Virus record (IMG/VR): IMGVR_UViG_2675903336_000004
Reading direction: 5' to 3' (one strand)
Source of the DNA: a virus
Lineage: Duplodnaviria > Heunggongvirae > Uroviricota > Caudoviricetes
DNA length: 32,403 nucleotides
Of this stretch, positions 1-32,403 are shown piece by piece (position 1 is the first letter of the stretch; every line of letters begins with the position of its first letter). The notes beneath the pieces were generated by a model. That model saw only the letters and a list, made by a program, of their open reading frames with translations, had not been told where the DNA came from and ran no database searches. The position numbers were made by a program, and so were the translations under genes.

Positions 1-200
1 CCACGGGAATATCTGCGGCAGCGGGCTTGTAATGGGTTAAGTGATAACAGATGTCTGGAAATATAGGGGCAAATCCAATCGTCGCCGTATTCCCGTATTA
101 ACAGAGACCGTAGCCCGACGGGGAACTCCTTCTGCGCGAGTGTGCGGGAATAATCAAAAACGATGCACACCGGGGTTACCGGGTACACATATTTCATCAT
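1..200 (-). CDS. hypothetical protein, N-terminal part only (ORF runs off the window start)
   Basis: Reverse strand is open for 66 codons from an ATG (rc of 198-200) to the window edge. Same strand and frame as the upstream orf141, separated from it by a stop. No recognisable motif and only a weak RBS. Confidence 0.2.
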   Translation of the reverse strand, partial: MMKYVYPVTPVCIVFDYSRTLAQKEFPVGLRSLLIREYGDDWICPYISRHLLSLNPLQARCRRYSR

Positions 201-245
201 GCCAGCGAGTCCGGTTCTGGCACGGAAGAAACCGGACGTTATGAT

Positions 246-671
246 TTAGTGCGGAAATATTTGTGTAGTGTTCTGTATGTTCTCAGTAAAGAGTAATGAA
301 TTATCAAAGGTATAGTAATACCTTTTGTTTTCGTGGATATTTGTAATCCATCTGAAAACCCCTGCTGTAGCAAGATTTTTCCTGTATTCGTAAAATGATA
401 ACTCTCCTGATTTGAATCCTTTTAAGGTGGCTTCTATAAGGCATTTATTTTTTGAAAATCTTACATTTACAACCTTACCCTGTCCTTTTATTAAAACCGT
501 ATTATCGTTTTCAAGAACAAGATGAATATTCTCTGTGGCTAAATAGTAAATGTAATGTGAGACATTGTGACGTTTTAGTTCAGAATAAAACCAGTGATAG
601 TTTAAATTATTTCGCACTTTATCGAATATTTGTTTAAAAATGGCAACCTGAGCCATTGTAGTACCTTCCAT
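246..671 (-). CDS. hypothetical protein (AT-rich moron gene, 141 aa)
   Basis: Complete ORF in the six-frame track. Markedly AT-rich compared with the flanking lambda-like DNA, and sits directly downstream of the small DNA-binding-like ORF on the same strand. No recognisable domain by eye. Confidence 0.45.
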
Positions 672-713
672 GTGATATGAGGGGGCGTAGTCTGCACGAT
701 TATCTAAATTGCT

Positions 714-947
714 TCAATCTGGTCTAACCTGTTTTCTGAGCAATTCAGTAATGTCACTCTTTTCTTTGTTTGCTTCAGGCGAAACTCTTTTTTCTGAGCA
801 CAGTCTCCGGCGGCAGGCTTCAATGACCCAGGCTGAGAAATTCCCGGACCCTTTTTGAACAAGAGCGATGTTAATTTGTTCAATCATTTGGTTAGGAAAG
901 CGGATGTTGCGGGTTGTTGTTCTGCGGGTTCTGTTCTTCGTTGACAT
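714..947 (-). CDS. small basic putative DNA-binding protein (77 aa, possibly ribbon-helix-helix/Arc-like)
   Basis: Complete ORF with a basic N-terminus (STKNRTRRTTTRN) followed by a short strand-helix-like segment. First gene of a leftward two- or three-gene unit. Confidence 0.4.
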   Translation of the reverse strand: MSTKNRTRRTTTRNIRFPNQMIEQINIALVQKGSGNFSAWVIEACRRRLCSEKRVSPEANKEKSDITELLRKQVRPD

Positions 948-1118
948 GAGGTTGCCCTGTATTCAGTGTCGCTGATTTGTATTGTCTGAAGTTGTTTTTA
1001 CGTTAAGTTGATGCAGATCAATTAATACGATACCTGCGTCATAATTGATTATTTGACGTGGTTTGATGGCGTAGATGCACGTTGTGACATGTAGATGATA
1101 ATTATTATCATTTTGCGG

Positions 1119-1313
1119 GTCCTTTCCGGCGATCCGACAGGTTACGGGGCGGAAGGCGCGCGGGTTTTCGCTATTTATGACAATTTTCCGGTTTAAGGCG
1201 TTTCCGTTCTTCTTCGCCGTAACCTAATGTTTTTATTTAAAACACCCCCTGAAAAGAAAGGAAACGACAGGTGCTGAAAACGGGCTTTTTGGCCTCTGTC
1301 GTTTCCTTTCTCT
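1119..1313 (+). other. cos: prophage cos packaging site (cosQ-like segment, cosN 1147-1158, cosB with R3, IHF site, R2, R1)
   Basis: Sequence gatccgacaggttacg followed by a 12-nt cohesive-end position, then cgcgggttttcgctatttatga. R-site-like repeats CGTTTCC(G/T)TTCT occur at about 1196-1216 and 1297-1313, with an inverted copy at about 1255-1270 and an AT-rich IHF-like site at about 1226-1245. All lie directly upstream of nu1, as in lambda. Confidence 0.85.
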
Positions 1314-1335
1314 GTTTTTGTCCGTGGAATGAACA

Positions 1336-1855
1336 ATGGAAGTCAACAAAAAGCAGCTGGCTGACATTTTCGGTGCGAGTATCCGTACCATTCAGAACTG
1401 GCAGGAACAGGGAATGCCCGTTCTGCGAGGCGGTGGCAAGGGTAATGAGGTGCTTTATGACTCTGCCGCCGTTATAAGATGGTATGCCGAAAGGGATGCT
1501 GAAATTGAGAACGAAAAGCTGCGCCGGGAAGTTGAAGAACTGCGGCAGGCCAGCGAGACAGATCTCCAGCCAGGGACTATTGAGTACGAACGCCATCGAC
1601 TTACGCGTGCGCAGGCCGACGCACAGGAGCTGAAAAATGCCAGAGACTCCGCTGAAGTGGTGGAAACCGCATTCTGTACTTTCGTGCTGTCGCGGATCGC
1701 AGGTGAAATTGCCAGTATTCTCGACGGGATCCCCCTGTCGGTGCAGCGGCGTTTTCCGGAACTGGAAAACCGACATGTTGATTTCCTGAAACGGGATATC
1801 ATCAAAGCCATGAACAAAGCAGCCGCGCTGGATGAACTGATACCGGGGTTGCTGA

Positions 1856-1881
<26 letters not shown>
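1336..1881 (+). CDS. nu1: terminase small subunit Nu1
   Basis: 181-aa ORF beginning MEVNKKQLADIFGASIRTIQNWQEQGMPVL, essentially identical to lambda gpNu1 as recalled. Follows cosB and overlaps the start of A. Confidence 0.97.
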
Positions 1882-4901
<3,020 letters not shown>

Positions 4902-4978
4902 AACCCTTGCTGCGTCTGGAATGTCGTTTTCCATGCTTTTGATGACCGTTCATCACCCTTCCAGTTTTTCGCGGTTTT

Positions 4979-5031
4979 GTGTATTGCAATGTGTATTGCA
5001 AATTGGCGATCGGGATGGGTGTGTATTGCAA
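4979..5031 (+). repeat. integrase arm-type direct repeats GTGTATTGCAA x3 (attL arm, upstream of int)
   Basis: Exact 11-mers at 4979-4989, 4991-5001 and 5021-5031. Two more copies in the same orientation sit at 15645-15667, just inside attR. Confidence 0.7.
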
Positions 5032-5049
5032 ATCTCTTGAGGGCTTTTA

Positions 5050-6291
5050 ATGGCTATTGAAAACAAACTCAGTGACAAACTGTTAAAGAGTCTTGTCGGA
5101 AAACGGCAGGACAAACAAAAAACAATAGCGGATGGGCGCGGGTTGTCTGTGCGTGTAAGCATGGTTGGGGGGATCAGCTTTGTTTTTTACTATCGTCTTG
5201 GTGGCAGGGAATCCCCTCCGGTATGGCTTACACTTGGTCGCTATCCTGACATGTCTCTTGCAACGGCCAGGCGCATGCGTGATCAGTGCCGTGAATGGCT
5301 GGCTGAAAATCTGGACCCCCGCAGGCAAATAAAACTTGCTGCCGAAAAAACTATGCAACCAGTGACCGTAAGGGATGCGCTGTTTTACTGGTACGACAAT
5401 CACGCCACAACAGCCAGAAAAGAGCATGAATATTTAATAAAACGATTTGAAAAGCATATCTTCCCCTATATCGGTGATATGGCTATAGAACAGTGCAAAT
5501 TACACACATGGCTTACCGTCTTTGACAGGATCAAAAAAAATGCGCCTGTTATGTCTGGTGCAATTTTTCTTGATATCAAACAGGCGTTGCGTTTTTGTCG
5601 CGTCAGGCAATACATCGCGTGCGATCCCTTTGGAGATATTAACGTAAGTTATGTCGGGCGCTCATCCGGTATAAGGGATCGCGTTCTTAATATCAATGAA
5701 ACCGCTGATGTATGGTCTTATGCTTACGGTAATAATTTGCTAACTCTGTCATCAATATATAACCGAAGAATAATGGTTATCTGCCTGGTGTTTGGTTGCC
5801 GACAGCAGGAGGCGAGGCTATCCACCTGGGACGAATGGGATTTAAAAAACTGGGTATGGACAGTCCCAAAAGAGCACAGCAAAAACAAGGAGGCTATAGT
5901 AAGGCCTGTTCCTGACGGAATAAAACAATGGATCGTTAATCTTTACGCAGAAACAAAAAATCGCGGTTATGTTGTCGGTTGTGCTTTGCAAAGGGCGACA
6001 ATAACAGGGGCTGCAAACAGAATATGCAGGCGTCTTGGTCATGATACTAATGGCTTGTGGTGCATACATGATTTCAGGCGCACATTTTCCACTACGCTTA
6101 ATGATATGGGGGCGGATCCTTATATTGTCGAACTTCTTTTAGGTCATAAAGTGAAAGGGGTTGCTGGTGTTTACAATAAAAGCAGGCATATAAAGAAAAA
6201 ACTTGAGGTGCTTAATATGTGGGTTAATTACCTTAATACGATAGCAGGATTTAACAACAACGTTATCGAGCTTAATAAAGAGGTGGTGTGA
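5050..6291 (+). CDS. int: tyrosine-type site-specific integrase (P4-like family)
   Basis: 413-aa ORF with the C-terminal catalytic signature HDFRRTFSTTLNDMGADPYIVELLLGH...VYNKS (His-x-x-Arg and Tyr). Located immediately inside attL, preceded by the arm repeats. Confidence 0.9.
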   Translation: MAIENKLSDKLLKSLVGKRQDKQKTIADGRGLSVRVSMVGGISFVFYYRLGGRESPPVWLTLGRYPDMSLATARRMRDQCREWLAENLDPRRQIKLAAEKTMQPVTVRDALFYWYDNHATTARKEHEYLIKRFEKHIFPYIGDMAIEQCKLHTWLTVFDRIKKNAPVMSGAIFLDIKQALRFCRVRQYIACDPFGDINVSYVGRSSGIRDRVLNINETADVWSYAYGNNLLTLSSIYNRRIMVICLVFGCRQQEARLSTWDEWDLKNWVWTVPKEHSKNKEAIVRPVPDGIKQWIVNLYAETKNRGYVVGCALQRATITGAANRICRRLGHDTNGLWCIHDFRRTFSTTLNDMGADPYIVELLLGHKVKGVAGVYNKSRHIKKKLEVLNMWVNYLNTIAGFNNNVIELNKEVV

Positions 6292-6292
6292 T

Positions 6293-6550
6293 ATGACAAT
6301 TTATTCTCTTGTTGATGAAAACGATTTGCGCACAATGAAGGACATTGATCGGTTCATTCGTGAAAAAGAGTGCATAGCACTTACCACGCTGGCAAACTCA
6401 ACACGCTGGAAAATGGAGCAGGCAGGTAAATTCCCGCGACGTATCAAGATCGGTGAACGTGCTGCAGGGTATCGACTTTCAGAGGTTCAGGCATGGATCC
6501 GTGGTGAGTGGCATCCTGGATGGAAACCTGGAAAAACAAAACAGCAATAA
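6293..6550 (+). CDS. alpA: AlpA-family transcriptional regulator / putative excisionase
   Basis: 85-aa ORF directly downstream of int. The segment IREKECIALTTLANSTRWKMEQAGKFPRRIKIGERAAGYRLSEVQAWI fits the AlpA/Xis-type HTH pattern. Confidence 0.8.
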   Translation: MTIYSLVDENDLRTMKDIDRFIREKECIALTTLANSTRWKMEQAGKFPRRIKIGERAAGYRLSEVQAWIRGEWHPGWKPGKTKQQ

Positions 6551-6563
6551 CCAGTAAATAATG

Positions 6564-6586
6564 CCCCTCATCACGAGGGGTTTTTT
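6564..6586 (+). terminator. rho-independent terminator after alpA
   Basis: Hairpin CCCCTC-atcac-GAGGGG followed by TTTTTT. Confidence 0.75.
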
Positions 6587-6606
6587 GTCTATAAGGTAAA
6601 AACGCG

Positions 6607-7185
6607 ATGAATAAAAATATTGCCGTGACGGGCAAGGGGTACGCTCGTCCAGTGAAAAAATTCTGCGATATTCGTGATCTCGTCGTTCTGCGCTTTGATA
6701 GTGTGAACGTTCGTGTGGTGTATCTGAACGGCGATCCGTGGTTTGTTGCAAAAGATGTTTGTGCTGCGCTGGAACTAACCAATTCGCGTACGGCGTTGCA
6801 GATGCTTGATGATGATGAAAAGGGAGTAAATTTAACTTACACCCCAGGAGGAAATCAGAATATGAGAATTATCTCTGAGTCAGGTTTCTACAAACTAATA
6901 GCCCGCAGCCGCAAAGCAACGACGCCTGGCACATTTGCTCATCGTTTCAGTAACTGGGTATTCAGAAATGTGATACCAGGTATCAGAAAAACGGGGACTT
7001 ATGGTATCCCGTGGGGTGCATTACAGGATTTTTCCCGCCGTAAAGAGCAATATCAAATAAGTGCCAGCGAGAAGGGGAGGGAGCTACAGGCATGTAAGCG
7101 CAAAAAGCGTGAGCTGGAGGAAGAAGAAAAAACGCTGATACGTGAATATCAGCCTGAGTTTTACTTTGGTAACCGCATTCAGTGA
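6607..7185 (+). CDS. Bro-N domain protein (antirepressor-like)
   Basis: 192-aa ORF. The segment DPWFVAKDVCAALELTNSRTALQMLDDDEKG...ISESGFYKLIARSRKATTPGTFAHRFSNWVFRNVIPGIRKTGTY matches the Bro-N/KilA-N type domain, with a charged coiled-coil-like C-terminus. Confidence 0.65.
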   Translation: MNKNIAVTGKGYARPVKKFCDIRDLVVLRFDSVNVRVVYLNGDPWFVAKDVCAALELTNSRTALQMLDDDEKGVNLTYTPGGNQNMRIISESGFYKLIARSRKATTPGTFAHRFSNWVFRNVIPGIRKTGTYGIPWGALQDFSRRKEQYQISASEKGRELQACKRKKRELEEEEKTLIREYQPEFYFGNRIQ

Positions 7186-7215
7186 CAAAACAAAGGCGAC
7201 CGCAAAAGGGTCGCC
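7186..7215 (-). terminator. putative rho-independent terminator of the leftward operon (possibly bidirectional)
   Basis: Hairpin GGCGACC-gcaaaag-GGTCGCC at 7195-7215, preceded on the + strand by aaaacaaa, which reads as a T-run after the stem on the - strand. Confidence 0.5.
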
Positions 7216-7281
7216 AGTGGGAACAAGGGAAAACAAAAGCATCACCAACAATGCCACATTTGCGGCTGGTGGGCAATGTGA

Positions 7282-7461
7282 TCAGTCAGATTTGGTTCGT
7301 TCCAAGGTTTGCAACGAGAGCTTTTTCCTGTGCTCTTTAAGGAATTTCTCAAGAGCAAACGAACAAGGTGCGAATCTTTCTGATTCATGTTCATGCGCTA
7401 TATTTTTGCGTCGTCTCTTACGAGTTGGTGATGGTGTTTTGGTTGATTCTGTGTCGCTCAT
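7282..7461 (-). CDS. small basic hypothetical protein (59 aa; below the ORF-track threshold)
   Basis: Manual translation of the reverse strand gives MSDTESTKTPSPTRKRRRKNIAHEHESERFAPCSFALEKFLKEHRKKLSLQTLERTKSD. It has an AGGA-containing RBS about 7 nt upstream and lies between orf101 and the terminator on the same strand. Confidence 0.35.
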   Translation of the reverse strand: MSDTESTKTPSPTRKRRRKNIAHEHESERFAPCSFALEKFLKEHRKKLSLQTLERTKSD

Positions 7462-7518
7462 GGTGCTGTCCTGTAAAGCAATGCGCCTGCGTTCCTCAAA
7501 CTATGGCGCTGATATTGG

Positions 7519-7824
7519 CTATTCATGCTCTTTGACCTTGCGTCGCTGGAGTTCTTCACGCGCGACGGTGACGAGTTGCCCGATCTCCTCGGCTGCTTTG
7601 ATGCCGATTTGTTCGACCTTAGCCAGGGCATCCAGTGACGACACAAGGGGATTTTCTCCGCTGCCTTCTGCTTGGCGGCGGGCTATTTCTCCGCGCATGG
7701 CGGTTACGATAAATCCGGCATTGCTTTCACCGTCCAGCTTAACGGATTCCATCCCTTGCATAACATCTAGTGGGACTCTGACAGTTGTCAGTTGTGATTT
7801 TGCGTTTTTGTTAGCCGTTGCCAT
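7519..7824 (-). CDS. putative transcriptional regulator (101 aa), divergent from the island early operon
   Basis: Complete ORF with an AGGAG RBS 8 nt upstream. It is transcribed away from the operator-containing intergenic region, and its position mirrors satellite/phage repressor genes. Fold assignment is tentative. Confidence 0.45.
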   Translation of the reverse strand: MATANKNAKSQLTTVRVPLDVMQGMESVKLDGESNAGFIVTAMRGEIARRQAEGSGENPLVSSLDALAKVEQIGIKAAEEIGQLVTVAREELQRRKVKEHE

Positions 7825-7885
7825 TTCTGAAACTCCTAATCATCGGTGTGTTTCAGTATACACAAAAAAAGAAATACAAAAAGCC

Positions 7886-7923
7886 TTGACGTGTGTTTCA
7901 TGCGCTCATAACATGAAACACAC
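7886..7923 (+). promoter_or_regulatory. rightward promoter (TTGACG, 17 bp, TAACAT) overlapped by a 12-bp perfect inverted-repeat operator
   Basis: GTGTGTTTCATG (7891-7902), 9-bp spacer, CATGAAACACAC (7912-7923). A third half-site GTGTGTTTCA is at 7846-7855. The -35 TTGACG is at 7886-7891 and the -10 TAACAT at 7909-7914. Confidence 0.6.
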
Positions 7924-8014
7924 CGAAAGGATTGTTGAAATACAAAGAGCAACGCCCCGCAGTGCTGGGAACACATACGGGGCGTCTAACCAACAACGTA
8001 AACTAGGAGCCGTT

Positions 8015-8212
8015 ATGGTTGCTGTAAATCATATACCACACCTTGTACACACACAAACGGCCTTTGTGTGGCGTTTTCTGGCACTGAGTGCCGGAGAATC
8101 TCAAATCATCCACGTAACCGCCTGGACGGAACGCGAAGCGCGTAGCCGTTGCCCGTCCGGTTGTGTTGCTGTATTCGCTGCAAAAATCCGCCAGGGAGTG
8201 AGTCATGCTTAA
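8015..8212 (+). CDS. small protein (65 aa), possibly Icd-like cell-division-inhibitor family
   Basis: ATG at 8015 with an AGGAG RBS 5 nt upstream; it shares frame and stop with the tail of the spurious long ORF 7142..8212. First gene after the operator-controlled promoter. Family assignment is from memory of a VWRFLAL-type motif and is tentative. Confidence 0.4.
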   Translation: MVAVNHIPHLVHTQTAFVWRFLALSAGESQIIHVTAWTEREARSRCPSGCVAVFAAKIRQGVSHA

Positions 8213-8390
8213 AACCTTCCGTGTATTTGCCCGAGCTGTTAACCCAATAGGCCACACAATTGGTATCGCTCAGAATGTGAAGGCTGTTAATGTTCAGACG
8301 GCTATTGCTGCGGTGAGAAGCGAATCATCAGAATATGGCTTATCACAAGTCATTATTTCAGCAGTGTATGAATTAAAAGAGGTGCATTAA
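8205..8390 (+). CDS. hypothetical protein (61 aa)
   Basis: Complete ORF whose start overlaps the stop of the preceding gene, indicating a translationally coupled operon. Confidence 0.4.
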   Translation: MLKTFRVFARAVNPIGHTIGIAQNVKAVNVQTAIAAVRSESSEYGLSQVIISAVYELKEVH

Positions 8391-8581
8391 TGCAGGAAAT
8401 TACATTACACGAAGCCGCTGAACGTGCGCACCAGACAGAAATTATTTGCCGCCTTCTTGAGGTATACCCGAACAAAATTACAGATGCTGATATATCCGCA
8501 CTGGCGAGCCTACTGGCGCGTCTTTCGGGAAGTGTCGCTAGTTTTTTGATTGAGGAAGAAAGTAAGCTGGTGGGGGATTAA
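8390..8581 (+). CDS. hypothetical protein (63 aa)
   Basis: Complete ORF with a TAATG stop/start overlap with the previous ORF. Confidence 0.4.
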   Translation: MQEITLHEAAERAHQTEIICRLLEVYPNKITDADISALASLLARLSGSVASFLIEEESKLVGD

Positions 8582-8803
8582 ATGAATACAGAACGGGAAG
8601 TCTTTTTTAAATTGTTAGCATGTGCAGAAAGTTCATTAACTTTAAATAATTCAGCAAAAGCAATATTAAATATGTGGCTTGATTGCATAAATGACAATGA
8701 AGATGCAAATATTGCTTATGGCCTGTTGTCACTTATTGATGAATCAGCAGAAAAACTCAATGACGCAATAAATAGTGCCCTGCTATCAAATAAGTCGAGT
8801 TAA
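8582..8803 (+). CDS. hypothetical protein (73 aa, AT-rich)
   Basis: Complete ORF abutting the previous stop. Codon composition is AT-rich. Confidence 0.4.
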   Translation: MNTEREVFFKLLACAESSLTLNNSAKAILNMWLDCINDNEDANIAYGLLSLIDESAEKLNDAINSALLSNKSS

Positions 8804-8820
8804 GTCGAGGAATAAATAAT

Positions 8821-9120
8821 ATGGAAATGAAAAATTCTGGCTTTATTGCCAGCGGCCCCGCTCGACCTGAATTTATGAACGGCGATATTTACCGCGATAA
8901 ATACGGCGGCACGGTAACGATTAAAGGCGTGGCAGAACGGCGCATCACTTACCGCCGTGAGGGGTATAGCTATGACTGCGTGATGCCTGTTTATCAGTTC
9001 CGGCGTGATTTTTCCCTGGTATATGCCGCACCCCGCAGTAAGCCCATCAGCAGGGAAAAAGCGTGGGGAAATATCCAGAAAATGAAAACCATGATTAACG
9101 GATTCAGAGGTAAAAAATGA
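8821..9120 (+). CDS. hypothetical protein (99 aa)
   Basis: Complete ORF with an ATGA overlap with the pri-rep start. Confidence 0.45.
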   Translation: MEMKNSGFIASGPARPEFMNGDIYRDKYGGTVTIKGVAERRITYRREGYSYDCVMPVYQFRRDFSLVYAAPRSKPISREKAWGNIQKMKTMINGFRGKK

Positions 9121-10871
9121 AACTGGCACCGAACGTAAAACAGCAGTCACGCGGCATAAAACACAAAGGAACAGAAGTCATTATTTTTGCGGGTAGTGAT
9201 GCCTGGGCACACGCGAAACAATGGCAGGAACATGATGCGCGTATGGCCGGAGATAATGAGCCTCCTGTGTGGCTTGGGGAGCAGCAGCTATCCGAACTGG
9301 ATAATCTGCAAATTGTGCCGGAAGGCCGAAAATCAGCACGCATATACAGGGCCGGATATCTTGCGCCTGTAATGATAAAGACGATTGGTCAGAAGCTGGC
9401 GGCAGCAGGCGTACAGGATGCAAATTTTTATCCTGAGGGTATGCACGGCCAGGAGGTGCAGAACTGGCGCGAATATCTGGCCCGTGAACGCCAGAATCTT
9501 TCTGATGGTCTGGTCATTGAGCTTCCGGTAAAGCAAAAGGCGCAACTTTCGCAGATGGCGGACAGTGAGCGCGCGCAGTTGCTTGCCGATCGCTTTGATG
9601 GCGTTTGCGTACATCCTGAAAGTGAAATCGTTCACGTATGGCGCGGCGGGGTATGGTGTCCGGTCAGCACAATGGAACTTAGCCGCGAAATGGTGGCGAT
9701 CTATTCAGAGCACAGGGCCACTTTCAGCAAGCGCGTAATCAATAACGCCGTGGAAGCGTTAAAAGTTATTGCCGAACCAATGGGCGAGCCGTCTGGCGAT
9801 TTGCTGCCGTTCGCCAATGGTGCGCTTGACCTGAAAACGGGGGAATTTTCCCCGCACACGCCGGAGAACTGGATCACCACGCACAACGGCATTGAGTACA
9901 CGCCACCAGCACCAGGGGAGAACATCCGCGATAACGCGCCAAACTTTCATAAATGGCTTGAGCACGCAGCCGGAAAAGACCCGCGCAAGATGATGCGTAT
10001 ATGTGCCGCGCTGTACATGATTATGGCGAACCGGTACGACTGGCAGATGTTTATTGAGGCCACCGGAGACGGCGGGAGCGGTAAAAGTACATTCACACAC
10101 ATAGCCAGCCTTCTGGCAGGGAAACAGAACACGGTAAGCGCTGAAATGACATCGCTTGATGATGCTGGTGGACGTGCGCAGGTTGTCGGGAGTCGTCTTA
10201 TCGTCCTGGCTGACCAGCCGAAATATACAGGCGAAGGAACGGGCATCAAGAAAATCACAGGCGGCGACCCCGTGGAAATTAACCCGAAATATGAAAAGCG
10301 TTTCACGGCGGTAATCAGGGCGGTGGTGCTGGCGACCAACAACAACCCGATGATATTCACCGAACGGGCCGGAGGTGTGGCACGTCGTCGCGTGATTTTC
10401 CGTTTCGACAATATCGTCAGTGAGGCCGAAAAAGACAGGGAGCTACCGGAAAAGATTGCGGCTGAAATCCCCGTTATTATCCGCCGATTGCTGGCGAACT
10501 TTACCGACCCTGAGAAGGCACGGGCTTTACTACTGGAACAGCGTGACGGTGATGAAGCACTGGCAATAAAGCAACAGACGGATCCGGTTATTGAGTTTTG
10601 CCAGTTCCTGAATTTTCTGGAGGAAGCGCGCGGCCTGATGATGGGTGGCGGTGGTGATTCAGTGAAGTACACGACCAGGAACAGCCTTTACCGCGTCTAT
10701 CTGGCGTTTATGGCATACGCGGGCAGGAGCAAACCGCTAAACGTGGCTGAGTTCAGCAAGGCCATGAAGCCAGCGGCGAAAGTTTACGGGCATGAATATA
10801 TTACGCGAAAAGTTAAGGGAGTAACGCAGACCAACGCAATTACAACAGACGATTGCGACGCGTTTTTATAA
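9117..10871 (+). CDS. primase/helicase replication initiator (pri-rep; P4-alpha/D5-like NTPase)
   Basis: 584-aa ORF with Walker A GDGGSGKST and a Walker B-like RLIVLADQP. Size, domain order and position (upstream of an iteron array) are as in PICI pri-rep genes. Confidence 0.85.
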   Translation: MKLAPNVKQQSRGIKHKGTEVIIFAGSDAWAHAKQWQEHDARMAGDNEPPVWLGEQQLSELDNLQIVPEGRKSARIYRAGYLAPVMIKTIGQKLAAAGVQDANFYPEGMHGQEVQNWREYLARERQNLSDGLVIELPVKQKAQLSQMADSERAQLLADRFDGVCVHPESEIVHVWRGGVWCPVSTMELSREMVAIYSEHRATFSKRVINNAVEALKVIAEPMGEPSGDLLPFANGALDLKTGEFSPHTPENWITTHNGIEYTPPAPGENIRDNAPNFHKWLEHAAGKDPRKMMRICAALYMIMANRYDWQMFIEATGDGGSGKSTFTHIASLLAGKQNTVSAEMTSLDDAGGRAQVVGSRLIVLADQPKYTGEGTGIKKITGGDPVEINPKYEKRFTAVIRAVVLATNNNPMIFTERAGGVARRRVIFRFDNIVSEAEKDRELPEKIAAEIPVIIRRLLANFTDPEKARALLLEQRDGDEALAIKQQTDPVIEFCQFLNFLEEARGLMMGGGGDSVKYTTRNSLYRVYLAFMAYAGRSKPLNVAEFSKAMKPAAKVYGHEYITRKVKGVTQTNAITTDDCDAFL

Positions 10872-10886
10872 TTTTTTGTAAAAGCC

Positions 10887-11105
10887 ATCTACCCCATCTA
10901 CCTGAACAAAATAAACGCATATTATTCAACATGATAAGTGGGTATAGGGCTAGGTAGAAGGCTAATAAAAGCTCTCTACCTCTTCTACCTGATTTTATCA
11001 GTTTCAGGTAGCAGGGTAGACGGCAGGTAGAGGAGTCAAAAAGCTATCTACCCGCTGAAAGCCGCGCCATTACTGACATGATGAGCATTCGGGTAGATGG
11101 GTAGA
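10887..11105. repeat. iteron array / putative replication origin (GGTAGA/TCTACC motifs, about 12 copies in both orientations)
   Basis: ATCTACC at 10887 and 10896; GGTAGA at 10953; TCTACC at 10975 and 10984; GGTAG(A) at 11007, 11015 and 11026; ATCTACC at 11046; GGTAGA at 11092 and 11100. Lies immediately 3' of pri-rep. Confidence 0.65.
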
Positions 11106-11218
11106 GGGGGGGAGGCACAACTAAAAACTTTTTAAACGAGGGGGGGTGAAAATAAATGCGCATACATAAAAATCACTTAACAAACATGCCAGCCGAAAAC
11201 ATGAATCAGGGGCGACAA

Positions 11219-11470
11219 ATGACCAAAATTCGCAGAGACAGAACACAGGCAAAATATAAAGCGTTAGACATGACAGAGCTTTCCTTAAAGGTGGCAATCA
11301 AAGCGATAGACCACCACACACGGGCAGGATACGCGAAGGAACATCCCGACCTGATAAGCGCATTCATGACCACAGCAGCGGCAAACTTTGCCACGCTGAC
11401 AGAACGGGAGATTGCCGAAGCGGAACAGGTGACAACCATCAATGTTAAAACCGGAGAGCAGACAGCATGA
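11219..11470 (+). CDS. hypothetical protein (83 aa from the ATG at 11219; track ORF begins at 11156)
   Basis: ATG at 11219 has an AGGGG RBS 6 nt upstream. Stop overlaps the ssb start (ATGA). Confidence 0.45.
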   Translation: MTKIRRDRTQAKYKALDMTELSLKVAIKAIDHHTRAGYAKEHPDLISAFMTTAAANFATLTEREIAEAEQVTTINVKTGEQTA

Positions 11471-11889
11471 CAGCACAGATAGCGGCTTACGGGCGGCTGG
11501 TGGCTGACCCGCAGTTAAAGACCACCAGCAAAGGGACACAAATGGCGATGGCGAGTATGGCGGTTCCCCTGCCGTGCAGCCAGGCAGATGACGGAACGGC
11601 GACGATGTGGTTATCCGTCCTGGCGTTTGGCAGACAGGCCGACGCACTGGCAAAACACCACAAAGGCGAACTGGTGAGCGTGGCGGGTAACATGCAGGTA
11701 AGCCAGTGGACAGGCCAGAACGGCGAAACGCGGCGGGGCTGGCAGGTTATCGCAGACAGCGTAATCAGTGCGCGAACGGCGCGACCGGGCGGCAAAAAAG
11801 GCCAGCAGGGGCAGGCCACTGACGCACTGAACAGGGCAAAACAACAGTCGGGGAATGATGATCCGTACGGCGATAATATACCGTTTTAA
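11467..11889 (+). CDS. ssb: single-stranded DNA-binding protein
   Basis: 140-aa ORF with an OB-fold-like core (MWLSVLAFGRQAD...VSQWTGQNGETRRGWQVIADSV), a Gly/Gln-rich linker and an acidic tail ending DDPYGDNIPF, like the SSB C-terminal DDDIPF tail. Confidence 0.75.
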   Translation: MTAQIAAYGRLVADPQLKTTSKGTQMAMASMAVPLPCSQADDGTATMWLSVLAFGRQADALAKHHKGELVSVAGNMQVSQWTGQNGETRRGWQVIADSVISARTARPGGKKGQQGQATDALNRAKQQSGNDDPYGDNIPF

Positions 11890-12100
11890 ATTCTGCAAAC
11901 AAAAAGATGCCGGAAAAAAATAGATTTTCCGGCATGCTACATAAATCCCGACCAAAGGAAGTAAATACATTAACACGAATTATCAGCACTGAAGTTGTTA
12001 CGGCATATTTTATACAACATTGCACTTGGTTGCATGTATTCGCATAGCAGACATCGGTAATAGAATATATTCACAATTATTTGTAATGAATGTAAAGAGG

Positions 12101-13147
12101 ATGAGTATGGTTGATTTATATTCGCCTACACAGCTTGTGCAGGTGGCTAATGCTGAAGATGTGCAAAAAAAATTAAATGCGTTGTTTACCAGTTTGTTTT
12201 TCACTCGCTCGGTAATGTTTGAATCGAGAGACATTATTCTTGATACGATCGACGATCCAAATATCCCGATCGCGGCGTTTTGCTCTCCTATGGTGGGCAG
12301 TAAAGTTTCACGAGATGAGGGATACGAATCAAAAACAATTCGTCCAGGTTATATGAAGCCGAAAAGCAGCATTGATCCAAATAAGTTAGCTGTGCGCCCT
12401 GCTGGTGTGTCACCTGAGCAATACAATGCTTTTGGGGCGCGTAATATTAAAGTTAAACAGGCGATTGTAAATCAGGCTAAAGCTATTCGTGCACGTATTG
12501 AATGGCTTGCTGTTCAGGCAATCACAACGGGGAAAAATATCATTGAGGGCGATGGTATTGAACGTTATGAGCTGGACTGGAATATAAAACCACAAAATAT
12601 CATCACTCAGTCTGGCGGTACTGAGTGGTCAGGTAAGGATAAAGAAACTTTTGATCCAAATGATGATATTGAGAGCTACGCAGAATTTAGTGAGGGCGTC
12701 ACTAATATCATCATTATGGGTGGTAATGTATGGAAGAAATACCGTTCATTCAGAGCGATAAAAGAGGCTTTGGATACCCGTCGTGGTTCTAATTCCGAAC
12801 TGGAAACGGCCCTTAAAGACCTTGGTGATTCGGTGAGTTTTAAAGGGTATATGGGCGATGTTGCGATTGTTGTTTACAGCGGGCGTTATACCGACGAGGA
12901 CGGAACAGAAAAACATTTCCTTGATCCTGATTTGATGGTGCTTGGCAATACGGCTCTTCAGGGGATTGTCGCCTATGGCGGTATTCAGGATCCGGAGCTA
13001 ATCCGAATGGGGCTGACTAAAGCCGAACTTGCACCGAAAAACTATATTGTGCCTGGTGATCCGGCTATTGAATATGTGCAGACACATTCAGCACCACAGC
13101 CAATACCGGCCCGCATCAATCGTTTTGTTACCGTTCGCATTGGCTAA
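12101..13147 (+). CDS. lambda gpE-like major capsid protein paralog (island-encoded)
   Basis: Alignable by eye along its length to the helper gpE in this window (18230..19255), e.g. ITQSGGTEWSGKDKETFDPNDDIESYA vs ITQSGVTEWSKRDKSTYDPTDDIEAYA, and TRRGSNSELETALKDLG...YMGDVAIVVYSG vs TRRGSHSELETAVKDLG...MYGDVAIVVYSG. Clearly diverged. An alternative start at 12107 has better RBS spacing. Confidence 0.8.
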   Translation: MSMVDLYSPTQLVQVANAEDVQKKLNALFTSLFFTRSVMFESRDIILDTIDDPNIPIAAFCSPMVGSKVSRDEGYESKTIRPGYMKPKSSIDPNKLAVRPAGVSPEQYNAFGARNIKVKQAIVNQAKAIRARIEWLAVQAITTGKNIIEGDGIERYELDWNIKPQNIITQSGGTEWSGKDKETFDPNDDIESYAEFSEGVTNIIIMGGNVWKKYRSFRAIKEALDTRRGSNSELETALKDLGDSVSFKGYMGDVAIVVYSGRYTDEDGTEKHFLDPDLMVLGNTALQGIVAYGGIQDPELIRMGLTKAELAPKNYIVPGDPAIEYVQTHSAPQPIPARINRFVTVRIG

Positions 13148-13156
13148 GGGGGAGCA

Positions 13157-13498
13157 ATGGCTACTCATTACACTGAACTCATGGCTGGCACTGAAGCACT
13201 GGTGACTACGCTGGGGATATTTTCAGCTAATAAAGGGGTAATTCCTGCATTTACGCCACTGATGCAGGAAGATGCAACAGGTGCACTGGTGGTATGGGAT
13301 GGTTCGAGCGTAGGTAAAGCGGTTTATGTTTCCGCTGTACAAATCGACACAGCGAAAAAAACACAGGCACAGGTTTATAAGACAGGTGTTTTAAATGTTG
13401 ATGCTCTGAACTGGCCTGAGTCTGTAAAAGAACTGTCGGCAAAGGTTGCCGCGTTTGTTGGCTCAGGTATTTCTGTTCAGCCGCTGGCTCGTGTGTAA
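13157..13498 (+). CDS. lambda gpD-like head decoration protein paralog (island-encoded)
   Basis: 113-aa ORF with a strong RBS (AAGGGGGAG). Shares the motifs TPLM, WDG, YKxG and WPE with the helper gpD (17842..18174) at equivalent spacing. Gene order is E-like then D-like, the reverse of lambda. Confidence 0.7.
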   Translation: MATHYTELMAGTEALVTTLGIFSANKGVIPAFTPLMQEDATGALVVWDGSSVGKAVYVSAVQIDTAKKTQAQVYKTGVLNVDALNWPESVKELSAKVAAFVGSGISVQPLARV

Positions 13499-13509
13499 AG
13501 GGGGATACA

Positions 13510-13893
13510 ATGCAGAATCATTACAATGACCTTAAGCCAATTGCCGAAATGATGTATCCGGATCCAGCAGTAGAGGAATTAAAGGCTATTGCTGACAAAA
13601 TGCGTTTAAGTGAACGCCTTGTTGATATGAATCAGGTGATGGAACTTACTACCCTTAGCCGTCGCACATTGCTAAACCTTGAGGCTCGCGGAGAGTTCCC
13701 CGAACGCGTACAGGTTACGGAAGGGCGTAAGGCCTGGTATTTAAGTGAAGTGATCGACTGGATAAACAATATTCCTCGATCTTCTGAATATTGCCGCGTA
13801 CCTGTCCCAAAAAAGCCAGATGCGGCGCTATGCCTCAAGATTGAGCGTGTACGTCGCAATGCACGGGATGGTCGCTATAAGTTGATTGGTTGA
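13510..13893 (+). CDS. AlpA-like HTH DNA-binding protein (second AlpA paralog), directly upstream of the island cos
   Basis: 127-aa ORF with RBS AGGGGG. The central segment MELTTLSRRTLLNLEARGEFPERVQVTEGRKAWYLSEVIDWI fits the AlpA/MerR-like HTH pattern and is flanked by N- and C-terminal extensions. Confidence 0.6.
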   Translation: MQNHYNDLKPIAEMMYPDPAVEELKAIADKMRLSERLVDMNQVMELTTLSRRTLLNLEARGEFPERVQVTEGRKAWYLSEVIDWINNIPRSSEYCRVPVPKKPDAALCLKIERVRRNARDGRYKLIG

Positions 13894-13918
13894 TGAAATT
13901 AGGGCCCGTTCTGGCTGG

Positions 13919-13985
13919 CGGGTCCTTTCCGGCGATCCGGTAGGCTACGGGGCGGCGACCTCGCGGGTTTTCGCTATTTATGAGC
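13919..13985 (+). other. cos: island cos site (cosQ-like segment plus canonical lambda cosN GGGCGGCGACCT at 13950-13961)
   Basis: gggtcctttccggcgatccg...ctacgGGGCGGCGACCTcgcgggttttcgctatttatga matches the lambda cos core as recalled. Downstream sequence, where cosB would be, differs from the prophage cosB. Confidence 0.8.
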
Positions 13986-14094
13986 CTTTTTCGGGTGCTG
14001 GTGGTGGTTTTGTTGTTCGCTCTATCTCTATGAATAAAAAGGAAAAGATAAAGCCAATACACCAACCTGAAACATTACTTAAGTGGGGATATTG

Positions 14095-14637
14095 ATGAAA
14101 TCGCACCTGATGAACAAAAAAAACATGGCGCAAAGCTGCCGTGTAAGTGCGACAGCGTTCGACAAGTGGGGAGTGACTCCCGTTGAACGTAAAGGCCGCG
14201 AGGCGTTTTATGATGTTGCCAGCGTAATAGACAATCGGGTTAGCAATGCAATTAACCAGATTACAGACGACAAAGGCGAGATTGATGATGATGAACTCCT
14301 ACGAGTCAGGATCAGATTGCTGACAGCACAGGCAGAGGCGCAGGAGCTTAAAAACGAGCGCGAACGCGGCGACGTTATTGATACAGCGTTTTGTATATAC
14401 GTGCTTTCAAAATTGGCGAGTCAGATTTCTTCAATCATGGACAGCCTGCCGCTTGCCATGACAAGGAAGTTTCCCGACATGAAGCCGTCTATGCTGGATG
14501 GACTGAAAAAAGAAGTTATCAGAGCCTGTAACGCATGCGCAAAACTTGACGAAAACATACCGCTGATGCTGTCCGATTATCTGATGGAAACTGCCGGAAA
14601 CGTACCGGATAAGTTGCAGCCGAATAAAGATAAGTAA
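14095..14637 (+). CDS. Nu1-like terminase small subunit (island-encoded; diverged N-terminal DNA-binding domain)
   Basis: The C-terminal two-thirds align with helper Nu1 (LTAQAEAQELKNERERGDVIDTAFCIYVLSKLASQISSIMDSLPLAMTRKFPDM vs LTRAQADAQELKNARDSAEVVETAFCTFVLSRIAGEIASILDGIPLSVQRRFPEL). The N-terminal about 60 aa are diverged. ATG at 14095 has a GTGGGG RBS; the track ORF starts at GTG 14083. Confidence 0.85.
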   Translation: MKSHLMNKKNMAQSCRVSATAFDKWGVTPVERKGREAFYDVASVIDNRVSNAINQITDDKGEIDDDELLRVRIRLLTAQAEAQELKNERERGDVIDTAFCIYVLSKLASQISSIMDSLPLAMTRKFPDMKPSMLDGLKKEVIRACNACAKLDENIPLMLSDYLMETAGNVPDKLQPNKDK

Positions 14638-14648
14638 CGTAGTACGCT

Positions 14649-14930
14649 ATGACTGAATCCGAAATACTGCGATTAATCCGCCGTGCTTGTGGAATCAGCA
14701 AGCAGCATGACGAACAGGCCACGCAGCCGGACAGCGTGACCGCAGATAATTATGTGCGTGTAGTGGCTGAGGTGATGCGCCGTGACGGTATTGAGCTTAA
14801 CGGCGTGGATATGCGCAACATACGAACAAGAGTCCTTGAGTTGCTGGCATATCGTCGCCGTTCTCAACAACGGAGGGAGAGCGCGAAAAATACTTACCAG
14901 TGGAAGAAGCCGGAACGATTGCGGCGGTAA
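14649..14930 (+). CDS. hypothetical protein (93 aa, Arg-rich C-terminus)
   Basis: Complete ORF immediately downstream of the island terS. No recognisable motif. Confidence 0.4.
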   Translation: MTESEILRLIRRACGISKQHDEQATQPDSVTADNYVRVVAEVMRRDGIELNGVDMRNIRTRVLELLAYRRRSQQRRESAKNTYQWKKPERLRR

Positions 14931-14945
14931 CTTGCTGATATTCCC

Positions 14946-15156
14946 GATAACGCAAAATTGCGCTGGCTGACTTGTTGCATTGCAAAAAGTTAAGCAGGAA
15001 GGCACGGCCTGTAAGATGGGATGCAGTAAGTAGTTCAAGGCTACCTTGTGCTGGCACGCACAGTTAAGCCGTCGGTGCTGGATATCCCCCACTGGGGGAA
15101 AAGCTGGCTACATCCCTCACATCTGAGGACTGATAACGCGACATTGCGCTGGCTGG
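14946..15156 (+). repeat. pair of 24-bp direct repeats GATAACGC(A/G)A(A/C)ATTGCGCTGGCTG, each followed by a short palindrome
   Basis: Copies at 14946-14969 and 15133-15156 match at 22 of 24 positions. Palindromes CGCAAAATTGCG and GTGCAAAATTGCAC lie within or next to them. Confidence 0.6.
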
Positions 15157-15180
15157 CAAAGTGCAAAATTGCACGATGGC

Positions 15181-15342
15181 CTAACCCATTGATTATTTCG
15201 AAAACCTGCAATGCAGGAAATCGGGGAAGTAAGCCTAAGCTATTGATTGTTTCGAAAACCCCCATTGGGGGATGTCGGGAAAGTAAGACTAACCCATTGA
15301 TTCTTCCACAATCCTCAATTTGAGGAGGCCGGAACGTCTACA
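15181..15342 (+). repeat. three tandem 54-bp repeat units, each with a different perfect hairpin (covarying stems)
   Basis: Units start at 15181, 15235 and 15289, each with CTAA(C/G)C(C/T)ATTGATT. Hairpins are CCTGCA-a-TGCAGG (15205-15217), CCCCCA-ttg-GGGG (15259-15271, stem of 4-5 bp) and CCTCAA-t-TTGAGG (15313-15325). Related hairpins lie upstream at 15086-15098 and 15115-15128. Confidence 0.7.
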
Positions 15343-15644
15343 TAGCTGCATCGCCGTAATGATGATTCAGCCCACCAGCCAAATCAGCACAGCAACGACA
15401 GAATAGCCCGACACAGAAAAACCACGAATATGGGGTTTTTGTTATGACATGGTCATGATGACCACTCATACAAAACAGGTAAAGCCCACCAGCCTGATTA
15501 AAGGTTAACCGGAAAAAAGCCAGGTATCCAATCTCGATATGGGGATCCCTATATCGACATTAACGCCCACTAAAACTGTGCATATATGCATAGAAAAAGC
15601 ATCCACCAGCTTTATGACGGATGCCGCTCATCTTATAAATAATC

Positions 15645-15667
15645 GTGTATTGCAGTGTGTATTGCGA
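15645..15667 (+). repeat. integrase arm-type repeats (GTGTATTGCAG, GTGTATTGCGA) at the attR arm
   Basis: Two copies in the same orientation as the three attL copies, about 75 bp inside the attR core. Confidence 0.65.
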
Positions 15668-15739
15668 CTCCTTTAAACGATAGGTCTGAGCATTCGTAAT
15701 GTACTGTTTTTAAATTTTATTTTTTCCTGTCTTTTCATA

Positions 15740-15747
15740 AAGGCGAT
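15740..15747. repeat. attR core (AAGGCGAT), right copy of the direct repeat
   Basis: Identical 8-mer to 4842-4849. Lambda B coding sequence resumes immediately to its right. Confidence 0.7.
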
Positions 15748-16316
15748 GTATGCCGCCACCATTGAAAGTGAGCTGGATACGCAGTCAGCGATGGATTTTA
15801 TTCTGGGCGCGAACAGTAAGGAGCAGCGGGAAAGGCTGACGGGCTGGATTGGTGAAATTGCCGCGTATTACGCCGCAGCACCGGTCCGTCTGGGAGGCGC
15901 AAAAGTGCCGCACCTGATGCCGGGGGACTCACTGAACCTGCAGACGGCTCAGGACACGGATAACGGCTACTCCGTGTTTGAGCAGTCACTGTTGCGGTAT
16001 ATCGCTGCCGGGCTGGGTGTCTCGTATGAGCAACTTTCCCGGAATTACGCCCAGATGAGCTACTCCACGGCACGGGCCAGTGCGAACGAGTCGTGGGCGT
16101 ACTTTATGGGGCGGCGAAAATTCGTCGCATCCCGTCAGGCGAGCCAGATGTTTCTGTGCTGGCTGGAAGAGGCCATCGTTCGCCGCGTGGTGACGTTACC
16201 TTCAAAAGCGCGCTTCAGCTTTCAGGAAGCCCGCAGTGCCTGGGGGAACTGCGACTGGATAGGCTCCGGTCGTATGGCCATCGATGGTCTGAAAGAAGTT
16301 CAGGAAGCGGTGATGC
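15746..16316 (+). CDS. B: portal protein B, 3' fragment (from native Met276; truncated by masked gap at 16317)
   Basis: MYAATIESELDTQSAMDFILGANSKEQRERLTGWIGEIAAYYAAAPVRLGG... matches the lambda gpB C-terminal half. The ATG at 15746 overlaps the attR core. Confidence 0.9.
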
Positions 16317-16584
16317 NNNNNNNNNNNNNNNNNNNNNNNNNNNNNNNNNNNNNNNNNNNNNNNNNNNNNNNNNNNNNNNNNNNNNNNNNNNNNNNNNNNN
16401 NNNNNNNNNNNNNNNNNNNNNNNNNNNNNNNNNNNNNNNNNNNNNNNNNNNNNNNNNNNNNNNNNNNNNNNNNNNNNNNNNNNNNNNNNNNNNNNNNNNN
16501 NNNNNNNNNNNNNNNNNNNNNNNNNNNNNNNNNNNNNNNNNNNNNNNNNNNNNNNNNNNNNNNNNNNNNNNNNNNNNNNNNNNN

Positions 16585-17832
16585 GCCTATGCGCGGGTTT
16601 TCTTTTGTGCGCTTGCAGGCCAGCTTGGGATCAGCTGCCTGACGGATGCAGTATCCGGCGACAGCCTGACTGCCGGAGAGGCACCCGCGGCGCTGGCGTT
16701 ATCCGGTGATGATGACGGACCACGACAGGCCCGCAGTTATCAGGTAATGAACGGCATCGCCGTGCTGCCGGTGTCCGGCACGCTGGTCAGCCGGACGCGG
16801 GCGCTGCAGCCGTACTCGGGGATGACCGGTTACAACGGCATTATCGCCCGTCTGCAACAGGCTGCCAGCGACCCGATGGTGGACGGCATTCTGCTCGATA
16901 TGGACACACCGGGCGGAATGGTGGCGGGAGCATTTGACTGCGCTGACATCATCGCCCGTGTGCGTGACATAAAGCCGGTATGGGCGCTGGCCAATGACAT
17001 GAACTGCAGCGCAGGTCAGCTGCTTGCCAGTGCCGCCTCCCGGCGTCTGGTCACGCAGACCGCCCGGACAGGCTCCATCGGCGTCATGATGGCTCACAGT
17101 AATTACGGCGCTGCACTGGAGAAACAGGGCGTGGAAATCACGCTGATTTACAGCGGCAGCCATAAGGTGGATGGCAACCCCTACAGCCATCTACCGGATG
17201 ATGTCCGGGAAACATTGCAGTCCCGGATGGATGCAACCCGCCGGATGTTTGCACAGAAGGTGTCGGCATATACCGGCCTGTCCGTGCAGGCTGTGCTGGA
17301 TACCGAGGCTGCAGTGTACAGCGGTCAGGAGGCCATTGATGCCGGACTGGCTGATGAACTTGTTAACAGTACCGATGCGATCACCGTCATGCGTGATGCA
17401 CTGGATGCACGTAAATCCCGTCTCTCAGGAGGGCGAATGACCAAAGAGACTCAATCAACAACTGTTTCAGCCACTGCTTCGCAGGCTGACGTTACTGGCG
17501 TGGTGCAAGCGACGGAGGGCGAGAACGCCAGCGCGGCGCAGCCGGACGTGAACGCGCAGATCACCGCAGCGGTTGCGGCAGAAAACAGTCGCATTATGGG
17601 GATCCTCAACTGTGAGGAGGCTCACGGACGCGAAGAACAGGCACGCGTGCTGGCCGAAACCCCCGGTATGACCGTGGAAACGGCCCGCCGTATTCTGGCC
17701 GCAGCACCACAGAGTGCACAGACGCGCAGTGACACTGCGCTGGATCGTCTGATGCAGGGGGCACCGGCACCGCTGGCTGCAGGTAACCCGGCATCTGATG
17801 CCGTTAACGATTTGCTGAACACACCAGTGTAA
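16585..17832 (+). CDS. C: capsid assembly protease C (5' end lost in masked gap)
   Basis: After the gap, AYARVFFCALAGQLGIS... through ...AVNDLLNTPV matches lambda gpC from about residue 25. Stop at 17830-17832. The track ORF 16093..17832 is a gap artefact that merges the B and C frames. Confidence 0.9.
   Translation, partial: AYARVFFCALAGQLGISCLTDAVSGDSLTAGEAPAALALSGDDDGPRQARSYQVMNGIAVLPVSGTLVSRTRALQPYSGMTGYNGIIARLQQAASDPMVDGILLDMDTPGGMVAGAFDCADIIARVRDIKPVWALANDMNCSAGQLLASAASRRLVTQTARTGSIGVMMAHSNYGAALEKQGVEITLIYSGSHKVDGNPYSHLPDDVRETLQSRMDATRRMFAQKVSAYTGLSVQAVLDTEAAVYSGQEAIDAGLADELVNSTDAITVMRDALDARKSRLSGGRMTKETQSTTVSATASQADVTGVVQATEGENASAAQPDVNAQITAAVAAENSRIMGILNCEEAHGREEQARVLAETPGMTVETARRILAAAPQSAQTRSDTALDRLMQGAPAPLAAGNPASDAVNDLLNTPV
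17227..17832 (+). CDS. nu3: scaffolding protein Nu3 (in-frame internal start within C)
   Basis: In-frame ATG 606 nt before the C stop, the same geometry as lambda Nu3 within C by recalled coordinates. Confidence 0.7.
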   Translation: MDATRRMFAQKVSAYTGLSVQAVLDTEAAVYSGQEAIDAGLADELVNSTDAITVMRDALDARKSRLSGGRMTKETQSTTVSATASQADVTGVVQATEGENASAAQPDVNAQITAAVAAENSRIMGILNCEEAHGREEQARVLAETPGMTVETARRILAAAPQSAQTRSDTALDRLMQGAPAPLAAGNPASDAVNDLLNTPV

Positions 17833-17841
17833 GGGATGTTT

Positions 17842-18174
17842 ATGACGAGCAAAGAAACCTTTACCCATTACCAGCCGCTGGGCAATAGTGACCCGGCTCA
17901 TACCGCAACCGCGCCCGGCGGATTGAGTGCGAAAGCGCCTGCAATGACCCCGCTGATGCTGGACACCTCCACCCGTAAGCTGGTTGCGTGGGATGGCACC
18001 ACCGACGGTGCTGCCGTTGGCATTCTTGCGGTTGCTGCTGACCAGACCAGCACCACACTGACGTTCTACAAGTCCGGCACGTTCCGTTATGAGGATGTGC
18101 TCTGGCCGGAGGCTGCCAGCGACGAGACGAAAAAACGGACCGTGTTTGCCGGAACGGCAATCAGCATCGTTTAA
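17842..18174 (+). CDS. D: head decoration protein D
   Basis: [27 protein letters not shown]... matches lambda gpD (110 aa). RBS AAGGGA. Confidence 0.95.
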
Positions 18175-18229
18175 CTTTACCCTTCATCACTAAAGGCCGC
18201 CTGTGTGGCTTTTTTTACGGGATTTTTTT

Positions 18230-19255
18230 ATGTCGATGTACACAACCGCCCAGCTGCTGGCGGCAAATGAGCAGAAATTTAAGTTTGATCCGCTGTTTCT
18301 GCGTCTCTTTTTCCGTGAGAGCTATCCCTTCACTACGGAGAAAGTCTATCTCTCACAAATTCCGGGACTGGTAAACATGGCGCTGTACGTTTCGCCGATT
18401 GTTTCCGGTGAGGTTATCCGTTCCCGTGGCGGCTCCACCTCTGAATTTACGCCGGGATATGTCAAACCCAAGCATGAGGTGAATCCGCAGATGACCCTGC
18501 GTCGCCTGCCGGATGAAGATCCGCAGAATCTGGCGGACCCGGCTTACCGCCGCCGTCGCATCATCATGCAGAACATGCGTGACGAAGAGCTGGCCATTGC
18601 TCAGGTCGAAGAGATGCAGGCAGTTTCTGCCGTGCTCAAGGGCAAATACACCATGACCGGTGAAGCCTTCGATCCGGTTGAGGTGGATATGGGCCGCAGT
18701 GCGGCGAACAACATCACACAGTCCGGCGTCACGGAGTGGAGCAAGCGTGACAAGTCCACGTATGACCCGACCGACGATATCGAAGCCTACGCGCTGAACG
18801 CCAGCGGTGTGGTGAATATCATCGTGTTTGACCCGAAAGGCTGGGCGCTGTTCCGTTCCTTCAAAGCCGTCAAGGAGAAGCTGGATACCCGTCGCGGCTC
18901 TCATTCCGAGCTGGAGACAGCGGTAAAAGACCTGGGCAAAGCGGTGTCCTATAAGGGAATGTATGGCGATGTGGCCATCGTCGTGTATTCCGGACAGTAC
19001 GTGGAAAACGGCGTCAAAAAGAACTTCCTGCCGGACAACACGATGGTGCTGGGGAACACTCAGGCTCGCGGTCTGCGCACCTATGGCTGCATTCAGGATG
19101 CGGACGCACAGCGCGAAGGCATTAACGCTTCTGCCCGTTACCCGAAAAACTGGGTGACCACCGGCGATCCGGCGCGTGAGTTCACCATGATTCAGTCAGC
19201 ACCGCTGATGCTGCTGGCTGATCCTGATGAGTTCGTGTCCGTTCAACTGGCGTAA
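18230..19255 (+). CDS. E: major capsid protein E
   Basis: MSMYTTAQLLAANEQKFKFDPLFLRLFFRESYPF... to ...DEFVSVQLA matches lambda gpE (341 aa). The track ORF has a spurious 9-codon upstream extension. Confidence 0.95.
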   Translation: MSMYTTAQLLAANEQKFKFDPLFLRLFFRESYPFTTEKVYLSQIPGLVNMALYVSPIVSGEVIRSRGGSTSEFTPGYVKPKHEVNPQMTLRRLPDEDPQNLADPAYRRRRIIMQNMRDEELAIAQVEEMQAVSAVLKGKYTMTGEAFDPVEVDMGRSAANNITQSGVTEWSKRDKSTYDPTDDIEAYALNASGVVNIIVFDPKGWALFRSFKAVKEKLDTRRGSHSELETAVKDLGKAVSYKGMYGDVAIVVYSGQYVENGVKKNFLPDNTMVLGNTQARGLRTYGCIQDADAQREGINASARYPKNWVTTGDPAREFTMIQSAPLMLLADPDEFVSVQLA

Positions 19256-19296
19256 TCATGGCCCTTCGGGGCCATTTTCTCTCTGTGGAGGAGTTC

Positions 19297-19695
19297 ATGA
19301 CGAAAGATGAACTGATTGCCCGTCTTCAGGAGCTGGGTGAGCAATTGAACCGCGATGTCAGTTTGACGGGAACGAAAGAAGAACTGGCGCTTCGTGTGGC
19401 AGAGCTGGAAGAAGAGCTTGATGACACGGATGAAACTGCCGGTCAGGACACCCCTCTCAGCCGGGAAAATGTGCTGACCGGGCATGAAAATGAGGTGGTA
19501 TCAGCGCAGCCGGATACCGTGATTCAGGATACGGCTGAACTGGTCACGGTCGTGGCACTGGTGACGCTGCATACTGATGCACTTCACGCCACGCGGGATA
19601 AACCTGTGGCATTTGTGCTGCCGGGAACGGCGTTTCGTGTCTCTGCCGGTGTGGCAGCCGAAATGACAGAGCGCGGCCTGGCCAGAATGCAATAA
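19297..19695 (+). CDS. FI: DNA-packaging protein FI
   Basis: MTKDELIARLQELGEQLNRDVSLTGTKEELALRVAELEEE... matches lambda gpFI. RBS GGAGGAG. Confidence 0.93.
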   Translation: MTKDELIARLQELGEQLNRDVSLTGTKEELALRVAELEEELDDTDETAGQDTPLSRENVLTGHENEVVSAQPDTVIQDTAELVTVVALVTLHTDALHATRDKPVAFVLPGTAFRVSAGVAAEMTERGLARMQ

Positions 19696-19706
19696 CGGGA
19701 GGCGCT

Positions 19707-20060
19707 GTGGCTGATTTCGATAACCTGTTCGATGCTGCCATTGCCCGCGCCGATGAAACGATACGCGGGTACATGGGAACGTCAGCCACCATGACATCCG
19801 GTGAGCAGTCAGGTGCGGTGATACGTGGTGTTTTTGATGACCCTGAAAATATCAGCTATGCCGGACAGGGCGTGCGCGTTGAAGGCTCCAGCCCGTCCCT
19901 GTTTGTCCGGACTGATGAGGTGCGGCAGCTGCGGCGTGGAGACACGCTGACCATCGGTGAGGAAAATTTCTGGGTAGATCGGGTTTCGCCGGATGATGGC
20001 GGAAGTTGTCATCTCTGGCTTGGACGGGGCGTACCGCCTGCCGTTAACCGTCGCCGCTGA
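19707..20060 (+). CDS. FII: head-tail joining protein FII
   Basis: MADFDNLFDAAIARADETIRGYMGTSATMTSGEQSGAVIRG... matches lambda gpFII (117 aa). Confidence 0.93.
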   Translation: MADFDNLFDAAIARADETIRGYMGTSATMTSGEQSGAVIRGVFDDPENISYAGQGVRVEGSSPSLFVRTDEVRQLRRGDTLTIGEENFWVDRVSPDDGGSCHLWLGRGVPPAVNRRR

Positions 20061-20071
20061 AAGGGGGATGT

Positions 20072-20697
20072 ATGGCCATAAAAGGTCTTGAGCAGGCCGT
20101 TGAAAACCTCAGCCGTATCAGCAAAACGGCGGTGCCCGGTGCCGCCGCAATGGCCATTAACCGCGTTGCTTCATCCGCGATATCGCAGTCTGCGTCACAG
20201 GTTGCCCGTGAGACAAAGGTACGCCGGAAACTGGTAAAGGAAAGGGNNNNNNNNNNNNNNNNNNNNNNNNNNNNNNNNNNNNNNNNNNNNNNNNNNNNNN
20301 NNNNNNNNNNNNNNNNNNNNNNNNNNNNNNNNNNNNNNNNNNNNNNNNNNNNNNNNNNNNNNNNNNNNNNNNNNNNNNNNNNNNNNNNNNNNNNNNNNNN
20401 NNNNNNNNNNNNNNNNNNNNNNNNNNNNNNNNNNNNNNNNNNNNNNNNNNNNNNNNNNNNNNNNNNNNNNNNNNNNNNNNNNNNNNNNNNNNNNNNNNNN
20501 NNNNNNNNNNNNNNNNNNNNNNNNNNNNNNNNNNNNCCGGGAAAAACCGTTACCCCATTGATGTGGTGAAAATCCCGATGGCGGTGCCGCTGACCACGGC
20601 GTTTAAACAGAATATTGAACGGATACGGCGTGAACGTCTTCCGAAAGAGCTGGGCTATGCGCTGCAGCATCAACTGAGAATGGTAATAAAGCGATGA
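20072..20697 (+). CDS. Z: tail completion protein Z (contains masked gap 20247-20536)
   Basis: N-terminus MAIKGLEQAVENLSRISKTAVPGAAAMAINRVASS... before the gap. After the gap the frame ending at TGA 20695-20697 encodes ...[49 protein letters not shown]. The gap length breaks the apparent frame. Confidence 0.85.
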
Positions 20698-21089
20698 AAC
20701 ATACTGAACTCCGTGCAGCCGTACTGGATGCACTGGAGAAGCATGACACCGGGGCGACGCTTTTTGATGGTCGCCCCGCTGTTTTTGATGAGGAAGATTT
20801 TCCGGCAATTGCCGTTTATCTCACCGGCGCTGAATACACGGGCGAAGAGCTGGACAGCGATACCTGGCAGGCGGAGCTGCATATTGAAGTTTTCCTGCCT
20901 GCTCAGGTGCCGGATTCAGAGCTGGATTCGTGGATGGAGTCCCGGATTTATCCGGTGATGAGCGATATCCCGGCACTGTCAGATTTGATCACCAGTATGG
21001 TGGCCAGCGGCTATGACTACCGGCGCGACGATGATGCGGGCCTGTGGAGTTCAGCCGATCTGACTTATGTCATTATCTATGAAATGTGA
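20694..21089 (+). CDS. U: tail terminator protein U
   Basis: [52 protein letters not shown]... matches lambda gpU (131 aa). Confidence 0.95.
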
Positions 21090-21096
21090 GGACGCT

Positions 21097-21837
21097 ATGC
21101 CTGTACCAAATCCTACAATGCCGGTGAAAGGTGCCGGGACCACCCTGTGGGTTTATAAGGGGAGCGGTGACCCTTATGCGAACCCGCTTTCAGACGTTGA
21201 CTGGTCGCGTCTGGCAAAAGTTAAAGACCTGACGCCCGGCGAACTGACCGCTGAGTCCTATGACGACAGCTATCTCGATGATGAAGATGCAGACTGGACT
21301 GCGACCGGGCAGGGGCAGAAATCTGCCGGAGATACCAGCTTCACGCTGGCGTGGATGCCCGGAGAGCAGGGGCAGCAGGCGCTGCTGGCGTGGTTTAATG
21401 AAGGTGATACCCGTGCCTATAAAATCCGCTTCCCGAACGGCACGGTCGATGTGTTCCGTGGCTGGGTCAGCAGTATCGGTAAGGCGGTGACGGCGAAGGA
21501 GGTGATTACCCGCACGGTGAAGGTCACCAATGTGGGACGTCCGTCGATGGCAGAAGATCGCAGCACGGTGACGGCGACGACCGGCATGACGGTGACACCC
21601 GCCAGTGCTTCCGTAGTGAAAGGGCAGAGCACCACGCTGACCGTGGCATTCCAGCCGGATGGCGCAACCGACAAGAGCTTCCGTGCGGTGTCTGCGGATA
21701 AAACAAAAGCCACCGTGTCGGTCAGTGGTATGACCATCACCGTGAAAGGTGTTGCTGCAGGCAAGGTCAACATTCCGGTCGTATCTGGTAATGGTGAGTT
21801 TGCTGCGGTTGCAGAAATCAACGTCACCGCCAGTTAA
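21097..21837 (+). CDS. V: major tail tube protein V
   Basis: [42 protein letters not shown]... matches lambda gpV, including the C-terminal Ig-like domain. RBS GAGGA. Confidence 0.95.
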
Positions 21838-21852
21838 TCCGGAGAGTCAGCG

Positions 21853-22275
21853 ATGTTCCTGAAAACCGAATCATTTGAACATAACGGTGTGACCGTCACG
21901 CTTTCTGAACTGTCAGCCCTGCAGCGTATTGAGCATCTCGACCTGATGAAACGGCAGGCAGAACAGGCGGAGTCAGACAGCAACCGGAAGTTTACTGTGG
22001 AAGACGCCATCAGAACCGGCGCTTTTGTGGTTGCGATGTCCCTGTGGCATAACCATCCGAAGAAGACGCAGATGCCGTCCATGAATGAAGCCGTTAAACA
22101 GATTGAGCAGGAAGTGCTTACCACCTGGCCCACAGAGGCAATTTCTCATGCTGAAAACGTGGTGTACCGGCTGTCCGGTATGTATGAGTTTGTGGTGAAT
22201 GATGCTCCTGAACAGGCAGAGGACGCCGGGCCTGCAGAGCCTGTTTCTGCGGGAAAGTGTTCGACGGTGAGCTGA
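21853..22275 (+). CDS. G: tail assembly chaperone G
   Basis: MFLKTESFEHNGVTVTLSELSALQRIEHLDLMKRQAEQAESD... matches lambda gpG (140 aa). Confidence 0.95.
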   Translation: MFLKTESFEHNGVTVTLSELSALQRIEHLDLMKRQAEQAESDSNRKFTVEDAIRTGAFVVAMSLWHNHPKKTQMPSMNEAVKQIEQEVLTTWPTEAISHAENVVYRLSGMYEFVVNDAPEQAEDAGPAEPVSAGKCSTVS

Positions 22276-22691
22276 GTTTTGCCCTGAAACTGGCGCGTGA
22301 GATGGGGCGACCCGACTGGCGCGCCATGCTTGCCGGGATGTCATCCACGGAGTATGCCGACTGGCACCGCTTTTACAGTACCCATTATTTTCATGATGTT
22401 CTGCTGGATATGCACTTTTCCGGGCTGACGTACACCGTGCTCAGCCTGTTTTTCAGCGATCCGGAGATGCATCCGCTGGATTTCAGTCTGCTGAACCGGC
22501 GCGAGGCTGACGAAGAGCCTGAAGATGATGTGCTGATGCAGAAAGCGGCAGGGCTTGCCGGAGGTGTCCGCTTTGGCCCGGACGGGAATGAAGTTATCCC
22601 CGCTTCCCCGGATGTGGCGGACATGACGGAGGATGACGTAATGCTGATGACAGTATCAGAAGGGATCGCAGGAGGAGTCCGGTATGGCTGA
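21853..22691 (+). CDS. T: tail assembly protein G-T fusion via programmed -1 ribosomal frameshift (slippery site 22251-22257)
   Basis: Slippery heptamer G GGA AAG at 22251-22257 near the 3' end of G. The -1 frame continues as the T ORF (...FDGELSFALKLAREMGRPDWRAMLAGMSSTEYADWHRFY...) ending at 22691, as in lambda. Confidence 0.85.
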
Positions 22692-25263
22692 ACCGGTAGG
22701 CGATCTGGTCGTTGATTTGAGTCTGGATGCGGCCAGATTTGACGAGCAGATGGCCAGAGTCAGGCGTCATTTTTCCGGTACGGAAAGTGATGCGAAAAAA
22801 ACAGCGGCAGTCGTTGAACAGTCGCTGAGCCGACAGGCGCTGGCTGCACAGAAAGCGGGGATTTCCGTCGGGCAGTATAAAGCCGCCATGCGTATGCTGC
22901 CTGCACAGTTCACCGACGTGGCCACGCAGCTTGCAGGGGGGCAGAATCCCTGGCTGATCCTGCTGCAACAGGGTGGTCAGGTTAAGGACTCCTTCGGCGG
23001 GATGATCCCCATGTTCAGGGGGCTTGCCGGCGCGATCACCCTGCCGATGGTGGGGGCCACCTCGCTGGCGGTGGCGACCGGTGCGCTGGCGTATGCCTGG
23101 TATCAGGGCAACTCAACCCTGTCCGATTTCAACAAAACGCTGGTCCTTTCCGGTAATCAGGCGGGACTGACGGCAGATCGTATGCTGGTCCTGTCCAGAG
23201 CCGGGCAGGCGGCAGGGCTGACGTTTAACCAGACCAGCGAGTCACTCAGCGCACTGGTTAAGGCGGGGGTAAGCGGTGAGGCTCAGATTGCGTCCATCAG
23301 CCAGAGTGTGGCGCGTTTCTCCTATGCATCCGGCGTGGAGGTGGACAAGGTCGCTGAAGCCTTCGGGAAGCTGACCACAGACCCGACGTCGGGGCTGACG
23401 GCGATGGCACGCCAGTTCCATAACGTGACGGCGGAGCAGATTGCGTATGTTGCTCAGTTGCAGCGTTCCGGCGATGAAGCCGGGGCATTGCAGGCGGCGA
23501 ACGAGGCCGCAACGAAAGGGTTTGATGACCAGACCCGCCGCCTGAAAGAGAACATGGGCACGCTGGAGACCTGGGCAGACAGGACTGCACGTGCATTCAA
23601 ATCCATGTGGGATGCGGTGCTGGATATTGGTCGTCCTGATACCGCGCAGGAGATGCTGATTAAGGCAGAGGCTGCGTTTAAGAAAGCAGACGACATCTGG
23701 AATCTGCGCAAGGATGATTATTTCGTTAACGATGAAGCACGGGCGCGTTACTGGGATGATCGTGAAAAAAAACGCCTGGAGCGGGATGCAGCCCAAAAGA
23801 GGGTAGATCAACAGCGTCAACAGGACAAAAATGCGCAGCAGCAGAGCGATACCGAAGCGTCACGGCTGAAATATACCGAAGAGGCGCAGAAGGCTTACGA
23901 ACGGCTGCAGACGCCGCTGGAGAAATATACCGCCCGTCAGGAAGAACTGAACAAGGCACTGAAAGACGGAAAAATCCTGCAGGCAGATTACAACACGCTG
24001 ATGGCGGCGGCGAAAAAGGATTATGAAGCGACGCTGAAAAAGCCGAAACAGTCCGGCGTGAAGGTGTATGCGGGCGATCGTCAGGAAGACAGTGCTCATG
24101 CGGCCCTGCTGACGCTTCAGGCAGAACTCCGGACGCTGGAGAAGCATGCCGGAGCGAATGAGAAAATCAGCCAGCAGCGCCGGGATTTGTGGAAGGCAGA
24201 AAGTCAGTTCGCGGTACTGGAGGAGGCGGCACAACGTCGCCAGCTGTCCGCACAGGAGAAATCCCTGCTGGCGCATAAAGACGAGACGCTGGAGTACAAA
24301 CGCCAGCTGGCTGCACTTGGTGACAAGGTTACGTATCAGGAGCACCTGAATGCGCTGGCGCAGCAGGCGGATAAATTCGCACAGCAGCAACGGGCAAAAC
24401 GGGCAGCCATTGATGCGAAAAACCGGGGGCTGACTGACCGGCAGGCAGCGCGGGAAGCCACGGAACAGCGCCTGAAGGAACAGTATGGCGATAATCCTCT
24501 GGCGCTGAATAACGTCATGTCAGAGCAGAAAAAGACCTGGGCGGCTGAAGACCAGCTTCGCGGGAGCTGGATGGCAGGCCTGAAGTCCGGCTGGAGTGAG
24601 TGGGAAGAGAGCGCCACGGACAGTATGTCACAGGTTAAAAGTGCAGCCACGCAGACCTTTGATGGTATTGCACAGAATATGGCGGCGATGCTGACCGGCA
24701 GTGAACAGAACTGGCGCAGCTTCACCCGCTCCGTGCTGTCCATGATGACAGAAATTCTGCTTAAGCAGGCAATGGTGGGGATTGTCGGGAGTATCGGCAG
24801 CGCCATTGGCGGGGCTGTTGGTGGCGGCGCATCCGCGTCAGGTGGTACAGCNNNNNNNNNNNNNNNNNNNNNNNNNNNNNNNNNNNNNNNNNNNNNNNNN
24901 NNNNNNNNNNNNNNNNNNNNNNNNNNNNNNNNNNNNNNNNNNNNNNNNNNNNNNNNNNNNNNNNNNNNNNNNNNNNNNNNNNNNNNNNNNNNNNNNNNNN
25001 NNNNNNNNNNNNNNNNNNNNNNNNNNNNNNNNNNNNNNNNNNNNNNNNNNNNNNNNNNNNNNNNNNNNNNNNNNNNNNNNNNNNNNNNNNNNNNNNNNNN
25101 NNNNNNNNNNNNNNNNNNNNNNNTGATTCAGAACGACGGTACGAATGGTCTGCCAGGTCCACAGATGATGAAGGCCGTGTATGACATGGCCCGCAAGGGT
25201 GCCCGTGATGAAATTCAGACACAGATGCGTGATGGTGGCCTGTTCTCCGGAGGTGGACGATGA
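22684..25263 (+). CDS. H: tail tape measure protein H (contains masked gap 24852-25123)
   Basis: MAEPVGDLVVDLSLDAARFDEQMARVRRHFSGTESDAKKTAAVVEQS... is a long Ala/Gln-rich coiled-coil protein matching lambda gpH. Confidence 0.93.
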   Translation: MAEPVGDLVVDLSLDAARFDEQMARVRRHFSGTESDAKKTAAVVEQSLSRQALAAQKAGISVGQYKAAMRMLPAQFTDVATQLAGGQNPWLILLQQGGQVKDSFGGMIPMFRGLAGAITLPMVGATSLAVATGALAYAWYQGNSTLSDFNKTLVLSGNQAGLTADRMLVLSRAGQAAGLTFNQTSESLSALVKAGVSGEAQIASISQSVARFSYASGVEVDKVAEAFGKLTTDPTSGLTAMARQFHNVTAEQIAYVAQLQRSGDEAGALQAANEAATKGFDDQTRRLKENMGTLETWADRTARAFKSMWDAVLDIGRPDTAQEMLIKAEAAFKKADDIWNLRKDDYFVNDEARARYWDDREKKRLERDAAQKRVDQQRQQDKNAQQQSDTEASRLKYTEEAQKAYERLQTPLEKYTARQEELNKALKDGKILQADYNTLMAAAKKDYEATLKKPKQSGVKVYAGDRQEDSAHAALLTLQAELRTLEKHAGANEKISQQRRDLWKAESQFAVLEEAAQRRQLSAQEKSLLAHKDETLEYKRQLAALGDKVTYQEHLNALAQQADKFAQQQRAKRAAIDAKNRGLTDRQAAREATEQRLKEQYGDNPLALNNVMSEQKKTWAAEDQLRGSWMAGLKSGWSEWEESATDSMSQVKSAATQTFDGIAQNMAAMLTGSEQNWRSFTRSVLSMMTEILLKQAMVGIVGSIGSAIGGAVGGGASASGGTXXXXXXXXXXXXXXXXXXXXXXXXXXXXXXXXXXXXXXXXXXXXXXXXXXXXXXXXXXXXXXXXXXXXXXXXXXXXXXXXXXXXXXXXXXXXIQNDGTNGLPGPQMMKAVYDMARKGARDEIQTQMRDGGLFSGGGR

Positions 25264-25589
25264 AAACCTTCCGCTGGAAAGTGAAACCCGGTATGGATGT
25301 GGCTTCGGCCCCTTCTGTAAGAAAGGTGCGCTTTGGTGATGGCTATTCCCAGCGAGCGCCTGCCGGGCTGAATGCCAACCTGAAAACGTACAGCGTGACG
25401 CTTTCTGTCCCCCGTGAGGAGGCCATGGTACTGGAGTCGTTTCTGGAAGAGCACGGGGGCTGGAAAGCCTTTCTGTGGACGCCGCCTTATGAGTGGCGGC
25501 AGATAAAGGTGACCTGCGCAAAATGGTCGTCGCGGGTCAGTATGCTGCGTGTTGAGTTCAGCGCAGAGTTTGAACAGGTGGTGAACTGA
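25260..25589 (+). CDS. M: tail tip protein M
   Basis: MKTFRWKVKPGMDVASAPSVRKVRFGDGYSQRAPAGLNANLKTYSVTLSV... matches lambda gpM (109 aa). ATGA overlap with the H stop. Confidence 0.95.
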   Translation: MKTFRWKVKPGMDVASAPSVRKVRFGDGYSQRAPAGLNANLKTYSVTLSVPREEAMVLESFLEEHGGWKAFLWTPPYEWRQIKVTCAKWSSRVSMLRVEFSAEFEQVVN

Positions 25590-26287
25590 TGCAGGATATC
25601 CGGCAGGAAACACTGAATGAATGCACCCGTGCGGAGCAGTCGGCCAGCGTGGTGCTCTGGGAAATCGATCTGACAGAGGTCGGTGGAGAACGTTATTTTT
25701 TCTGTAATGAGCAGAACGAAAAAGGTGAGCCGGTCACCTGGCAGGGGCGACAGTATCAGCCGTATCCCATTCAGGGGAGTGGTTTTGAACTGAATGGCAA
25801 AGGCACCAGTACGCGCCCCACGCTGATGGTTTCTAACCTGTACGGTATGGTCACCGGGATGGCGGAAGATCTACAGAGTCTGGTCGGCGGAACGGTGGTC
25901 CGGCGTAAGGTTTACGCCCGTTTTCTGGATGCGGTGAACTTCGTCAACGGAAACAGTGACGCCGATCCGGAGCAGGAGGTGATCAGCCGCTGGCGCATTG
26001 AGCAGTGCAGCGAACTGAGCGCGGTGAGTGCCTCTTTTGTACTGTCCACGCCGACGGAAACAGATGGCGCTGTTTTTCCGGGACGTATCATGCTGGCCAA
26101 CACCTGCACCTGGACCTATCGCGGCGATGAGTGCGGTTATCACGGTCCGGCGGTCGCGGATGAATATGACCAGCCAACGTCCGACATCACGAAGGATAAA
26201 TGCAGCAAATGCCTGAGTGGCTGTAAGTTTCGCAATAACGTCGGCAACTTTGGCGGCTTCCTTTCCATTAACAAACTTTCGCAGTAA
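25589..26287 (+). CDS. L: tail tip protein L
   Basis: MQDIRQETLNECTRAEQSASVVLWEIDLTEVGGERYFFCNEQNEKGEPVTWQGRQYQ... matches lambda gpL (232 aa). Confidence 0.95.
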   Translation: MQDIRQETLNECTRAEQSASVVLWEIDLTEVGGERYFFCNEQNEKGEPVTWQGRQYQPYPIQGSGFELNGKGTSTRPTLMVSNLYGMVTGMAEDLQSLVGGTVVRRKVYARFLDAVNFVNGNSDADPEQEVISRWRIEQCSELSAVSASFVLSTPTETDGAVFPGRIMLANTCTWTYRGDECGYHGPAVADEYDQPTSDITKDKCSKCLSGCKFRNNVGNFGGFLSINKLSQ

Positions 26288-26292
26288 ATCCC

Positions 26293-27036
26293 ATGACAGA
26301 GACAGAATCAGCGATTCTGGCGCACGCCCGGCGATGTGCTCCAGCGGAGTCGTGCGGCTTCGTGGTAAGAACGCCGGAGGGGGAAAGATATTTCCCCTGC
26401 GTGAATATCTCCGGTGAGCCGGAGGCGTATTTCCGTATGTCGCCGGAAGACTGGCTGCAGGCAGAGATGCAGGGTGAGATTGTGGCACTGGTCCACAGCC
26501 ACCCCGGTGGTCTGCCCTGGCTGAGTGAGGCCGACCGGCGGCTGCAGGTGCAGAGTGATTTGCCGTGGTGGCTGGTCTGCCGGGGGGCGATTCACAAGTT
26601 CCGCTGTGTGCCACATCTTACCGGGCGGCGCTTTGAGCACGGGGTGACGGACTGTTACACGCTGTTCCGGGATGCTTACCATCTGGCGGGGATTGAGATG
26701 CCGGATTTTCATCGTGAGGATGACTGGTGGCGTCACGGTCAGAATCTCTATCTGGATAATCTGGAGGCCACAGGGCTGTATCAGGTGCCGTTGTCAGCGG
26801 CGCAGCCGGGCGATGTGCTGCTGTGCTGTTTTGGTTCATCGGTGCCGAATCATGCCGCCATTTACTGTGGTGACGGCGAGCTGCTGCACCATATTCCTGA
26901 ACAACTGAGCAAACGAGAGAGGTATACCGACAAATGGCAGCGACGCACACACTCCCTCTGGCGTCACCGGGCATGGCACGCATCTGCCTTTACGGGGATT
27001 TGCAACGATTTGGCCGCCGCATCGACCTTCGTGTGA
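26293..27036 (+). CDS. K: tail tip assembly protein K (JAMM/MPN + NlpC/P60-like), called at its long form of 247 aa
   Basis: From the classical start at 26437 (MSPEDWLQAEMQ...) it matches lambda gpK. The in-frame upstream ATG at 26293 adds 48 aa containing an E-x-CG-type element (PAESCGFVV) about 60 residues before the HSHPGGLPWLSEAD (H-x-H-x7-S-x2-D) JAMM motif. Confidence 0.85.
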   Translation: MTETESAILAHARRCAPAESCGFVVRTPEGERYFPCVNISGEPEAYFRMSPEDWLQAEMQGEIVALVHSHPGGLPWLSEADRRLQVQSDLPWWLVCRGAIHKFRCVPHLTGRRFEHGVTDCYTLFRDAYHLAGIEMPDFHREDDWWRHGQNLYLDNLEATGLYQVPLSAAQPGDVLLCCFGSSVPNHAAIYCGDGELLHHIPEQLSKRERYTDKWQRRTHSLWRHRAWHASAFTGICNDLAAASTFV

Positions 27037-27605
27037 AAACGGGTGCCGAAGCCATCCGGGCGATGGCCACACAGCTCCCTGCGTTTCGTCAGAAGCTGAG
27101 CGACGGCTGGTATCAGGTGCGTATTGCCGGGCAGGATGTTAGCACGTCCGGATTAACGGCACAGTTACATGAGGCTCTGCCTGACGGCGCTGTGATTCAT
27201 ATTGTTCCCAGAGTCGCCGGGGCCAAGTCAGGTGGTGTATTCCAGATTGTCCTGGGAGCAGCCGCCATTGCCGGATCATTCTTTACCGCCGGAGCCACCC
27301 TTGCAGCATGGGGGGCTGCCATTGGTGCCGGTGGTATGACCGGCATTCTGTTTTCTCTCGGTGCCAGTATGGTGCTCGGCGGTGTGGCTCAGATGCTGGC
27401 ACCGAAAGCCAGAACTCCCCGCACACAGACAACGGATAACGGTAAGCAGAACACCTATTTCTCCTCACTGGATAACATGGTTGCCCAGGGCAATGTTATG
27501 CCTGTTCTGTATGGTGAAATGCGCGTGGGGTCACGTGTGGTATCTCAGGAGATCAGCACGGCAGACGAAGGGGACGGTGGTCAGGTTGTGGTGATTGGTC
27601 GCTGA
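26934..27605 (+). CDS. I: tail tip assembly protein I
   Basis: MAATHTLPLASPGMARICLYGDLQRFGRRIDLRVKTGAEAIRAM... matches lambda gpI (223 aa), with the Gly/Ala-rich hydrophobic C-terminal region. Confidence 0.93.
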   Translation: MAATHTLPLASPGMARICLYGDLQRFGRRIDLRVKTGAEAIRAMATQLPAFRQKLSDGWYQVRIAGQDVSTSGLTAQLHEALPDGAVIHIVPRVAGAKSGGVFQIVLGAAAIAGSFFTAGATLAAWGAAIGAGGMTGILFSLGASMVLGGVAQMLAPKARTPRTQTTDNGKQNTYFSSLDNMVAQGNVMPVLYGEMRVGSRVVSQEISTADEGDGGQVVVIGR

Positions 27606-27665
27606 TGCAAAATGTTTTATGTGAAATCGCCTCCGGGCGGTTTTATCGTTTATGGAGCATGACGA

Positions 27666-30600
27666 ATGGGTAAAGGCAGCAGTAAGGGGCATACCCCGCG
27701 CGAAGCGAAGGACAACCTGAAGTCCACGCAGCTGCTGAGTGTGATCGATGCCATCAGCGAAGGGCCGGTTGAAGGTCCGGTGGATGGATTAAAAAGCGTG
27801 CTGCTGAACAGTACGCCGGTGCTGGACAGTGAGGGGAATACCAACATCTCCGGCGTCACGGTGGTGTTCCGGGCAGGTGAGCAGGAGCAGTCACCGCCGG
27901 AGGGATTTGAATCCTCCGGCTCCGAGACGGTGCTGGGTACGGAAGTGAAATATGACACGCCGATCACCCGGACCATCACGTCGGCAAACATTGACCGACT
28001 GCGTTTTACCTTCGGTGTACAGGCACTGGTGGAAACCACCTCAAAGGGAGACAGGAATCCGTCTGAAGTTCGCCTGCTGGTTCAGATACAGCGTAACGGT
28101 GGCTGGGTGACGGAAAAAGACATCACCATTAAGGGCAAAACCACCTCGCAGTATCTGGCCTCGGTGGTGGTGGATAACCTGCCGCCGCGCCCGTTTAATA
28201 TCCGGATGCGCAGAATGACGCCGGACAGCACCACAGACCAGCTGCAGAACAAAACGCTCTGGTCGTCATACACCGAAATCATCGATGTGAAACAGTGCTA
28301 CCCGAACACGGCACTGGTCGGCGTACAGGTGGATTCGGAGCAGTTCGGCAGCCAGCAGGTGAGCCGTAATTATCATCTTCGCGGGCGCATTCTGCAGGTG
28401 CCGTCGAACTATAATCCGCAGACGCGGCAATACAGCGGTATCTGGGACGGAACGTTAAAACCGGCATACAGCAACAACATGGCCTGGTGTCTGTGGGATA
28501 TGCTGACCCATCCGCGCTATGGCATGGGGAAACGTCTTGGTGCGGCAGATGTGGATAAATGGGCGCTGTATGTCATCGGCCAGTACTGTGACCAGTCGGT
28601 GCCGGACGGCTTTGGCAGCACGGAGCCGCGCATCACCTGTAATGCCTGGCTGACCACACAGCGCAAGGCGTGGGATGTGCTCAGTGATTTCTGCTCGGCG
28701 ATGCGCTGTATGCCGGTATGGAACGGGCAGACGCTGACGTTCGTGCAGGACCGACAGTCGGATAAGGTGTGGGCCTATAACCGCAGTAATGTGGTGATGC
28801 CGGATGATGGCGCGCCGTTCCGCTACAGTTTCAGCGCCCTGAAAGACCGCCATAATGCCGTTGAGGTGAACTGGATTGACCCGGATAACGGCTGGGAGAC
28901 GGCGACAGAGCTTGTGGAGGATACGCAGGCCATTGTCCGTTACGGTCGTAACGTCACGAAGATGGATGCCTTTGGCTGTACCAGCCGGGGGCAGGCACAC
29001 CGCGCCGGGCTGTGGCTGATTAAAACGGAACTGCTGGAGACGCAGACCGTGGATTTCAGCGTGGGTGCTGAAGGGCTTCGTCATGTACCGGGCGATGTCA
29101 TTGAAATCTGCGATGATGACTATGCCGGTATCCGCACCGGCGGGCGCGTGCTGGCGGTGAACAGCCAGACCCGGACGCTGACGCTCGACCGTGAAATCAC
29201 GCTGCCATCCTCCGGCACCACGCTGATAAGCCTGGTTGACGGGCAGGGGAATCCGGTCAGCGTGGAGGTCCAGTCCGTCACCGACGGCGTGAAGGTAAAA
29301 GTGAGCCGTGTTCCTGACGGTGTTGCTGAATACAGCGTGTGGGGGCTGAAGCTGCCGACGCTGCACCAGCGATTGTTCCGCTGCGTGAGTATCCGTGAGA
29401 ACGACGACGGCACGTATGCCATCACCGCCGTGCAGCATGTGCCGGAAAAAGAAGCCATCGTGGATAACGGGGCGCACTTTGACGGCGACCAGAGCGGCAC
29501 GGTGAATGGTGTCACGCCGCCAGCGGTGCAGCACCTGACTGCCGAAGTCACCGCAGACAGCGGGGAATATCAGGTGCTGGCGCGCTGGGACACGCCGAAG
29601 GTGGTGAAGGGCGTGAGCTTCCTGCTCCGTCTGACCGTAACAGCGGATGACGGCAGTGAGCGGCTGGTCAGCACGGCCCGGACGACGGAAACCACTTACC
29701 GCTTCACACAACTGGCGCTGGGGAACTACANNNNNNNNNNNNNNNNNNNNNNNNNNNNNNNNNNNNNNNNNNNNNNNNNNNNNNNNNNNNNNNNNNNNNN
29801 NNNNNNNNNNNNNNNNNNNNNNNNNNNNNNNNNNNNNNNNNNNNNNNNNNNNNNNNNNNNNNNNNNNNNNNNNNNNNNNNNNNNNNNNNNNNNNNNNNNN
29901 NNNNNNNNNNNNNNNNNNNNNNNNNNNNNNNNNNNNNNNNNNNNNNNNNNNNNNNNNNNNNNNNNNNNNNNNNNNNNNNNNNNATCAAACCGGGCCATGA
30001 TTATTACTTTTATATCCGCAGTGTGAACACCGTTGGCAAATCGGCATTCGTGGAGGCTGTTGGTCAGCCGAGTGATGATGCATCCGGTTATCTGGATTTT
30101 TTCAAAGGCGAGATAGGGAAAACCCATCTGGCTCAGGAGCTGTGGACGCAGATTGATAACGGTCAGCTTGCGCCTGACCTGGCTGAAATCAGGACGTCCA
30201 TTACGGATGTCAGCAATGAAATCACGCAGACCGTCAATAAGAAACTGGAAGACCAGAGTGCGGCAATTCAGCAGATACAGAAGGTTCAGGTTGATACAAA
30301 TAATAACCTGAACAGCATGTGGGCTGTGAAGCTGCAGCAGATGCAGGACGGACGCCTTTATATCGCGGGTATTGGTGCCGGTATTGAGAACACCCCTGAC
30401 GGCATGCAGAGTCAGGTGCTGCTGGCGGCGGACAGGATTGCGATGGTTAATCCTGCGAATGGCAACACAAAACCGATGTTTGTTGGTCAGGGCGATCAGA
30501 TATTCATGAACGACGTGTTCCTGAAACGCCTGACGGCCCCCACCATTACCAGCGGTGGAAATCCATCGGCATTTTCCCTGACTCCGGACGGAAAGCTGAC

Positions 30601-31147
30601 CGCTAAAAATGCGGATATCAGTGGCAGTGTGAATGCGAACGCCGGGACGCTCAACAATGTCACGGTAAATGAAAACTGTACGATTAAGGGCATGCTGGAG
30701 GCGACTCAGGTCAGAGGTGACTTCGTTAAAGCTGTATCCAAATCATTTCCGAAACAGGCTGGTACGTGGGGTAACACGGAAACACCAAACGGGACGGTTA
30801 CAGTCACCATAAGCGATGATCATAACTTTGACCGCCAGATTATTATTCCGCCCATTATTTTTAACGGTATAGCGTATGACGATCCGGGGAGCGGAAATAA
30901 CCCAGGAGGCACGCGATACACGGGTTATGGTTTTGAAGTTCGCAAAAACGGCGTATTAATCGCATCCAGAGAAACTAAAGGTGCCATTCCCGGTAGTTAC
31001 AGTGCAGTTATTGATATGCCTAGTGGTGGTGGTAGCGTCACTCTGGAGTTTAAGATTTTCCAGAAAGGCAATCAGGGGGCAGGCAATATCACCGACTGTA
31101 CGGTGATTGTGACCAAAAAAGCGGCTTCCGGCATCAGTATTCGTTGA
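27666..31147 (+). CDS. J: central tail fiber / host specificity protein J (contains masked gap 29731-29983; C-terminal region diverged from lambda)
   Basis: [34 protein letters not shown]... matches lambda gpJ over about 680 residues before the gap. After the gap ...[22 protein letters not shown]... continues to the stop at 31147. The last about 150 aa differ from the lambda J receptor-binding region as recalled. Confidence 0.9.
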
Positions 31148-31169
31148 AATATTTATAACCCCAATAAAT

Positions 31170-31193
31170 GGCGTCAGGAATGACGCCTTTTTT
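31170..31193 (+). terminator. rho-independent terminator downstream of J
   Basis: Hairpin GGCGTCA-ggaa-TGACGCC followed by TTTTTT. Confidence 0.8.
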
Positions 31194-31217
31194 ATTGCAG
31201 AAAAGCGAGAGGTAATT

Positions 31218-31734
31218 ATGCGTAAAGTTTGTGCAGCCATTTTGTCCGCAGCCATTTGCCTGGCCGTATCCGGTGCGCCTGCATGGGCGTCTGAACATCA
31301 GTCCACGCTGAGCGCGGGGTATCTTCATGCCCGGACCAACGTTCCCGGCAGTGATGATCTGAACGGGATTAACGTGAAATACCGTTATGAGTTTACGGAT
31401 ACGCTGGGGCTGGTGACGTCATTCAGCTATGCAGGAGACAAGAATCGCCAGCTGACCCGTTACAGCGATACCCGCTGGCATGAAGATTCCGTGCGTAACC
31501 GCTGGTTCAGCGTGATGGCGGGGCCGTCTGTGCGCGTGAATGAATGGTTCAGCGCGTATGCGATGGCGGGTGTGGCTTACAGCCGTGTGTCGACTTTTTC
31601 CGGGGATTATATCCGCGTAACTGACAATAAGGGGAAAACGCACGATGTGCTGACCGGAAGTGATGACGGTCGCCACAGCAACACGTCTCTGGCGCACTGA
31701 CGGTTTCATCGTGGGTGTCGGTTATAAATTCTGA
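31218..31734 (+). pseudogene. lom: lom-like outer-membrane protein gene (Ail/Lom/OmpX family), apparently frameshifted near the 3' end
   Basis: The 160-aa ORF has a signal peptide (MRKVCAAILSAAICLAVSGAPAWA) and Lom-like motifs (GINVKYRYEFTD, SVMAGP, SAYAMAGVAYSR). It stops at 31698-31700, yet the family-typical C-terminal strand WRTDGFIVGVGYKF-stop is encoded in another frame at 31690-31734. Confidence 0.6.
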
Positions 31735-31761
31735 TTAGCCAGGTAACACAGTGTTATGACA

Positions 31762-31787
31762 GCCCGCCGGTTCAGGCGGGCTTTTTT
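31762..31787 (+). terminator. rho-independent terminator between lom and stf
   Basis: Hairpin GCCCGCC-ggttca-GGCGGGC followed by TTTTTT. Confidence 0.8.
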
Positions 31788-31798
31788 GTGGGGTGAAT

Positions 31799-32403
31799 AT
31801 GGCAGTAAAGATTTCAGGTGTACTGAAAGACGGCACAGGAAAACCGGTACAGAACTGCACAATCCAGCTGAAAGCAAAACGTAACAGCACCACGGTGGTG
31901 GTGAACACGCTGGCCTCAGAAAATCCGGATGAAGCCGGGCGTTACAGCATGGACGTTGAGTACGGTCAGTACAGCGTTATTCTGTTGGTGGAAGGATTCC
32001 CGCCGTCACATGCCGGGACCATCACCGTGTATGAAGATTCCCGACCCGGTACGCTGAATGATTTTCTCGGTGCCATGACGGAGGATGATGCCCGTCCGGA
32101 GGCACTGCGCCGTTTTGAGCTGATGGTGGAAGAGGTGGCGCGTAACGCGTCCGCGGTGGCACAGAACACGGCAGCCGCGAAGAAATCAGCCAGCGATGCC
32201 AGCACATCAGCCCGTGAGGCGGCAACCCATGCGACTGATGCTGCAGATTCAGCACGTGCAGCCAGCACGTCAGCCGGACAGGCCGCTTCGTCGGCTCAGT
32301 CAGCGTCTTCCAGCGCAGGAACGGCATCAACAAAGGCCACTGAAGCCTCAAAAAGTGCTGCCGCTGCAGAGTCCTCAAAAAGCGCGGCGGCTACCAGTGC
32401 CGG
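31799..32403 (+). CDS. stf: side tail fiber protein Stf, N-terminal part (runs off the window end)
   Basis: ATG at 31799 with RBS GTGGGG, then MAVKISGVLKDGTGKPVQNCTIQLKAKRNSTTVVVNTLASENPDEAGRYSMDVEYGQYSV..., matching the lambda Stf N-terminus. Ala/Ser-rich low-complexity region follows. No stop within the window. Confidence 0.85.
   Translation, partial: MAVKISGVLKDGTGKPVQNCTIQLKAKRNSTTVVVNTLASENPDEAGRYSMDVEYGQYSVILLVEGFPPSHAGTITVYEDSRPGTLNDFLGAMTEDDARPEALRRFELMVEEVARNASAVAQNTAAAKKSASDASTSAREAATHATDAADSARAASTSAGQAASSAQSASSSAGTASTKATEASKSAAAAESSKSAAATSA

Follow-up and report, generated by a model that had tools for sequence, protein, structure and literature searches.

Tandem IHF-linked palindromes at the end of a phage satellite are copies of a segment from three roi alleles and probable operators for helper-phage Roi

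We analyzed a window of 32,403 nucleotides, consisting of a lambdoid, DLP12-like E. coli prophage and a 10.9-kb satellite inside its lambda-B-type portal gene, and found that the right end of the satellite contains a tandem array of units related to the phage gene roi. The array probably represents tandem composite copies of an IHF site and a Roi operator, with multiple specificities, by which the satellite would capture or sense the Roi protein of its helper phages. As judged by alignment, the units are non-coding copies of an approximately 45-50-bp segment of roi, each containing an IHF consensus and, 9-10 bp away from it, a dyad of 13-15 bp that we infer to be a putative Roi operator.

Based on annotation, Pfam matches and the split portal gene, which is interrupted at 4842-4854 and 15740-15752, the carrier is a helper-embedded PICI (HE-PICI), a group of elements described in Tommasini, Mageeney & Williams 2023 (PMC10111431). 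The genes of the satellite are arranged in the order integrase, AlpA-like, frameshifted Bro-N, Icd-like, DUF4222, D5_N primase, origin and SSB, followed by a late part with a lambda-E-type capsid gene, a decoration gene, a second AlpA-like HTH (13510-13893), cosQ/cosN, TerS and an ORF of 93 amino acids. A doubled TGTGTATTGCA motif flanks the att core. The DLP12-like prophage that hosts the satellite has no roi gene, and neither a roi gene nor a Rha/Roi-type domain was found in the satellite by annotation, Pfam or comparison with Roi. The satellite contains the following features outside of its palindromes:

4842-4854: attL core, matching the attR core; the att core is also written AAGGCGATnTATG
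4978-5001 and 5020-5031: TGTGTATTGCAA repeats
10880-11110: origin (ori) with GGTAGA/TCTACC iterons
13950-13961: cosN, a perfect lambda cosQ/cosN sequence, GGGCGGCGACCT, in the island's own packaging module (13950-14637, plus strand)
14083-14637, plus strand: TerS gene, for which Pfam gave a single match, to the C-terminal half of Nu1
14649-14930, plus strand: orf93, the final gene of the island, assigned to PHROG 1561 (function unknown)
15645-15667, no strand assigned: integrase arm-type motif, doubled, GTGTATTGCAGTGTGTATTGCGA
15740-15752, no strand assigned: attR core, AAGGCGATGTATG

The array is located in the approximately 800-bp non-coding right end of the satellite (14931-15739). TRF identified one tandem array, at 15179-15302, with a period of 54, 2.3 copies, 80% matches and a score of 164, and a repeat search placed three in-register copies of 54 nt with starts at 15179, 15233 and 15287 and identities of 100, 80 and 61%. 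The array spans 162 bp (15179-15340), and every unit contains one conserved box, CTAAnCnATTGATT, and one perfect palindrome of distinct sequence. The first-pass annotation had described three 54-bp units with a box and a different perfect palindrome in each, and its starts at 15181, 15235 and 15289 correspond to the same register with a 2-nt shift. The two upstream hairpins that it listed were also recovered (TCCCCCACTGGGGGA and CCTCACATCTGAGG), and three further palindromes, GTGCAAAATTGCAC, CGCAAAATTGCG and TTGCATTGCAA, can be added to its list. The units and palindromes are as follows, with no strand assigned to any of them:

14926-14985: degenerate first unit, with the box GTAACTTGCTGATA (differing from the IHF consensus at one position) and the palindromes CGCAAAATTGCG (14951-14962) and TTGCATTGCAA (14975-14985)
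15085-15128: two palindromes without a box, TCCCCCACTGGGGGA (15085-15099) and CCTCACATCTGAGG (15115-15128)
15161-15174: palindrome GTGCAAAATTGCAC, directly upstream of unit 1
15179-15232: unit 1, with the IHF-consensus box TAACCCATTGATT (15182-15194), an A/T-rich spacer and the palindrome CCTGCAATGCAGG (15205-15217)
15233-15286: unit 2, with the IHF box TAAGCTATTGATT (15236-15248) and the palindrome CCCCCATTGGGGG (15259-15271)
15287-15340: unit 3, with the IHF box TAACCCATTGATT (15290-15302) and the palindrome TCCTCAATTTGAGGA (15312-15326)

The density of palindromes in the array region is far above chance. Counting perfect palindromes with arms of at least 6 and a center of at most 2 nt, five were found in 420 bp, as compared to 0.31 +/- 0.57 in dinucleotide shuffles, of which none in 2,000 reached five. 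The median for windows of the same size over the entire sequence was zero. The half-site types of the two palindromes without a box are those of units 2 and 3. In a related satellite, L003, the palindrome GTGCAAAATTGCAC is accompanied by an IHF-consensus box of its own at the usual spacing, which suggests that the copy at 15161-15174 is a unit minus its box. The degenerate first unit starts at the stop codon of orf93 and has an intact counterpart with a consensus box in the viral locus L470, and a degraded second copy, GATAACGC..GCGCTGGCTG, is located at 15132-15155.

The conserved box reads YAANNNNTTGATW, which is the IHF consensus WATCAANNNNTTR on the opposite strand. Three matches to this consensus were found in the 32.4-kb window, and all three are the boxes of the units. 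In an alignment of 24 units, the consensus positions of IHF were invariant and the NNNN positions variable. IHF sites usually have an A/T-rich stretch on one side, and the A/T-rich stretch of the units is located on that same flank of the box. The center of the dyad falls at an identical alignment position in 41 of the 49 signature-bearing units with perfect arms.

BLAST searches against E. coli genomes and phages returned strong single-unit matches of approximately 50 bp within genes annotated as 'antirepressor KilAC' or 'Roi', which Stx phages and other lambdoid phages have in their nin region. Units 2 and 3 matched only roi genes ('Roi', 'anti-repressor') in 60 phage records, with E-values from 1e-10 to 3e-13, and 'antirepressor KilAC' genes in E. 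coli prophages. For unit 2, the identity to the roi of VT2-Sakai/Stx phages ('..NPPMVVFEKINNLGLL..') was 90.6% over 53 bp, and for unit 3 the identity to the roi allele '..HPQIEDCGRINGLGL..', present in phi330, Lahn2 and many Stx prophages, was 96% over 50 bp. The counterpart of unit 1 is the LPALQ roi allele ('..LPALQVFEKINNLG..'), and unit 1 also has the palindrome core CTGCAATGCAG in common with the roi gene of HK022. The minus strand of the window corresponds to the sense strand of phage roi. In this orientation, unit 2 reads RHPPMGVFETINSLGLL, as compared to ..RNPPMVVFEKINNLGLL.. in the Roi of VT2-Sakai; unit 3 reads RPPQIEDCGRINGLVLL, as compared to ..RHPQIEDCGRINGLGL..; and unit 1 reads FPALQVFEIINGLG, as compared to ..LPALQVFEKINNLG.. 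in its allele and the more distant ..PPALQHTNIINDLG.. in HK022. By these alignments, units 1-3 are copies of one segment of approximately 18 codons from three different roi alleles. The part of roi that is represented in satellites covers Roi residues ~42-57 (codons ~42-58) and nothing further.

The two motifs of the units have a fixed place in the phage genes. The IHF consensus was located at identical codons in all 19 N-terminal variants of roi from the fetched loci (five main alleles), invariably with the spelling ATC-AAT-nnn-TTA, in which Leu has the rare codon TTA, and a palindrome was found 9-10 nt from it in all 19. Each roi gene has one such consensus, and there is one in 10 kb of HK022. 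The box encodes a conserved I-N-x-L-G motif in the phage genes, and its conservation there may thus be partly at the protein level. The sites in roi are present in one copy per gene within the coding sequence, whereas those of the array are non-coding and in tandem. The dyads also differ in symmetry. In the roi allele '..NPPMVVFEKINNLGLL..' the palindrome is imperfect, CCACCATTGGGGG, because a Val codon blocks its symmetry, whereas the satellites have CCCCCATTGGGGG or CCACCATTGGTGG in its place, which makes the dyad more symmetric in satellites. Another palindrome in roi, TTTCACAGTGAAA at nt ~580, is kept in all alleles.

Roi is an 'antirepressor' protein with a Rha-type winged HTH and a KilAC domain. 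The roi alleles are near-identical to each other except at residues ~20-64, and, as read from the sequences, the DNA element would lie within this hypervariable cassette together with the putative recognition helix and the wing. The sequence of the putative recognition helix follows the dyad type across recombinant backgrounds, the pairs being NVKRTIETL with CCTCAA, NVK[VI]SI[DE]RL with CTGCA and KVKQSIERL with CC[A/C]CCA. The HTH protein Roi of HK022 reportedly binds to a site in its own gene that is closely linked to an IHF site, and its binding is said to be stabilized by IHF; Roi is also reported to block lytic growth in IHF-deficient hosts. The Roi site of HK022 is presumably the palindrome described here, an assumption that is strongly constrained but is weakened by the other conserved palindrome of roi, TTTCACAGTGAAA.

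The three units display the three dyad types of three roi allele groups, which suggests that Roi proteins from several helpers could dock on them. Roi and IHF would occupy the units together, with an IHF-induced bend adjoining each docking site. When a phage with a roi gene enters lytic growth, its Roi, stabilized by IHF, would be captured on the matching unit of a satellite that is then replicating and present at high copy number. We infer that the effect of this capture is either titration or sensing. By titration, Roi would be drawn off the intragenic site of the phage, and the development of the helper would be hindered or retuned. By sensing, the capture would mark the satellite DNA as 'helper present', and this mark could serve as an architectural switch or a roadblock where the satellite operon ends, a place just upstream of att and int once the element is circular. 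No sigma-70 promoter-like site was found within the array, and a regulatory output is therefore not evident; this, like the lack of roi in the prophage around the satellite, counts against the proposal. Since the units within the array differ, the Roi of any one helper would occupy just one of them, and the array looks built for breadth of helper recognition rather than for cooperative assembly.

Related arrays of one to four units, in varied combinations and orders, were observed in satellites that are integrated elsewhere (at yicG/dinD, clpS and other sites) and carry other cargo, likewise downstream of the last operon gene, and no annotation covers the array region in these satellites. The 162-bp array had matches in 686 of 5,426 E. 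coli genomes, with at least 80% of the array matched in 140 of the 5,426; the short single-unit matches among these genomes are the roi genes themselves. In addition to the boxed GTGCAAAATTGCAC of L003, the unit types TTCGCCAGCGGCGAA, CCTCCATTGGAGG and CGCCATTGGCG were identified, and more distant versions were found in L225/L129 and in one Xenorhabdus genome. A scan of genome contigs with CTAANCNATTGATTNTTYC returned mostly chance matches in unrelated phyla, the sole informative one being L029 (Xenorhabdus). The divergent units of L225 and L178 had no BLAST match in the phage collection, the matches to GTGCAAAATTGCAC in the viral scan were chance matches with no recurrent phage-gene context, and a search of the PDB with the Roi sequence returned nothing useful. 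An unrelated satellite palindrome, CTACGAAATTTTCGTAG, was also observed within other Rha-type/KilAC genes of phages, where it encodes xYEIFVx. This points to a general link between the palindromes of satellites and the regulator genes of phages.

The homology to roi could also be understood at the level of RNA. According to this explanation, which we consider unlikely, read-through RNA from the satellite operon pairs with approximately 50 nt of the roi mRNA of several alleles and thereby silences the roi gene of the helper. An operon transcript across the array would be antisense to roi mRNA in a constant orientation, as the array runs in the same direction as the satellite operon in the window and in L002/L329, L003 and L331, with the sense of roi on the opposite strand. 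Furthermore, no terminator in L331 separates the array from the last gene, at whose stop codon it begins, and the identity to roi alleles is 90-96% across 50 nt. Antirepressor genes under antisense control have precedents in P22 sar and P1 c4. However, the homology ends exactly at the two DNA motifs, and the differences from the phage alleles are located in the NNNN of the box and raise the symmetry of the dyad, neither of which is needed for pairing. Unit 1 has retained the box and the dyad alone in comparison with HK022, its spacer having diverged, and there are copies that lack the box or consist of the dyad only (15085, 15115).

About equally unlikely is that the units are debris, either scars of recombination between the satellite and phage roi genes or short patches of homology that promote such exchange. 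Red-type recombination uses patches of about 50 bp. The right flank of the L332 unit runs on into roi (GGAAGCCGGATAACACC), which identifies it as a clear recombinant. Capture of phage genes by this satellite family is described in PMC10111431. However, the roi content is always limited to the 50 bp that bear the sites, and copies from different alleles are joined head to tail at exactly 54 bp. The consensus and the dyad symmetry have been kept or improved, whereas the flanks and the reading frame decay, and the same architecture recurs with other dyads in L178, L225 and L029.

Still less likely, in our view, is that the units serve a protein of the satellite itself, such as the second AlpA-like HTH, orf93 or Bro-N, in its own regulation, excision or packaging, with the likeness to roi explained by common descent. 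The satellite encodes several DNA-binding proteins, a full-length homologue of orf93 directly adjoins the array on its upstream side in L331, and att and cos sites typically have IHF-assisted complexes. However, three unrelated dyads would not be read by one protein, the Rha/Roi-type domain is absent from the satellite, and arrays are common to satellites with different integrases. The position of the array is also at odds with this explanation. The first-pass annotation had correctly placed the repeats near attR, the att core AAGGCGATGTATG at 15740-15752 being approximately 400 bp away. This distance and the 1.2 kb to cosN count against sites of this kind, and the arm-type motif differs from the units. 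Its suggestion of protein-binding hairpins involved in recombination or packaging is favored with respect to protein binding but not supported with respect to recombination and packaging, as the arm motif, cosN and ori are all located elsewhere and satellites with different att sites share the array.

The same positions bear on several known types of element that were considered and rejected. A lambda-type cosB, with R sites and an IHF site no more than ~150 bp to the right of cosN, or a pac site does not agree with the location of cosN at 13950-13961, as terS and orf93 lie between it and the array, which starts 1.2 kb further downstream. Integrase arm-type or RDF sites, which would be clade-specific repeats at most ~150 bp from the core, were rejected because the core is flanked by another motif, TGTGTATTGCA, the array is approximately 400-560 bp off, and it is common to satellites with other att sites. 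A PICI replication origin consists of an AT-rich stretch that is flanked by two sets of iterons and directly adjoins the 3' end of the primase gene (PMC6092414). The origin of this satellite is at 10880-11110 and its iterons are unrelated to the units, and an origin or a P4 crr-like element was thus rejected for the array. An array of sigma-70 promoters found no match, and in a quick manual check for sigma-54 promoters the sequence did not have the GG-N10-GC spacing. REP/BIME chromosomal repeats were rejected since the units are homologous to roi and restricted to satellites and phages. The units are not a CRISPR array, as had been stated previously; they abut with no spacers, conserved and variable parts alternate within the unit, and the window contains no cas genes.

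The palindromes preserve their symmetry while their sequences change. In a set of 24 distinct satellite and phage units, 95.8% of the cells in the arm pairs were complementary, whereas shuffles gave 76% and slid controls 31-54%. Changes on both sides were seen in four of the six arm pairs, and none had changed on one side only. All changes led from one Watson-Crick pair to another, with no G:U state among the 144 arm cells, and the center of the dyad is 1 nt. Satellite units with lengths of 55 and 43 nt and with a 1-nt deletion were observed, in which the box and the dyad were retained, and unit 3 is not preceded by a start codon in the frame of roi. The combination of covariation by Watson-Crick pairs only, a 1-nt center and a reading frame that is not kept favors protein binding at the DNA level over RNA. 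The earlier claim that pairing rather than coding is conserved is thus borne out, both by the indels that break the frame and by the covariation analysis over related satellites and phages that had been recommended. In accordance with this, neither of the two ORFs across the array (15048-15323, plus strand; 15041-15265, minus strand) was accepted as a gene, since indels break the frame in relatives, the region is unannotated and unit 3 lacks a start codon. Taken together, the symmetry, the improved dyads and the IHF box favor, as sequence marks, an operator for a dimeric protein beside an IHF bend.

It is very improbable that the array instead encodes the structured RNA that was proposed at first, processed as an antitoxin-like or immunity RNA: the stems covary and the 291-nt region folds better than shuffles, but it does so about equally on both strands, as DNA palindromes do (z = -4.0 on the plus and -3.0 on the minus strand), the centers are 1 nt with no G:U pairs, no toxin partner or terminator was found, and the conserved box stays unpaired in the fold and agrees with a consensus for DNA binding. 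The recommended search of Rfam yielded no match at gathering thresholds, and the single match at a permissive threshold, STnc310 (E=4.4), is at chance level and outside the array. No toxin ORF, or any other ORF, was found between the array and attR, and an RNA of a ToxI-like type III toxin-antitoxin system was rejected for the same two reasons. The palindromes had also been said not to be terminators because no T-run follows them. This applies to the plus strand; on the minus strand, TTTTCGAAA follows units 1 and 2. The conclusion itself stands, as a terminator scan found none at the palindromes of the units, where the minus strand has TTTTC after a 5-6-bp stem in two of the three units.

If Roi is captured in the way that we propose, the array would represent a different principle, by which a helper protein is captured sequence-specifically by decoy or sensor DNA, and its multi-allelic make-up would explain how one satellite copes with many helpers. 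To our knowledge, the sensing and manipulation of helpers by Gram-negative PICIs is only partly understood, and the known mechanisms are based on proteins (for example Rpp, TerS and capsid remodeling). A broader proposal, which we offer tentatively and with less than even confidence, is that Enterobacterial satellites keep a modular 'operator library' of perfected copies of Roi/Rha operators, with IHF sites, in which one unit is held for each allelic specificity and many helpers can be detected or disarmed. If this is true, Rha-type regulators carry their operator in the wing-coding part of the gene, so that specificity and site form one recombination cassette, and intragenic self-encoded operators are possibly general for Rha-type proteins. 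Roi and Rha inhibit phage growth in IHF mutants. The proposal would draw attention back to an almost forgotten regulator and offer a testable handle on the function of Roi in Stx and other lambdoid phages. The array would also provide a compact marker of this satellite family in hundreds of E. coli genomes.

Two parts of the picture are already known, the HE-PICI carrier and the single intragenic Roi/IHF site, and no prior description of such arrays was found in the literature searched on PICIs/satellites and on Roi and IHF. The satellite resembles the HE-PICIs, as presented in PMC10111431, in its zones of integrase/AlpA, Bro-N, primase/SSB and late genes, in its insertion into a lambdoid portal gene and in the doubled motif that flanks attP; it differs in that a term search of this paper found no mention of Roi, palindromes or such arrays. 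The array is similar to lambda cosB (R3-I1-R2-R1) in that repeated sites for a winged HTH occur together with an IHF bend near a TerS gene, in a region related to packaging. However, it is located 1.2 kb from cosN, its dyads differ in sequence, and its homology is to roi and not to the R sites.

The late promoters of satellite P4, which depend on Ogr/Delta, share the activator site of the helper P2. The likeness is that the satellite bears copies of the DNA target of a helper regulator and responds to the lytic program of the helper. The sites of P4 are promoter elements of one specificity, whereas here no promoter is evident and several specificities are stacked. Titration loci such as the incA iterons of P1 and datA of E. 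coli, with its DnaA boxes and an essential IHF site, sequester a regulator. They resemble the array in the clustering of protein-binding sites and, in datA, in the presence of an IHF site, but they consist of one type of site for a protein of the same replicon, whereas the units of the array differ and their predicted ligand is the protein of a foreign helper. The closest counterpart in sequence is the intragenic Roi/IHF site of HK022, which has an IHF consensus and an adjacent dyad at the same spacing, nucleotide homology to the units and the core CTGCAATGCAG. In HK022 this site is present in one copy within a coding sequence, whereas the satellite, which has no roi gene, has at least three copies of it, of different allelic types, in tandem at 54 bp in non-coding DNA.

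The relation between the array units (tandem non-coding repeats, each with an IHF-consensus box and a palindrome) and the phage antirepressor gene roi, to which they are homologous, is paralleled by a second palindrome of the satellites, CTACGAAATTTTCGTAG. This palindrome occurs at positions 6415-6440 of L002 and 5120-5160 of L330, and also inside the genes of other Rha-type/KilAC antirepressors (phage loci L457, L489, L539 and L491), where it forms the codons for xYEIFVx, directly after the putative recognition helix. The satellite-to-phage-gene relation is alike in the two cases, although CTACGAAATTTTCGTAG lacks the IHF box. In each of three roi alleles inspected, the region for the C-terminal (KilAC) part holds a further palindrome, TTTCACAGTGAAA, at nt about 579-591 of the gene (e.g. 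L247 8656-9381), which could represent an additional protein site or the true Roi site.

More distant non-coding regions that share the grammar of the array are present in L225 (minus strand, 1680-1900), L129 and L029 (3650-3920, Xenorhabdus sp.). Each module there consists of TCTAAnnnnTTGATTCTTyCGA and then a palindrome that varies, with other palindromes interspersed among the modules.

In the stretch separating the array from attR, window 15345-15640 contains further repeats and palindromes:

15369, 15483 and 15603: AGCCCACCAGCC-type repeats, at spacings of 114 and 117
15418-15445: terminator-like AAAAACC..GGGGTTTTT
about 15450: palindrome GGTCATGATGACC
15530-15561: palindromes AATCTCGATATGGGGA/TCCCTATATCGACATT

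The modules of this region are also present in L003 and L178, in a changed order.

The packaging and replication elements of the satellite were recognized as well. A perfect lambda cosN, GGGCGGCGACCT, is located in the satellite within window 13940-13965. The resident prophage carries GGGCGGAAGGCG at the cosN position (window 1140-1165) within otherwise lambda-like cos flanks, suggesting either a diverged cosN or defective packaging. In the satellite TerS (window 14083-14637), the Nu1 profile match is confined to positions 80-162, which correspond to the C-terminal half, and the N-terminal DNA-binding part is unrelated. This make-up is consistent with diversion of the helper's terminase to the cosB that the satellite itself carries (window 13962-14080). 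An origin typical of PICIs is located at window 10880-11110, 3' of the primase gene; it has an AT-rich stretch with a set of GGTAGA/TCTACC iterons on each side. Masked bases (N) account for 1370 positions of the window. They form several runs, with starts at 3140, 16317, 20247, 24852 and 29731, and ORFs spanning these runs are unreadable.

The satellite (window 4842-15752) is inserted in the portal (lambda B-like) gene of the prophage and is co-oriented with the late operon. If the satellite were excised, the portal gene would regain its reading frame (GTGAAGGCGATGTATGCCGCC). The att core is flanked on either side by a doubled motif, TGTGTATTGCA, and the satellite, including this doubled motif around the core, fits the published class of helper-embedded PICIs.

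Follow-up and report, generated by a model that had tools for sequence, protein, structure and literature searches.

Two near-identical 24-bp sequences follow the last gene of a phage satellite, and the question is whether they form a pair of operator sites or belong to a larger element. The whole stretch of DNA that was analysed (32,403 nt, called the window below) is a lambda-like prophage late region, in which the portal gene (4020–4901 and 15746 onward) is interrupted by a PICI satellite of ~10.8 kb. This helper-embedded PICI configuration has been described by Tommasini, Mageeney and Williams (PMC10111431). The repeats are located in the 815-bp gene-free right end of the island, and the initial annotation interpreted them as paired sites for a dimeric island protein, such as TerS, an AlpA-like protein or a recombination directionality factor. 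The explanation that we favour, as probable though far from certain, is that the two 24-mers are one complete and one truncated copy of one module type in a hairpin array; that this array has a role at the DNA level is a less certain part of it. The data point to the array as a place of undescribed satellite–helper interaction, and not a simple operator pair.

The satellite and its host prophage

Besides the integrase and the AlpA-like genes (Table 1), the island encodes a Bro-N protein, a D5-type primase, an SSB, a gpE-like capsid protein and a gpD-like decoration protein. An exact cosN is placed between an AlpA-like gene and terS, and this cosN-then-terS order is the published PICI cos-rpp layout (PMC9026076). 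The doubled TGTATTGC motif near the right end has partner copies at 4980–4999 (4980/4992), plus one at 5022; in the attP arm motif described for helper-embedded PICIs, tgTGTATTGCantgTGTATTGCa, the doubled TGTATTGC core is found ~81 bp upstream and ~132 bp downstream of the attP centre (PMC10111431).

Table 1. Positions of island features in the window, with strand where assigned
Feature	Position	Strand	Remarks
Integrase	5050–6291		
AlpA	6293–6550		
Second AlpA-like gene	13510–13893		
Island cosN	13950–13961	+	Identical to lambda GGGCGGCGACCT; packaging site upstream of terS
Small terminase/Rpp-like gene (Nu1-related)	14083–14637	+	Nu1 C-terminal domain, different N-terminus; start 14083/14095
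Last island gene	14649–14930	+	93 aa, phrog_1561, no Pfam; stop TAA and last codons overlap the first module
IHF-consensus match TATCAGCAAGTTA	14928–14940	−	Overlaps the stop codon; left part of the first (rha-type) module
Copy 1	14946–14969	+	Hairpin CGCAAAATTGCG and CTGGCTG; reverse complement gives the conserved Rha motif S-Q-R-N-F-A-L-S
Three perfect hairpins between the copies	15036–15048, 15085–15099, 15115–15128		
Last two of these three, as perfect hairpin modules TCCCCCACTGGGGGA, CCTCACATCTGAGG	15085–15128	+	
Copy 2	15132–15155	+	Truncated rha-type module without the IHF-consensus part; degenerate palindrome CGCGACATTGCG
Perfect palindrome GTGCAAAATTGCAC	15161–15174	+	Core GCAAAATTGC in common with copy 1
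U1	15179–15232	+	IHF consensus AATCAATGGGTTA (15182–15194, minus), hairpin CCTGCAATGCAGG; antisense to HK022-type roi (..PPALQ..IINDLG)
U2	15233–15286	+	IHF consensus AATCAATAGCTTA, hairpin CCCCCATTGGGGG; antisense to Stx-phage roi allele ..NPPMVVFEKINNLG..
U3	15287–15340	+	IHF consensus AATCAATGGGTTA, hairpin TCCTCAATTTGAGGA; antisense to roi allele ..LPQIEDCGRINGLG..
Terminator-like hairpin AAAAACCACGAATATGGGGTTTTTG	15417–15441	+	A run before, T run after; closes the array
Doubled TGTATTGC motif of helper-embedded PICI attP arm	15646–15665 (15646/15658)	+	No sequence relation to the 24-mers

The surrounding prophage looks like a decaying or defective element. Its own cos region (window 1100–1180, compared with 13920–13985) reads GGTTACG-GGGCGGAAGGCG-CGCGGGTTTTCGC, so written its cosN is unlike lambda GGGCGGCGACCT at 5 of 12 positions, whereas the island cosN is exact and the flanks are near-identical; self-packaging may thus be impossible for the helper, whereas a canonical cos site is still available to the satellite. 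The early part of this prophage, as seen in an identical genome at L197 (NZ_CP031134.1 89300–116000), has an IS1 near the immunity region and a frameshifted HTH gene, and the capsid gene of that prophage in the NZ_CP031134.1 genome (L001) is split by IS621. A search for roi or rha in the resident helper found neither in its nin region. The window also contains five masked N runs (3140–3426, 16317–16584, 20247–20536, 24852–25123 and 29731–29983), which break terminase, portal/protease, tail and other late genes; the ORF calls across them are unreliable.

The ORF that precedes the repeats is a real gene, with a codon-position-3 entropy of 0.52 as compared with 0.28–0.32 at positions 1 and 2. A three-helix model was predicted for its 93-aa product (pLDDT 74), for which no fold match in the PDB was found, and a scan of genome contigs with the protein gave no match. 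The opposite strand of its last ~15 codons (ISKLPPQSFRLLPLV, 14880–14930) resembles a decayed module (cf. INQLPRRLPQIE), so that the basic tail of the protein may derive from, or overlap, a unit of the array.

The two repeats and their palindromes

The 24-bp direct repeat claimed by the initial annotation is real, as copy 1 (GATAACGCAAAATTGCGCTGGCTG) and copy 2 (GATAACGCGACATTGCGCTGGCTG) are identical at 22 of 24 positions. The distance between their starts is 186 bp rather than 187 bp, and copy 2 ends one nucleotide before position 15156, which had been given as its far end. When the 24-mer pattern was searched with up to 3 mismatches, these were the only two sites in the 32.4-kb window, and none was found in 100 dinucleotide shuffles. 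A palindrome containing TTGC had been reported next to each copy; this describes GTGCAAAATTGCAC, which begins 5 nt past copy 2, but not CGCAAAATTGCG (14951–14962), which sits within copy 1 and is replaced in copy 2 by the degenerate palindrome CGCGACATTGCG. A palindromic core, GCAAAATTGC, is found at 14952 and again at 15163. The two copies were also thought to flank a first pair of hairpins, and hairpins are indeed present between them, but there are three perfect ones. They belong to a dense cluster: 8 perfect hairpins with stems of at least 5 bp were counted in 14931–15345, as compared with 1.84 ± 1.23 over 1000 shuffles (maximum 6).

Conservation in other island right ends

For the comparison with homologous islands, 49 distinct right ends were gathered by BLAST, by contig look-ups and by a pattern scan of IMG/VR; the set is biased in its ascertainment, since the 19-mer core served to find most of the IMG/VR loci. 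The 24-mer-like element was present once in 39 of these right ends, twice in 8, and absent from 2. In 30 of the 49 the element sits 18 nt past the stop codon, counted from its first base, and the first module keeps this position across three satellite types. The second copy, where present, is spaced by 133, 136, 171, 186 or 311 bp, and the 186-bp pair is limited to the lineage of this island. Hence, copy 1 is conserved and the two-site pair is not, and the conserved unit is a single module right after the last gene. Copy 1 is non-random and kept in related islands, and it therefore escapes the objection that the initial annotation had itself raised, namely that the repeats could be missing or not conserved in related elements.

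Many satellites of E. coli, Shigella and Salmonella end in the 93-aa gene with a long untranslated stretch behind it. These satellites are integrated at various places (cspD/clpS, phoQ, ydgV, terminase genes, portal genes), and they include classic Rpp/Nu1 islands, capsid-forming satellites with their own TerL and portal, and helper-embedded ones. Arrays of 1 to 7 modules in shuffled combinations end many of the E. coli, Shigella and Salmonella PICIs, and the number and order of modules differ freely among islands. Matches to the modules were found in 837–1217 of 5426 E. coli genomes, at island ends or within roi genes, and not in the core genome.

These data make it extremely improbable that the 24-mers are paired sites for TerS, an AlpA-like protein or a directionality factor of the island. 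The presence of the core GCAAAATTGC at both places and of two AlpA-like genes would agree with such a role, but neither the pair nor its spacing is conserved, and the occurrence of GCAANNTTGC twice in the window is unremarkable, given that 33 of 100 shuffles had it at least twice. TerS is an unlikely binder, as the cos/TerS site lies ~1 kb upstream, beside the exact cosN. An AlpA-type binder is unlikely because the candidate integrase/AlpA motif, the doubled TGTATTGC of the known arm, is located elsewhere and is unrelated in sequence. Two related candidates were rejected. The repeats are not cosB, Nu1 or Rpp sites, because the island cosN lies upstream of terS, and the repeats start at 14946, beyond terS and one further gene, rather than between cosN and terS. 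They are also not integrase arm sites, since they lie 490–700 bp further in and have no sequence in common with the arm motif.

An array of structurally constrained hairpin modules

The right ends are mosaics of short modules. In the commonest module, the left part fits YAANNNNYTGATW, which is the reverse complement of the IHF consensus WATCARNNNNTTR, and is followed after 8–11 nt by a perfect hairpin, the sequence of which changes from module to module (17 distinct inner hairpin types). When occurrences were searched from the motif alone, 67% of the 61 distinct ones had a perfect stem of at least 5 bp within 6–13 nt after the motif, as compared with 2% in shuffled tails and 2% at random island positions. 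All four matches to WATCARNNNNTTR in the window fall in 14928–15302, at 14928–14940, 15182–15194, 15236–15248 and 15290–15302, every one on the minus strand. The invariance of the motif in unit alignments is circular, because that motif had served to ascertain the units, and of the 8 perfect hairpins in the window, 4 are without it. In this island the order is the first module (14928–14969), short hairpin modules, copy 2, GTGCAAAATTGCAC, U1–U3 (15179–15340) and the terminator-like hairpin, which recurs in other islands with a compensated stem. No promoter-like site was found inside the array.

The covariation of the hairpins was measured in 24 units of odd length, aligned without gaps. Of the six inner-hairpin pairs, five vary on both sides, none of 500 shuffles reached the covariation score of the tested structure (inner hairpin plus outer helix), and pairing dropped from 85% to ~50% once the partners were slid by one column. 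The palindrome of the initial annotation has the compensatory stem variants CGCA/TGCG, CTCA/TGAG and CCCA/TGGG in otherwise similar modules, with a half-changed intermediate, and a further compensated change leads from GCGC..GCGC to GCTC..GAGC; in most copies the palindromes are perfect. The palindrome is unlike one sequence-specific dimer site, because the stems differ with compensatory changes and the centre varies by 1–4 nt, and it behaves like a structural hairpin. One further structural candidate, a G·U-rich outer helix (columns 19–24 with 44–49) that would have marked the plus strand as a functional RNA, was rejected, since it was 88.9% paired as compared with 86.4% in shuffles.

The array is non-coding. 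The open frame on its minus strand (15340–15041) is unlikely to be a gene: Pfam gave no match, a plausible start and a ribosome-binding site are both missing, and in other islands the frame is interrupted in different ways; unit periods of 48, 49, 54, 85 and 95 nt disrupt a continuous minus-strand frame in other islands.

One reading of these structures is that they act only in cis, as 3′-UTR hairpins resembling REP/BIME stem–loops, which would keep 3′ exonucleases off the late mRNA or dampen read-through that crosses attP towards int or neighbouring genes, the rha/roi ancestry described below being incidental. The hairpins are indeed selected as structures, with compensatory changes and variable loops, their density is about 4 times that expected by chance, they lie after the last gene and ahead of a terminator, and module number and order are free to vary between islands. 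We nevertheless regard this reading as improbable, since it leaves unexplained the repeated use of one ~50-bp segment from several roi/rha alleles with homology stopping at the borders, and also the perfect IHF consensus at a fixed distance in the modules that bear the motif.

The region between the terminator-like hairpin and attR contains other repeated elements. The sequence (A/C)CCACCAGC occurs three times, ~115 bp apart (15369–15380, 15483–15494 and 15600–15611), the palindrome TGGTCATGATGACCA is at 15450–15464, and a long palindrome, CGATATGGGGATCCCTATATCG, at about 15534–15557. All of these elements recur as modules in other islands, and they may serve the attP region as arm-type or accessory sites.

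Homology of the modules to roi and rha

Judged by sequence homology, all modules are antisense copies of one ~50-bp segment in the Phage_pRha coding region of the roi and rha genes of lambdoid phages. This segment belongs to the N-terminal winged-helix region, where it encodes the part that comes after the recognition helix, and contains an intragenic palindrome, followed 10–11 bp on by an IHF-consensus sequence; Roi N-terminal domains score as Pfam Phage_pRha. In HK022 roi, codons 40–58 contain the palindrome CTGCATTGCAG and, 11 nt off, the only IHF-consensus match of the gene. A sensitive search of E. coli genomes found single units inside annotated phage antirepressor genes, and in 100 phage records with matches, from Stx-converting and HK-type lambdoid phages, every listed match was inside a roi/anti-repressor gene where annotated. 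The orientation of the modules, checked directly in seven loci, is antisense relative to the late-gene strand of the island.

The three tandem 54-nt units U1–U3 each match a different roi allele. The identity of U3 to its allele is ~96% over 49–50 nt (47/49; 48/50) and that of U2 is 90.6% (48/53 nt); U1 matches HK022 at 30 of 39 positions and shares the palindrome and the IHF consensus of HK022 roi (VIKPPALQHTNIINDLG). Among themselves the units are only 70–80% identical. Read on the minus strand from 15340 to 15041, the sequence TFRPPQIEDCGRINGLVLL / SRHPPMGVFETINSLGLL / PRFPALQVFEIINGLGHR / AILHFASQRNVALS... repeats the 18-codon Roi segment VIR-LPQIEDCGRINGLG- three times in tandem and then gives the Rha motif. 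The homology between island and phage ends at the module borders.

The 24-mer is the rha version of this segment (codons S-Q-R-N-F-A-L), with CAGCCAGCGCAATTTTGCGTTATC as the reverse complement that encodes the motif, and its module aligns, with indels, to two IMG/VR rha genes (L037 and L043) encoding FSQRNFALAEY. A rha-type unit variant is 84.6% identical to Stx2a-phage rha over 39 nt, where the matches are individually weak (E = 0.06 each); among the listed matches they were found in about 40 Stx phage records, under a Rha-family gene wherever annotated, consistent in family and orientation. The 19-mer CGCAAAATTGCGYTGGCTG is also present within Rha-family genes of unrelated phages (IMG/VR L032, L037 and L043), and in L037 it forms the centre of a 26-bp perfect palindrome encoding FSQRNFALAEY.

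A perfect palindrome is present at the homologous position in 6 of the 7 phage alleles examined, with a different sequence each time (CCTCAAATTGAGG, CGCCAATGGCG, CTGCATTGCAG, GCGCAATTTTGCGC and the 26-bp one in L037), and for this reason it is a selected feature of the phage genes themselves. The occurrence of the 19-mer in Rha-family genes of unrelated phages suggests that an intragenic palindrome is conserved across the Phage_pRha family. The proposed connection of the repeats with DNA-binding proteins is thus retained in another form, since the genes of winged-helix regulators (Rha/Roi) contain a palindromic segment to which the sequence is homologous, while the idea of paired protein sites is not supported by a pair that is not conserved and by stems that covary.

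This ancestry could also have left neutral remnants, if slippage had multiplied an rha/roi-like fragment captured at the island end, and gene conversion with helper genes had then made its copies diverge, without any function. The frames that are open in the roi sense within units, together with the unit periods that break the ORF, the indels between the first unit and rha, and the mosaic composition would all be expected of such debris. We consider it very improbable, as most palindromes are still perfect and their variants compensated, and as the first module holds its position in the 30 right ends of three satellite types.

Overall, the ancestry and the architecture of the array are well supported by these alignments. 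The data showed modules that are under structural constraint, specific to satellites, and multiplied from one discrete element of the helper regulator genes.

Possible functions of the array

From these features we infer three options for the function of the array: a decoy or sensor platform for Rha/Roi and IHF, an antisense RNA array, or the cis-acting 3′-UTR hairpins considered above. Clerget and Boccard, in 1996, reportedly observed that Roi of HK022 binds a site within its own gene which is closely linked to an IHF site, and rha is said to be inhibitory in IHF mutants, as reported by Henthorn and Friedman in 1995. We tentatively propose, at less than an even chance, that the array acts at the DNA level, multiplying the bipartite roi site and binding helper Rha/Roi and IHF as a decoy or sensor. 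On this view the array, which fills the untranslated stretch from the last gene of the PICI to the terminator-like hairpin, provides copies of the internal bipartite site of roi. The replicating satellite is predicted to bind Rha/Roi-family proteins of the helper together with host IHF, and the bound array could either serve as a decoy or sense the lytic growth of the helper. In the excised circle it would be placed beside attP and upstream of int.

Several observations speak against parts of this proposal. The IHF consensus overlies the roi codons I-N-x-L-G, and its conservation could possibly result from coding descent rather than from IHF binding. The palindrome arms are without a common half-site around their variable centre, which fits a hairpin better than one operator family. 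The resident prophage has no roi or rha in its nin region, which is a counterpoint to a helper-specific role here, and the uniform orientation of the modules and their place before a terminator suit an RNA role equally well.

Such an RNA role would be that of an antisense array, in which the modules are transcribed as the 3′ tail of the late operon and pair with complementary hairpins of rha/roi mRNAs by kissing-loop contacts; with several alleles, one satellite could act on several helpers. This is consistent with the antisense orientation of every checked module to the phage gene relative to the late strand, with the 90–96% complementarity over about 50 nt in U2 and U3, and with the location of the array, which has the last ORF on one side, a conserved terminator-like hairpin on the other and no promoter-like site of its own. 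Both strands of the array fold better than shuffles (z = −3.8 and −4.0), and RNA–RNA control is already used by this satellite class, with C4 and isrK matches in a related island. On the other hand, the resident helper has neither target gene in its nin region, the island palindromes are more perfect or longer than those of some phage alleles (CCCCCATTGGGGG versus CCACCATTGGGGG), which reduces the complementarity to those alleles, and the G·U-dependent outer helix that would mark the plus strand is no better than expected from base composition. We therefore consider the antisense array rather unlikely, and the DNA-level platform remains the preferred option.

A broader reading covers both kinds of action, namely that phage satellites of E. 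coli keep, at the late-operon end, a recombining library of the rha/roi segment, in many alleles, which would be used as expressed antisense hairpins or as multiplied Roi/Rha–IHF sites and would serve to sense or blunt a helper function. This is doubtful, if still worth considering; if true, the library would record helpers by their sequence, independently of Cas, and a conserved cis element within Phage_pRha genes would come to light.

Comparison with known systems

To our knowledge, the ways in which Gram-negative PICIs sense and manipulate their helpers are partly known, and the redirection of packaging by Rpp is the sole worked-out case. A conserved, satellite-specific array built from segments of helper regulatory genes would be a new point of satellite–helper contact. 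Its origin is unusual; repeat arrays composed of cis elements or of antisense modules are as such already known. The rha/roi genes themselves, whose products reportedly inhibit the growth of phages in hosts deficient in IHF, appear to contain a palindrome that is conserved within the gene and lies next to an IHF consensus, which is worth studying in its own right, and the array could be of practical use as a sequence signature for the right end of this island class. No mention of a right-end array was found in the PICI papers examined, including PMC10111431 and PMC9026076, and full-text searches with the hairpin sequences returned nothing relevant.

Several described elements were compared with the array and rejected. 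The sRNA Esr41 and others from EHEC islands were placed on another island, SpLE1. Judged from the sequence, the array does not fit nut-like boxA/boxB, CsrA-type decoys, integron attC sites or CRISPR or RNA anti-CRISPR mimicry in loop, core or repeat, and its stems are variable. A search with Rfam 15, including CRISPR repeats, C4 and isrK, gave no match in the window at the gathering threshold (best sub-threshold E = 6–9), and in related islands no match fell within the right ends.

The short structured base-pairing RNAs of satellites, which are P4 CI/seqA, C4 antisense RNA and isrK, would be similar in kind to an antisense array, and homologues of C4 and isrK are present in related islands (PMC10111431). 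In an APEC island at cspD/clpS (L002), a C4 antisense RNA (82 bits) lies beside isrK (75 bits) at 4645–4833, in the Bro zone; that island is flanked by a type I-F CRISPR array and cas genes, and the island of the window has no such C4 or isrK match. Unlike C4 and isrK, which are located in the Bro zone near int and have Rfam models, the array has no Rfam match, and it would target helper genes rather than its own leader.

Lambda cosB, with its R sites and the IHF site I1, shares with the array the combination of repeated short sites and an IHF site in a packaging-related region near terS. It differs in position, since cosB follows cosN within about 200 bp and precedes terS, whereas the array is 1 kb past cosN; published PICI cos sites are without repeated R sites (PMC9026076).

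The REP/BIME elements (IHF-binding RIP/RIB, BIME-1) resemble the array in that they are mosaics of tandem palindromic units with an IHF-consensus linker, placed after the last gene of an operon, and they have possible roles in mRNA stability or in the binding of nucleoid proteins. In contrast to them, the array has no REP consensus or shared stem, is limited to satellites and single phage-gene copies, and comes from a coding segment.

The reported Roi/IHF site in HK022 roi is putatively in the same ~50-bp segment as the modules of the array. As compared with that segment, the satellite version is non-coding, tandemly multiplied, put together from several alleles, mixed with the rha type, and antisense to the late genes.
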